A DNA stretch of 64,000 nt from Trichodelitschia bisporula. Taxonomy: Eukaryota. Made by a program: the position numbers and the translations under genes. The notes beneath the pieces were generated by a model. That model made no database searches and was not told the origin of the DNA. It saw only the letters and a list, made by a program, of their open reading frames with translations. Shown in pieces: positions 1 through 64,000 of the stretch (positions are counted from its first letter, which is position 1; the number at the start of each line of letters is the position of its first letter). Location of the stretch: assembly GCA_010356995.1 (NCBI GenBank), contig ML996696.1, positions 684,364-748,363 of the forward strand, in the 5' to 3' direction.

Positions 1-1011
1 CGCCTCGCCGAGCTTCTTCTGTGCCTCCTCGAAGTCAAAGTCGATATAGAGGGCCTTGACGAAGTCGGTTAGCGGGTCTGCGTACTCGTAGCCTTCCTGC
101 TTGATCACGCGGACCAAGTCCTTCAGCTGCTTCTGGTAAACGTTGCTGTTGCGGCTGAGTTTGCGGTTTGTGATCACCGCCGCGGTGAGGTAGCGCAGGA
201 TCCAGGGGCACAGCGTCTGGATGGTGTTGATGTAGGCAGGCGAGAAAAAGAGATCCGTCAGGACCTCGCGGGCGGGGTCGTGGTTAAAGAAAGGGAACAG
301 GGACCAGTGAATCAACCAGGTGCGAGCATGCAGCTGGGCCAACGCATTGCTGAACAGCCGCGTGTCGATATTCTCCTTCACCTTCTGAATCTCTTCCATC
401 GTCGGCTCCCACTCAGTAGACAGAATCTCAGACGCGAGCTTGCCCCACGTCGCGGCGGACACTTTCTCGTTGTCGGTGGACTGGCGGTCAGCGACATCGT
501 CACTCTCTGAGGGCTAACTCACCAACACACGGAACTGGTACAGCAGCTCAGCGGCACTCTGGTAGGCACCACAGCTGTACTCAAACTGGCCATAGTCGTA
601 CAGGGCGTTGACCATCTCGAGCGTAACGCCGTGCTGCTCCTTGAGGAACGCCAAGTTGGCCACCTTGTCGCTGCGCAGCTGGCTCACGACATCGGCGTCT
701 TCGAGCAGGCTACGCAGCTTGCTAGTGTCCTCCTCGTACTGCGCACGGCGCCGCAGAACCTCCTCCCGCTTCTTCGTGTACTCGGCCGGCCGCTCCGACA
801 GCCCCTGCAGCTCGCTGTCCAGATCTCCAACGAAGTCGGTCATGTTGGTGTGCTTGAGCAGCTCGAACTTGGTGCGTGTGATATCGGGCAAGGCGTCGCG
901 CTCCGACAGCAGCGGGTACACCAGGTGACGGTCGAGGAAGGGGATCATCTTGGGGAGCAGGTCGTATTTGGCGACGAGGTCGGCCGCCGCATCGGGCTGG
1001 TTGTCGGCCAT
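1..1011 (-). CDS. INT6: Translation initiation factor eIF3 subunit E (Int6); runs off the window at its 3' end
   Basis: N-terminus [20 protein letters not shown], then [13 protein letters not shown] and [14 protein letters not shown] across a 42-nt intron (481-522, GTGAGT...CTGAC..CAG). Downstream exon reads WGKLASEIL and [16 protein letters not shown], which are eIF3e hallmarks. Confidence 0.95.
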
Positions 1012-1271
1012 GTTGGAGATGTAGATGCTGGTTTAGAGGGTGGAGGGTTGTGGAATGCGGTTGCGGTGATGTGGTATCAAGGCGGGGTGGTGGTTTGTCG
1101 ATGGCGGGCACAGGCAAATGTTGCGGGACCGTGTGCGGGCCGTTCGCTAAATTTTCGCCGACGCCTGAAGGCACCCCGGAAACAACGAGCGACGACACCC
1201 CGCCCCTACGATACTTTTCACCCGCCCTCGCCATTCTCGAACCCCACGATCGTTCACTCTTAATTAGGATC

Positions 1272-1757
1272 ATGACGCTGCGCTACTTCATAACTCCCTT
1301 CTTGCGCCCGTCCAATGGGCCCTGTGCGGTCTTCCGTAACTTCTCTACAGCCGCGCGACGGACAGAAGGTATGCAACTTAACATCATTCTTACAACGCTA
1401 ACATATCCAGCTGCTTCTGCACCCACTTCCACAGTTGCTTCCACACCTGCAAATCCGACACCCCGGCAACGCTCAAGTCAAGTAACCGCCTCGCAGCTGC
1501 CCTACTTCGTGGGCCGGTCACCGAGTCGCCAACTCCCCGTGTATACCGACCTCAAGTCCGGCGGGACACGCAAAGAGACGCGCATCCGCAAGATAACCGG
1601 CGACATTCGCGCGCTGCGAGATGATCTGGCGGACTACCTGAAGACGCAGAAGGTCCGGGACGCGGATTGCGTGATCTCCTCCATCAATCAACAGATCGTA
1701 GTCAAGGGGCATTTGAAGCTGCAGATATCTCGATTTCTGGAAGAAAAGGGCTTTTGA
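1272..1757 (+). CDS. IMG2: Mitochondrial ribosomal protein mL49/Img2
   Basis: Motifs LPYFVGRSPSRQLPVY, GGTRKETRIRKITGD and IVVKGH..FLEEKGF. Basic, presequence-like N-terminus. Probable intron 1369-1410 (GTATGC...CTAAC..CAG). Divergent from eIF3e, 260 bp apart. Confidence 0.9.
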   Translation: MTLRYFITPFLRPSNGPCAVFRNFSTAARRTEGMQLNIILTTLTYPAASAPTSTVASTPANPTPRQRSSQVTASQLPYFVGRSPSRQLPVYTDLKSGGTRKETRIRKITGDIRALRDDLADYLKTQKVRDADCVISSINQQIVVKGHLKLQISRFLEEKGF

Positions 1758-1899
1758 TCGATTTTAGTGCACGGATTGCGTGGGCATAGGGCGGCGCAGG
1801 CGGTTGGGTATGTATACTACGGTGGCTCGCTTGAGTCTGACGAAATCACATTCATCGAAATCAAACAGCACTATCTTTCGGTGATATATACAACTAGTT

Positions 1900-2834
1900 T
1901 CACTTTCCACCCTTTGCAATATCAATCATGTACGACACCGCCTGGCTCGTACTGGTTCCTACATACGCCAAATGGGCCGCCCCAATGATGAAGTTGCCTG
2001 TGCACACCTGGTCGCCAGCGGCGCAGTACGTCTTAATCGGGCCACTGTAGCCCTTAATCGGGGCGCCATTGAACGGATCGCCAAAGACAACAACAGCCTG
2101 TTCGTCAGCTCCAGCTCCCAGCAAGGCACCAAGAAACTTACCGCAACCTTCTGCTTCGCCTCCTCACTCGCATACGCCACCCCATTATGCGACACCATCG
2201 CCCCCTCCGAATACCCACTCATAAAAATCTTCGACGTCTTGCACTTCTCCGCCGCCTGGTTGATCATCTCCTTCGCAATCATCCCCCCAGGCAAGCCAAC
2301 GCAGTTATCCCCCGCAATATCCGCACTATACGGCACACCCTGAATATTCCACTGCCCCGGCGCCTTCGCATTGAGACCCGACTGCAGCGCCGGCCCCACC
2401 GTGCTCCCCATAGTCCCCATCTCTGTCGTGCCCCGCGCAAAGAAGAGGATATTCGGCTTACACTGCCCGTTAAACTTGCCCCCGCCAAACTGCCTCTTCA
2501 CCATCCCCCTCTTCTCCCGTTGCGCCTCCACCCCCATTCCCCTCCACTGATCGAGTACCAGCCGCCCAGTCCCCTTCCCGAACCCCTTCCGCCCTCCGCC
2601 GGACCCAGCGGCCTTGGCCGCCTTCACGCCTTCCGGATTGTACTTCGTAATGCACACCCAGCCCTGCGCGTCGCCGCCCTTGGGCTGCGTAGTCGGGAGC
2701 TTGCCCGTCGAGCCAGACAGATTCGCGATCTCGCATGACTGGCCCGTGCACCCTGCGGCCTGGGACATGGTCTCCGCATTCGCCAGAAGGGACGGTAAGG
2801 CGAAGAGGAGAGCGAGAGAGCGCAGAGACGGCAT
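1900..2834 (-). CDS. Secreted cutinase-family (CE5) serine esterase
   Basis: Signal peptide MPSLRSLALLFALPSLLANA, FARGTTEMG, nucleophile elbow GYSEG, then VVVFGDP and CAAGDQVC...HLAY (catalytic Asp/His) after a 44-nt intron (2098-2141). Confidence 0.9.
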
Positions 2835-4209
2835 CGTTGCGGTAGAGACTGAGCGATGAATGAGCGTGTGGTGCCGGACAAACCTGTGAGACGGGTGTAG
2901 ATGCGCGTGGAATGGGAGTAGAAAGAAGCGTGCTCAAGCCTTTTAGCCCCTCTTATCTGCTTACTAGCCGGGCTTGATATACTGCGCGGCAAGGCTCGGA
3001 ACCTGACCACGTATGGTAGCGGGTTAATTGCCCGGCGTCCTTCCCCATTTCAAGAGTATGCTCCGCCGGCGCGCACCCCCGATCAACGACAGGGCTCTCC
3101 CGCATCACAATCGCAGCGCGGCCAGGGAGCATGAGTGACGGAAGGGCGATGCAGGTCATGACGACGATGCGGGGCGAGATTAGACATGGGTCGGGTAGCC
3201 GGCGTTCCGTGGTGGTTGGTCAGGCAGACGCAGGGTGTGCATTTGGATGGAAAGTCTTGCGAGGCCGGTTATGGGAGGATTTGAGGGGTATGAGTGGGAT
3301 TGGTTGCGTGCTGATGAGGTCCGGGGAGGGTATATCGCGTCGGATATTTAGGGCTTAGCACTTTGGGCGCCGTAGATCCGGGGTTCCTGGGCACATACAA
3401 GCCTTGTTTTGACTGTGGTGCTTGTGCCGGTATGCCGTTATAATGATAAGGGTGACATTCTACTAGGTATAAGTGTTGTCCGTTTGAATGCTTCCAGCGA
3501 ACGCCATTTGCACTTTCCCTCACCAAAAAGGACGCCAAAATCAACCATAAGTCAGGTTAAATTCCAGAACTTCGCTGTGGCCGTGATAATGTTCATAAAA
3601 TGATAGGAATGTGAAGTTGACTATTTCCATCCGATAGATAAGAGTTGAGAGACGGCATGATATCAATATACCTGAGAAAGGGGTGAGGTCGTCGTCTACA
3701 GGCAAAGGTTGCGACATGAAGTCTAGCCACCACAGTGGCACGTGAGGTAACATCTTCAATGGAACATATCAGCTGCCGTTGACTCTTCAAAGTCCTGCCT
3801 GATCTAATTAGGAACGGGTACAGAAGTATATAGTCATACTACGGGAGCAAAAATCCGGACTTGGACAGCCACTCACGAAGCATGGCACTGACGACGTCTC
3901 ACGTCCACCAACCTATCGATCCCCTCTGAATACGACAAGACCGAATCACATCCAGAGTCATAAAGCAGTGTCAACGCAAATTCATTACGCCATACCCAGC
4001 TAACGGAACCTTAAAAAACAAAGGTGCCCAGCGGGCAAATCCGCCCGCACACCAACAGCGGCCGTCCGACAGGGCGCGGCGCAGTCAGGCGCACCACCGC
4101 AGCCGTCACACACAATGTACAAGTGTGTCCATCGCCCATCAGCTTCGTGTCAGGATACAGTCTAATCCTGATCCAACGATTTCCAACCACCTCATCTCTA
4201 CTCACCACT

Positions 4210-6812
4210 TTAGTTCTTCTTGTCCGCCGCCTTCTTCGCCATGGTGTTCAGTGCGCTGCCGTTACGGAACCACTCAAGCTGACCCTCGTTGAAGGTGTGG
4301 TTGAGCTTGACGTCGAACGCCTCGCCCTCCTTGGGGTGCACGCGCATGGTAACGGGCTTGCCGACGGCAATATCCGAGATCAGGAGGTCAACCTTGGCCT
4401 CAGGGGCAATCTTGTCGTAGTCCGCGGGGTCAGCAAAGGTCAGCGGCAGCATACCCTGCTTCTTCAGGTTGGTCTCGTGCTGGAGGGATTAGCTGTGGAA
4501 AGGGAAAGAAACGCCAAGAGGAAGCTTACGATACGGGCAAAGCTGCGGACAATGATGGCAATGCCACCAAGATGGCGCGGCTCAAGAGCAGCATGCTCAC
4601 GAGAGCTGCCCTCGCCATAGTTGTCACCACCAACGACCACCCACTGCACGCCCTTGGCCTTGTATTCCCGGGCAGTAGCAGGGACGGCATCCCACTTGCC
4701 AGTGAAGACGTTGAGAACCTTGTTAGCCTCGCCGTTCATGGCGTTGGTCGCGCCGATGAGCAAGTTGTTGGAGATATTGTCCAGATGTCCACGGTACTTG
4801 AGCCACGGGCCGGCCATCGAGATGTGATCAGTGGTCGTCTTGCCCTGGGTCTTGATCAAGATCGGGAGGTCCTTGGCATCCTTGCCGTTCCACGCCTTGA
4901 AAGGCTCAAGAAGCTGGAGACGGTCCGAGGTCGGGGAGACGGCAACCTGAACGGATGCACGGTCCTCGGGAGGAGCCTGGTAGGTGTCCTGGCCGGGGTC
5001 GAAGCCGTTATCCGGCAGGCCGTTGCCAGTAGGCTCCTTGAGCTTGAACTTCTTGCCGTCGGCGCCGGTAAGCTCATCGGTCATAGGGTTGAAGTTGGTG
5101 GTTCCCGCAATAGTGAATGCGGTAACGATATCAGGCGACGCCACGAAGGCATGGGTCTGGGGGTTGGCATCGTTACGCCCGGTGAAGTTGCGGTTGTAAG
5201 AGGAGATGATAGTGTTCGGGGTGCCCTTGGAAACGTCCTTGCGGTCCCACTGACCAATGCAAGGGCCGCACGCGTTGGCCAGCACCATACCGCCAAACTC
5301 CTCGAACGTCTTCAGCTGGCCGTCGCGCTCGATGGTGGCGCGAATCTGCTCGGAACCGGGGGTAACGGTGAACATGGACTTGGCATGGAGGCCGTGGGCC
5401 ATGGCGTCTTCAGCAATCGAGGCGGCGCGAGACATATCCTCGTAGGACGAGTTGGTGCACGAGCCAATGAGGCCGACCTTGATCTCCTCGGGCCAGCCGT
5501 TGGCCTTGGCAGTCTCAGCGAACTTGCTCACGGGGGTAGCCAGATCCGGGGTGAAGGGGCCGTTGATGTGCGGCTCGAGCGTGTTGAGGTCAATCTCGAT
5601 GAGCTGGTCGTACTCGGCACCCTGGTCCTCGTGCAGCTCGTTGGCGTACTCGCGAGCGAAATCGCCGATGGCGGTACGGCGGGTCGCGGCAAGGTAGTCG
5701 TACATGCGGTCGTTGAAGGGGAACAGCGAGGTCGTAGCACCAATCTCGGCGCCCATGTTGCAGATGGTACCCATACCCGTGCAGGACAGGCTCTCGGTAC
5801 CGGGGCCATGGTACTCAATGATGGCACCAGTGCCGCCCTTGACGGTGAGGAGGCCGGCAACCTTGAGGATGATATCCTTCGGCGCGGTCCAGCCGGACAT
5901 CTTACCAGTCAGCTTCACACCGATAACCTTCGGCGCCTTCAGTTCCCACGGCAGGCCGGCCATGACGTCAACGGCGTCGGCGCCGCCCACACCAATGGCG
6001 GCCATGCCAAGACCACCGGCATTCGGGGTGTGCGAGTCGGTACCGATAAGCAGAGCGCCGGGGAAAGCGTAGTTCTCGAGGATGATCTGGTGGATGATAC
6101 CAGAGCCGGGGCGCCAGAAACCAATGTTGTACTTCGCGCAAGACGTCGCAAGGAAGTCATAGACCTCCTTGTTGATGTCTTTGGCACGCTCGAGATCCTT
6201 CGCACCGCCGACCTGAGCCTCGATGAGATGGTCGCAATGGACGGTGGTGGGGGTAGCCACAGACGGCATGCCGGCCGACATGAACTGCAGAATGGCCATC
6301 TGAGCGGTGGCATCCTGGCAGGCGACGCGGTCCGGACGCAGCTTGAGGTACGAGCTGCCACGCTCAATCTCTTGGCCGTGCGGGTCGTCCAGATGAGAGT
6401 AGAGAATCTTCTCGGCGAAGGTGAGCGGGCGGTTGAGGCGGCTGCGCACGATGGCCAGGTTCTCGCTCATCTTCTTGTAGTTGATGTAGTGACCCTTCTC
6501 CCAGTTGGTCATCTCGACCTTCTTGTCGAGGTTGGGCGTGGAGGTGAGGGAGGCCAGGCCACGGCGGCCGAGCTGGGAACGTTAGTGTCAAGTATATACA
6601 TGATTGAGTCTACAGTATGCCAATTGAGACTCAATGGGTGCGATGGAATGTGTAGATATGAAGCGTGCGAGGCGTTGAGGGGCCATGAATAAGCAATTCA
6701 CAGCTCCCTTGACCCCGCACACAGGCGGCAACACATGGGAATGAACGGCAAGAGAGAATATACGTACCACCCGGCGCGCTGCAAGCCGTGTTGTCGACAG
6801 CATTGCGACCAT
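4210..6812 (-). CDS. ACO1: Mitochondrial aconitate hydratase
   Basis: Motifs [55 protein letters not shown] and [12 protein letters not shown]. Introns at ~6573-6767 and 4480-4529. Presequence [15 protein letters not shown]. Confidence 0.98.
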
Positions 6813-7531
6813 GGTTGAAGAGAGGAGGTGGTGGAGAGCTGTAGAGCAAAGGTCGGGGGGGTTGTGGGGAAGAAAAGAGAAGAAGAAGAAGCGGAAGCAA
6901 GATAACCCTCTGGACGAGCGGAGGGTATGAGGTCAAGCGGCAGCGGGTGTGGTGGTTGGTCCGAGCGTTTTTCCTGCGTCTTTTCCGTCTTCTCCCTCGG
7001 CAACGGGTTGATTTGAGGCAGAATGAACAGCACAACGCGATGCAGGTGGACAAGACGAAGATGACCTTTCAATTGATTCCAGTGTGTACATTGTAGTGAA
7101 GACAGCAAGATGCTCTATGACGTCCAAATTCCTCCCAGAGCTCCGCATATTCTTTGTCTGCTCACCTTTGCCGACCCCTCCATCTCAGCCCGCGCATCCC
7201 GTGTGGGGGAGCTGCGCCAGAGGGAGCAAAGAGCTGCGCGACAAGCAATTACTATCATCCCCCGTTGATTGGTCAACACCCTACCCCACGGCACAGAAAA
7301 TTATCACGCACAAATTTCGTGCCGGAACTGCCTCGCTTCAGAATACCCGAAGACATCGCCTCGCCCGTACCGTGCTCCACAGCTCCGGTCCATTTCACCA
7401 GTCACCATACCATCCGAATTTGAGCCTCAGGCTTGTCTAGATCGTAGATCCTTCACTGCTACCACCAGCGGTCTCCAACTGTTGCTTCACCTCCCTCAAC
7501 CCCACAACGCCCTAACCCCAAGACCGCAACC

Positions 7532-7935
7532 ATGCCCGCAATCCGTGGCCCCAAGTCCAAAAAGAAGACGCGTCGCTACACGCGCGACCTCGACGCCATC
7601 AGCGCCGACATCAGCGACCCAGCTCACCTCGCGCGTCACAAGGCCACCATGCACGCCGACGACCTCCCCGCCTTGGGCATGCACTACTGCGTTTCGTGCG
7701 CCAAGTTCTTTGAGAGCGAGACAAATCTCGTTGCACATACGCGGGGGAAGGTGCACAAGCGGAGGTAAGCGGTGTCGTGGTTGTGCTGTTCGTTCCTTGA
7801 AGGCTAATCGATATCAGAGTCAAGCAGCTTGCCGAGGGCGCACATACGCAGCGTGAGGCAGAAGAGGCAGTTGGGCTCCGGACAGATAATGGCACACGGA
7901 CGACCGAGGAGATGGCGGTTGATGAGGAGTTGTGA
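7532..7935 (+). CDS. BUD20: C2H2 zinc-finger ribosome biogenesis protein Bud20/ZNF593
   Basis: TRRYTRDLD..DLPALGMHYCVSCAKFFE...HTRGKVHKRR|VKQL..AHTQREAEEAVG, with an intron at 7765-7817. Confidence 0.93.
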
Positions 7936-8091
7936 TTGACGCTGGTTGATATCAGACTGGTTGCATTGCACGGCGTTATGGCACGGATGGGTCGGACGGG
8001 CACGGCGGAGGACACTTGGCGCATCTACTTTCTAACATCTATCGGGATACACTAGCCCGCTCATGCTGGGCCCAGGAAATGGATATCAGAT

Positions 8092-9158
8092 TCAGTCTTC
8101 ATCATCATCATCTCCGCTGCCCGCGTACAGAGCCGCCATGCGCATCTGCACATAGTCCCACGCGGTAACCGCCTCGAACTTCTTCGGGTTGTCCTCCCCC
8201 CAACACCCAGGCAGCGCCTCGATTACCGTCCCAGGATCCGCCGTCGCGAAATACGGAATCGAGTACCTTGCCGGAATCATATCTTCCGCGTCTTCGGGCC
8301 CGACGACACGATGTACCGCACTACACCAACGCCCATTACTCCACCGCTCCAGCAGATCCCCAACATTAACCAGCACTGCACCCGGCACCGCGTCTGCGGA
8401 ACGCCACCTGCGAGAAACCGGGTCTTGAATCTCCAACCCCCCGATCTCGTCCTGAAACAGCAGCGTCAGGGTGCCAAAATCGCTATGCGCCGCGATACGC
8501 GCTACTTCCGCCTCGTCCTTGCGCAGCATATCCGCCGGTATCGGCGGGTAGTGCAGTAGGCGCAGCTGGAAGAGCGCCTGCGCGTGCTTACGCTCCAGAA
8601 ACCCCTCTTCGAGCCCGAGCGCCAGAGCCAGTGCGCGCAACACCGCCTTCACCACACCCTCGAGCTCGAAGAAGAACCCCTCCATAAACGGCTGGAAGCC
8701 AGGAAGCACGCCCTCCGGCGGCCATATGTTCGGCTGCGTGGCGTCGGCTGGGTTGCCGCTGTCGAAGGACTCTTTGTAGTCTGGCACGGCGCGCAGGGCG
8801 GCGAGCTCGGCAGGCGTGAAGACGTTTTGTGAGAGCTTTTCTACGCCGGGGGCGGAGTAGCCTCTGTGGTGTGAGCCTGAGGGGGGGTGGGGGGAGAGGA
8901 GCTTGGTTGAGGGGGGGAGGGAGAAGAAGGATTTGCTCTGCGGGCGTTAGGTGGGCATTTTTTTGTGGGGGAGAGACGGACCCAGGAGAAGCACGCGTCT
9001 ACCTGCGCGGCGTCGATGCCGTGCGCGGTTAGGTGCGCAAAGCCCACGGTGCGGAAGGCGGCATCGAGGGTTGCTGCGGTGTCTGCCTTCTCGTCGTGTG
9101 AGGCGGTGGGGCAGAGGAAGGGTGCGATGGAGAGTACGGGGATAGAGCTGGGCGGCAT
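8092..9158 (-). CDS. 2-oxoglutarate/Fe(II)-dependent dioxygenase (IPNS/DIOX_N family)
   Basis: N-terminal IPVLSIAPF...AFRTVGFAHLTAHGI, LRLLHYPP, HSDFGTLTLLFQD (HxD), NVGDLLERWSNG..SAVHRV and RYS. Intron at ~8938-8981. Confidence 0.92.
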
Positions 9159-9489
9159 GCTGAGGCTACGGCGTCGATTGATGATGATGTCGGACTGATG
9201 TTGATGTCCACCTGGGCCGAGCGGAGACGGGAGGTGTCACCATCGCGGGGTTGGGGCAGCGGCGGGGTAAGCACAGGACACTGTGGTACGCAGGTGAGGG
9301 TATCCTTGCGCGCATCACCATGGACCTTACCTCATCCAATACAGGTGGCATTCGCCATTTTGACTTTGTAGTCGATTTCTCTCAGTCAGAGTGTCGGCTT
9401 CACCCTACAAACGTGGAAAGGCCCAAGGGCACAGAACTGTTTACAAGTCCTATCAAACGGCCACAAACGCCTCCTTCACGTCACCCACC

Positions 9490-10434
9490 CTACTCAGCCT
9501 CCGGCGGACACTTTTCCGTCTCCTCATGTTCATGATACTCGCACATCCCCCTCAACCACGGCTTACACTCCCTCTCCGCCACCGCCCAATCAAGACTACA
9601 ACTCCCCATCCCCTTCCCCACACACCCCGCACAAAACGCCCGATTACACCCCGCGCACTGACTCCCCGACGCCCCAGGCTTCAATACAGCCTTGCAAATC
9701 TCACACGCCTTCGTCCCCTGCCAACTCAACGGGCGCCATGCGCGGAGCTCATGCCTCCGCAGCGCCGCCCAGCCAGGCCTCTTAAGCTTGCACACCAAAT
9801 CGCGGAGAAACGTCGGATGCCAGTCGTCGGGGTGCGTCGCGACAATATTATCCGTCTTCTTAAACGCAAAGACATCAAGTATGAGCCGGCGCACTGGCGC
9901 ATTGTGCCGCATGGCCTCATACAAGATAAACGTATCCGTTGGCGTCGGCACACTATTCGTCGTCTCCGCCAGCGCGGCAATCTTATCCACCACCGCATTG
10001 CGCAGTCCCTCGACACATAACTGATCCGCCAAAGCGTAGATATCCAGCAGGGTGAAGTACGTCGGCTTGCCGTCCTTGTAGAAGAACGGGTCGCGCTCCA
10101 GTCGGCCCGTGTACATCCACAGCACGACGTGCTCGAAGGTTTTGGCTTCCACGTCGGGCAGGTGCACGGCTTGCGAGACGCCCTCGGCGAAGGCGCCGTT
10201 CAGCGCGGCGGCGAAGAAGGGCGATTGTCTGGCGAAGAGCTCTTTGTGCACGAGGAAGCGTGCGCCTTGTGAGCCTACTATGATGGCGGCGGAGCGGTCG
10301 AAGGTCTTGAAGGCCGTGCTGCGAGGGTTAGCTGAGCTATGGTAGCGGGGAAGGCCTTCGTACCGTAGACAGAGCGTCTTGGGCCGCGCTTTGCGCCCCG
10401 ATGCGGTGCGTGTTAGGTTGCCTGCGTCCAGCAT
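9490..10434 (-). CDS. BTB/POZ-domain protein with a C-terminal Cys-rich (zinc-binding-like) region
   Basis: BTB motif IIVG..FLVHKELFARQSPFFAAALNGAFAEG..VHLPD..FEHVVLWMYT. C-terminal CxxC...CxxC..FCxxC and CEYHEH. Probable 45-nt intron at ~10319-10363. Start codon uncertain. Confidence 0.85.
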   Translation of the reverse strand: MLDAGNLTRTASGRKARPKTLCLRYEGLPRYHSSANPRSTAFKTFDRSAAIIVGSQGARFLVHKELFARQSPFFAAALNGAFAEGVSQAVHLPDVEAKTFEHVVLWMYTGRLERDPFFYKDGKPTYFTLLDIYALADQLCVEGLRNAVVDKIAALAETTNSVPTPTDTFILYEAMRHNAPVRRLILDVFAFKKTDNIVATHPDDWHPTFLRDLVCKLKRPGWAALRRHELRAWRPLSWQGTKACEICKAVLKPGASGSQCAGCNRAFCAGCVGKGMGSCSLDWAVAERECKPWLRGMCEYHEHEETEKCPPEAE

Positions 10435-11446
10435 CGCGGCGGGGAGAAAGGGGAATGTGGATCGCACTCGATCGACAGCGTAACAATGGGCGGTATCCCG
10501 CTCCTCGTATGCAGTTGCGCGGCGTGAGTGGCGGCGCGGTGTGAATAGCAGAGCCGGTACCGTTGTCGTGGTCGGCGTCGTGGACCGCGGTCAATGGAGT
10601 ATCTGCACCCCGCCATGGCAAATGGCCGCGCCGGCGCCTATAAGGACCACAGTACAAAGTTGATGCCGCGGGCGGCGAGGATTGCATTGTTTGACAGGAG
10701 AGTCGCAAGCGGACTGGTTGGGGGCAAGCGGGACAAAGAGGGCTGAAAATGGATGGCATAGGGCTGGGTTGGTGTGAAATCCTCGTGACGGCTCAGAGGC
10801 AACTTGGGTTCAGTTACGAGCTTTGGCTGCTTGTGACTGGGTTCGGTTTGGAGAGTAGTGTGGCGCTTCAAACGGATCTCCCTTGCTTGGGTGTGCTGTT
10901 TGCGAGGTGGAATGTTTGGCTGCTGGAGCGGCTCCCACCCCAAGGAGTTGTTCAAGGCGACAAACCCGTCTACGAACCTGTGGCGGTGCATGTGCTGATG
11001 GAAAGGAAAAGCTAGCCGGCATGCTAGCTTGCATGCCGTCGAATGCGGATGTCTCGTGGCCCTTCTTTGATGTCTCAGCCTTGACACGAGAGAGCTAAAG
11101 CACCATAAGGTGAATGAGAAACTTCCGTGTCACTACTTCTTCTTCTGACGAGGATGAGAATATCAGACCTTAAAGGAATTATGGAAGCGATTCATCGCTG
11201 CCACGCCAGTCGAGAGTGGCCACTCGTTTGGTCTAACCTGGAGTTAGACAAAAGTAAATGCGCAAGTTGTCACAGGGCAAAGGTGAGCTCAGCGTTCAAA
11301 AACGAAATAGGAATTAACTGATCGTCTGGTTTAAGCCTGAACGAGCGACCATCAACCTCAGCTAAGAGGACATTAAATCTCCTTCATAAACATGAAGAAC
11401 AAGGCCAAAAGAGAATATGGATACCGGCACTCGCCAGACCTCAGAA

Positions 11447-14400
11447 CTATCGTTCGTATCCCCGCAACACTCTGATAACAGAGGTTTCCCTGTCCCCTGG
11501 GGTTAAATACCGCATCACCTCCTTGCACGCCTCCGTTGCTGCTGACCGGATGTTCTCCACAGGTAGTGCCTCAACATCAACTCTCGATAACCAACCTGTC
11601 GTGGCCTCCCATCCGCAAGTTTTGGCAAGTTCCTTCGACCTAGGGAGCTCTTCAGCTGCAACCTTTGTCGCGAAATCTGCCGCGGCTTCTACCGCCCCTT
11701 TAAGCTCCGCCCGTAAAGGTTGGTCTATACTCCAGGTGGGACTGAGGCCTCGTGCGGTTTTCATAACTGCATGCCTAATGCTCTCAAGTGCCCGCCTGGA
11801 CTTCCCAAATACGCTCTCCATGGCCGTGAGTATTTTCGAGGCGCTCGCTGGAGAGGTCGGATGGTCGTCTTTCTTCCTCGTGATTGCAAAATCATCTTCC
11901 ATTTGCATCGCTTCTTCTATTTCACGCATCGCGACGACCACTCTTTTAATAGCCGGAAAAATCGTTGCGAATATATGATCCACCTTGGCGATTAAGTCGT
12001 CCTCAGGAAGGGAGTTGTCCGCAACATAGTGACTATGCTCACTAGAGGCCATGGGATAAATGGATAAGGCTTCCTGAAAACGGAGGTTGTTGCCGTGATT
12101 AGATATAAGCAACAGGACTTTTACAGCCAGAACTGCCTCGTTGCTGGCCTCAAGGGTTTTGGCGACCCGGAGAAGCCTCACCATGGCGCAAGCAAACAAC
12201 GATTTGTCGATAATGGTCTTCTGTCCGCTGACCTTCGCGAGTATGACGCTCCAAGAGGCAACATTCGGATCCCACACTTCCTTTTCCCCAGCAGCGTTCC
12301 AGGTCCACGCCTCCACTTCTTTTTCCCACTGCTCCCATAATTCTTTCTCAAAGGGAGTCAAGTCGACTCGTTCGAGGTTGAAGGGTGTTGTATGCGGAAG
12401 CAAGCGGACTGAAGGGTGAACCTCAATGGGGCAGCTCAGCATCCCCGGTGATGATTTTCCGCGTTGCACATGTCGCTGAAGGAGCCTCCGACGCCGTCCA
12501 CTGGACCACCCGAACGTCAAACCATGCAGTAAGAGCCATCCTTTCGTAAGTGATTCATTAATTTCGCCTAGAAAAGTGAGAAAACAGCCGATGCGTGACT
12601 TTCAGTGAGCCGTACCTTTGGACAATATCAGGTTCTTGGGTGGCTCTTCCGTAACTGGGAACGGAGACCACCGCCTTTTCATAATTTGAGGAGGCTGAAC
12701 CATTTCAAGAAGCACGCGGTCATCAATTTCTGCTCCGCAAGCCATCTTGATCTGCGCCACCATCCAAAACAGAGAGAGTGTGGAAAGTCCAGCGTCCACA
12801 TTTCCACCCCCAACGTCTCCATGGCACCCGGAAAAGGCAACTTGCTTGACAGTGACACCGTCCTTGGCCTCTTCCCAAAGCAACGGCTTGAAGCTGAACC
12901 TCTTCTCGTGCAGAGAGACTGCCACGAAGGCATTTTTGACGGCGGTGGGTACCGTCCCCGCCATGAAGGACAATTTTCCTCTCAATGGCGATAGGCGGAT
13001 TGCACTGACGGGGTCCCATTCAGCCAGTACGGTGATTGTGACGGGCAAGGAAAATGCTTCAATCCCGCCTATGTGGTCTCGCATCTCACCTCGCTGTTTG
13101 TCTGTTCTCGCTTCCAACCATTTTTTGAACAAGCTGGGAAGGAAGTGCAAATTCTTGCGCCGAAGAAGTCCAATCTGACTGATAAGATCCGCGAGACATC
13201 GAACAGTAAAGGCACCCCGAGAATACCCGACAAGAACGATCTCGTCAGGGTCTCCTGAACGATGATCTTGATCAACACGATGATCGTAATTGTTGCAAAG
13301 GAAGCAGTACGCGCTGAGGATATTCTCATCCAGGCCTATCAGTCTCGTTAGTCTCAACATTTGATCTCCCGAGGACAAGACTGACCCTCTCCAGTAGCGG
13401 CAGAATAGTACTTATCCACTGGAAGCGCAAGGACGGATTGGGATCCCACCCCACCGGAATAATAGATCACCTGGGGTATGTCGAGTTCACTATTCCGGGT
13501 TTTCGGCAGGACAGCGCGTGCAAATCTCGCAACATTTGTGAGGGGAGAAGATTGGCGCGACGCATTCACGCTGGTACCATCACAGCAAATAAATAGACGC
13601 CTCTTGCTCGGCGCTGCGAATGGCTCCGGTTCAGTCTGATCCTGATTCTTTGCCTGACGCGGATTCGGCACCTGGAATGCTGTTCTCATTTCCTGGGTCT
13701 TTAATCGAGGCGGGCTCGGCGACCTGCGCCGGGTGGTTTTTATTGGGCTCCTCGACCGAGACCAACTTCGCCACCTGCCTCGCGAGGTCTTTAGTTTGCT
13801 TCTAAACCGAGATGAAGGCGGCGACTTGTGACGTATGATTGTCAATGGCCTTCCTGACGGAGGGGGGCTTGGAAATCTGCGACGGATGATCGCTTCTAGG
13901 CTTTTTGACCGAGGCGGAGTCCGCGATCTGGATCTTCTTCGGCTCCGTGACCGAGGCTGAGTCGGCATCGTGAGTCGTGTGGTCCTTATTGGGCTTCTTG
14001 GCCGAGGGGAACTCGAATCCCTGTGACGTACGACCGTTATTCGGCTGATTGTCTGAGACGGACTCGGGAATCTGCGCCGTGTGGAGGGTATTGTTCGCAT
14101 CTGCGATGGCTGACTTCGGCCCCGGGAGGGTGCAAAATGTGCACGTTGGCTTCCGTTCTTGCCCAGTGAGGCGTTTTCCACATTTCTGGTATCTGGGTAT
14201 TCATCCTGTCTCCTCGGTATCCACCGCCTCGAATGTGGCCAGGGAAAGTTTGGAAACGACATGGGTTTGTACGATTCGGATACCAACTGTTCTTCATCCT
14301 CAGATTGTAGATTCAGCTGCATCTCCTGTAACGAATCTAGTCCCCTGGAGTGTGGAACAGTATAAAAAGTGGACGAGTCAGACCCCAAACTCTCTTCGTC

Positions 14401-14661
14401 GTTGCCCGGGGAAGTGGGTTTAATGTTGCTCGAGTCTCCAGATTCATACTTTCTCTTTGATATGGGTTGTGCGGTATCCTCAGCTGATGATTTATGCGCT
14501 ATCTGTGATAACAGAGGGTGTTCATGGGAAGGCAAGATCATCGAAGACTCGCGCGGTGGACGCCCTTCGCTGTCTTCGTCCTCATCCGCATCGGCCATTT
14601 CCACTCTGCGGGGCCGAGGCTCCTCGCGTTCTTTGCTCTCACCCGGCTCGATACTTTCCAT
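11447..14661 (-). CDS. DUF2235 (Tle1 phospholipase-like alpha/beta hydrolase) protein with an Arg/Ser/Pro-rich N-terminal region and a helical C-terminal domain
   Basis: Motifs RRLFICCDGT, TNVARF, YYSGGVG, GYSRGAFTVR, SLHEKRFSF and FSGCHGDVGGG. Introns at 13336-13385 and ~12568-12615 join the three ORFs in frame. Confidence 0.85.
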
Positions 14662-15661
14662 GTTGTTCGTCTTCAAATTCCGGATGGCGTACTAGTTAGG
14701 AACAGGGTAAGAGAAAGTGAAGCTCCGATTCTCCAATCAAGCTGAGATTGCGCGGCAGTAATGGACACCGACGCGGGGTGTATGGGAGGAGAGTCAGATT
14801 CATAACTGCTTGAGGCTCTCTCTGCAGCCATGCGGCTGACCCGGAGTTTCCTACAGGCCGAAGGTTCTTCAACCATATTGAAGAGCTGAATATGCAATGC
14901 ACGCTCTCAAGCGGGGTCATGTCGCCAACCGACTTGCGAGTTGAAGTGTGGCTTACAGCAGCGAACGGCCGGCCTTGCGCGTTCCACAGTATGCGGGCGA
15001 AGAGGGCGGCAGAAGCCTGGCGCTAATGCAGTCCAAGAGGGCGGGAGTGGCCTTGATGAGGAGCATTTTCCGCGTCTGCCGATGGAATTGACAGGGGAAT
15101 GCAGCGCATATTTGCATATCCTATCACAGTGCGTCGGGACGTCCAGAAGGGTGTCCCGACATAACCGATGAGGCTCCGCACAGATATTGTTCATTCCTGA
15201 TCTCGACCGAGCTCTGACACTGATCAGCAAAAGGCGAGGAGAAGTAGGGTCGGCGTTTCTTTTACTCGGTACTGAATTGCGCGCTTCTGGGATTCATATT
15301 GTGGGTTGCAGCCTGGACAGAACGAGTTTGTGGAGAAATCAGGTGGCGATCGCGGATGAGCAGAGTTAAGATGTTAAGAAAGTAAGAGAGGTGAGGTTCG
15401 TGGATGATGCATGGAATGGTCTGATATCTCCTCAGGGGAAGTCGCCCTCTGATAAGGCGGTGAAGCCTTCCTTCCTAAAGCAAAGGCGGGAGGCGCGCCC
15501 ACACCCCGGCAATTTCTAAAGCCTCGATTGGCCAACGCGTTCGACATCGCGGAGCTCTGCCTGCTTTGTGCAACTCCTCTCCATCTGCACATCTACACAA
15601 CACCTTCATCACCCTCCAGCTATCCTCCACCTCCCCTCTCTCTATCTCTATTTTGCCCATC

Positions 15662-16668
15662 ATGTCATCAACAAGCAGCTGGGCCTCATTCGACACCGTC
15701 TTCGCCTTCAACCCCCAATATACTCTCCCCCCCTCCACCATCCGCGCAATCGACAAATCGCGCCGCATCCTCGGGCAGCTCTTCTTCGACCGGCTACTCC
15801 GCGTCCTCCGCGTAGAAGGTCCGTCACTCCCCCCCGCCCCAACCACCCACATATCCTAACACCAAAAGCAGACGCGCCCTACCCCCCCCGTACAAACACC
15901 GACCTCCGCACCCTCCACGCCGCCATCACCGCCGCCCCCCTCCCCGAACACCACCGCCAAGCCCTCCTCTTCTACATCCTACGCCACTGCGGCTCCGACG
16001 ACAGCGCCGAGGCCCTCGCATCCGCCTTCCGCGACACCGTCGCCCTGCCGCAAGGGTACGTCGTCTGCATGCTGGGCTTCTGGCACCTGGATCGCGGGGC
16101 CTATGATAGGGGGGTTGAGTATCTGACCATGCCGGCGCTGATCCCGACGTTTGCGGATGAGATTCTAGCGGTCTTGTTGCAGGACCCGAAGGATGCGGCG
16201 CTGGCGCATGGGTATGCGCTTGCGGTGGAGCCGCCGCTGCGGGACTCGGAGCTGAAGCGGAAGTACTTTGGCATGTTGGCGCGGACGGCGGTGCCGGAGG
16301 CGTTATTCTTTGCGCGCACGCAGCCCGCGGAGACGAGGCGGGGGATGGTGTGTGCGTTGATTGCGGCGGTGATTGGCGAGGGGGAGGATGTGCCTGGTGC
16401 GGAGATGGCAGGTGCGGAACGTGCGGATCGGGCGAAGCGGGCGTTGGAGTTGGTGGATTTACCCTTGGATCAGCTGGAGGAGGAGTGGTTTGAGGAGTAT
16501 TTGCAGGGGGAGGGGAGGGGGTTGAAGAGGGCGGGTGATGCGCTGATGATGCGCCGTATCTCGCTGGGGCGTGTTGGTGAGGTGCGGCGCGACGGCACGT
16601 GGGGGGAGATATTGGAGGGGCTTGCGAAGGGGAAGGGGCCGAGGGCGGGGGTAGTGTGGGCAGAGTAG
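15662..16668 (+). CDS. ELYS-like (nuclear pore complex assembly) domain protein
   Basis: LFFDRLL, YPPRT..DLRTLH, QALLFYIL, GFWHLDR, EYLTMPALIPTFADEIL and EALFFAR. Intron at ~15819-15870. Family assignment is from remembered motifs. Confidence 0.75.
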
Positions 16669-16791
16669 GGAGTGATGGGGTTGGAACGAGTATGTACGAC
16701 ATGATCCCGCGTCTACCTAGAACGAGCCTAAACAGACAGCCGCCGCGCGAAGTCAAAGCCCGCGTATAGATATCCCCAAAAACACACATTC

Positions 16792-18610
16792 CTACTTCCG
16801 CCCCACGACCTCAGCCCCAGTCTCCGCAATCGCCTTAACCAACCCCTCCACCACCCCCCGCCCCGTATCCCGATTAACCACGACGCGGAAAAACCGCCCG
16901 TTCTCGCCAGGTGCATAATCCACCATCCACCCGCGCTCCACAAGCCCCTTCGCCGTCTGCACCGTAATCCGACTATTCTCCTCCGGTGTCCCCAATGCCC
17001 TTCCGGGAGCGTAGTAAAAACACACCTGCAAACACGGCAGCGGCGCCTGGCTCACGAGCACAACATCCGGATGTGCCGCTAGGATGTCGAACAGGTACTG
17101 CGCGGTGCCGAACGCGTGCTCTAGCTGTGCAGCGTACCCGGAGCGCCCGTAGTACGTCCAGCCCAGGTATAGCTTCAGCGCGTCGGCGCGGCGGCCGCAT
17201 TGCGGAGTCAGATCGGCTAGATCGGTGACTGAGAACGCGCCGTCCGAGGGCTCGTCGTGGAAGAGGCTGGGCCGTTAGGTTAGCGGCGCCGGCAAGGGGA
17301 GGAGGAGGGGGGACTTACTACCCCGCCGGCAGCGTCATGGCGGCATGCAACACGCGCAGATCCCTAACGAGGAGGAAACTACACGTCACCGGCACACCAA
17401 GCATCTTATGCGGCGTCACAGCTACACTATCCGCCCTCTCCACACCGCGCAGCCTCTCCCTCCTCAGCTCCTCACTAAACACGACCGGCCCGCCCCAGGA
17501 CCCATCCACGTGCAACCACAGCCCCTCTCTCTCACACACCCCCGCTATCTCCTCCAGCGGGTCATAACTCCCCAACACCGTTGTCCCAGCAGTGGCATTC
17601 ACATAAAACGGCGTCTCGCCCGCCATTCTCGCTTCCCCAACCAACCTCCCAAGCTCAGCCGGAATCATCCTACCCCCTTCATCCACCGGCACGGCCCGCA
17701 CCCCGCGCGCCCCGATGCCAAACATCCTCGCCGCCTTCTCAAGGCTATAATGCCCATGCGCACTCGTAAACACAACCAACCGCCCACACCCCGCCAATCC
17801 CTCCTCCTTAGCCTCGGGGAAAGCCCTATTCCTCGCCGCCAACAAGGAGAGCTGATTCGCCGCACTCCCCCCAGGTTGACTCACGCCCCCCGCATGCGGC
17901 CCCGTGAGGCCAAACAACCCAGCGAGGGCCCTCGTCGTCGCGCTTTCCAGCAGCGTCAGCGCGGGCGACACGTGGTACACATGCGCATTGGTATTCAGCA
18001 CAGAGAGCAACAAATCGCTCACCACGCCCACCGCGTTCGTCGCCCCGTATAACTTGTCCATGAAGCCTGGGGACCAGGTGTTCGTGCTGTGGGTCAGGAT
18101 TCCCCTCGCGGCGGCGAGCAGCGCGTGTTTGCCGCCCGGTTTGGTTGGGAACGAGAGATCCAGCGCCGGGGCGAGCGTTTTCGGGTTCGCGGCGGGGGGG
18201 GAGAGCAGCGGCGTGCGGCCGGCGCAGGACGCAGAGTCGACGTAGTCGTCCGGCAGCGCGGTGCCGGCCCACATGAAGCCGAGCTCCGAGGGCGCATACC
18301 CCTCCTCCACAGAAAAGCTCAATCCATGCCCTGACCCTGTTTCCTTAAGCGCGGCGTCGAGGTCGCCCGCCGCGACGTAGGGCAGGATCAGCGTTGTGAA
18401 TTCCTGGAGTAGCTGGAGCAACTATTAGTCCTGTGTCTCGGGATCAGGGGGCAGGGCTGAGTTTGTATGGGGATGCCATACTCCGTGCAATTCCGCCGCG
18501 CGGTTCTGAGGCGGGTCGGTCTGCGCGGCGCCATTTACGGGTGGTGTGGAGGAGCCATTGGGCTGCGTGGGAGGGATGAAGGACTGCGCGCCAGGGCGGA
18601 GGGCGGACAT
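16792..18610 (-). CDS. Group II PLP-dependent decarboxylase (glutamate/cysteine-sulfinate/aspartate decarboxylase-like)
   Basis: FMDKLY, LNTNAHVYHVSPALT, PGGSAAN, HYSLEKAA, NATAGTTVLGSYDP, WLHVDGSWGG, TPHKM (PLP Lys), GY|LFH and DLADLTPQCGRRAD. Introns at 18413-18481 and 17267-17318. Confidence 0.92.
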
Positions 18611-19249
18611 TCTTGCGTCTCGTCTTGTATCGCAGTGAAGAGCGTAGATTCTCACGACGCGGAGAACGCGGCGCTATGTATACATCCAGATCCACCCGCG
18701 CGAACGGGCGTCCGGCACGTCTCAACCACATCCACCGCCCCACGCGCTACGTAATTTGAACAAATTTTATTTTTTTTCGCGCGCGCCCTAGCCCTCCGGC
18801 AGAGCTGTGATGTCATCTGACCTGCCTACGGCACCCTCCATTGCGCCTCCATCGCACCTACATCCGCACAAGACTTCTTGACTAGGGTGAGCACGAATTT
18901 GCCGCGTGAATGGCGCGTTGTGGCTGATTATTGATGATCGGGTGGTGGGTTGACGTTGGGTCGGCGTGCCGGGGCGGGCCGATCGATGCCGGGCCAGATC
19001 TTGGCCTGTGGGGCCGGGGTTGATGGCCGCTGGGTTAGGGTTTTGGGGGCTGTCGATTGAACCAGATCTACAACGACGGCTTCACGTGCATCACTTAATA
19101 AAGCTCGGGGCACGATTCAATGTTCCCTGTGTTCCTTGTGCTCCGGTCCGCTACCCTACGCCAGTCTGTCACTTGTCATTTTGCTCTGCTTCACTTCTCG
19201 GCCTCTCAGCTCCTCCTCAGCCTCACTGCCTCTCTGCCCAACATCAAGC

Positions 19250-20165
19250 CTACGGCTTCGGCACATGTATAGTCTTGCTGACCATGGTGCATCCCCCGCC
19301 GACGAACATGAGCACGAAGGGATGAAACTCCAGCCAGGTGCCAGCCATCACGGAGCCCAGCGGAAGTTCCGTCAGCACCCAGCCCTTGGACACCCAAAAC
19401 GCCATTATCGCAACCAAGCCCAGCGTCATGGGAATCGGAGTGCCCTCAAAGTACTTGCTCTTGCCCGTAGCATCCTTCGGCAGATACTGCGCCGTGACAT
19501 TGAAGCGCGCAAGACGGGTCAAGCCGCAGAGCACGAAGAAGGTGAGCAGCAGGTGGTCGAGCGGGGTGCGGGCGCCGATGGAGAAGGCGGCGGCGGCCGG
19601 AGCCATACCGAAGGAGATCTGCGGCGTTAGTTACTCCGTGGGGTAGGTAGGGGCCTATATGCCGCGTACCAGATCGGCGAGCGAATCCAGCTCCTGCCCC
19701 ATCAGCGACGCCTTCTTGCGCCAGCGCGCGACCTTGCCGTCCATGAAGTCGAAGAACAGGCCGAAGGGCATGAACGCGAGCGCCGCGTACAGCGGGCCGA
19801 AGTCATTGGGGGCGCCGAGGCAGTAGCGCAGCGAGGAGAAGATGGACATGATGCCGCAGAAGCCTTAGCCATGTTAGCTCTTTCCCGGATTCGGGCGGGT
19901 GGTTGCATACCATTGAGCTCGGTGATGAGGTCCGCGAGGTGCAGCGCCCTTGACGGTCAGTTTGAGTTAGGGTTGGGAAGCATCCCACGCACCGGATCAT
20001 CGAAAAGTGTCCAGTGTCTGAAGCCAGCAGGCGCGCCTGCTTCTCGTGGGCTGTCCCCGTTAGCAAAGGCAAACGCGGAGCGGGCAACGCACCCGTATCG
20101 GGTCGTTTACTGTCGCTCTCGGAGGAGGGCGCGAGGCCATTTGGCGCGCCGGATCTGCGGGACAT
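19250..20165 (-). CDS. CHO1: CDP-diacylglycerol--serine O-phosphatidyltransferase (phosphatidylserine synthase)
   Basis: [22 protein letters not shown]-alcohol motif [48 protein letters not shown] and a C-terminal SKTIHVPKP. About four short introns. Confidence 0.95.
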
Positions 20166-21618
20166 TGTGACGAAGTTCTGGAGGGGGAGAAGGTTGGTGG
20201 TGGTGAGGTTGTGGGCGGTAGTTTGGGAGGCAGTTTAGAGCTGGTGTTGCGGTGCGGAGGTTGCGTTTGCTTCCCTGCTTCTTTTCTTTGATGTGCGAAA
20301 CGTCATTGCTCGTCACGTGCGCTACGGAGTTGGGGGCTGGTGTTTGCGGCGGAGCTTGACGACACGTGCGCTTGGTTGAGGTTGAGCGGGGTTCTGGGCA
20401 CATGCTAGAGCTTCTCTACGATACAATGTACGCTTGCTGGCGGTGGATAGCGTGTGGCGCATACAGTCCGTCAAAAAGCTAGTATCTCATGAGCCTTAAG
20501 CAGGCCTTCTCCCAGCACAACGACCTGACTCGAGAGAAATGCTGTCGGGTAGACGTTTGTCTCAAACACGCAACATCGGCAACCTACTCAGTACTGGCAA
20601 GCGATACTGTGTAAGAGGCAACCTGAAATTAACTGGCCCATGAGCCCTTAGGCAAACTCTCCTTGAAACGAGCCTTACGCACTGTCGTGGTTCAGCGAGC
20701 ATCAGCTAAGCGCTGCTTCGGCAAATGTCTACTCCACGACGTCGCACTGCAGCTACTGTCCCTTTGCAACCAAAGGCAATGTAGGGGACACGACTGTCAA
20801 GGGAACTGGAGATCGACTTGTACATGGCCTGGAACCGGGTAGCCGCTCAAGCTTCCATCCAGACTCTTGCGAGATGAGCCACTTTGGCCGCCAAGCCATG
20901 GGATCGTCCCATGATTCGGCCATCTCAAAGATGAAGAGGACGAGAGGGCAGAGAACAGAGACCAGGGAAGCCAGCGAGAGTCAGGCTGTAGGCAATCAGG
21001 AACGGCAGATCTCGAATCGCTGGTGGACTTGCTGCGGGGTGAGGGCGTGCTGGCGTGCCACAGCTTCAGGCATGGCGCTTTCCGGGGGATGACGAAGAAG
21101 GCGGATTGCCGATACGACAAGCGGCGTGACCCGGTGACCGAGGGAGTTTTGAGTGGGCCATTTCAGCAGAGTGTGAGAGAGGAAGCAGTTGAGGTGGAGA
21201 AGGTGAAGGAGGAAAGATAAGAGACATGCGTTGATGATAATAAGTGTTTAGGATACTGTGCTCCCATGGCAGTGTTGAGTGGGAAGTGAGCCTGACAGCC
21301 CACCATGGTCGATTGCGCTCGACAACGGCCACAACCACACGATAATGCAGTGTTCCTGGTTCAAAAGCACAACCACTCTAGAGATCGGAAAGCGATAGGC
21401 CTTGACGTTTCTTTCGCATGTAAAAGCAGAGAACCACTGCATTAGAGCAGAGCAAAAAAAATAGAGAGAGTAATGGGTCCTTGAGGGACCAGAACAGGTG
21501 TCTGGCGTGCACCCATCTGCGGACAGCCCGACCACGCCGACCCCTCCACTCCGCGCGTTCCGCTGTCCCGCCCGGCTGATTGTCAATGTGATTTCGGGCG
21601 GAGACTGTTTCTTCCTAA

Positions 21619-21636
21619 TCCTCTTCTTCTTCTTCT

Positions 21637-21669
<33 letters not shown>

Positions 21670-21670
21670 C
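21619..21670. repeat. (CTT)n microsatellite in the CHO1/SWI1 divergent intergenic region
   Basis: About 15 TTC units read directly from the sequence. Confidence 0.95.
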
Positions 21671-22665
21671 TATCCCATCGCATCCCCTCTGCCTCATCCC
21701 CTTCGCTCTCCAGACTCTCTCTGTTGCTGCCACCATGGCTTCGCTCTCTCTCCCCCCCAGAGTCACAGGGGACCAGAGGAGACCAGCTTACATAAACACG
21801 GCAAAGCGGAAAAAGGACAAGGGAAGAGAACGAGAGTCGCTCCTCAGTCTTCACTCTCTCTGGCCTCTCTCCTCCCATCTATCAACCTCATTCACTCCTC
21901 ACTCATCACTCCTCACTCACGCTCCCTCTACCACGCCGGCCATCACCACCTCCACCTGCCTCTCTACACCGCACACTCTTTCTCCCCGTCTCACCCGCCC
22001 AAAAATAATAAACCACGCGTCTCGTCCGACCCCCGAAACCCCCCAAGTCTTCTCACCCAGAAAAGCCCTCCACCCCGCCCCCCCCTAGTATTACCGTCCA
22101 ATCCATAGTCCATTCCGCTCTATCATCTCTTCCCCTCTCCGCTCCGCCCCGGTAAGCCTTGTTTTTCCCTTTCCTCCGCTCTCACTCTCCGCCCCTTCCA
22201 CCAGTCCGCCCCTTCCACCAGTCCGCCCCCATCCCCCCCTCCCCCCATGATCATTCATCTCATACACCGCCACCCTTCACTACCACCACCATTCCTATCG
22301 GGCACGCCCTCTTTTCATTAATCATTCACCCGTTTCCATCATTCCTGTATCTTGCCTGTCTGCACTACCCGGCCAAGACGCCTCTTTGCCTTCACGCGTG
22401 GTGCCTCTCGCCTTCGCGCGTAGTCCACAAGTGGTGCTCCGACTCGCCCCGTCACGCGTCATCTAAACCCGGACACGCACGGCGGAAAAGAAAAAAGGCG
22501 GCCTTTCGTTCGCTACCACTACCACACCCCCCCCCCCCCTCCCCCTTCCCCCCAAACGCGTCGCCAGTCGCATCCCGTCTAGACCCGTCGCGTCTCGCGT
22601 CTATCCATCGCCATATCGCTGTCGCGCTTGACGTTTGGTAGTCGCTAATGTCCCTAGACTGAACC

Positions 22666-25600
22666 ATGAACGCATGGCCTCATGACAACCTCTCGACTAC
22701 CAATGGCTTCCCCGACGCGGCGTCAAACATCATTGACCCGACCATGTTCAATACCGCTGTCCCCTTCCCCAACGCGCCGCTGCATCAGACACCTCAGCCC
22801 CAGCGGTCGCAAACTCCCCACTACCCCTACCAGGTGAACCAGGTCATCCCGTCGAAGCGCCCGCGTCCGTCCGACGATGGCCTCGCCGGGTCACCGCGCC
22901 TGCCTCCGACGAGCCTGAACAACTCGCGCTCGCAGACGCCCCACCAGCAGTCCTACCCGGGCGGCTTCCCAGCTACCCAGGCCCCGTCCATGCCCTACCA
23001 GCATCTGCAAGGCGGCTCGACGACGGCAACGCCCTCACCCACGCTGCAGAACCAACAGTTCCGCCCTCCTCCCCAGCGCGTGCAGACCGTCTCACCGAAC
23101 CCCGGCTTCCAGCAGCCCGTCATGTCGCCGCCGCCCGACGCCAATGGCCGTGTTCAGACGCCGCAAAACATGAACTTCCCCATGGGCGCGCAGATGAACC
23201 CGGCGATGGGAGGGCACATGGCCGGCATGCCGACGGGGCAGATGGGACCGGGACAGATGAGTAGCCAGATGGGAGGTCAGATGCCGATGGGACAGCAAGG
23301 TCAGGGCCAAATGGGCCAGATGCCGCCGCAAATGGGCCAGATGCCCGGACAGATGCCACCCCAAATGTCGCCAGGCCAAATGCCCCAGGGCCAAATGCCG
23401 ATGCAAGGCCACATGGGCACGCCAAACATGATGACGCCGATGAACCAGCAGCAGTTTTACGGAAACTTCAACAACGGCAACCCGATGAACTATGCCCCGC
23501 AGGTGCAACTCAACCCCGGCCTCGCGCAGCGCCAAGCGGAGACGCAGCGTGCGTACCAGATCAAAATGATGCAGCAGCAGCAGCAGATGCGCCAGGGCCA
23601 GCCGATGATGGCGCCGCAAATGACGCCCACGCGTCCGCAGGGCCAGATGAATCCCAATGCCGCCGCCGCCGCTGCAAACCAGAAGGCAAACTCAGAAATG
23701 GCCTTTCTCAAGAACGTCAGTAATCTCATGCAGGCAAACGGCCGTCCGTTTGACCCGAACCCCATCGTCGCCGGCAAACCGGTCAACCTGTTCGCGCTTT
23801 TCCAGATCATCATGAAAGCCAAGGGCTCGAAGCGGGTAACGGCGGTTGGCCAGTGGCCGCAGGTTGCGCAAGCGCTCAAGTTCGATCCCTCCCTAGCCAT
23901 GGACCTCAAGGAGGTGTTCGATCGACTCCTCTTGCCGTGGGAGACTGCTTTTTACCACAATCAAATGAATCAGCGCAAGGACGGGCCTGGCCCGCAGATG
24001 TCGCCTACGCGCCCGCCACAGGCTGCACCGCCGCAGACGCCACAGAACGCCCAGCAGCAGCACCAGATGCAGCAGTACATCAATCAGATGCAGCAGCAGC
24101 AGCGCATGAACGCGCAAATGACACCGGTACAGAACAACGCCGCGCTGCCCGCCAACGGCTGGCCCACCCCGCAACCCGATTCGCACGTCCACCGCAAGAG
24201 CGTCAGCCGCACAGAGCCCGCGCCGCAGGCCTTCCCGCAGCCCTCACCCGTGTCCGCTGGCAAGATGCCTGAGCGGCCGGACGCGACGCCCAAGGCGAAC
24301 GGGCAGATTCAGGCGATCGTCGCGGAGGAGAAACCGAGTACAAATTACCTGCCGAACGTGTTTAGGCTCAGTGAGACGTGGGGCGGCGTGTACCCGGACC
24401 GGTATAGCTCGATCGGCGAGACGCTCGCGAAGTTGAAGCCCAATGTGCCGAATGTCGAGGAGATGGGCGTGGTGGACGTGCATGCGCTGACACACAGCTT
24501 GCAGAGCGGCATCACGGGTGAGGTGCGCCACGCGCTCGACCACCTCGTCAAGCTGTCCAACGAGCAGCGGCTGTTTATCGAACTCGAGCGGTGCGAAGAT
24601 CTGCTCGACACGCTGGTCGACTGCGGCGAGGTGCAGGTCGAGGCCTTGACAGACGACTCGGCCGAGGTGTCGGACATGATCGACTTCGGCGCATACGAGG
24701 ACGTGATGCGCAACGTCAAGATGGAAATGACGCAGCTGCAGCGGCTACCCGAGGCGGGCACCCGCGAGTACTTCCTCGACCGCGCCGCCGACCGGCTCAT
24801 CGCCATCACAACCATCCTACGCAATCTCTCTTTCCCGCATTCCATGAACCCACAGCAGTCAGAGCGCAATCTCCATCTCCTCGCCGCACCCACCGTAATC
24901 CGCTTCATCAGCAACGCAATCCGCCTCATCGGCACGCGGTACAACTTCCTGCGCTCGCATCTCAACACCCAAGACTTCATGAAAGACGTCGTCGTCTTCC
25001 TCTCCAACGTCACCGACAAAGTCTCCCTCCCCAGCCGCGAAGACGCCCTCAGCCTGCTCTACTTCCTCCTGTCTTTCGCCCCGCTGCCCCTCCCGACCAC
25101 GGCTAAACCCCTCCGCTTCTCCTCCTTCAACCCGCAAATCCACAAGTATTATCCTCCTGCCATCGACGCCCTCGCCAAGCTCCTAGCGCGTGATGATCCC
25201 AACCGCGCTTTCTTCCGCTACCACCTCGTCGAGGCCCTCCCACCCGCCGTACCCGGCGCCCCCGTCTCCGCGCGGTATGAGCTGCTCACCCGCGCCTTCG
25301 CCTTCGCCGTCGCTATCGTGCCCGACCGTACCTCGCCCCGCGGGCCCGCGACCACGGTGGCAGAAGTGCGCATCGCGGAGGCGCGCAAACCAACGCTCAG
25401 CCAGGGCATCTTGGCCGCAGATATTCTCTCCGCCCTCGTGCCGGTCAACGAGCCCGCGCTTGCGCGGGAGTGGATCGAGGGCGTCGACGGCTGGGGCGCG
25501 AGTCTGTACCGCCTGGCGTGCGTGCTTAGTAGTCAGCCGCCGGGCGGACCGCCGGGACGTCCGGGGCCGCGGCCTGGGCCTCCTGTGGAGGAAGGCGGGT

Positions 25601-25875
25601 TCGGGAGTGTGACTCAACGGGCGTTGCATATGCTTGCGCGTCTGCAGGGGCGGAGTTTGGAGGGGAAGGGGAAGGTTGTTAGGGGGGAGGATGAGGAGGG
25701 GTTGGAGAGTGGGGGGGAGGAGGAGGAGAGGGATGGGGGGGAGGAGATGCCGCTTGGGGCGGTGCAGGGGGAGATATTGCCTAAGCGGGAGATGTTGCTT
25801 GGGGCGTTGTTGACGCCGAATATTGATCAGGGGGTGCTGAGGGAGTTGGTGCAGTTGGAGATGCTGGGGGAGTAA
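22666..25875 (+). CDS. SWI1: SWI/SNF complex ARID-domain subunit (Swi1/Sol1/ARID1-like)
   Basis: 1069-aa ORF with a Q/P/M/G-rich N-terminus, ARID domain (VAGKPVNLFALFQIIMKAKGSKRV..WPQVAQAL..LLLPWE) and C-terminal ALTHSLQSG..EVRHALD and ITTILRNLSF. Confidence 0.9.
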   Translation: MNAWPHDNLSTTNGFPDAASNIIDPTMFNTAVPFPNAPLHQTPQPQRSQTPHYPYQVNQVIPSKRPRPSDDGLAGSPRLPPTSLNNSRSQTPHQQSYPGGFPATQAPSMPYQHLQGGSTTATPSPTLQNQQFRPPPQRVQTVSPNPGFQQPVMSPPPDANGRVQTPQNMNFPMGAQMNPAMGGHMAGMPTGQMGPGQMSSQMGGQMPMGQQGQGQMGQMPPQMGQMPGQMPPQMSPGQMPQGQMPMQGHMGTPNMMTPMNQQQFYGNFNNGNPMNYAPQVQLNPGLAQRQAETQRAYQIKMMQQQQQMRQGQPMMAPQMTPTRPQGQMNPNAAAAAANQKANSEMAFLKNVSNLMQANGRPFDPNPIVAGKPVNLFALFQIIMKAKGSKRVTAVGQWPQVAQALKFDPSLAMDLKEVFDRLLLPWETAFYHNQMNQRKDGPGPQMSPTRPPQAAPPQTPQNAQQQHQMQQYINQMQQQQRMNAQMTPVQNNAALPANGWPTPQPDSHVHRKSVSRTEPAPQAFPQPSPVSAGKMPERPDATPKANGQIQAIVAEEKPSTNYLPNVFRLSETWGGVYPDRYSSIGETLAKLKPNVPNVEEMGVVDVHALTHSLQSGITGEVRHALDHLVKLSNEQRLFIELERCEDLLDTLVDCGEVQVEALTDDSAEVSDMIDFGAYEDVMRNVKMEMTQLQRLPEAGTREYFLDRAADRLIAITTILRNLSFPHSMNPQQSERNLHLLAAPTVIRFISNAIRLIGTRYNFLRSHLNTQDFMKDVVVFLSNVTDKVSLPSREDALSLLYFLLSFAPLPLPTTAKPLRFSSFNPQIHKYYPPAIDALAKLLARDDPNRAFFRYHLVEALPPAVPGAPVSARYELLTRAFAFAVAIVPDRTSPRGPATTVAEVRIAEARKPTLSQGILAADILSALVPVNEPALAREWIEGVDGWGASLYRLACVLSSQPPGGPPGRPGPRPGPPVEEGGFGSVTQRALHMLARLQGRSLEGKGKVVRGEDEEGLESGGEEEERDGGEEMPLGAVQGEILPKREMLLGALLTPNIDQGVLRELVQLEMLGE

Positions 25876-26489
25876 AGTGGGGTTTTGGTTTGGTTTGGTT
25901 TGGGGGGGGGGGGGATAATTGTTTGTTTGTAAGGGGGTTTTCTAGGGTTTGGAGGGCGGGAGGTGGGTGGATGGGTGTGGATTCGTCTCTGCTCTTCTAC
26001 CGCTTTCTTTCTTCTTTCTGCGTGTAGTTGTGATTGATGGTTGGAGGCGTCTTTTGTATAACCTCGCTGGAGGGGGAATGGGGGAAAACTGCTGGCGCGC
26101 TGCTGGCTGCTGAGTTTGACCTGTTGGCTCGATTTCCGTACAAAAGGCTGCGCTGTTTGCGATGTTTGTTACATAGGTGTGGGTGGTGTTTTGGAGTTTT
26201 GAATGCATTTGACTTGAAGTTACATCAGGACTGCTGTTTCTTGGAAAGTGAAGTCGGAGAGGGGAAAGACATCGGCCCGCGTCTCGTCACCACGGAAGGC
26301 TCACTTAGGGCCGGGTCAAGCTCAACCAACCCCACGACGCGACGCCTTCCTTCTTTGTTACATGAAGATTTGTTACATGAAGACCTCCCTCTAGGAGTGT
26401 ACATACTATCCACCACTAGGAATGGCCAGCGCTAACCCGAGGAGTGCTACATCACCATCCGTCACCCTTCTCTAGCCCTCCACCCCCTC

Positions 26490-28037
26490 CTAACCCATCC
26501 CATAACTCCTAACTCGACTCCAATAAAACGCCCGATAATTCTTCCTCCCAAACTCCGCCCAATCCTCCGTCAGTCTATTAAAACTCCAATACCCCTTCCA
26601 GACCAGCTTATTATTCCGCCCGCCACTCCGGCCCGCCGACCCCAGGCCAAAATGCATGCGGTACGTGTACCGCGGGACCACGCCCTCGGTCTCAACATGC
26701 ACATCGCCTTCCTCCTCCCTCTCCTCCCCATCCCCCTCACCCACAACCTTCTCCCCCCACGGATCCCCACTAACCCGCCACCGCCCCCTCAGCGCGTCTT
26801 TCATAACCCCGCCCTGCGCCCCTACATTCTCCCACCCAAGCAGCGGGACCACATCCGCCGGCTCCGCCGTAGTAAGCAAACTCACAACCCGCCCATCGCG
26901 CAAGAACCTTAAGTACCGGAAATACGTGACTATGAGCACGGGCTCCGTCCAGCTGAAATTGCTCCCACTGTTGCCGCCCGGCCGCGCGTAGTTTACGGCA
27001 GAGATGTAGGCGCCGCCGAAGCGGATCCGGGGGCGGGAGCGGTACATGGAGCGGTAGGTGGGGTACAGCGGGGTAAGGGGGAGCGTGGCGGCCGCATCGA
27101 CCGCCTCTGCGGCTAGCGCCGTGTCGGCTTCTGAGCCCTCGAGCGGTCCGCCCGTGACGCTGACTGCGAAGGCGTAGTGCATCCCGCGAAGGCCCCAGAT
27201 GGGACTGTGCACGAGCGCCTTCCACGCCGCGTCGTCTGCCATGACGAGGAAGGCAAGCCGACGACATGTGCTAGCCAGCCTAGGGAGGGAAGCCGGGTCC
27301 GCAGCGCCTGTGGCGCAGATGATGGCGAGGAGGAGTTCGGCGGGGAGGAGGGCGAGCGGGCATGGTGGCGGCGGGGTGTTGGGTATTACAGGCTCGGCGG
27401 GGACGATGCTCAAGTTGCTGAAGGAGGTGAGGAGGTCGGTTAGGGTGGGGGGGAGGTCGGGGGGGGGTTGGGGGGCGGAGGAGGGGGTGGTGCTGGTGGT
27501 TGTGGGTGGAGGAGGCGGTTTGGTGGGGAAGTGCTTGTTCTTATATTTCTCGTGCACGCGGGCGTCGAGCTGGACTTGTCAGATAGGAGGAGGAGTGGCA
27601 GAAGGGATACACACCCGAAACGCCCTCCGGTACAAGCTCACGCTATCCCCCAGCGAGCCCTGACTCTCCTTCTCGACCGCGCGCTCGTAATGCTCCAGCG
27701 CGGTGACGGGATCGGCTCGCTCCTCCGGACCATCCTCGTCGAGGCGCCGGCCTGATAGCGCGGTTCGAGAGTCGAGGTTGAAGTTCGGTGGGGGGGGACC
27801 GGATTCTTCGATGGTGGGCTGGGCGGAGGGAGGGGGGTTCTTGCTTGATGATGGGCCTGGGCCTGCGGGTTGGGTACTGCTCGGTGCTGAGGTTGATATT
27901 GAGGCTGAGGCTGAGGCTGAGGCTGCGGGATTGCGGTTCGAGCTGCGCGGCGCAGGAGCGGCTTGTCGCCGGGCGACTTCTTCGCGCCATTGTGCGCGGA
28001 AGCGGGCGAGTTCGGCTTCGGGGTCGGGGGGGGACAT
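26490..28037 (-). CDS. HRT3: F-box protein of the Hrt3/Pof7/FBXO9 family
   Basis: ELARFRAQWREEV, ALEHYERAVEKESQGSLGDSVSLYRRAFR|LD, F-box LPAELL, RPRIRFGGAYIS..NY.RPG, VTYFRYLRF and NKLVWKGY. Intron at ~27570-27614. Confidence 0.88.
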
Positions 28038-28713
28038 GCTGGTGGAGTTTGATGGTCGCGAGGAGGGCGGGGTTGGGGGTATAAGGGAATTTATAAGCGC
28101 GGGGTGGGTTGTGCAGGGGTGGATTAAGGTGATGACGCGGGACAAAGGAGGGCTGGGTGATAAGATGATGGGGAGGGAAAGGCGGATTTGAGGCTAATAT
28201 TGGGAGATAAATGGCAGTGTTTACGACGGATGGGAGTGCTTACCGCGTTTGCTGCACGTCGGTGGATGGATCGGTTCACCGCTCGTCGGCGGTAGATGTC
28301 CCCGGGGAAAGGGGATGGAATTGAGCGATGGGGTGAGTAGCAATTGAAGAAAGCAGAGTACAAGGAAGTATGTAGGATATTTACAGAGGAGCAATTGCAA
28401 ACAAAGTCACGATAGGTGAAGATATGGTGTTTTTGTTGTCGTTGTCGTCGTTGTCGTCGGAATGGCGGTCTTCCCCACACCCGGCGCACTATCTCCGGGC
28501 CCAGACTCCGAGGTTCGCAGGAAGAAAAAAAAGTTCACGTCATTGCCACCCATCGAGATCGACGTCCCCTCACTTTCATCCCCGTCCACTACCACCTCAA
28601 CTCCACTTCACTTCACACGCAAGCAAACACCTCCATCTCCCCTCTACCTCACCACATCCCGCCCGCAGACCATGCCCAGCAACCCGCGATAATCCCCCGC
28701 TGCACAACGCAGC

Positions 28714-30083
28714 ATGTCCTCCTCCTCCTCCGCCACCGGCCAACCCCACAACCGCGAAACCCACATCATGGCATCAGCACGCCCCCTCGCCGCCGCCGCC
28801 GTCGCCGACGCAAACCCTGACGACATCACAATCCCACAAAAGATGGCGTCTGCGGTGCTAGGCAGCGTACTGACGTCTCTCCTCGGTATGCCTCTCGTAT
28901 ACTCTCATCACGCACCCATCTAACGCACCCAGTAACCCCCCTCGACGTAGTCCGCGTCCGCCTGCAATCCCAACACCCAACACCCACCCTCCCCCGCTCC
29001 ACCCTCCCCCTATCCTCCTTCGCCAACCTCCCCCCCGACCTCGGCATCTCCTCCTGCTGCCGCGAAGTCTTCTGGGTCAACAATAACGCAGCCTACTGCG
29101 TCGCAGCACCGCACATATCCCTCGCCACGCCTGCCGCCGCTGCGCCCCTGACTACAACCCGTGCCGCGGCAGAATGCGCGGCGGAAGAAATCCAACGCCG
29201 AACCTACACCTCCACCCTCGACGGCCTCCGCAAAATCGCCCGCAACGAAGGCCTCCCTACCCTCTGGCGCGGCCTCAGTCCCACCCTCGCCATGGCCGTC
29301 CCCGCAAACGTAATCTACTTCGCCGGCTACGACTGGCTGCGCACCTCATCTACCTCTCCCCTCCGCCGCTCCCTCCCCGACGCCTATCTCCCGGTAGTAG
29401 CAGGCTCCTTCGCGCGCATCCTCGCCGCCATCGCCGTCGGGCCTATCGAAATCTTCCGCACGCGCATGCAAGCCGCGCACACGGCGCCGACGCCCGCTGG
29501 GCACTTCAGGGAGACCCTGCATGGACTGAGGATTATGGTGGCTCAACGTGGTCTGCCGAGTTTGTGGACGGGCTTGAGTTTGACGCTTTGGCGCGATGTT
29601 CCGTTCAGCGCGATTTACTGGGCTGGGTACGAGGCGCTGCGCAATGCGTTTACGGATGCGCGCGAGACGCGCCACGGCCGCTCTCGTATCTCCCGCGGTC
29701 CCGACGCGCTCCGTCTCCGCGCCCGGAGTCGCAGTCGTGAGCGCCCTGGGGCGACGCTGGTGGATTCCTTCGCAGCGGGCATGATCGCCGGCGCGGGCGC
29801 GGCGCTCGTGACTACGCCGTTCGACGTCGGCAAAACGCGTCAACAGGTTCTACGCCATGGCGCAGCTCAAGCAAAGGCAGGCGCGCCGGAGGAACTGAGC
29901 ATGCCGCGCTTCCTCGGGCACATATTCCGCGAACAGGGTCTGAGCGGACTGTTTAAGGGGTGGGCGGCGCGGTGTCTGAAGGTTGCGCCGGCGTGTGCGA
30001 TTATGATTAGTAGTTATGAGGTTGGGAAGAGGGTTGCTGCGGGGGTGAACGAGAGGGAGGATAGCCCGTGGGAGGGGGAGTAG
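28714..30083 (+). CDS. MTM1: Mitochondrial carrier of the Mtm1/SLC25A39-40 family
   Basis: QKMASAVLGSVLTSLL|VTPLDVVRVRLQ, CCREVFW insert, LWRGLSPTLAMAVPANVIYF, RDVPFSAIYW, TTPFDVGKTR and KVAPACAIMISSYE. Intron at 28886-28932. Start is 28714 or 28768. Confidence 0.92.
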
Positions 30084-31076
30084 GATAGGGAGGTGGAGGG
30101 GGAGTAGAGGGGTGAAAATGGGCTGGGAGAGGGTGGAAAGGATGAGGTATGTTGCTGATTGAGTTGCGTGTACGATATGGGCGCATTGCATGGCATTGCT
30201 GTACATACGCGCGGCGTTCATTTCGTGGGGTTTGTGTTCGGTCCTTTCGTACCGTACCTGCGGATGCTCGACGGGTTGCATGGTGTTGGGGGTTTGTATG
30301 CATATGCATTTTCGTACATAGCGGTGTTTTTACCCGCTGGAGCATAATGGGAAATCTCTACACTTGCATGCAGTGTACGATGGGCATGCATTTCGTCCGG
30401 TTACTTCCCCAGAGCCGGATGCATGGCACGATATGTCGTCGGCCGTGGCAATGCGCCATCGGCATCCCGGGTCTCGGCATCGGCGTGATGCCGGCAGGGC
30501 TTGCCCAACGACGTCAGTCTCGCTTCCGACCTCACGCTTGTCCGAATGGCTTTTCAGCGTCAAAACACCGCCCAAGCCCGTCGGTTTCGTATACTGACCG
30601 TTCTAGCGGTTGGAACGACATGGGCTCTTCCGACAACAGCCGGAGGGGTCCGAGGATATCACTCTCAACGACAATGCCATCAACACACACTCAGCCAAAG
30701 CGCGACGTCAAGATCAAGGGATTCTAATGCACCCACATCACCCCCCTTCTACCCCCCCCACTCATCGATTCATATATACGCATGTCCATATAACCGTGTA
30801 ACTAGCGACTGTACGCCCCCAATCCCTTGGGGTCCAGGTAGGCCGTAGCCCCGTCCATCAGGCCGTAGCCCTTATCCATCTCGTACGTGTAACCTCTTAG
30901 GAGCCCCAAAAAAGAAGCTCTTGCCCGGCAAAAAGGCCCAATCCCAAAAAGATGCCATGCCCCCAACACCTGGATCCAAACCCAAACCCAAACTCCAATC
31001 CCAGAAAACCCCTCTTCATCCAAGATAAACCCCACCACAATCAAACCTCCCGGCCCAAAAAAAAAAAAAAACCCAC

Positions 31077-32620
31077 CTACCTAACATCCACCCGAAAAGG
31101 TCTAAACTTCCCCCCCACAGCCCTACAAACCGGACACCCAACCCCCCGCCCCCTCCTCGCCTCCCCCGCAATAACATCCACACAAGCCGCACACAAGCCG
31201 CAAATGCACTCCGTGCACGCATAGCTCTCACCCAAGATGCTGAGCCTCTTGCACCCAGCGCAATATATCTGCACACTCCCGCCGCCGCTCCCCAGCCCCC
31301 CAATCACACCTCCGCTTCCCGTACTCGAGCTAAAGTTACTCCCGCTGCTCCCCGTCCCCACCACTCCCCCGCGGTACACGCCTTCGGGCGACTCGACCGA
31401 GGGTAGCGCACCCACGCTCGGCGGACTGGTTTTCAGCCCGGGGGGCGGTGTATGCGCAGTGTGCAGCGGCGAGGTGCCGGGTCCGCCTCCAGCGCCGGCG
31501 CTGGCAGCGGCGGGCTGCGACGTAGGGTGCAGGTGGAAGATGGGAGGGAGAGAAGCGCGGTGCGGAGACGGCGAGGGGGGAACCTAGGCCGTCCGTTAGC
31601 AAGCCCGCTACAACTAAAAAAAAAAAACCCGACGCCCTTACCGGGGTGAGGTCGCGACTGTCCTCCTCTGTCGCACTCGCCGCCGCATCAATCAGGTCCT
31701 CCCAGCGCTTCCCCATGAGAACGGCGGCGGCGGAGGGCTCAGCGCTCATGGCCTTGCGCTCGTAGGAGGCACGACGCGCGTGCAGCCCACTAGGCCCGCG
31801 AGACCGCGCGCGCTCGTGCTTGGCGCGGCGCGCGGATTGCGCCATGTTGCTGCTCTTGCGCGGGCGAGGCTTGGTTGGACCGCGGCCGCCGGGAGGGAGA
31901 GTGGAAGAGCGGTAGGGCGGGGAGCGGTCCAGCGAGCTGGGGAGGAGTGGCCGTCGGTAGGGGTCCGAGGTGGCGGTGGTGGGGTCGCTGGAGAGGTAGA
32001 GTGCATGGCGGAGGCGTGGGAGGGAGTCGGGGTCCGAGGGGAGGTCCTGTTTTTTCGTTAGATGGAAAGAGGTACGAAGCTAGAAAAAAAAAATGCTTAC
32101 GGCCTCGTCCCATGGCCGGTGGTTGTGCAACTGGGCCAGTGCCTCGGCGGCGTTGGCGGCGGGTAATAGCGAGGTGCGACGGTAGGGCGCGGCGCGCTGC
32201 ACCGGCCCGGCCGGGTAGGCGTAGTCGTCCTTGTTGTAGTAGTAGTCAGAAGGCGGGCCATTGGAGCGCGGCTGGGAATTCGGGGTCACGGCGGTGGCGG
32301 CGGCACGGTCGGCGGACGGTGGCGTCGACACCATTAGCGAGAAGGACTCTTCCGTCGCCGGGAGCTTGGGAATGTAGTGCTCGGGGTGGGCGCGACGGAT
32401 GTGCTCCTGCATCGAGCGGTAGCGCTTTTCCTAAAGAAGGGAAAAGGCTTAAGGTTAGTTTTTGGAAATTTGGGGTGATTTAGGGACATAGTAGTAGGAA
32501 GGAGCGCACCCCGATGCAGCGCTTGCGACATGCTGACCCGTCATGGTTCTTGAGCGGACAGACGACTTCGTTGGCGGCGTCGGAGACGGATAAGGAGCTG
32601 AGGGCTGATCGCGGCGGCAT
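31077..32620 (-). CDS. Conserved Pezizomycotina zinc-finger protein (N-terminal C2H2-like, C-terminal RING-like)
   Basis: Spliced reading MPPRSALSSLSVSDAANEVVCPLKNHDGSACRKRCIG|EKRYRSMQEHIRRAHPEHYIPKLPATEESF...GKRWEDLIDAAASATE...CAGC..YACTECICGLCAACVD..CPVC. Three introns (~32431-32509, ~32033-32100, ~31584-31641). Confidence 0.82.
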
Positions 32621-32736
32621 GAGCGATTGTGGGTTGCCGGCATTAAGTTTGGTAGTATGGGGTGGGCATTGAAGTTTGGTGTTGGTGGTAGCAGAGGTGG
32701 CGGTGGTGATGATGTAGTAATGGTGTTCGGGCGGCA

Positions 32737-32922
32737 GTGGTGGTGGTGGTGGTGGTGGAGGTGGTGGAGGTAGAGGTAGAGGTAGAGGTGGAGGTAGAGG
32801 TAGAGGTAGTAACGAAGGTAGAGCTGGAGGTGGTGGTGGTGGTGGTGGTGGTGGAGGTAGAGGTAGAGGTAGTAACGAAGGTAGAGCTGGAGGTGGTGGT
32901 GGTGGTGGAGGTAGAGGTGGGA
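32737..32922. repeat. Compound GGT/GTAGAG simple repeat with an internal ~60-bp tandem duplication
   Basis: (GTG)n and (GTAGAG)n tracts; the block GTAGTAACGAAGGTAGAGCTGGAGGTGGTGG occurs twice. Confidence 0.9.
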
Positions 32923-33427
32923 GCTGTGAGGAGGTTGGAAGGCGAGGAGGGGTAGATATGATGATGGAGCAAAAAGGGAAGCTATGATGGAGTGGAGAGA
33001 AGAGGGTGGAAGGCGTGGGTAAGGGCGGAGGAAGTAGCGATGGGGAGGGAACGGGGGGGTAGGGGATTGTTGGTTGTTGCGGTCACGCTGATCAGCTTTT
33101 GGTTTGCGGTGCGTCGATGCGCTTCTTTCATACTTCAGCTCGCAGTTCTCGGGTTGGCTGAGAGAGTTGGTTGGTGGGGGGTGGGGGGTGGGTTTGGAGC
33201 AAAGTGAGGGGGGAGGAGAAAGAGAGATGATGGAGGTCGAGGGAGGTGAAATGGTTGGATGGAGACAAAGACGACTCGGCAGCTGATGGGAAATGGAGGG
33301 ACGAAGAGGAAGCGAGAAAGGCGACGAGAACAGACACTCTAGGAAGAAGACGAAAGCAACAAGCTCAGCTGAGGTACAACATCAGCAAGTAAGAGAGCAG
33401 CAAATTTGGTGAGAGAGTCAGCAAGTT

Positions 33428-33478
33428 AGAGAAGAAGAAGAAGAAGAACAAGAAGAAGAAGAAGAAGAAGAAGAGAGA
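33428..33478. repeat. (AGA)n microsatellite
   Basis: Read directly from the sequence. Confidence 0.95.
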
Positions 33479-34267
33479 GCTGTAGCCCTTGCTGCTCCGA
33501 GCTTCCGAGCTTCGACTTCTCTATCCCCTTCATGCTTCCCCGCTCCTCTACTCTTCTCCATTCCTCCACTACATCCACTCCTCCGCCCTCCTGTCCCTCT
33601 CTCGCCTTTAGTGGGTGATCTTCCTCCCTACTCGCTACGCGCAACACCCCATCCGCCCACCTACCCCCCTACCTGGGCAGCTACGTATGTAGCTCTCTAC
33701 TTCGTATCCCTCTATCCCTCAGCAGCTCCAGGCCAACCAGTGGGGTGTCGCCGTTAAAGGCGCCCCTCACCCCTCCCCTAAATCTCCTGGCCAATTCCCA
33801 TCTACCCCCCCCCCCCACTCAATCCAGTCATAATTCGTCGCCAGCTCCTACAAAGCATTGCCCCTGGGCCAGGGAGAGCAGCAGAGCTCCCCACCCACCA
33901 CTCGCATCGAAGCACACACTGCGCCGGGCTGCAGCGCATCGAGGTCACGCCCGTCGATCCACGAAGCTACGTCGGTTGGGCATGAATATTGCGCCGAGGG
34001 TGAGAAGACGTGGGCGCTTCTTTGTCGCCTGGTTTTTTTGCGCAAACAGCTTCTCCCCTTTCTGTCGCATCATCTTCGTCATTGCCACTCAGGCCATTTC
34101 GATGTGTTCCTGATGCTTCCATGGCTCAATGCTTCTATAGTCAGGTCGGCGCACTCGGAACTTGTGTGAAACACTTTGGGGGGTGGTGAGGGGGAATGAG
34201 GGGTAGGTGAGGCGCTGATAAGGCTCTGATAAGGCACGTCAGAGGCGCTAAGGTGTCAATGTCAAAA

Positions 34268-34379
34268 CACGAGACGACGAGGCGACGAGGCCACAAGGCC
34301 ACAAGGCCACAAGGCGACGAGACCACGAGGCCACGACGCATTAAGGCATTAAGGCAATAAGGTACTAAGGCATTAACAG
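34268..34379. repeat. 8-bp-period tandem repeat (~14 units)
   Basis: cacgagac gacgaggc gacgaggc cacaaggc x3 gacgagac cacgaggc cacgacgc attaaggc attaaggc aataaggt actaaggc attaacag. Confidence 0.85.
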
Positions 34380-34978
34380 GCTGGGGCAGCAAGGCAGCGA
34401 GGCGGTGAGGCATCACGCTTTTCCGGCAATCCGGTTGCACAGCCATACCGCCTCGACTTTCCCATCCCACCAGCCACACCGTCTCGACTCTCCCACTCCG
34501 CGAGCCGCACCCGTCACGACCTTCCCACATCACCTGCCCACCACCGCCGTCTCGACCTCCCCCCGGCCTCGCGTCGACAAGCACTGACATCCCCGCCTTC
34601 TCTCCGACGGCGAGTTGCTGCCCTTCTCAACACCATATCTGAGTGTGTATAGGTATCACTCCACTGACTTTACAGCTTCACCCTCCCCCTTCATCCCCCG
34701 CTCCATCCGTTGCCTCAATTGCACCAAGTACGGGTTGCCAGTCTCCCGCACCCACACTCGCACCCACACCCGCACTATCACCACTTTGTCTCACCCACCA
34801 TGCCAACCGCTGCAAGCCACTCGCCTCGCGCTGCCCTCCGGCGCAGGGCAGACAGCATGGACGCCTATTTCTGTCCTTGAACTCCTCCCCCTCTTTGTTT
34901 CCTTCTGCTGTATCTTCTTCACTTCCCTCCATCCCTCCATCCCTCTCCACCACATCTCCTTACTTACCTCAATCCCCT

Positions 34979-35263
34979 NNNNNNNNNNNNNNNNNNNNNN
35001 NNNNNNNNNNNNNNNNNNNNNNNNNNNNNNNNNNNNNNNNNNNNNNNNNNNNNNNNNNNNNNNNNNNNNNNNNNNNNNNNNNNNNNNNNNNNNNNNNNNN
35101 NNNNNNNNNNNNNNNNNNNNNNNNNNNNNNNNNNNNNNNNNNNNNNNNNNNNNNNNNNNNNNNNNNNNNNNNNNNNNNNNNNNNNNNNNNNNNNNNNNNN
35201 NNNNNNNNNNNNNNNNNNNNNNNNNNNNNNNNNNNNNNNNNNNNNNNNNNNNNNNNNNNNNNN
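34979..35263. other. Assembly gap (N run)
   Basis: About 285 consecutive N. Confidence 1.
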
Positions 35264-36043
35264 CTCCTCATCTCGCAATCCCAGCCCGACCACTGCCACG
35301 AGCCCACCCTGCGCACCCTCTCCCCCTCCACGCCCCTCGCCCTCTGCGCTCCCGCCGCCGCCGCCGCTTTGAAGAGCTGGTCTATCCTCCCGGGCCGCGT
35401 CGAGGCCCTGCAGCAGTACGACCCGGCCACGCCGTCGTCCCTGCGCCGCATACCCGTCCCGGCGCTCGGGTGTGCGCATGGTGAGATCACCGTTGCGTTG
35501 ATGCTCCCGCCATGGGGCAGCTTGGACGTCAATGGCTTGCACACGGCGCTGGGGATCACGTACACCTCCCCCACCGCACCCGGCATCCAACCCGAACACA
35601 TCTCGATCCTGTACTCCCCGCACGGACTCCCCGCAGCCTCTATCGAGCCGTGGGCCAAACACGTCCTGCGGGGCGAGCGCGTCACGGTGTTATTTCACAG
35701 TTTGTCCGTTGTGGATACGCCGTGGTGGATGGGCGGGAATGTGGCGCGGGGGGTGGAGGGGGGATTGGAGGTGGCTAGGGTGGTTAGACCTAGGGTGTGG
35801 GTTGCGGCGCACGAGGGGAGGAAGCATGCGGGGGGGTTGATGGCGAGGGTGGGGGGGGTGGTGAGGAGGGGGGTTGAGGTGCAGGATGTGCGCGTGGAAG
35901 GGGTTAGGGTTTTGGGGTTGGGAGGGGGTGAGAGCGTGGTTGTTGATGCGGAGGGGGGCGTTGAGGGGGGGGAGAGGGGGTTTGGGCGCGGGGAGGAGAG
36001 GGGAGAAGGGGAGAAGGAGGCGGTGGAGAAGGGGCGTGAGTAG
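35264..36043 (+). CDS. Metallo-beta-lactamase-fold protein (fungal conserved); 5' part lost in the gap
   Basis: ISQSQPDHCHEPTL (MBL-like xxxxDH), GLHTALGITY, ILYSPHG, WWMGGNVARG and WVAAHE. Confidence 0.7.
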   Translation, partial: LLISQSQPDHCHEPTLRTLSPSTPLALCAPAAAAALKSWSILPGRVEALQQYDPATPSSLRRIPVPALGCAHGEITVALMLPPWGSLDVNGLHTALGITYTSPTAPGIQPEHISILYSPHGLPAASIEPWAKHVLRGERVTVLFHSLSVVDTPWWMGGNVARGVEGGLEVARVVRPRVWVAAHEGRKHAGGLMARVGGVVRRGVEVQDVRVEGVRVLGLGGGESVVVDAEGGVEGGERGFGRGEERGEGEKEAVEKGRE

Positions 36044-36522
36044 GGTGGTGAGGAATGGGTGGTAGTGACTTGATGGGTGGAAGCACACATGGACGGTGCT
36101 TGGCGGTTTCGATGGCTTAGTGAGTTCCATTCTACCAGCATCTTCTTCTTAGAGCGTAGAACAATGCAAGCACATCTACCCCAATACTCCGCTCGAGGCA
36201 GTACACTTCCACCGCGTGGTCTCCATGCAACGCGACTGCACCCAGCGCCCATCCTCGTCACACCCTGATCTGGCAGCGCCCGGGCGATATCGTCGCTTCA
36301 GGGCAGCGCAGCCTTATAACCGGGTAGCCACGTGTGTCTCGGCCCAATGACGTCTACCGGCCCTGCCATCCAAACCGCATCACGACCACCTCACCTGCAT
36401 CTCAACGCCTTCTCCCAGCATATCCAGGCAGCCCCCTTCCCCCACCAGGCGGGGCAAGCTCAGCACCGAGCATCGAAGGCACCCACTGCGAGAGCGCAAT
36501 CAATAATCCAGCCCAGCTGGCC

Positions 36523-36553
36523 GGCGGACGGGTATAAATCCCGCCCGTCCGCC
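36523..36553 (+). promoter_or_regulatory. TATAAA box within a perfect 10-bp inverted repeat, immediately upstream of the arrays
   Basis: GGCGGACGGG-TATAAATCCCG-CCCGTCCGCC, followed by a CT-rich tract. The promoter role is inferred. Confidence 0.5.
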
Positions 36554-36585
36554 CACCGATTCAAACTCTCCATCAGCACCAGCAC

Positions 36586-37615
36586 CGCCTCTTCTCTCGC
36601 CTTCCCATCTCATTTACTCTTTGCACGAGGCATCATCTCTGTTGCTCTCTTTCTGGCTCAAGTAGCTCCCAATCCATCGTTTCTTCTTCGGTTCGTCTCC
36701 ACGATTCAGCGCGAGGCATCTTCTCCGCTGTGCTGCTTCTGGGACCAGCTAAAATCAACGCAATTGCCTCTTCTTCGGCTCGTCTCTGCGATTCAGCGCG
36801 AGGCATCGTCTCCGCTGCTGATCCTGGGGGGGGAGTCGAAGAGGAAGTATTGTCCCTCCTTCGCCTCATCCCCACTCTTCCTCGCGAGGCTGAGTACTCG
36901 CGGCGCGCATCCTGGGGCCGCAGCATCCCGCATTATTGCCTCTTTCTTCGGCTCGTCTCCACGATTCAGCGCGAGACTGAGTTCTCGCTGTGTGCATCCT
37001 GGGGCCAGTGCAAGAAGAGGTATTGTCCCTCCTTCGGCTCATCTCCACGATTCAGCGCGAGGCTGAGTCCTCGCTGCGGACTTCCTGCCTGTCGAATGCA
37101 GCAAGGAATTATCTCTTCTTCGGCTCATCTCGACGATTCAGCGCGAGGCTGACTCTCCGCTGCAGACTTCCTTGCTGGCGAACAGGAGGACAAATTGTCT
37201 CTCTCGCCTCATCCCCACTCTTCCTCACGAAGCATCGTCTCCTTCCCGCTCATCTTGGATGATGACGATGATGGTATATTGTTTCTTCTTCGGCTCACTC
37301 CACTCTTTCGCACGAGGTATCGTCTCCGCTGTGCTGCTCCTGTGGCCGCAGCATCCCGCATTATTGTCTCTTTCTTCGGCTCGTCTCCACGATTCAGCGC
37401 GAGGCCGAGGCCCCGCTGCGGACTTCCTGGTCCTCAATCAAAATGATCCATGGTCTCTCCTTGGGCTCATCTCCACTCTTTCGCACGAGGCATCGCCTCA
37501 CGTTCATCCTGGTTTTGAAATCCACCTCGATATCGTCCCTCCTTCGCCTCCAGAACCCCTCCTTTCCCCACGGGCCCAGCACCATCCCTCCCATCCAGGA
37601 CCACCGTACTCCACA
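36586..37615 (+). repeat. Array 1: ~12 units of ~86 bp, with a conserved ~55-nt core and a variable ~25-30-nt spacer
   Basis: Unit starts at 36676, 36763, 36849, 36935, 37022, 37108, 37194, 37278, 37363, 37450 and 37532. Consensus ATTGTCTCTTCTTCGGCTCRTCTCCACGATTCAGCGCGAGGC....TCTCCGCTG. Confidence 0.92.
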
Positions 37616-37696
37616 TCGATTCCAGCACCCAACACCCTCCCCCACCCGCCCCCGTCCGGTCGGGGTGGTATCCGGGGGAGTCCGACACGCTTCTCG

Positions 37697-40075
37697 ATCT
37701 CCGCCCCTGCGTCCCGCCCCTCGGCACTCCCACCCGGGGCTGGCCAGACTACCAAACTCTCAAAACGTGTCTCCGCCGTCGGCGCCTCACGTCCGGTGCG
37801 GGCCCGTAACGTTATCCGGGGCCTCCTTCTCAGCCTCTGATCTCCGCCCCGGCGTCTCGTCCTCGACAACCCACCTCGACTACCCAACTCGTTCGGGGGC
37901 CGGCCAGGCTGTCTACCGAGACCGTTCATGCTCTGCCGTCGGTGCCGCACTCCCGTCGCCATCATCCATCGCCATTCCAGCTCTTCGCTCCCGTCCGGTC
38001 GGGACGGCATCCGGGAAACCTACAACCCCGCAAGATCTCCGCCCTGGTATCCTGCCCTCGGCACTCCCACCGGGGGCTGGCCAGGCCACGAAACTCGCCA
38101 AGTCATGTCTCCGCCGTCGGCGTCGCGCGCCCGTCGCCATCATCCATCGCTATTTAGCTCTTCGCACCCGTTCCGTCCGGGCCGGCAGTTGGGACCTCTA
38201 CTCTACCCCCATATTCCCACCCCCTGGTATCCTGCCCTCGGCACTCCCACCCGGGGCTGGCCAGACGGCCAAAGGTATAAAGCGATTTCTCCACTGTCGG
38301 CGCCGCGCGCCCGTTAGTATCTATCGCCATCCGCCAGGTCTTCCGCCTCACGCCCGGTGCTGGCCGGAAGCCGGGCGCCTATCCGGCCACAATATTCCCG
38401 CGCCTGGTGTTCCGTCCTTCGCTACCTCTACTTGCTCGGGGCTGGCCGGGCGCTCATCCATCTCTCTGCATGCTCCTACCGTTGGTCCCGCGGGTACCTC
38501 GCCATCATCAATCGCTACGAGCCAGGCTTTCCGCCTACGGTCGGGTCCGGGCCGGTGAATCGGGCGCCTAGAGAGGCAGCGCTATCTCCGCGTCCCGACG
38601 TCCCGCCCTTCGCTACCCGCACTCTTCTGGGGCCTGGTTGGGCGTGGCAAGATGAAATATGGTCCTGCCGTCGGCGCCCCGCCCCGCTACTGTCATCTAT
38701 CGCTATGAACTACGCCTTCTGCCTACCATCGGTTCCGGGCCGGTACGCCGGGCAGGCAGAAATGCAAATCCATCTCCGCGCCCGGCGTCCCGTCCTCGCT
38801 ACCTCTACTCCATTAGGGCTGGCCGGGCATGTACGCCAGAACTACTATTGTCCTGCCGTCGGCGCCGCGCCCCGCCACCATCGTCTATCGCTATCTGCCC
38901 GGTATTAGGCGAGCGCGACTGGCACGGCCGGAAACTCATCAACATGCTCCAGCTTCCAGATCATGAACTGAAATCCAATCACCGGGTCAGGGCCGGTAAA
39001 TCGGGCCCTCAAGCGCATCAAGCGATCTCCGTGCCCGGCGTCTCGTCCTCACTGCCCCTACTCAGTCAGGGCCGGCCGTGCACGGGAAGTAGTGGCTTCA
39101 TTCTCCTACTGTCGGCGCTGCGCGGACACGCCGTCGTGAGCTATCGCCATACGCCAGGCCTTCCGCCTCGCGTTTTAGCCGGGCCGGCAGCCGGGACGCA
39201 TTTCGGCACGTCGTATCTCTACCCCCGGCAGGTCATGCCAACCTCTCATGCGCTCGCTCGGGCTGGCCGGGCAGTATGAGCTGACCAAATACACTCGGTG
39301 CTGGCTCGGTTCATGACGACCTCCGCATACGCCCTTGCCGCCGGCGCTGCTTATACCTACCGCCATCGTCCATCGCCATCTACCAGTTCTTCCGCCTCAC
39401 GTCCGGTCTAAGCCGGCAGCTAGGACGCCCTCCTCCCTTCGTATCTCTGTCCCCGGCAGGGCATGCCAACCGCTCATTCGCTCCCTCGGGCTGGCCGGGC
39501 AGTACGAACTGACCAAACATGATCGGGGCTGGCCTGGGCCTACACTATATTCATCTACAGTCCCGGCGCTGGCGCCGCTTCCACCCGTCGCCATCGTCCA
39601 TCGCCATTCCAGCTCCTCGCCCCCCATCCGGCCGGGCCAGTACGTCGGGCTTTCCAACCACCCATAATATCTCCGCGCCCGGCGTCCCGTCCTCGCTACC
39701 CCTATTTGGTCAGGGCGGGCCGGGCGAATGACGGAGAAACTCTATTGTCCTGTCGTCGGCGCCACGCGCACCTGTCGTCGTGAGCTATCGCCATGCGCTA
39801 GGTCTTCCGCCCTACATTCGGGCCGGGCCGGCAGCCCGGACGCAGCACGCCACCTCGTATCTCTACGCCCGACACGGCATCCCGGCCCATCATTCGCTCG
39901 CTCGGGGCCTGTGGGCATGAAAAGCTGGATACGCATGCTCGGTGCTGGTCCAGGCCTAGAGCACCTTCGTCAATGGTCCCGCCGCTGGCGCCGCTTGCAC
40001 CCGTCGCTATCGTCCGTCGCCATCCGCCATATCTTCCGCTCCGTCGGGCAAAAGTATCCCGGCAAGAATGTGCCC
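37697..40075 (+). repeat. Array 2: ~12 dimeric (A+B) stem-loop units, modal period ~190 bp, with variable linkers
   Basis: B units (ATCTCCGCGCCCGGC...GGGCTGGCCGGGC) start at 37697, 37840, 38035, 38213, 38394, 38584, 38772, 39025, 39215, 39443, 39669 and 39859. They alternate with A units (ATTGTCCTGCCGTCGGCGCC...CATCGYYAT...GGGCCGGCAGCCGGGA). Confidence 0.9.
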
Positions 40076-43000
40076 CGCCGGTCAGCGCCGCGCACCAGTG
40101 CCCGGGCGCGCTTCGGTGACCCCGGTGCTGGGATCGGCTGGCTGCGCAGATAAACAATGCGGCGTGGCCAGGTTAACAATATGACGACCATAATGCTTCC
40201 GTCCTCGGCGCTCCTCCACTTTATCCCATGCGCTCTGCCTGCGCTGGTGCCGCGCAACGGCGGCGGGGCGTGTTGGCATAGCTTCGTATGCTGAGGTTGG
40301 CAGGGCGTGGGGATGTACGATGCAGCTGGTCCGGGGCGTGAGGAGTGCGAGTGATGCCTCCGGCTGCTCGGCGGCCAGGCTCTCCTACTCCTCCAGCCAT
40401 GCTGCGGTTGGCGTGTCCTGCGCGGGATATGCGGCTGGGCCGGCGGTCAGGAGCAGAAGTGTTGCAATATATGCGGCTGTCGTTTGCTCGTCTTTCGTGG
40501 TCCGACGGATACGGCACACGCTACGGTCGACGTGCCCTCGTCACGCCTAGCATCGACTCTGCTGGGATGCGCAAAGAGGGAGATGATGTTGCCGTCGTTT
40601 TCTCGTCTTCCGGAGTCGACACCGGACGCGCTACGCGTTGCTATCCTTGTGTCTTCGGCATATGCGGATGGCGGCTAGGCCGGGGCCGTGAAAGGTCTAT
40701 TTTATGCTGCTGCCGGCGTGCCCTCGTCACGCCGAATACGGCTCGGTCGGGTCCAGAATCAGAAGACCAATGCTAGGCCTTTCGAGCCCGTTCGCGACCC
40801 GGAGGGTCTCGGGTAAATATGCCCGTTCCTCCCTTGCAATGCGCTGACCCCCTAGATGTACTGGATTCCGCGGCTTTGACGAGGTCGGAACAGCGTCGCA
40901 TGTCCCGCTGGGTCTCAACCTACTTCCGGGACAGAGCCTCGGTCCCCTTCGCGCGACACGTATGCTCCCGTTGTCTGCTCGTCTTCCGAAGCGTATACCG
41001 ACGGACCTCTCACCACGGCTGCTGCTACAGGTGTTCTATTCATCGCTGTTTCTCCATCGACATCACCAACTTTCATGGTTATGCTTTGGTACCCAACAAT
41101 GCGAAGCTATGCTCCTGTCCGGTCCTCTCTCGCTTCTGGTTAAGCCCGACTCGGTCCGGTAGGCCCCCTCCCACCATTCCCCGCTCCTTAGTCTAGGTCA
41201 GGCTGATACTGGGTAAAGCATCCCGGCTGGTCTCACTACCTATCCATTCCCGGCTCCTAAGCCTAGGTCAGGTTGATATAGGGTGAGGCATTCCGGCATT
41301 TAACCCGTCTTCCATATGTGCGCTGGCCGGTGTCTGGATCCTCTCCCCCACCTCATATTGCGCCTCTGTCTCTGGGATCTGGCGGAAGGTGCTCAGTGCC
41401 ACATTTATGTGCGACGGCCCTAGGTGTGCCACAGCCCGAGTCCGGCTGGTGCAATGGGCCGCCTTGTCATCCATCAGAACCTGGTGCTCGGCATCCCATC
41501 GCGGCTCCCATGATCGCGCCCCCGTTTCCGAAAGCATTGTCAATCAAGAGCATACGGCCCACCCGCGCCGCGTCCCGCGTGGTGCTGAGGAGGTCAAGCT
41601 CTTCAACGATGGCCGGCCTGTCCATTTAGCCCGACAGCAAGTCTCCAACCGGTGTCTCGGCCCGTGCATCGGCCCGTGCATCGCGATCGCCTCGCTCACG
41701 GGAGACTTTCCAGGGCTTCGCCATCCAATTCGATGCGGCTCGCCCGCGTGGCGTCCCGCGAGCGGCCACGCATCCTATCGCTGCATGCCGCTCTGCGCGG
41801 CTCGGTCCAGCACCATCACTTAGTTCATCTTATCTCTCAACCCCCTATGGCCCGGGCCGTCCCTAGGCCGGACAACATCTGCCCGAATTGCCGTTCCGGT
41901 CTCGCTGGGTCATTTTATCTCAATGCTTGCGCCGGTCTCCGGGCCGCCTTCAACAACCTCGATTCGGCTACGGCTGTCGAGTCCCGAAGTCGGGCCCGGC
42001 GAGGAGCCTGTTCTCGCCATTGTTCCCATGGCCGGTTAGCTCGTCTAGCCGCACCTCCCATGCTTGGTTCGTGCCCGGGGGCCCGGGCGGCGAGAATGTC
42101 CAGCACTTGCGGGCCCGGTGTGACCCTCCTGTCACATACCGGCAGCCGTCCTACCCGGCGTGTTCCGCTTTCAGCCTCGTTGGCCGAGCCTGGATCCGGA
42201 ATTTAGGGCAACTCGTCGGCTCGTGCCTAAGCCCGGCGGCTGAACACGAAGGACGATTGCGGGCTCGGTCTCTGCGCAAGCATTCGAATTTGGGGTTACG
42301 GCCCCTTCTGCCAGGTCAAGACGACAGCATATTTCGGTGGCCTATCTTCCTCTCGTAGCCGCGGCACCAGTCCCCTCACTCCCACCGATCAGACAGATCT
42401 TCCAAGACCTCATCGATGCACCCCCACACCACCGCCATCAAAACCCTCAACACCCTCACTATCAGCATTTGCGTATGCGTTTGCACAGACGCTGTCAAAA
42501 GAGACCCAACCAGACAAGTCAAGTATCCCATGACCTCTGGCGCACACCGTATCAACAGCTGGATATGATTTCGGCCCTGTCTCCTGTGTGCTGGCCGGCC
42601 CACTGGATGTTTCGTAATCCACGCCCAGAATCAGTTCCCTGCGCCGTTTTCCATCGGCATATTCATCTCCACGACATGTCCGTGGCGCCTTTGGACTACA
42701 TGGCTTCATCGCCGGCGGTTCCTGGGCCAAAGTCCAAATGAACAATGTGCCGGTGTCTGGCCCCAAACTCAAATGGCGAACGTGACGGTGTCTGGCATTC
42801 GACTCTGCGAGTCCATCTGCCGGCGTCCGTCGTCCGATACAGATGGCGACTGTGCCAGATCCGCCTTTGCAGCCGAGTCCAACGCCCACCCGCGGCGCCC
42901 ACGGCTGCTATATCAAGTCTAAGGGCTACTTGGCCCGTCCCGCTCCGCTAAGGTCACTCATAGCACCAGTCCGGAAACTCGGGCTCAACATTCATCTCTA

Positions 43001-44629
43001 CTGTGCGTAAGGGTCGCCCACTTGTTCTAGGACTCAGCGTCGGGAGACGGGGCCCAAAAATCAGCGGCCTATGTCGGTGAGCTTGGCTGCTCGCTGTCTA
43101 GTCGGGCATAGTCTTCTACTACTGTATTCGTGCCTTGTCGGCTGCACGGCTTCATCGCCCGGCTCGAGTGTGGATCACCGAAGGTCTATCATCGGGCTCC
43201 CTCGCTGCCCCGCGGTTCTGGGTACTGTGACAAATTATTCATTGTCCCGCGGCGGCTGCGTGGCTTCGTCACGCGGCTCGGGCCGAGACGCACTAAATGG
43301 ATTTATGCCCCGCTCGCTGCTCCGCAGTCACCGGCATAACCAAGTCAAGATGCATCTTCTACCCCCCCGCTGTCCCGCAGTCCCGGACCTTGACTAGCCG
43401 ATATGTACCTTTTGGCCCCCTCGCTGCCTTGCAGTCCTCGGGCGGCCTTCCAAACGTCTCTTGCCTCGTGGCGGCTGCGGCGTCTTGGGCCGCCTATCCA
43501 GCAGCAATTTACCGTGGGACCCGCCGCGAGCTCTCGGTCCGAAGATCTCGGTCGGATCAACTGAACTGTATTCGTGCAGTACGATTCTACTTGAGCTCGG
43601 CCTCGCTTTCACTCGTTCGGCCGTTCAGGTCGGGCCAAGTACAACGACCCTCGATCGTGGTGCTCCGGTGGAAGCTGGAGCCACCCAGGCCTGGCCGGGT
43701 TTGTAAACCTTCTATCTCATTCAGCTCTCCTTCTTTATTAGCCATGCGGGGTGATCCGGACCAGTGACCAGTCTGTCCAGACCTAACGAACTAAGGATCG
43801 GCCCAAGCTTCACCCAGCACGGTGCAGGCGGATCATGTGCGGCTTGTGCCTCAACCCATTTCTGCCATGCCTTCGTCATGCCAAATGGCCTACTACGCTC
43901 CGGTCCCACTCGAACTTCATAATTGCCGGCCCCGAATTAAGACATCTGATTTTGGGCGTCCTTCAGACCATGAAATGGCCGGGTCTGAACCTTTAACGCA
44001 TCATTGCCGGTGTTGCCCCACCTTCTGAACTTTACTACCAGACGTCCTCCCGTCGTCACATCACCGCCAGCTGGAGTTGTGATTTCTCAAAACAGGACCT
44101 ACGTGCTCGCACGCTGCCTGCGTCTCGCAGTTCGACAAAGGTTAACAGATGTATCTGCTGAGCCAGGATTACCTCATTTCCATCAGATGGTCTGGTCGGC
44201 TCCACCTCAGGCCCTGTGCCTAACTGTCCTATGATTTGGCGGGTTTGCGGCCGACCTCACTCAACCCGTATGGGATCGCTTCGTTTCCGATTCGTCCTAA
44301 TGGCATCGTTCTCCGGTTCAGCATTAACGAGCCGAGTAAATCTCACAGGACCATTACTTTTGCGCTGTGTCCAGCGGGCCCCGGGCGACCACTTATCGCA
44401 TGAACTGTTCGGCTCGGCGCGCGGTCGACATCGACGACGATGTATCGTGCCAGGCAACTTTTGCCATCCTGTCATGTCCGCGGCCGGCCGCGCCCGGAAG
44501 TCTCGAGTGCCATTTTGCCCAATTATGGATCGCCATGACTGCCCTGTGTGCGAGATGAAGCGCTGTCTGGCGCCAGGAGGAATTCACCCATTGCTGTGGT
44601 CTTCTGGCGGGGGCTGGCTAGCAGCACCC

Positions 44630-46652
44630 ACTTCCAATGTACCTGCCGTTGGTACCGGCCGAAGTGACGCGCTCGGGTCATGCAGACACAGACACCGACA
44701 CATTTGTTCCTCCTCGGTCCGTCTGCGCTCGATAGCCACGTATGGGATCAAGGGTGAACAAGGAAACGAAGCATTGCTGTTGCGCGGTCTGGACTTGCAG
44801 CGCCGGTATGCCCGGCTTGAGCGCCAATGAGCTTGTACATCGCTGCTATGATCTTCCGGTCGGGACTGGCCGATGTCGACATGGACACATGTGCCCTCTT
44901 TCCTTCGGCTGCACGCGGTACCGGGCCCGGGGCCCGGCTCACCATGCCGCCACCCCATTTCCCCGCATTCCGTCGGCGCCCACAAAAGCGGGGCACTTGA
45001 GTCGGTCGTATCGCTGCTGTTATAGGTTTACTTCTCCTCGGTCCGCCTGTGCTCGATGACGGGCGGGTAATCCGGAGAACTTCCGAGCCAGCTGATTGCG
45101 GTTGCGCAGTCGGGGCTTATACCACCGGCAAAGCTTGTTCGGGCGCCCAACAGCGCCGAATATTCGCCGTCGGCCCGTCCACAGGAGACACAGGGCGCGG
45201 AGGCCGGATACCATGAACTTTGGTTCATTACCGTTGGGCAAACGAGCATTTCCTGGATGTCCGCCGTCTGGCCGGCTTGGGCGGGTATACTGGAGCAGCA
45301 GTAGGCAATCGAATGTGCTGTCTTCCCGGTTACGACGCACGGCACTGGGCCGGCAGATCGGCAAGCAGTCCCGTAAGCTTATTACCGGGCACCAGTACCA
45401 GGTCGACAACTGTTCACCGCAATGTGTCCCTCAGTCCGTTACGCTTTGACGGCGGGCGCGTAGTCCAGGACGAGAAGCTGGTGAAAAAATGCGGTTGTGT
45501 GGTCCGGGCTTGCGGCTGGCATACCCGGTAATTACAAAAGTTTTCCGATGCCCGTGCCGTCGGTTGGCCTGCTTAGCGGATGTGGATACAAAGAAATGTG
45601 CCCTCTTCCTTTCGGCTGCCTACAGTACTGGACCGGATCCCGGTATGCCGCCTCTCGCACTCATTGCCGCCTGCGTCGGGCTGGGCACGAGGTACCCCTC
45701 GCATGCGTTTCTCAGTCCATTGCACTCAACAGGGGGCGTAGTCCGGAGCCCCAAGGCGGACAAGCATTGCGGTTGCGCGGTCGGGGCTTTTAGCCGACGT
45801 GCCCGGCAAACCTTACAATGTTCGTATGTCCGTGCCGTCGGTCCGGTCGCGGCAAATGCGGGGTCTCTAACCGGGGCAACACCCCACACCCTTATTGCTG
45901 CCCGGCGCGGCTGGCCCTGATTAAGAAACTCGCCGCTCATTTTCGTCGGTTGGCCTTCTTGGGGGACATTAAAGCCCATCATACTGCCCTCCTCCTTCCG
46001 GCTGCGTACGATACTAGGCCGGTAGGCCGGCGGCCCGTCCTACACCCTAATTGCTGCCTGCGCCGGAGCGGGGCTTGCAGCCGACGTGCCCAGCACGCAT
46101 ACCCACCCCCTCATTCGGTCCGGCCGCGAGGGGGCAGGTGCCACTAGCCGAGACAACGCACAACCGCTCAAATTGCCTCCTCGGCTCGGCCGGCCCGGAT
46201 GAACAAGCGCATCAAAGATTTCCGTCACTTGGCTTTCCCGGGCAACAGCACATCCGCGAAACTGCCCTATTCCTTTCGGCTGCGTACGGTACTACCCCCG
46301 GAGTCCGGCGGCGAGTACTTCAAGTCCATTGCCGCGCGCGCCTAGGCTAGGCGCAAGACACTCACTCGCATGCGTCCCTCGGTTGCGTTGCGCCCGGTCG
46401 CGGGCCGAGTCCGGGCCTGGAATACAGCCACGAATTCGGCTGCGCGGCCGGGGCTTAGCACCGGCGTGCCCGGTTTACATACAAAGAGAACCATGTCCGT
46501 GCCGGCGGTCCGGCCGGGAGGTACTGGCACGTAGCCGGGGCCGAGAAAGCCGCAAAGGATTGCCGTCCGGCGTGGCGGGGCCGGGTCCGGAGTGCTCACC
46601 CTTCATGTCTGCCGTCGGCCTGCCTGTGGGGGATGCGGGGCGGTCGGGCTGA
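44630..46652 (+). repeat. Array 5: highly degenerate multi-part repeat related to the array 2 A unit
   Basis: Recurring ATGTCCGTGCCGTCGG(T/C)(T/C)GGCC (~44637, 45257, 45548, 45826, 46493, 46605) and CCCTCTTCCTTTCGGCTGC.TACGGTAC (~44894, 45600, 45987, 46266). Confidence 0.75.
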
Positions 46653-47815
46653 AAACGACGGAGAGTAATTGCTGCGCTGGCGGCGGTGTAGGTAGAGGTT
46701 GTGGACTGGTATGACGGGCGGAGGAGTCTTGGGACAAATGTGCGTTGCTTCGGGTTTGGTGGTGCTGTAGATCGTGCTGTGTTGAATAATAGCCGAGTCG
46801 AGATGTGAGCGGTTGCGTTCAGCCTTGTCCTTCGTGCCTTGTAGCCAGCAGACCCATCCGCTGCAGTATCAACTGTGAATTATCCCTTTTCAGTCTGCCA
46901 TCCGTGTACCCAGCGCAAGCCCGGTGGTTGCCCAATTGCGGCCCAAGCGAGCGCGCAGGAAGGAGTGGGCACGCGCCGTTCCAGGGCTAGGGCGATGACG
47001 ACAGCACCACCACCAGCCTTAACCCCCTCCACAATCACCCTCCATCGCACGCAAAACCACGCAAAACCATCAGCACAAGACCCTTAGCCCCCTCCACCGT
47101 GCGAACGGCCCCAGCCGTCGAAAATCTCTAGCCGAAACCGCGGACCCGCTGCGTCGGACCCCGTTCCCGACAGGCCGGGTAGGATCCGAGCACGGGCTTC
47201 GTGACGACGGGGCGGTCCGCGTGGGGCGGGGTGGGGGTAGGACACGCCCCGCTGGGATGTGGGACCGTTTTAAAGAGCGTGGGTGACTGGTGTGCTTGAT
47301 GGGGTGGCGAAGGGTTGATGTGGTTAATGAAGGCTTCGAGTGGCTGATGAAGTTGACGGTTCTGCAAGACAAGGGGATGCTGTAAGTGAAGAGGACCTGG
47401 CACGGACAAGTTTGAGGAGCGGAACAGCATGCCGAGCAAAGTGTTGGCTAGTAATACCCGTATAGCGAATGGACATCGATCGCGCAGTCCCCCCGTTCCG
47501 TATGCCTCGGGTTACTGTCCATCTATCTCACCCGTCGCCCGCCGCAGTCGCCGTGGACTTACAACCCCACCGGTTCCTTCAAGTCAGCTACCAAGTGAGA
47601 CACCAACCGTCCTCTATTCCTTTTTAAACCCCTCCGCCCCAACCCCGAACCGAGAAACAAGAGGGAATGAAAAATGCCTCGCCGCAAGAACGCAAACTCG
47701 CAGAAACAGAAAGGACAACCACCCGCCCAGAAATAGCAAAGAGATCTCGCCATCGTCATAAATTCATAAGATCGCGGCCCCCTTTTGTGCATCCGTCACC
47801 AGTGCACCCCCATGG

Positions 47816-49391
47816 TCACCGTGCTGACCCAATAGGAGGAATCCCAGACGTGTTAGCAGCGCGCTGTGCACGTTCACGCGCTTCCGCCTCGGTGGGCTTG
47901 CGACCCCATACCACGTATCTGGAACTTAGCTGGGCCGTCAAAATGCACGCAAGGCGACTCACATCCGATGATAGGCATGTACTCTCCGGTCCGAGAGAGC
48001 CTGGCGCACGCGTACAAGGTACACCTCAATCTCCTCCTTGGTCCATCCAAAAGCGGTGGAAAAATATCTAAGAGAGAAGGCCTGCAGTCCGTCCAGAAGA
48101 CTCTGCTCCCAAAACCGGCCGAGCAGCTTGTATTGCGGATCCTTGGGCCACGGGTTGATCGGCATCTTCATCACCTCCTCGTGCACGTCAACGAAGCCAG
48201 CCTGCTCGTACCATCTCTTCATCTTGTTGCCAGTGCGGATCGGTACCCTGCAAGACATGGCCGCTTCGTCCAGATTCCTCGACCATTCGAGGAAGGGGTG
48301 GTCTTCAGGCATCGTCCCGTCGTCGCAATACACCGTCGGGTAGAGTTCTTGGCTCTCCATCCACCCTCCCGGTTCCAGATAGCGGAATGAGCGGTTGATT
48401 AGCGCGCGGAAGTCCTTAAAGGAGCCTAACAATACACGCGTGTGGATGTAGTCGTATGTCTTTGAGCCCCAATCATCTTGTGAGTTGTCCTCAATTAAGA
48501 AGCGCACATTATCGAAGGGGCTGATAGGTCAGCAGTACTCAAACGAGAGGACGAGACGTACTTCTCCTCAAAACTCAAGGACAAATCCGTTCCGGTCAGC
48601 TGCACCTGTCAACACTGGTCCAGAGCGTGTGTGGAGACGAGTACCTGAGCATTTGGAAACTCTTCCGCTGGAACACGTTAGCTGCGGTTCGGGCATGTGA
48701 ATCGGTCAGTCGCACCCATTTCCAAGACCCAACGGCCAGTGCCAGTGCCGATATCCAAAATGCGACAGGGGCTTCCGATCGGCGCGAAGTAATTACGGTT
48801 GCCGAAGAGGTTCTTCAGCACGTAAAACTGCAAGTTGAGTCGCTCGTGCTCCATCTAGAAGCGTGAGAAGTCTTCCACCCGAGAATATGGCATGCATACT
48901 TCATCGTTCGGCAGATAGTACGCTTGACGCGTTTAGTACTGCAAATGCAAAAGGAGAGGTCACAAACTGCTGCCTTCGGAAAAACGGTGGTACGTCCGGC
49001 CATTTTCTCGGATGTACTCGTAAATGCTTTCCCTCACCGACCTTGTACTGCTGGCAGTGACCGGTTAGCGGGCACGGCGGCTGCGGGCAGCCGTGTGGGA
49101 CGAACGTACGACAGCACGCTGTTCTGGTCGTCAGACTGCGGGGGTTAGATGAGCTTTAATGGTGGCATGTGGCGAAGAAACGAAGACGAGTTCAGACAAA
49201 AGGAAACGATAGGAATTTTCACACCTGGTTTCAGATGAAAAGAGACGTCAAGGAGTGATGGGATAAACGAAATGTAGCAGTCTTACATCCGCTTCGATAA
49301 CGGCGCGTGGGCTGAGGGCATCATCAACGCTCGACTCAGGCGATTGAGTATTCAGAAAGGCCCCGGCTTGAGGCGTCTCTGGCGGTAACAT
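47816..49391 (-). CDS. LaeA-like SAM-dependent methyltransferase (Methyltransf_23/TAM type), multi-intron
   Basis: Spliced reading SIYEYIRENGRTYHRF..YYLPNDE|MEHERLNLQ..RILDIGTGTGRW...YDYIHTRVLLGS..LEPGGWMESQE..PINPWPKDP..HAY|..VVWGRKP. About seven introns. Confidence 0.92.
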
Positions 49392-52300
49392 GGCTGGGAT
49401 TGGGTGTGTGTGATGGACCCGAAGAATGGGGAATGTCGTCAGTCGCTCTGTCGAAATAAGGCAGGAGAGTGACTGCTGTGCGTGGGGAGTTGTACTCTGG
49501 GGTAATGTGTGAGAAGATGGGGTGTGGGAATGGGGCGGGGATGGTGGAGGTGTTGGGTGGAGGGAGGCAAAACCAGAGCAGCGGGCGAGAATTCCAAGGG
49601 AAAGGGACGGGAAGGAACCCAGGGAGACGGTTCGTGGCCGTTTTGTGCGAGGGGGGAAGGAATCGTGGGTAAAAGAGGCGAAGGGGAGAAGAGGTCGTTT
49701 TCCCTTGAATCATGTTCATCTCACCTCCATCGCTCGTCTCCTCTATCTCCCCCCACACACTACACCCACTCACTACCCGTACTTACCGTACTACACGTTC
49801 CCGTACCCCATACCCGCACCACGACCCCTCTTCCCTCCCCCCAATCCATCACCCTAGTCACTTCATTGCTTCCCGTTTCCTCATCAACCACGTTCTTTCC
49901 CCCATCTCCGACCCCGGCCATGTCCATTGCTCCTTTCTTTTTCGTTCCGACGAAGCAAGTGCTACCCTCTGCCTACCCGTAGCTTCGTCGCCGAGCCAGC
50001 TAGCAAGAAGCGGTAGCGCCTTCTTTGACTAGCTAGCCCGACCTTAGTGCCTTCCGTGTGCTCCACTTTGTAAGAGACCTTTTCCTGACTCCTACGGTAC
50101 AGCGGGGCAACACCTGTCGACTCTGCAGTCTGACAGAAGGGCAACGTGGGACGGGAGCGGTGGATGCCACGAAAGCGCAAATAGGAAAGGGCGAGGGAAG
50201 TCGAAGGCCCAAAGTCTCACCGCTGAATCGAACCTCTTACTATCCTTCAACGGTACACACTAATTAATATCCCGAAGAACCGATAGAGTACAAACTACAG
50301 CAGAAGCTCAAAGGTAAGCATTCGGACTTACTCTCCATGCCATCCCAAGAAAGAGATCAATACGAAGAAGCTAGTTCTAAGCTCCCAACCACTCCTTCCC
50401 ATTCGGCGCAATCTCGCCCCGCCCACCGGGCTCTCTGCAAGCCAGAACCCAGCCATACCTTGCGGGAGGTGAGCCTTTCCCTCGGAATCGGCGCGAGGTT
50501 GCACAGATGATGGCTGCAGCCTCGCACGACCATTTGCTCTTCTCTGTGCCGTGCTCGCTGAGGCTGCCGCGCGACGCGGGCGTATCGGGTGAAGAGGTGA
50601 GGGAACGCCCAGTCTCTGATGCGCATGCAAGTCTCGCATCTTACCCTCACTACGGATTACTCACAAGCAAAAGCCAGAGTTAGAGACTGTCTTCGACGTG
50701 GGGTGAGCGCGGGAGCGGCGCGCAAGAAAAATAAATAAAAAGAGGAGGAGGAGCTGCAGTGCAATGTCAAGGATCCCCCCGCCTTTCTCGCCCTACCGTA
50801 TTGCCGTTGTGCCCCCAGGCCGGAAACGGGTGAAGAGTAGCACGGGCTCACCGAGGAGTGCACGGAAGACGGATTACGATACAATAGTTCGTCACATGAC
50901 AAATATCAACGACATCGTCTTAGAATTGGGACTGAAGAGAGAGGATGTTGAAGCCGTTACCTCGTCCTCGAGGCACCTTACCCAGAACTGACAAGCACGC
51001 GATACGACACACCTTAATGGCAAAGCGAATGCAGTCTGCAAGGGCCTTAGGACGCTTGGAGAGCGAGATCAGTCGCAGGAAACTGGTTGGGATATGCGGC
51101 CCGACCCGTCCAACGTCGAGATGAACTCATTGCTTTTCCAGGGTTGGAGCTCCACACTTTTAGCGACATTAGGGCCAGACAGCAACTTTAACGACTTCAG
51201 AATATACTATACCTTGAAGATGTTCAGCGGACACCAATTAATGGCAGAGAGCAGTGGCAGGAAGCTAGCTCCGTATTCGGGCGTCGACATCTCGACATCT
51301 CTACGGTACCGGTACGAATATCCACACCGCTCTTCACTTCGTCTCGGCGGTCTCGCTCGGGCATACCGTAATGATCCAGGACCGAATGGCGGGAATCCGG
51401 GCTCTCCATTGATCTCATAATGACGACGCGGCCTAGCGTCCTCACCATTCCCGACCCCACAAAACGCATCAGGCACGCTGAGCCGGTACAAAGGCTGAAT
51501 CTGAGGCTGGGAGGCAGCAAAATATGAGCAGTCGGAAACAGTCATCGTTAGCTAATTTACAGAGCTTGCCGACCCTCTGCCAATTTCCCCTGGACCCTCC
51601 TTCGTTCTTCTCCGCGGACCCTTGAACAACATGGAACGAGACGCTAGCTGGACGCCTAAAGCAACGTATAGGAAGTATCACGGAAGCAACTCCAGACTGG
51701 TTACACAACGTTCGAAAGGTGAATTCGCTATCCGAGCAACCTAACGACGTGTTCCCGAGAATCTCGAAGATATCCAGTCTAGAGGCAATGGCTTCCAAGT
51801 TTCTTCTCGCGAAGGCAACTGGCAGGGCGCAAACCACACGAAATGAACGGTTCCTGGTTCGTTGGCTACATGGCCACGGCCTGGCACTTCTGACTTTCGC
51901 AAAGGATCCCTATTCGAAGCGAGAGCTGCATCACTGAAATTGCAGTCCCTTCATGGATTCCAGGCCTTAGACTCACGGCTACATTCGAGTATGGTGTTCA
52001 TCATGATCCACTGATCGGCACTTAGTTTTTGCAACGTCGGCAGGCCAGACAGACTTGCCTTGAGGTCAGAGGCCTCAATATTCGGTTCTACGAGCAAATA
52101 ACGATACTAACCACCATCCTCCTCCAAGCAAGCAACACTGTCCAAAACCATCACACCTACTGTAGTACAGCACCGCCATACTCCGCCGCCCGCGCCCACG
52201 ATTGCAGATACAACAGCAAGTCGAAGTATCTCAAATCAGTTTCAACCACCCCAAATATCCTGCACAACTCGCTTTCCAGCATCACTGCGCACCAATCCCG

Positions 52301-53309
52301 ACGCAACGAACGCCCCTGCCCACATGCATGCGACCCCGACCCCATCCCCCCAGCCCCGCAAGGTTGCACAGCAGCCTTGGCGTCCCCCTCGGTTCCACAA
52401 CACCCCGCACTCTCCGACCGAGCGGGCTGGCTTGTTTTCATGGCCAGACCGGTGGGATAAGGCCGGTGGGATGGATTGGAGCGCTGCTGAACATTCTTCG
52501 AACTTCAAGCAATCCTCACCGTACCATTACTTGCGGGAAGCGGGCACGCAACTCACAGACAACCTACCTGTAGCGCAGACGACAACGGACGCCATCCCTC
52601 CTCCGTAATCTTCCTGTCCATCCTTCGCCTCGCTTGCCCCCGTACATTGCAACGTAAGAAGGCATCTGCCGTGGCCCATCTGCAGCCGTGGCCCACGCGG
52701 CTCGCAGCTCCGGAGAATTTTGACTCGCGTATCACCGCGTCGCGGCTGCCCCTCGAACCCCGCTGCAGACTGCCGTACGACACAGATAATGCATGGCCGG
52801 AGAAGCTTGCGACGGGTCACAAATGGACCGACCGCGTTTTCTCTCGTGCATTCGCTGGGCGCTCCGTTTTGCATGTGCTTGGTCAATGGTCGGCGGCGGT
52901 TGGACGTTTTGGGCCTGTCTGCTGCAGCCTCTTTCCTGCACCACGACAATTGCGGCTCATGTGGCGCGATGGGCGAACGAACAGCGAGCCGCGGCACTGG
53001 GCGGTGGCGGGCAAGGAACCGTACGGTACAAGACCGGGAGTGCAGGGTGAGTTGCGGGTATGGTCGGCGTGCCGTGCAGCGGGTAGCTTTCTATCCGATG
53101 AGCTGGTCGCGCGTGGCAGTATACTTCACGTTGGATGAAAGTGCGGGGTTGACAAATATCAACACACGTCACTGTTGACATGCATAGAGTCAAGGAACGC
53201 TTTCATTCATTTCATCACACCCGAAGATCAGACATCGAAAGAGACAGTACAAAGTAACCATCGATCAAACAACGCGCCGATCGCCCAAGTTCTGCAATCG
53301 ATCGATGAC

Positions 53310-53604
53310 CTACTTCGAACCACCCTTCGCACCGGCCTCCTTGGCCGCCTCAGAACCCTTCTGGAAGGTGCCGTCGGGGTTGCGACCCTCGTTCTGATGC
53401 TGAAGGCCCTGCTGCGTTGTTAGCGATCCCCTCCCTGGCGTGCCACAATTGCTAGGCTGGAGAACTCACGTCATGAACGGACGAAGAGTGGTCAGAGCCA
53501 GAGTTGCCGCCGCCGTGGCTCGCACGACCACCCTTGGCTGCGATCTCACGAACCTCCTCCTTGGGGCGGTTGGCGAAGTTCCCGGGGTTGGTGCTGTCAG
53601 TCAT
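53310..53604 (-). CDS. Con-10-like conidiation/stress protein with KGG motifs
   Basis: MTDSTNPGNFANRPKEEVREIAAKGGRASHG...|..GRNPDGTFQKGSEAAKEAGAKGGSK*, with an intron at ~53412-53469. Confidence 0.88.
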
Positions 53605-54116
53605 TGTGAAGAGAGGATTGATAGCGAAGTTTGGTTTGGTGGAGCAGATGGAAAATTTGGAGATTAAAGTTGAAGCTTGATTGCAAGAAGAGCACAAACT
53701 TGATGAAATTGCTGTGTGATGGAGGAGTTGAATTCCCATATCAAACCCTCATACTTATACCCCCGCAAAGCTTCCACAGATGCCTCCCTTGCTCTTACCT
53801 GTTTGCCCGCACTTGAATCACGGTGATGTAATGGCCTCTCAAAAAGGCAATCGAGATGCGGCGTCCCTTCCTTCCCAGCTTCCCCGAACCGTGTCTCAGC
53901 CAAAAAGCGGGGCACACGTGAGAGCGCGACGCGATCGACAGGGATGGCACGACTTCCTTAGGCGCGAAGTGAAGTCACTCCCTCTCATACCTCCCCCTAT
54001 TCCAGGCAACTGCTCGCCCTCTTTACATCATCGCCTACGCCCCGTCTCCCGTCCTGCAACACGGCACGCGCAGGTCCGCCAACTTCGTACCTTTGTGATA
54101 CTGCACCTTCGTCATC

Positions 54117-55508
54117 ATGGCCGTCAAGCGTAAAGCCACCGACGTGGCCAGTGATGCGGCGAAGAAGACAAAGCAAAGCGGGTATGTGCGGTGTGATGTC
54201 AATGTACATCAGAACATTCCATCGATCGATCGCTGACAACCTGGTTAGCATAACATCCTTCTTCGGGAAATCGGCCAGTGGATCAGCTTCTACGAGTAAG
54301 GCATCCGGCACGACAGCCTCGCCCAAGTTCGACAAAGCGGTATGGGCAGCGAAGCTCACCGATGAGCAACGCAAGCTTCTCCAGCTCGAAATCGACACAC
54401 TGGACGAGACCTGGCTAGCACATCTGAAGGATGAAATCGTGACTCCCGAGTTCCTGAATCTCAAGCGCTTCATCGACAAGGAGATCGCCAGCGGCAAGCG
54501 CGTGTTTCCCCCTTTGCAGGATGTGTACTCCTGGTACGTTGCACCGATCGCGGTCCCTTACCTTATCTCTTCCTATCGGAGACTGACCCCCACAGGTCGC
54601 GCTACACACCCCTCCCAACCGTCAAGGCCGTCATCCTAGGCCAAGACCCCTACCACAACATCAACCAAGCCCACGGCCTGTGCTTCAGCGTCCGGCCTCC
54701 CACGCCCGCGCCCCCCTCGCTGAAGAACATCTACATCGCCCTCAAGAAGGACTACCCGACCTTCATCGCCCCGCTGAATAATGGCGGGCTCCTTACACCA
54801 TGGGCCGAGCGCGGCGTCCTCATGCTGAACACGTGCCTCACCGTCCGCGCCCACGAGGCCAACTCCCACTCAAACAAGGGCTGGGAACGCTTCACGCAGA
54901 AAGTCATCGACACGGTGGTTAAGAACCGCCGCAATGGCGTCGTGTTCCTGGCTTGGGGCAGCCCGGCGCAGAAGCGCTGCGCGACCGTTGGGTCGCCGCA
55001 TGTGGTGCTTAAGAGCGTGCATCCGAGTCCGTTGAGTGCGTCCCGGGGATGGGTATGTGTCCTGTCTTGTTGGACCCGAGATGAGAAGTGGGGCTAATAA
55101 GCGCAGTACGACTGCGGCCATTTCAAAAAGGCGAACGCCTGGCTGGCAGAGCGCTACGGGCCCGAGGGCCAGATCGACTGGAACTTGAACTCGACGCCCG
55201 GCGCCCCGCCGGCCAAGGACCTGCCGAAATTGGAAGACAAAGAGGCCGAATCGACCAAGCCGGAGGTTGAAGAATCGATGGCTCCGGAAGGCGAAGAGAC
55301 TGAATCCACAAAGAAGGAGAAGGCCGAACCCAAGACCGCTGAAGGCAAGGAAGCTGAATCCGCGAAGTCCGAGGCTGCTGAAGGCAAGGAACCCGAATCC
55401 GTAAAGGCCGAGACTGACGAAGGCAAGCAAGCTGAATCCGTGAAGGCCGAGGCCGCCGAGGGTAAGGAAGCCGAATCCACAAATTCCGAGCCACGATACA
55501 CCTCTTGA
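54117..55508 (+). CDS. UNG1: Uracil-DNA glycosylase (family 1) with an acidic repeat C-terminal tail
   Basis: PIP-like SITSFF, LEIDTLDETWLAHL, ILGQDPYH, AHGLCFSV, PPSLKNI, GVLMLNTCLTVRAHEANSH and HPSPLSA. Introns at 54182-54249, 54534-54595 and 55052-55106. Confidence 0.96.
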
Positions 55509-55795
55509 TCTGGTTTTTTATCTTCTAGCGTATCCGGGCGCACCGTAGGCGTTGCTTTCTAGATCTGTCTTGCCCAGAAGGAGGTGGTTTATTGTTGATG
55601 GCCATTATGTCGGCGATTTTACTCGGTGTTAAGTGTCCTTCAGGCGCAGATGGGGCTGTATCTGTGTAGCGTGTGGGTATGCAGGGCGTTTTAATGCTGT
55701 TAGGCTGTCAAAATATTGCGGAGTATACTCCGCGATCAACCCGAATACATCACACACCAATCCTGATCATGCATCATCAAACTAACCCGCTCAAA

Positions 55796-58732
55796 TTACA
55801 CATACCCCGTCGTCCTCCCCTCAACATACCTCTCCACCTCCAAATCCCCCGGCCACCCCCAAACACGCTCAACCACACCCCTAACCCGCTCCAGCACCTC
55901 CCGCTCCGCCCCCTCCATCCCAATTCCACCCCCCGCAATCCTCCCCGCCTCACCAGTAACCCTCCCATCCCGCCCCGGGCCCTCCAGAAACACCCTCACA
56001 GCACAAAGACACCACACCCACCGTCTCTCACCACCCAGATACTCCCCCCTGACGCGTGCTAAATCTTTCTCCCACCGCGCCGCAAAGGCTACGGAACGCT
56101 CTACCGCCCCGTGCGCACCTGCCATTCCCAGCGCGCGCACGTACACGTGCAGCGTCTTCGGCTCCGGGACGGTAAGCAGGCCAGGTAGACCCTCTTTTTC
56201 CTCACCGACGAGGGCCGTAAACGCGCCCTCTAGGAACGCAGGCACCTCGCCAAGCACGCGGCCTGCACGGTCCCGCAGCTCCACATCCTCACTGCCGAGC
56301 AGCGCCCGCGCCGCCCTTGCCGCATTCTCGACCACCTTACACAAGGCCGCAAAACCCGTCTCCTCGAGCGCAAACCCCTGCCGCTGCATATGCGCCACAA
56401 CGCTACCCGCCAAGTCCAGCGCAGTGATGTACCCAACACCCTTCGCATACGCCTCCGGATCGACGAACGGGTGGAAAGCAGCGGGTTTTCCCAGGGCGCT
56501 GAGCAGCGCGGTCCACGTCCTCGTGTCCGGCGGGTTGAACGTAAACGCCAGTCTCAGGGCCTGGAGCAGGGGCGCTGTGCTCGGGCCGCGCGGGAGGGCG
56601 GGGTGCGGCTCGCTGAGGAAGACAGGCGCGTCTAGGGAGGGGTAGCGGGTTAGCAGGGTTATGAGCGGGGTCAGGAGGCGCGGCGGGCTACTGTGGCTAA
56701 TCGTGAAGTCACCGCTGGGACGGGCGGCGGCCCAGAAAGACAGTCCGAGGTCCGGGCGCGGGGCGATGCTGGTTAGGAAGCCCAGTTGCCGGGGCGTGAA
56801 GTGTATTTTCTCGGCTTGGATGCGCGCCCAGAAGGACTCGGTGGAGGGCGGCGAGGTGCGCAGATGCATGGCCTCGACGGGGGATTCAGGTGGCGCGTAT
56901 AGCTCGCGCCCGTCGCCGGGGAGCGGGGCGGAGAGGTCGCGCCGAGTGGACTGGGTGGAGCGGCCTGGGCGCTTTGTGGTGCGTACGCGGCGGATGTGCT
57001 CGTAAATTAGCTTGATGAGCATGGCGTAGAAAACGCTTGGTTCGGAGGGGAGGCCCAGAGACTCGTATTGCAGGAAGCAGGCCCAGGCTTCGTGCAGCGT
57101 TCTGGTGGCTTGGATCTTGACGGCCCAGATCGCGGCGCCGGTTTCGGTAGGAGTGTGACTCTTCGGTGTGCTCTCCGCTGTGACGGGCAGGCGTTTGGAC
57201 CGACTCCTCTTCAGTGACGCATAGGTGGGCGCAACAGAGGGCATGCTGATCACAGCACGGTGCTGTATCGTCGGACTACCATCCACGTTCCAGCCGGCAA
57301 GGATTTTGATGCTAGCTTCCGTCACGTCTGGAGGGTAGCCCGCCTCAACCATGTGCCGTAGCGACTGCATAGCAAGCGACGCGCCGTATTCCGGATCTTT
57401 CTCATCGTCAAGCCGGGTCCGAGACTGCTTGAAGGGCGGCCACGACTTCGCCTTGAGCCCAGCCCAGTCCCGCTCCTGCGGCATCTTTTTGAGGCGTAAT
57501 AGGACCGTGGACACGGCTCTGTATCCCTCCTCGGCCAATACGAGTGGCGGATTATGCTCGAGCATTTTCCTGATGATGTCGAACTGTGCTCGCTGTTGCA
57601 AGGAAGATGCAATCATGGGACGAAGCTTGGTAGGTCGCGAAAAGAGACGTAGCGCGCGGTTGTGCAGGAATGTCCACCGCGCCAGATGATCTGGAGAAAG
57701 TCCCGAGGCCTCTTGCAGTGGCAGAACACGGGTTGTGAGCCAGGACGCAATTTGGGGTAGAGCCTCAGGCCAGACGCGGAGTGCATGTCGTACAAGGCGA
57801 ACTACGATGATAAACCGGTCGGTGGTGGTAAGGGTGCGCGGAAAAGGATACTGCGATGCAACGGAGAGAAGTATGCGTAGCGCTTTCCTCGAGATGTCCT
57901 TCCGACGAAGGAAGAAAGTGAAAACCCAATGTGGGACATCAGGGGTTCGAAGGCCAGAAGCGTGCGGTGGACAGATAAGCTCGAGCAAGAACTGAGCCGC
58001 AGCCACCGAGTCCCGATGAGACAAGATCGATGCCCACAGTCTGACATCCTCTAGAGTGTATCCCTTTCTCCCAAGGTATCCAAGCTCCTCCGTGGTATAG
58101 AGACCTTCATCCACAGCAACTGGATTGCCAGAGCCGAGAAAGGCGTCTGATTCCACGAGGTCCAACTCTTCTTGCACTTGGAGGTTTTTCGACATCGACG
58201 GAACCGGAGTCACTCGAATAGCTTTGGCCGTTATCGACTGGAGGGAGATGCGCGAGCGTCCACTCCAAGTCTCCTGCTTGGAGCTAGAATGCGGGGAAGC
58301 AGGCCCGCCGCGCTGCCACCGGTGAGGCATTGAAAGGTCAAGCTTGCTGTGCTCCCGAGCAGGCGGATGTACAGCATGATTCCCGGTCTCATTCAGAGCC
58401 TCGGATAGGTGAATGGACGGACTCGGCCTAAGCTTCATTTGCTTCCGACTAGGGATTATTATTTCCCCGACCAAGACTTTTCGGATAGGTAGCCGTGCAG
58501 ATTGTGGATCCAGGCTCTCGACGCTCAGTTGTTCGGATCCATCGTCAGCTCCTTGCGGCGGAGGAAGGAGCTGGATCTCCCAAGCCCGAGCCTCGCAACA
58601 TTTCACCGGGCAACTAGCTTCGGCGACATAGCTGGGCCAAAGGGGGATTGAAAGGGCCTTAGATCGGCCAGTCACAATCCCACTAGCTGAGAATTGTCGA
58701 GTAACGGGTGTATATGTAGCACTCTGCAGCAC
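55796..58732 (-). CDS. Large uncharacterised alpha-helical protein (~900+ aa), possibly mitochondrial and PPR-like
   Basis: 978-codon open frame with protein-like composition (LAGWNVDGSPTIQHR, TRTLHEAWACFL, LHVYVRALG). The true start and function are not established. Confidence 0.7.
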   Translation of the reverse strand: MLQSATYTPVTRQFSASGIVTGRSKALSIPLWPSYVAEASCPVKCCEARAWEIQLLPPPQGADDGSEQLSVESLDPQSARLPIRKVLVGEIIIPSRKQMKLRPSPSIHLSEALNETGNHAVHPPAREHSKLDLSMPHRWQRGGPASPHSSSKQETWSGRSRISLQSITAKAIRVTPVPSMSKNLQVQEELDLVESDAFLGSGNPVAVDEGLYTTEELGYLGRKGYTLEDVRLWASILSHRDSVAAAQFLLELICPPHASGLRTPDVPHWVFTFFLRRKDISRKALRILLSVASQYPFPRTLTTTDRFIIVVRLVRHALRVWPEALPQIASWLTTRVLPLQEASGLSPDHLARWTFLHNRALRLFSRPTKLRPMIASSLQQRAQFDIIRKMLEHNPPLVLAEEGYRAVSTVLLRLKKMPQERDWAGLKAKSWPPFKQSRTRLDDEKDPEYGASLAMQSLRHMVEAGYPPDVTEASIKILAGWNVDGSPTIQHRAVISMPSVAPTYASLKRSRSKRLPVTAESTPKSHTPTETGAAIWAVKIQATRTLHEAWACFLQYESLGLPSEPSVFYAMLIKLIYEHIRRVRTTKRPGRSTQSTRRDLSAPLPGDGRELYAPPESPVEAMHLRTSPPSTESFWARIQAEKIHFTPRQLGFLTSIAPRPDLGLSFWAAARPSGDFTISHSSPPRLLTPLITLLTRYPSLDAPVFLSEPHPALPRGPSTAPLLQALRLAFTFNPPDTRTWTALLSALGKPAAFHPFVDPEAYAKGVGYITALDLAGSVVAHMQRQGFALEETGFAALCKVVENAARAARALLGSEDVELRDRAGRVLGEVPAFLEGAFTALVGEEKEGLPGLLTVPEPKTLHVYVRALGMAGAHGAVERSVAFAARWEKDLARVRGEYLGGERRWVWCLCAVRVFLEGPGRDGRVTGEAGRIAGGGIGMEGAEREVLERVRGVVERVWGWPGDLEVERYVEGRTTGYV

Positions 58733-59518
58733 GGTCAGTGATGTGCTGGAAACCTTGGAGATATCGCACTTGAAGCACTCCTCTGGGTAATGGGCACAGA
58801 AAGATCGGTAGGCAGCCTAAAGACCTCCATATGCCATGGGCTGGTGTTGTCACTGACATGCATCGATAAGCGTCGAAAGGAGAGAATGCGGTGAGGAAGT
58901 CGGCCGGTGAAGATCGCGGCGATGTTCCACCAGCAGTTGTTGAGGCTTCGAGAAATCTTGGCCGGTGGATTTTCGGAGACCCTAGTCCTTGCCTGGCCAA
59001 GACTGGGGAGCCGATAACGGCACCTCGTCCATTTCCAACCACCACCAGCTACATACTGCACTGCCAAACCCCCACCTCTACAGTAGCGGCTCGTGGGGCT
59101 TGTAGTGACGTACGTATCTGCCAATCATGTATTGAACTTCCTGGCCCGCATGAAGCTATCATGAATATCCAGTATTCTCTATGGTGTCCAAGAGTTACCT
59201 CATCGGGCTGCCTAGCCAACAACTTACGCAGTAGTTCTAAATAAGGCCATGAACCACCTGCACGTCGAATGCAAAGATATCAGAACATGAACAGCCTCTA
59301 ACTCTTTCAGCCATCACCTGCCCCCGCTCGTATTCCAGCCTTGTCTCCAGAATCCTCATACCACGTGCAGCCTTGCCCCGGATAATCGGGGACCCCAGCA
59401 GCGCGTGACAGCCGATTTCGCCCGTCATCACAAGCTTCCCTCTGCCGGTAGCATAGAAATAGGTCGCAAGCACAAACTCTGCATATCTGGCATGTCACCA
59501 AACTGCACAACCACTCAA

Positions 59519-60528
59519 ATGGCGACCAAAGAAGGCGCGCCGGCGCACGGCGTTGTTGCACATCTGCTCCCGCCGCGGTACAAGCGGCAGATATCCGAGT
59601 GGCTCGAAGAGGACACACCCAGCTTCGACTATGGCGGGTTCGTAGTTGGGGAGGAACCAGCGGAGGCGAAGTTGCTGGGAAAGAGCGAGGTAAAACTTCT
59701 AATCGCTTCATAAATTTGCCCTTCAATATCAATCCACGACTGGATATCTCCCGATTCTACAAGACACCAAGCTAACCCCCCCCCCCCCCCCAGGGCATAA
59801 TCGCCGGCCTCCCCTTCGTAACCGAAGTCTTCACACAGCTGGGCTGCACCATAACCTGGCACATCCCCGAAGGCACCCCCCTCTCGCCAATCCAGCACTG
59901 CGCCACCGTCACCGGCCCCGCCCGCTGCATCCTCCTCGGCGAGCGCGTCGCCCTCAACACCCTCGCCCGCTGCTCCGGCATCGCAACCGCCACCTCGCGC
60001 ACCCTCTCCCTCCTCCGCTCCGCCGGATACACCAACACCCTCGCCGGCACGCGCAAAACCACGCCCGGTTTCCGGCTCGTCGAGAAATACGGCATGCTGG
60101 TCGGAGGGGCAGACCCGCACCGCCAGGACCTGAGCGCCATGACTATGTTGAAGGATAACCATGTGTGGGCGTGCGGAGGTTCGATTACAGCGGCCGTGCA
60201 CGCCGCCAAAGCCGCCGGGGGGTTTGCGGTTAAGGTCGAGGTGGAGTGTAGGAGCATTGAGGAGGCGCATGAGGCGGTGGCGGCGGGGGCGGAGGTGGTG
60301 ATGTTGGATAATTTTAGCGCGGAGGGGAGTAGAGCCGCTGCCCGGGAACTGAAGGAGCGATGGGGGCGGCAGGTGCTGGTGGAGGTTAGTGGGGGGTTGA
60401 CGGCGGAGAATGTTGGTGGGTATGTTAGCCCGGACATTGATGTTATCAGCACGAGCTCTATCCATCAGGGCGTCAAGCATGTCGACTTTTCGCTCAAGAT
60501 TGTCCCCAAGGACAAGACGGCGGCGTAG
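59519..60528 (+). CDS. BNA6: Nicotinate-nucleotide pyrophosphorylase (quinolinate phosphoribosyltransferase)
   Basis: WLEEDTPSFDYGGFVVG, LLGERVALNTLARCSGIAT, GTRKTTPGFRLVEKYGML, HRQDLS..MLKDNH, VEVEC, VMLDNF, EVSGG and HVDFSLK. Intron at 59690-59793. Confidence 0.96.
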
Positions 60529-60771
60529 TCGGCGGGGTCTGCCATCAGTAGCACTGCAAATCAAGTGAAACATCAGGTTTACTATTGACAGGCCCGAAAG
60601 ACCATAGTGCCGCGAAAGCACTACTAGTATGACAGAATTATCACTGACAAAACTCATGAATTCACAATGCCCTTACACCAAGCCCCCGGTGCCATAAGCT
60701 GAGTCCATGAAAAAGGCCTCCCTCACTCTGAGCGCCAGACGCCATTACCCAACGAGTACAAGTTTTAACAC

Positions 60772-62506
60772 TTAATCATGCTTCGACTTCTTCTTCTTCT
60801 TTGCGCTCTCGTCTCCGCCGACATCACTCTTCCGCTTCTTCTTCTTCTCGGGCTCGTCGGCCCCAACATCGCTTTTCCGCTTCTTCTTCTTCTCCACAGA
60901 TTCAGCACCAACGTCCTTCTTCGCCTTCTTCGGCGTCTCATCAATGTCCATGGCGTCGGCGTCCATCGACTTCCTTGACTTCTTCTCCTTCTTTTCCTTC
61001 TTGTCCTTCTTCGGGGTCTTTTCAATCTCCATAGCATCGACGTTGATGTCACCCAGAACAGTATTCATGGCATTCGTCTGCTTCAATTAGCATTTATTAT
61101 TCCAGTCTAGCAAAAGACTCACCATCGCAGTTTCGTTCTTCGTGGGGGCCGCGCCGGTCGCATAGAACTCGATGCGCTCCTCCACCTGGCGCTTCAGCGC
61201 CTCGCCGAAGACGGTCGACGGGTTCTCGGAGAAGTTGTCAATACGGGAAGCGATAGAGCACTTGTTGGCCAAGAAGCGCGATATCCGGCCCTTGTTCTTG
61301 GTGGCCGTGCGGCCGATGAACGAGGAGTGGTAGATCAAGCCATACTTGGGCGTGTTGCCCTTGGTCTTAAGCGCGCGGAAAAGGGCCTTCTCAGCACCGA
61401 GGATCTGTACTGTCGAGGCTGCGTACTTGGCCAGGTTGGTCAAGCTGCCCGCCTTGGAGATGAGGCGAGCGCCAACCGTCTCGCCGATCAAGGTCGCGAG
61501 GTTAGGCGCAACGATTGCCATCTTGCTGACCAGGTAGCTCTGTAGGCTCTTCCGGCACTCACCAAGCGACACAGTGCGCTTAGCGAAAGTGAGGACGGTC
61601 TCGAGGTCCGTGGGGGAGATCTCGCGACCCATGCTGACCTTGGCAGCGGTGATGATGCTCTGCGCAACGCCCTCGTCGTCGTTAACGATAGCCGCAAGCT
61701 CATGCAGACGCTCGTCGGACAGCGTGTTCTTGTCGCCGATAAACATGACGAGCTTGCCGTAGGTCAGGTTGTCAGACACCAGCTTGATCAGTTCGGGGAA
61801 GTGCCAGGAATACCATTCGCGGACGCGCATGGCAAAAGTGTTGACGGCCTTGTCGAGGTGATCGAGAATGGCAATGGACTGGATGATATGGTTGTCATTC
61901 TTGGTGACGCTGAACTTGACCTTTGCGCGGGAGTAGGCGTGACCCAGGCCGAGTTGCGAGCGCGAGATATCGCCTTCCTGCAGCTGCTTGAGGAGCTTTT
62001 CGGCGTGCAGACGGATCCCACGAAGCAGGTCTGCGACGACCTCGCTAGTCTCGCCCGTCTCGCAGTCAATGTACGGAAGGCCAGCCTTGATGCTGGCAGC
62101 AAGATTCTTGTCCGAGACACCGAGAGTAACCTTGCTCTTCTTGCCAGGCTTGGGCAGGTTGGCTTCGAGGGTAGCGCGCAGGAAGTCAGACGCAAGGCCT
62201 TCCGAGATCTCGTTGGCGTTTTCGAGAGCTTGCGCGGCGCCCTGGAACGGAGCAAAAGAGACGACCGTCACCATTTTGCCTGCGAAGGATTAGCATAATG
62301 TACTTTTAGGGACGAACGAATGCGCACCGAAGGTCGCAAGATCCTGCGACTTCTCCTGCACCTCCTTGAGGCGGTTGCCAATGGTGTCGGCCTGCATCTT
62401 GACTTTGAAGACCTGTTGCGAATTAGTTTCACGGACGCCAGAAAAGCCTGAGGGTACGCACGGCATAGCCGACACTACTCTCGTGGAGCAGATAGTCAAC
62501 AGACAT
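60772..62506 (-). CDS. NOP56: Box C/D snoRNP protein Nop56 (Sik1)
   Basis: [86 protein letters not shown] and a KKE-rich tail. Introns at ~62413-62460, 62280-62326 and 61081-61122. Confidence 0.96.
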
Positions 62507-62866
62507 GGTGAAGCAATATTCTCGCTATCAGCGAGCAAGAAGCAAAGCGAGTCAAATTTGGGAGATGGTCGTGTTCGCGCAATGCCTCTGCGATGGAGTT
62601 GAAGCTTTGGCGTCGGTGGTTGGAAGGGCTGCGAACTTTTTCCATCAAATCGAACCAGGAGTGCGGGCGGTGAAATAGACTTGGCACGGCAAAACGTCGC
62701 GTGTGTGGGAAATTCACTGCGGGACGAGACCAAAGGGAACGAAGTAGCGCCGTGCAGAGACCAACCCCACCATCACCACATACCTCTCTGCTTCCCCACC
62801 ATATATCCCCTTCTCATCCTCTCGTCTTCGTAGAGAATTTCCCGCCAGCCAGTTCTCTTGCACATC

Positions 62867-64000
62867 ATGTCGGCTGCGCAGCTATTAAATCCCAAGGCGG
62901 AGTCCCGCGTATGTTGCCTGATGCAATATTTACCCCCTCGCTAACTCGCCTGCAGCGCCGTGGGGAAGCTCTGAAAGTCAACATCTCGGCTGGTGAAGGC
63001 CTGCAGCAGGTATACTTGACAGTATCGTACTGTATGGAACATGAGATGCTGAGATCGCGGCTAGGTTCTCGCCTCCAACCTGGGACCCACCGGTACCCTC
63101 AAGATGCTTGTGGACGGCTCGGGCGGCGTACGTGCTCTACTGCTTTCATGCAGCAGTAATAATAGCAGCGGCTAAGCAGTGTGTCCAGATCAAACTCACC
63201 AAAGATGGCAGCGTGCTGCTCCGAGAGATGCAAATACAGAACCCCACTGCTGTCATGATTGCGCGGGCGGCGACAGCTCAGGACGAAATCTGCGGCGATG
63301 GCACTACCTCGGTCGTGCTGCTGGTGGGTGAGCTGCTCAAGCAAGCAGATAGATGGCTCTCCGAAGGCCTACATCCGAGAATCATCACCGACGGTTACGA
63401 GATTGCAAAGACTGAGACCCTTAAGGTTCGCAGCTCCGCACTGTGAAGACTCTAGCTAATCCTTTAGTTCCTCGACACATTCAAGCTAGAGCGTGAGGTT
63501 GACCGCGAACTCCTACTCTCTGTCGCTCGCACATCGCTGTCGACGAAGATAAACTCCACACTAGCCGAGCAGCTCACGCCCGATATTGTGGACGCCGTCC
63601 TGGCCATCTATGAGCCTCCCGCGAAGCCGGATCTTCACATGATTGAAATCATGACGATGCAGCATCGGACCGCGGCGGATACACAGCTGATTCGGGGGTT
63701 GGCTCTGGATCACGGTGCCCGGCATCCCGATATGCCGAAGCGGGTCGAGAACGCCTTCATCCTGACACTGAACGTCAGCCTCGAGTACGAAAAATCAGAG
63801 ATCAACTCTGGTTTCTATTACTCGAGCGCCGATCAGCGCGAGAAGCTGGTGGAGAGCGAGCGACGGTTTGTGGACGAGAAGCTGCGTAAGATCATTGCCC
63901 TCAAGAAGGACGTGTGCGGCACCGACCCGAAGAAGAACTTTGTCATCATCAACCAGAAGGGCATTGACCCGCTCAGCCTGGATGTTCTGGCCAAGAACGG
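62867..64000 (+). CDS. CCT6: T-complex protein 1 subunit zeta; runs off the window
   Basis: [87 protein letters not shown]. Four short introns. Divergent from NOP56, 360 bp apart. Confidence 0.97.

Follow-up and report, generated by a model that had tools for sequence, protein, structure and literature searches.

The block described here lies between protein-coding genes, the flanking open reading frames (ORFs) matching the Pfam families F-box, Mito_carr, RING-like, Methyltransf_23 and UDG. The left neighbour, taken for an MBL gene in an earlier sequence-only reading of this DNA, could not be confirmed as such, its C-terminal 256 aa giving no Pfam family. Within the 64-kb window (the whole stretch of DNA analysed), positions 36001-47400 form the longest stretch devoid of codon periodicity, with a GC difference between codon positions of at most 0.14 in all 600-nt windows, compared with 0.2-0.48 in genes. 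At the family cut-off, 0 of the 69 block ORFs of at least 80 aa match a Pfam family, which bears out the claim that the block holds no recognisable gene. The block ORFs display GC1=GC2=GC3, whereas five real genes of the window follow GC2<GC1<GC3. Searches disclosed neither a tRNA in the block nor an rRNA match in 34-49 kb. DNA depth is flat over the block and its flanks, at about 190-240 in run X1 and about 320-455 in run X2, and the block is therefore single-copy.

The composition of the block is distinctive. Its GC content of 0.59-0.66 (about 0.61) exceeds the 0.50-0.56 seen in the window's remaining gene-poor stretches, and it is poorer in A; pyrimidines are abundant on the + strand, with A at 16%, C at 34% and a T>A skew over the whole 10 kb. 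Neutral decay by itself is insufficient to explain this GC-richness and A-poverty.

The repeats are direct and restricted to the block. Self-comparison by blastn retrieved 31 direct pairs, 0 inverted pairs and 0 pairs outside 36000-47500, in agreement with the claim of a single orientation, and TRF detected degenerate head-to-tail arrays; repeat finding identified 23 families of direct repeats and a single weak inverted pair. Neither the blastn self-comparison nor nhmmer located block repeats elsewhere in the window, and when metagenomes were scanned, the array A core and a B core had 0 matches each. The detectably repetitive share is ~54%, that is, about 5.5 of 10.2 kb, including a 70-bp dimer and three clear arrays, (i) A, 86 bp x ~11, (ii) B, 177-253 bp x ~13, and (iii) D, 278-390 bp x ~6, with faint dimers elsewhere. 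At least five tandem arrays had been proposed; A, B and D stand as degenerate arrays, and the supposed '115/187' and '55/112' arrays reduce to weak traces in the middle part. The statement that unit lengths are not multiples of 3 fails for some B units, of 177 and 180 bp.

Array A (36586-37550, + strand) contains some 11-12 units, each 86-87 bp long; TRF gives periods of 86 and 173, and the higher-order period is 172-173 bp. Each unit displays a conserved 35-nt core (CTTCTTCGGCTC..GCGAGGC) followed by a variable tail; the alignment shows a mean column identity of 64% and a mean pairwise unit identity of 0.59, and the reading frame shifts between successive units. The octamer CRCGAGGC matches the window 18 times against 8.6 expected, 8 of these matches being array A itself. 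An 8-bp repeat, xxxxAGGC, at 34268-34410 resembles the end of the array A core; no link between the two is claimed.

Array B (37651-40048, + strand), delineated by nhmmer, TRF and blastn, consists of some 13 complete or incomplete units, 177-253 bp long, whose mean pairwise identity is 0.59 and whose higher-order offsets are 228, 415 and 644 bp; nhmmer returned 14 + strand matches with E<=8.8e-7 within these limits and none elsewhere with E<0.04. Array D (about 44565-46600, + strand) contains about 6-7 units of 278-390 bp by nhmmer, with blastn offsets of 278, 664 and 671, the units being 40-65% identical (mean pairwise 0.52). Arrays D and B have in common the motif GCCGTCGG, of whose 15 window matches 9 fall inside the block, all 9 on the + strand. 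The middle part (40049-44560, + strand) is mostly unique, with faint direct repeats at offsets of 186, 70, 53 and 35 bp, and encloses the 70-bp dimer, a direct repeat at 41174-41297. Compared with 20 dinucleotide shuffles, the region 40.05-44.7 kb yields 18 direct matches against a mean of 3.3, with 4 of the 18 scoring at least as high as the best shuffle, and 2 inverted matches against 2-6.

Mismatches between nearest-neighbour units provide a non-circular test of the proposed alternation of conserved core and hypervariable linker. In array A, cores differ at 17/114 positions and linkers at 43/141 (0.15 vs 0.30, p=0.0046); the corresponding values are 54/219 and 93/318 in array B (0.25 vs 0.29, p=0.28) and 24/81 and 37/94 in array D (0.30 vs 0.39, p=0.2). 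The alternation thus survives for array A, whose cores are slower, but not for arrays B and D, in which cores and linkers are equal in rate. Linkers diverging like cores had been named beforehand as the mark of a neutrally decaying satellite, and this neutral behaviour is found in B and D, whereas the array A linkers are faster. The slower array A cores hint at constraint there. Each of the three arrays has conservation that clusters along the unit, with a lag-1 autocorrelation of 0.43-0.61 (permutation p<0.001), and linkers of array A are alignable between units, as with the tails of A04 and A09 and those of A06, A07 and A10.

Three + strand ORFs of the block are publicly recorded as proteins: (i) P0001, 371 aa, at 37443-38558, an exact match to NCBI/UniRef and a singleton cluster; (ii) P0123, 157 aa, at 41733-42206, a singleton; and (iii) P0124, 199 aa, at 44231-44830, also a singleton. 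Their GC1/2/3 values are 0.65/0.66/0.65 for P0001, 0.68/0.65/0.60 for the stop-to-stop ORF around P0123 (41589-42203) and 0.61/0.59/0.56 for that around P0124 (44162-44827). A phmmer search of P0001 against 1.84 billion representatives retrieved only itself and one repeat-driven match, P0002 (E=1.2e-10); this 1574-aa protein contains six identical repeats, and its match over 47 residues is read as due to chance and inflated by the repeats; P0123 and P0124 have no homologues among up to 5.8 billion sequences. P0001 is judged to be a non-coding ORF annotated as a gene.

Unstranded contigs from runs X3 and X4, both representing a single sample within a single study, provide shallow coverage of the block. 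Their RNA nature is deduced solely from joints that skip introns, X1 and X2 being DNA runs. At least two such introns lie on the + strand, (i) intron 1 at 40813-40855, 43 nt, GTAAAT...CTGAC...TAG (joint 40811>40855, GT..AG at cut +1), and (ii) intron 2 at 41159-41218, 60 nt, GTAGG...CTGAT...AAG (joint 41157>41218, GT..AG at cut +1). X3 and X4 each show both joints, X1 and X2 neither, and at both introns X3 and X4 alike were assembled in spliced form. A low-level spliced + strand transcript therefore exists, and the statement that the block holds no splice-consistent exon chain falls. Spliced ORFs around the two introns reach at most 164 aa and are R/S/C-rich. Transcription and processing, evident from the X3 and X4 introns, are accompanied by an absence of coding capacity, the combination that characterises an lncRNA (long non-coding RNA).

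Contigs confined to the block have an RNA depth of 2-13, compared with hundreds to thousands for the flanking genes; a gene-poor stretch at 49975-51975 shows a similarly low RNA depth. An unstranded 9006-nt X3 contig (39671-47918) carries both + strand introns and extends into exons of the convergent - strand methyltransferase gene; as it spans two genes it does not imply a single transcript, and its depth of 653 is a whole-contig mean, uninformative for the block itself. One X3 contig starts at 36309, upstream of a TATAAA motif (36533-36538, + strand) that lies about 50 nt before array A and is a possible core promoter element.

The hairpins attributed to the units are indistinct from shuffled controls. 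Mean folding z-scores are -0.06 (+) and -0.14 (-) in the block, against 0.20 and -0.14 in the flanks, and match shuffles, and the Rfam search gave no family, its one match, mir-668, being at chance level (E=0.52), its 26.2 bits falling short of the gathering score, 87. Covariation is negligible in array A, for which RNAalifold reports -1.07 kcal/mol and 0 compensatory pairs; in a 6-bp stem, GCGAGG/CCTCGC, 79.7% of cells pair and 3 pairs show a change on each side. Array B is marginal, with a covariation term of -0.49, paired cells at 90.5% against 88.7% in shuffles, and a covariation of 0.294 against 0.255 reached by 9/500 shuffles (9-23/500 across the observed values), ranks that related sequences reach in 5-25% of unconstrained alignments. 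Its consensus fold is -18.4 kcal/mol on the + strand and -9.6 on the - strand, with two-sided change in 6/25 pairs.

In addition to the demonstrated repeat anatomy, missing coding signal, single-copy state and + strand splicing, the best explanation holds that the block is probably a lineage-specific, mostly neutrally decaying single-copy tandem-duplication block that gives rise to a low-abundance lncRNA. It would have grown by repeated local head-to-tail duplication, through slippage or unequal exchange, the units having since diverged to 50-75% identity mostly by neutral decay, with an older middle part decayed nearly past recognition. RNA polymerase II would transcribe the + strand at a low level from a promoter near 36.5 kb, and the transcript or transcripts, from which two or more short canonical introns are removed, would extend in the direction of the convergent Methyltransf_23 gene and probably enter its 3' end. 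A low-abundance lncRNA devoid of specific function would result, publicly annotated as three orphan proteins. In favour of this explanation are repeats that are only direct and absent outside the block in the window, the faint direct-repeat excess in the middle part, the flat DNA depth, the equal rates of B and D cores and linkers, the ordinary substitutions, the lack of folding excess and of an Rfam family, ORFs devoid of periodicity and Pfam families, the three annotated singletons lacking homologues, introns present in RNA and not in DNA contigs, and the low RNA depth of the block-only contigs. Against this explanation stand the array A cores evolving at half the linker rate, the clustered conservation in all three arrays, the higher GC and A-poverty, the better + strand fold of array B, the one-sample unstranded nature of the RNA contigs and the similar low depth at 49975-51975.

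A functional modular lncRNA is unlikely; on this reading its cores, foremost the 35-nt one of array A, would form a multivalent docking platform to which an RNA-binding protein attaches, or the transcript would exert antisense or interfering control over the convergent methyltransferase. The spliced + strand RNA, the contig joining the block with the 3' end of the - strand gene, the halved rate of the array A cores, the clustering of conservation along units, the single orientation of all units and the T>A skew through the whole 10 kb speak for it. However, the block-only depth equals that of another gene-poor stretch, B and D cores are no slower than their linkers, the closest units of array A still differ by 15% in their cores, and the contig bridge is no proof of a single transcript. 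Its most specific form, an 8-10 kb C/U-rich spliced fungal lncRNA of tandem modules in which the array A core, perhaps with the GCCGTCGG cores of B and D, attracts a single kind of protein in many copies and in which the RNA or its transcription controls the convergent LaeA-type methyltransferase, is a distinctly long shot; if true, it would be the equivalent in a fungus of the regulatory lncRNAs that animals build from repeats.

The units of 172-190 bp lie near the nucleosome repeat, the conserved cores are CGG/CCG-rich with GCCGTCGG placed 9 times on one strand, the GC content is above that of other intergenic DNA and the duplications are exclusively direct, all of which would suit an element acting at the DNA level: an array of transcription-factor or chromatin-protein sites, an element that phases nucleosomes or acts as a boundary, or a hotspot of recombination in which GC-biased gene conversion maintains both the high GC content and the tendency to duplicate, with transcription as a by-product. 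We regard such an element as quite improbable, since the motif copies arose mostly by descent within two arrays and a site array in DNA has no need of strict compositional strand asymmetry. Less probable still are one or more real, fast-evolving orphan protein genes, represented by the three ORFs in the annotation or by a spliced ORF spanning the two introns, or else the remains of a former repeat-protein gene. The three public records, the existence of introns and a peptide motif recurring in frame in P0001, because two B units lie 177 and 180 bp apart, would fit such genes; the uniform codon-position GC and absent periodicity, the lack of Pfam families and of homologues in 1.84 billion or 5.8 billion sequences, the changing frame in array A and the shortness and R/S/C-richness of the spliced ORFs argue against them. 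A polycistronic precursor that yields numerous structured or guide-like RNAs, each combining a conserved hairpin with a variable targeting linker, is hardly credible: the array A stem, the marginal array B covariation and + strand transcription, which stands for at least part of the block, are compatible with it, but Rfam, z-scores, the near-zero array A RNAalifold result and the shuffle ranks are not in its favour, and the linkers, which match nothing elsewhere in the window, are not acquired spacers, because the repeats are only about 59% identical pairwise and linkers of different units align.

Compared with known systems, the block resembles minisatellite or satellite-like arrays in its head-to-tail, non-coding, solely direct units of 86 and 172-190 bp, its higher-order periods (173; 415/644) and its unit subfamilies. 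Unlike satellite DNA, it is a single locus of about 6-13 copies per array, with DNA depth equal to the flanks and no copies elsewhere in the window, its units are ~59% identical pairwise, and several unrelated arrays adjoin rather than extending genome-wide. The sub-repeats of rDNA intergenic spacers likewise form successive different arrays that are non-coding, GC-rich, weakly transcribed and in one orientation, whereas the block is single-copy by depth and sits between protein-coding genes. The likeness to CRISPR arrays, an alternation of conserved and variable segments in one orientation, is superficial: the block is eukaryotic, its transcript is spliced, no cas-like ORF occurs (0/69 in Pfam), its repeats are 0.59 (A), 0.59 (B) and 0.52 (D) identical with lengths of 86-87, 177-253 and 278-390 bp, and its 'spacers' are homologous to one another.

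NORAD is an animal lncRNA built from tandem repeats. The Xist repeat modules and PNCTR are further examples (PMC8786293, PMC6224606). Like these, the block gives a long, spliced, non-coding RNA made up largely of repeated units in which conservation is higher in some parts than in others; it differs in its very low RNA depth and in having slower cores in array A only. At the level of titles and abstracts, the literature searched contained no fungal locus of such kind.

The main value of the analysis lies in annotation, three public 'hypothetical proteins' being probably ORFs in a non-coding repeat-derived transcript, and the striking 10-kb 'repeat-spacer' pattern being accounted for by ordinary decay of tandem duplications. 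If the slower array A cores and the transcription reflect function, the locus would offer a rare, tractable repeat-built lncRNA in a filamentous fungus, beside a regulator-type methyltransferase gene.

Repeats mutated by RIP are AT-rich, with TpA/ApT >0.89 and (CpA+TpG)/(ApC+GpT) <1.03. The block, described from the outset as GC-rich and not RIP-like, displays indices of 0.64 and 1.19, respectively, and bears no RIP signature; CpG is not depleted (o/e 1.04), and the substitution pattern among the repeats is ordinary, with a Ts/Tv of 1.2-2.1. Tandem duplications of 86-250 bp units can thus persist in this lineage free of RIP-like mutation.

The block, a gene-free stretch of about 10 kb at roughly 36.0-47.4 kb, was probably produced by serial local tandem duplication specific to this lineage; the duplicated sequence would now decay, for the most part neutrally, and low-level + strand transcription would yield a spliced long non-coding RNA (lncRNA) converging on the - strand methyltransferase gene to its right. 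In looks and working the block resembles a duplication block of the minisatellite type, with higher-order repeats, that yields an lncRNA; the protein-coding flanks rule out an rDNA spacer, and no fungal locus of this kind came up in the literature searches. The block is single-copy, since its depth equals that of the flanks in two DNA runs, probably from the source sample. Two metagenome scans, one with the array A core and one with an array B core, returned no sequence like it, and a methyltransferase exon found its best named matches in Dothideomycetes, at no more than 71% identity.

A repeat search of the block disclosed 23 direct families and one weak inverted pair, and a blastn self-comparison gave 31 distinct direct pairs and no inverted ones, with no match to block sequence elsewhere in the window outside 36000-47500. 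In TRF, 36683-37230 repeats with an 86-bp and a 173-bp period, and 37926-38314 with one of 178-180 bp. The arrays, with extents set by profile searches, comprise (i) array A (36586-37550), with about 11-12 units of 86-87 bp; (ii) array B (37651-40048, + strand), with 14 nhmmer matches and units of 177-253 bp; and (iii) array D (about 44565-46600), with units of 278-390 bp. Together with a 70-bp dimer at 41174-41297, they render about 5.5 of the 10.2 kb clearly repetitive, so that the proposal of the sequence-only reading that the block is built from at least five successive arrays holds for about half of it, two of the five being mere traces. The middle of the block (40.05-44.7 kb) consists almost entirely of unique sequence: it contains 18 weak direct matches, where 20 dinucleotide shuffles average 3.3; four of the 18 score at least as high as the best shuffle, and its inverted matches are not enriched over such shuffles. 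The motif GCCGTCGG is common to arrays B and D; the block accounts for nine of its 15 matches in the window, all nine on the + strand. Most of these copies are copies by descent; the two arrays may have a common ancestor, or the match may be due to chance. Where array A gives way to array B (37537-37550), the contigs of both DNA runs cease to match the window and continue as a long poly-C, which may reflect a homopolymer-length problem or assembly uncertainty.

Contigs from two further runs (X3 and X4), of one sample and one study, skip short GT..AG or CT..AC introns of the flanking genes that are kept in the DNA runs, identifying X3 and X4 as RNA. Within the block, X3 and X4 skip two + strand GT..AG introns with plausible branch sites, of 43 nt (40813-40855) and 60 nt (41159-41218); at both, the assembled form is the spliced form, and thus RNA, not contaminating DNA, dominates the cover there. 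A 9006-nt X3 contig extends from 39671 across both introns to 47918 and into exons of the convergent - strand methyltransferase gene; it represents overlapping cover and does not establish a single molecule. Just before array A, at 36533, lies a TATAAA motif, a candidate promoter element judged by its sequence. Block-only RNA contigs have depths of 2-13, compared with hundreds to thousands in neighbouring genes. A second gene-poor stretch lacking coding periodicity (49975-51975) displays a similar RNA contig depth, 2-15, and low-level transcription or background seems to be general, beyond the block.

A functional modular or antisense lncRNA would draw on the same spliced, convergent transcript, and the nearest functional analogy for the block may be the animal repeat-built lncRNAs, such as the Xist repeat modules and PNCTR; NORAD is another repeat-built animal lncRNA. 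Conserved positions cluster along the unit (lag-1 autocorrelation 0.48 in array A, 0.43 in B and 0.61 in D; permutation p<0.001), a measure on which indel-prone parts weigh because gaps count as differences. In a non-circular test, with columns classed from other units and mismatches counted in mutual nearest-neighbour units, cores and linkers (the more and less conserved parts of the unit) mismatch at 17/114 and 43/141 positions in array A (Fisher p 0.0046), 54/219 and 93/318 in array B (p 0.28), and 24/81 and 37/94 in array D (p 0.2). Linkers diverging as fast as cores had been proposed as one mark of a neutrally decaying satellite: arrays B and D decay in this way, whereas array A cores are slower, a modest hint of constraint. 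We consider a functional lncRNA unlikely.

Somewhat less likely again is an element acting at the DNA level, namely a site array, a chromatin element or a recombination hotspot, which could account for the raised GC content too. The + strand of the block is poor in A (0.163) and rich in C (0.344), the CpG observed/expected ratio is 1.04, and the RIP signature is absent from the block (TpA/ApT 0.64; (CpA+TpG)/(ApC+GpT) 1.19).

Genuine orphan genes, or the remains of a wrecked one, are improbable, even with public protein records for three + strand ATG ORFs (37443-38558, 41733-42206 and 44231-44830), among the 20 of at least 100 aa in the block. All three are singletons, protein database searches found no homologues, and we read them as parts of a non-coding transcript; the sole other phmmer match, a repeat protein of 1574 aa that is unrelated, was rejected as inflated by repeats. 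Across 36001-47400, GC differs among the three codon positions by no more than 0.14 in 600-nt windows, against 0.2-0.48 in the genes of the window, making the block the longest stretch of the window devoid of this coding signal. Block ORFs are flat in GC1/GC2/GC3 (e.g., 0.65/0.66/0.65 at 37443-38555), and all five real genes compared follow GC2<GC1<GC3. None of 69 stop-to-stop ORFs of at least 80 aa on either strand reaches a Pfam cut-off (top score 15.7 bits, cut-off 27).

A structured or guide-like array is highly improbable: the block fails each CRISPR-like feature tested and the tested defining feature of any Rfam family, and the supposed spacers are not foreign inserts, because the unit tails align with one another across units, in subfamilies. 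An Rfam search returned a chance-level match only (mir-668, E=0.52), and a tRNA search of the block found none. Mean folding z-scores (150-nt windows, dinucleotide shuffles) are, for the + strand, -0.06 in the block against 0.20 in the flanks and, for the - strand, -0.14 in both; array A is the sole negative-leaning part (-1.03). RNAalifold gives array A -1.07 kcal/mol and no compensatory pairs; a 6-bp GCGAGG/CCTCGC stem, picked by hand from the same sequences it was scored on, forms pairs in 79.7% of cells and shows three changes that are two-sided. Array B has a consensus fold of -18.35 kcal/mol on the + strand (covariation term -0.49) and -9.61 on the - strand, with 90.5% of cells paired versus 88.7% in shuffles; its measures are reached by 9-23 of 500 shuffles, a range in which unconstrained related sequences often fall in the method's own trials. 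Its + strand fold is flattered, since the excess of C>T over G>A changes on that strand (78 vs 30) by itself turns G-C into G-U pairs.

On the left, the + strand gene next to the block (34.6-36.0 kb) contains a run of N at approximately 34980-35270, which may be an assembly gap or withheld sequence; the gene's C-terminal 256 aa match no Pfam family, leaving its 'MBL' label unconfirmed. Just upstream of this gene, a microsatellite-like run with an 8-bp period occupies 34268-34410 (about 17 units of xxxxAGGC), and 34440-34542 holds 3.3 copies of a 31-bp repeat. Further upstream, a - strand ORF (32455-33381) contains long stretches rich in His, in Tyr/Leu and in Pro and falls in a 1-kb bin of very strong GC skew (0.488); it could encode a repeat protein or else be repeat DNA of low complexity. 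On the right, the - strand LaeA-type Methyltransf_23 gene (47.4-49.3 kb) has, at 47918-49287, at least nine very short introns, 41-62 nt long, and a further one of 151 nt, and one intron displays alternative 3' ends in RNA contigs (49047/49050 to 49110).

Follow-up and report, generated by a model that had tools for sequence, protein, structure and literature searches.

A 10-kb region of the window, the stretch of 64,000 nt that was analysed, is transcribed, non-coding and made up of about 95-115 modules on the + strand that share one grammar: a constant part (scaffold) ending in YCNGGN, 18 variable nucleotides (cassette) and AT(T/G/C). What is conserved is the motif pair together with the 18-nt gap, i.e. 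primary motifs and a distance. This architecture is real, sharply constrained and apparently undescribed; a literature search, conducted largely on open-access titles and abstract openings, returned no description of such an array. The region looks like an undescribed kind of small-RNA guide library, which we put forward as a candidate function. The whole analysis covers one genome and one RNA sample.

Module grammar of the locus

The initial annotation had recognized an array of CRISPR-like units at 36586..37615. This array is real, but it makes up only the 5' tenth (~1/10) of the structure, which runs on the + strand from the TATA box at 36533 to ~46760:

36533..36538, + strand: TATA box (TATAAA), putative promoter, 46 nt before the first unit
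36584..37618, + strand: array 1, 12 modules of 82-92 nt
36658-36675, 36745-36762, 36831-36848, 36917-36934, 37004-37021, 37090-37107, + strand: 18-nt cassettes of array 1 units u1-u6
37176-37193, 37260-37277, 37345-37362, 37432-37449, 37514-37531, 37601-37618, + strand: 18-nt cassettes of array 1 units u7-u12
37619..40100, + strand: array 2, in which scaffold types of about 52-58, 89-97 and 17-25 nt alternate; motif-18 nt-AT module as in array 1; spacing peak 18/76 against a background of 2.6
40100..44400, + strand: middle block, diverged scaffolds, same module at lower density; spacing peaks 10/46 (background 1.7) and 11/30 (background 1.3)
44400..46760, + strand: distal block, the densest part (13-14 modules per kb), most scaffolds 23-68 nt, last cassette ending at 46737; spacing peak 17/55 against 1.9

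Recounting the unit starts of array 1 (36584, 36676, 36763, 36849, 36935, 37022, 37108, 37194, 37278, 37363, 37450 and 37532; next 37619) gave periods of 92, 87, 86, 86, 87, 86, 86, 84, 85, 87, 82 and 87 nt, an exact match to the periods annotated initially. Each unit does end in a variable tail, but this tail is 18 nt long, preceded by four half-conserved nucleotides, and not 25-30 nt as had been proposed; the cassettes of u1 and u2 may alternatively be read as 19 and 20 nt. Divergence is far from uniform along the unit. Pairwise identity among u1-u10 (45 pairs) was 0.70 in the scaffold (range in array 1: 0.52-0.85) and 0.31 in the 18-nt cassette, and in the six pairs with scaffold identities of at least 0.80 the cassettes were merely 0.11-0.44 alike. 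Only u3 and u8 carry identical cassettes. The suggestion that spacer length is constrained despite spacer divergence is supported, the gap being fixed at 18 nt. The ~86-nt unit is not supported as a functional size, as scaffolds run from 14 to 100 nt along the locus. The scaffolds of array 1 are mosaics of two alleles at two sub-blocks, a pattern that would be expected from gene conversion, and the array was single-copy in a genome-wide search, at the sensitivity of that search.

Alignment of arrays 1 and 2 on AT gave a fuller grammar: RGYC-N-GG-N, 18 variable nt, AT(T/G/C) and a pyrimidine-rich start of the next scaffold. A PSSM gave 84 hits inside the locus, compared with 10 for the minus strand, 23 across the remaining 53.6 kb and 1-14 in shuffles; matrix hits reached 4-14 per kb in the locus, and no kilobase of a 0.6-Mb genome sample had at least four. 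Since the model was trained on the region, the PSSM counts are partly circular, and a spacing test was used instead, in which the distance from each YCNGG to AT(T/G/C) is recorded without a trained model. Of the 215 YCNGG sites within 36560-46800, 62 were followed by AT(T/G/C) at a distance of 19 nt, compared with 3-13 sites (about 8) for any other distance between 5 and 39; the neighbouring distances d=18 and d=20 accounted for 12 and 7 sites, respectively. With AT not required, the two largest departures were A at position 0 (91/215) and T at +1 (101/215). The distribution was flat on the minus strand (159 sites) and in the 0.6-Mb genome sample (4903 sites), and the peak was absent from the rest of the window (10/303 and 2/136 sites).

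All five sub-blocks of the locus showed the peak (6/8, 18/76, 10/46, 11/30 and 17/55; backgrounds 0.3-2.6), and three of them had played no part in motif derivation. The motif was derived from 36.6-40.1 kb and held out of sample at 38 of 131 sites in 40.1-46.8 kb. A relaxed parse yielded 116 modules with scaffolds of 14-100 nt and cassettes that were 18 nt long in 90 of the 116, and a stricter score left 95 modules. The 18-nt spacing is common to scaffold families that do not align to one another. A metagenome scan with a 19-nt scaffold motif found eight loci, all of them isolated chance matches of 19-29 nt.

A hairpin had been taken initially as the conserved core of the unit. It exists (CAGCGCGAG, in 6 of 12 units), but it is limited to half of array 1 and is not supported as the conserved core; the compensatory A-U/G-C pair described for the units at 36967 and 37053 was found in our alignment. 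Only u2 (z -4.6) and u4 (z -2.8) folded better than shuffles, partly by pairing with their own cassettes, and the folding energy of the array 1 consensus was -2.55 kcal/mol. In a two-helix model of array 1, one helix of which closes at the cassette edge, 80% of cells were paired with three two-sided changes, equalled by 4 of 500 shuffles in a control that ignores relatedness. Across the locus, 75-77 scaffolds folded no better than shuffles on either strand (mean z -0.24 on + and -0.18 on -), and scaffold-specific pairing was absent from 77 scaffolds, whose own 3' end did no better than a swapped one (own wins 35/77). Within the RNA, pairing is lowest in the cassettes (0.43-0.6 vs about 0.65). 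GG was often predicted to be paired and position -22 showed six pair types, signals that are inseparable from composition. The 22-mers from -22 to -1 begin with U in 9 of 12 cases in array 1 and in 16 of 84 over the whole locus, where the base at -22 is A11 C30 G27 T16.

Transcription and genomic setting

The RNA evidence consists of two contig runs (X1 and X2) of one sample. RNA contigs cover 36309-47900, and unspliced contigs of 0.5-1.5 kb are present across the array. A contig of X1 begins at 36309, i.e. coverage starts upstream of the TATA box. A 10-bp GC-rich inverted repeat at 36523-36555 encloses the TATA box in its loop. Three GT-AG introns lie inside the covered region:

37020..37165, + strand: cryptic GT-AG intron of 146 nt with a CTGAC branch-like motif, inside array 1; in one X1 contig (depth 6.9), absent from X2
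40813..40855, + strand: GT-AG intron of 43 nt with a CTGAC branch motif; joint in X1 and X2
41159..41218, + strand: GT-AG intron of 60 nt; joint in X1 and X2

The + strand GT-AG joints indicate that the motif strand is transcribed and spliced in this one sample. We infer that the region is a single transcript from the TATA-box promoter, of which each contig spans a part, with ends and strand being unreadable from contigs. The 371-aa ORF at 37443-38558 was rejected as a protein gene, as its product matched no Pfam family, had sub-threshold Atlas matches only and gave a model with a pLDDT of 0.29. Other ATG frames in the locus reach about 200 aa at most, in A-poor sequence, and no protein was evident among them.

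A Pfam scan of the window revealed ARID, ELYS, Nop, cutinase, F-box, mitochondrial carrier and aconitase genes, i.e. eukaryotic gene content, and on sequence grounds the host is a filamentous ascomycete. The window lies on contig 10 of a 25.8-Mb assembly, and the array region is flanked by two genes:

35264..36043, + strand: 3' part of a metallo-beta-lactamase-fold gene, upstream neighbour, of an ordinary fungal family
47959..48507, - strand: methyltransferase gene (PF13489), convergent downstream neighbour

The top homologues of the upstream protein came from Venturia (35%) and lichen fungi. The 5' part of its gene is masked by an N run at 34979-35263; this run of 285 N has RNA contigs with loose ends on both sides. 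We do not claim a link between this gene and the array because the unusual motif of the gene is common to ordinary homologues. On the other side, a minus-strand intron joint was found in the convergent methyltransferase gene, and one contig runs from this gene into the array region, making the gene a possible source of antisense read-through. Viral contigs scanned with the methyltransferase returned nothing. An Rfam scan of the window gave 0 families at gathering score and two chance matches (E 0.37 and 0.88). Elsewhere in the window, short imperfect tandem repeats (periods 8 and 31) cluster at 34268-34560 in the promoter region of two divergent genes; a fungal gene with a Tle1-like (DUF2235-type) phospholipase domain extends over two ORFs on the minus strand at 12602-14676, probably split by an intron; and an in-frame 39-nt tandem repeat of ~4 copies at 55330-55490 encodes an Ala/Glu/Lys-rich peptide.

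Cassette sequence and target searches

Cassettes contain 28.8% A and scaffolds 13.8%. An A at -13 occurs in 39 of 83 cassettes, and in 27 of 64 module sites compared with 25 of 151 control sites (p = 1×10-4). In the 32 pairs of paralogous modules whose flanks are most alike, cassette identity is 34%, against 27% over all 4464 pairs; one cassette pair is identical and a few pairs are alike at 12-13 of 18 positions. The cassettes at 39007-39024 and 46200-46217, which belong to unrelated scaffolds, have a common 12-mer shifted by one base, as if for the same target site (47 of 2000 shuffled sets). Three transitions separate the paralogous cassettes at 39275-39292 and 39501-39518, two of them at third positions of one sense frame. 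In a weakly scored cassette, 39480-39492 shares 13 nt with 34799-34811 in the 5' region of the upstream beta-lactamase-fold gene.

The cassettes resemble sense coding sequence, each in its own phase, a likeness that we rate as moderately supported. With common boundaries, codon scores were raised in one frame pair (sense z 3.7-3.9, antisense z 4.1-4.4, a slight antisense lean), and in a simulation on codon scores the antisense model was the best fit. Stops are depleted, 6 of 83 cassettes having one in the favoured frame where 14 were expected, and three-base periodicity by permuting positions had p = 0.07. A mixture fit with a fourth-order model put a weight of 0.85 on sense coding. The sense minus antisense score of the cassettes was +18 to +25, and composition-matched controls gave +19.7±9.5 for sense CDS, -24.3±9.7 for antisense and +0.8±9.7 for non-coding sequence. 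The sense minus noncoding score was +25 to +27 at the control setting (non-coding control: -7.5±9) and dropped to +13 with more shuffles, a setting applied to the cassettes and not to the controls. The moderate rating reflects the antisense-leaning codon scores, the periodicity value and the dependence of the noncoding score on settings. Neighbouring cassettes have no shared frame (0.356 for 59 pairs; null 0.344, true micro-exons 0.48), and the junctions between them are not coding-like.

The locus also contains a gene fragment:

42542..42645, + strand: decayed sense copy of C2H2 zinc-finger coding sequence, 78% over 106 nt; source gene on another contig (L069:1501-1606)

This copy overlaps two weak modules and indicates that gene fragments do enter the locus. 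The source gene itself carries CCGGC, 18 nt and ATC at the matching place. The possibility that cassettes are mimics of C2H2 zinc-finger codons gained no support (11.4 vs 11.6±0.4, with only three fingers in the sample).

Target searches were largely negative. When four cassettes were compared with the whole genome, three matched themselves alone and no convincing target was obtained. The fourth had 10 other matches within two mismatches, compared with two for the control, and its two best matches were rejected as targets, being Leu-Lys-Arg repeats in sense frames without the upstream motif. When 83-84 cassettes were compared with 0.65 Mb and 0.87 Mb (the latter being 3.4% of the genome), close 22-23 nt matches were not over-represented, whatever the orientation. 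If there were one perfect target per cassette, ~3 would be expected in 3.4% of the genome, so that perfect own-genome targets are unlikely for most cassettes. Loose 18-nt sense-type matches numbered 1145 against 962 in a reversed control, a surplus that the coding likeness of the cassettes predicts. The best wobble-aware match overall, that of u7 (penalty 1.5), lay in sense orientation within the acidic, low-complexity part of a HECT ligase and was discarded as a chance match. In phage and plasmid sequences, array 1 spacers had matches at chance level (best E 0.3 and 0.9, respectively). Genome DNA searches are too insensitive for 18-mers and were left out of the target evidence.

Candidate functions and relation to known systems

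At a probability of about 40%, our preferred reading is that the locus serves as template for antisense small RNAs that have a 5' U and are taken up by Argonaute. About 100 different short sequences would be stored as a small-RNA library in a long non-coding unit transcribed by Pol II. One of the three RdRPs, or read-through from the convergent gene, would produce an antisense copy. Cutting or termination of this copy would place its 5' U opposite the invariant A, and from there it would extend across the cassette and into the GC-rich motif; the predicted products are 19-24 nt long and carry a 5' U. In a 24-nt Dicer duplex over the module, the guide 5' end would be closed by a weak A-U pair and the other end by G-C pairs. 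Such a weak 5'-end pairing asymmetry favours loading of that strand. Argonaute with these guides would act on mRNAs resembling cassettes, either loosely paired own genes or foreign ones (competitor, virus, transposon). Mosaic conversion would homogenize the scaffolds while each cassette is kept distinct; A-poor scaffolds may give few competing 5'-U reads, and the G-to-A and T-to-C shifts of the cassettes may produce U- and G-rich guides tolerant of wobble.

The reasoning behind the antisense template is that an exact gap points towards a distance measured along a helix; in a fungal RNA, such a helix would suggest that a double-stranded intermediate and the RNAi machinery are involved. If the cassettes are sense mimics, the guide would be the antisense copy, and the invariant A would supply its 5' U. 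Argonaute (three loci), RdRP (three), Dicer-like (two) and further RNase III genes (two) are present in the genome, which favours this reading; that its RNAi genes form an ordinary fungal set speaks against it. Dicer and RdRP are, to our knowledge, not known to need such motifs, which also speaks against this reading, and A at -13 has no place in it. Fungal Dicer products favour 5' U, according to PMC4425646 and 10.1101/501650. As to the strand of the guide, codon-only scores lean to the antisense frame and the higher-order model leans to sense. We consider it rather doubtful that the locus is a CRISPR-like memory, in which ~100 gene-derived 18-nt spacers, changed independently of scaffolds, would give small RNAs against mRNAs of other organisms or of viruses through RNAi or an unknown effector.

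The + strand itself might give the guides, as a milRNA-like polycistron from which a nuclease that recognizes the motifs releases either the 22-mer from -22 to -1 or a scaffold-plus-cassette RNA, comparable to a crRNA and its 5' handle. The U start of most array 1 22-mers, the short stem closing at the cassette edge there, the A at -13 (nucleotide 10 of the 22-mer) and the antisense lean of the codon-only tests would fit. As any base is found at -22 locus-wide, the cassettes are least paired and have no star strand, the higher-order model indicates sense, and no antisense target was found for 84 cassettes in 0.87 Mb, we hold guides from this strand to be doubtful. Another possibility is that the long RNA remains uncut and serves as decoy or scaffold. 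The motif pair would then be bound by a protein or complex requiring a fixed gap, with the cassettes as unstructured linkers or decoy sites for other small RNAs. Such a role requires no targets and is consistent with A/C-rich, little-paired cassettes and with the unspliced contigs; however, a flexible linker should allow ±1 nt, contrary to the sharp peak, and plain linkers should not resemble sense coding sequence, which makes this possibility unlikely. Exact spacing would suit a rigid DNA helix, CCNGG is palindromic and RNA structure is unsupported across the locus (with no gain of own over swapped ends), all of which would favour a DNA-level array in which proteins bind bipartite sites with a spacer of two helical turns, similar to a pairing centre, insulator or barrier, and transcription is incidental. 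Against this speak a TATA box directly before the first module, introns on the motif strand, a strongly strand-asymmetric composition, and abrupt borders between near-identical scaffolds and unrelated, coding-like cassettes; we consider DNA-level function quite unlikely.

The arrays clearly grew by tandem duplication, and the identical cassette pair and the few similar ones would also be seen in an old neutral minisatellite region whose spacing is merely inherited. Such a region should not combine cassettes near substitution saturation, with almost no length change, and scaffolds that vary sevenfold, nor keep one spacing in non-alignable scaffold families, and its divergence and indels should be evenly spread along the unit; a neutral origin is thus very unlikely. 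As 18 is a multiple of three, with a sense coding signal, few stops and some paralogous cassettes differing at third positions, one might think of 18-nt micro-exons that together encode a protein, the AU...GGN scaffolds being bypassed by the ribosome or spliced out without the spliceosome. We give this hardly any credence: neighbours share no phase and their junctions are not coding-like, strong modules carry favoured-frame stops, the scaffolds (beginning with AT, ending with GGN, some 14-17 nt long) have no splice consensus, and no RNA joint removes a single scaffold, in a contig set that could miss a fully spliced product. Readings as a retroviral primer-binding site, Helitron end, Ire1 site or start-codon pairing do not fit the motif table when set against their consensus sequences.

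For each of CRISPR arrays, milRNA hairpins, snoRNA arrays, micro-exon genes and neutral minisatellites, the locus lacks features that define the class. CRISPR arrays have one promoter and constant units with unrelated spacers of fixed length, the most homogeneous units being promoter-proximal. The locus likewise has one (putative) promoter, constant units, unrelated fixed-length spacers that are unique except for one identical pair, and its most homogeneous units next to the promoter. In contrast to near-identical direct repeats, its constant parts are heterogeneous (14-100 nt) and share two short motifs only; the host is eukaryotic, and the 18-nt spacers match phages and plasmids at chance level. 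The initial annotation had refrained from calling the array CRISPR, and rightly so: the host is eukaryotic, and no cas-like or defence genes were found in 26 window ORFs (Pfam) or 9 (PADLOC), barring a weak methyltransferase match, and the TnpB-like family PF07282 is absent from the whole genome.

Pol II precursors of piRNA clusters and plant TAS/PHAS loci are long and non-coding and give rise to many guides, with an RdRP step in TAS and phasing from one cut in TAS/PHAS. The proposed long spliced Pol II precursor, its many guides, the captured gene fragment and the RdRP step resemble them, whereas here each guide position would be delimited by its own motif pair and fragments are sense; we know of no PIWI pathway in fungi. 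The locus would work like a piRNA cluster or TAS precursor with a CRISPR-like layout. Size class and 5' U would also fit fungal milRNAs, ex-siRNAs or disiRNAs, for which Dicer, Argonaute and RdRP are present, and in the case of disiRNAs the convergent gene could supply antisense RNA. In the available parts of the fungal RNAi review PMC7763443 and of PMC4425646, fungal milRNAs are placed in one arm of a 43-89 nt hairpin, whereas the cassettes lie outside the stem, have no star strand and pair with their own scaffold in u2 and u4 only. Nothing of the form of an array of ~100 modules is described in those parts of the two papers, nor in the part available of a review on non-canonical splicing (PMC13149111).

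Several other systems combine kept motifs with free sequence. Tandem box C/D snoRNA and TIGR-type guide arrays have kept boxes and drifting guide segments, like the motifs and cassettes here, but our locus has no C/D boxes and no Rfam match, with one 18-nt segment per unit. In the Ruby motif of C. elegans 21U-RNAs and in V(D)J recombination signal sequences, two short motifs likewise stand at a fixed distance around a spacer of free sequence, which there is inert DNA. By contrast, the spacer described here looks coding-like and resists homogenization, and the sites are all confined to a single transcribed region.

If the cassettes are guides, the locus would represent a new encoding of many small RNAs, in sequence-delimited slots instead of hairpin arms or phasing. 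The processing rule (motif, 18 nt, AU) could then allow a single fungal transcript to deliver many guides, and the question of spacer acquisition in a eukaryote would arise. The grammar is invisible to repeat finders over most of the locus, so that comparable loci elsewhere among fungi may go unnoticed. Under the rival readings, too, an exact 18-nt gap in ~100 otherwise unrelated modules over 10 kb implies a ruler-type protein or complex.
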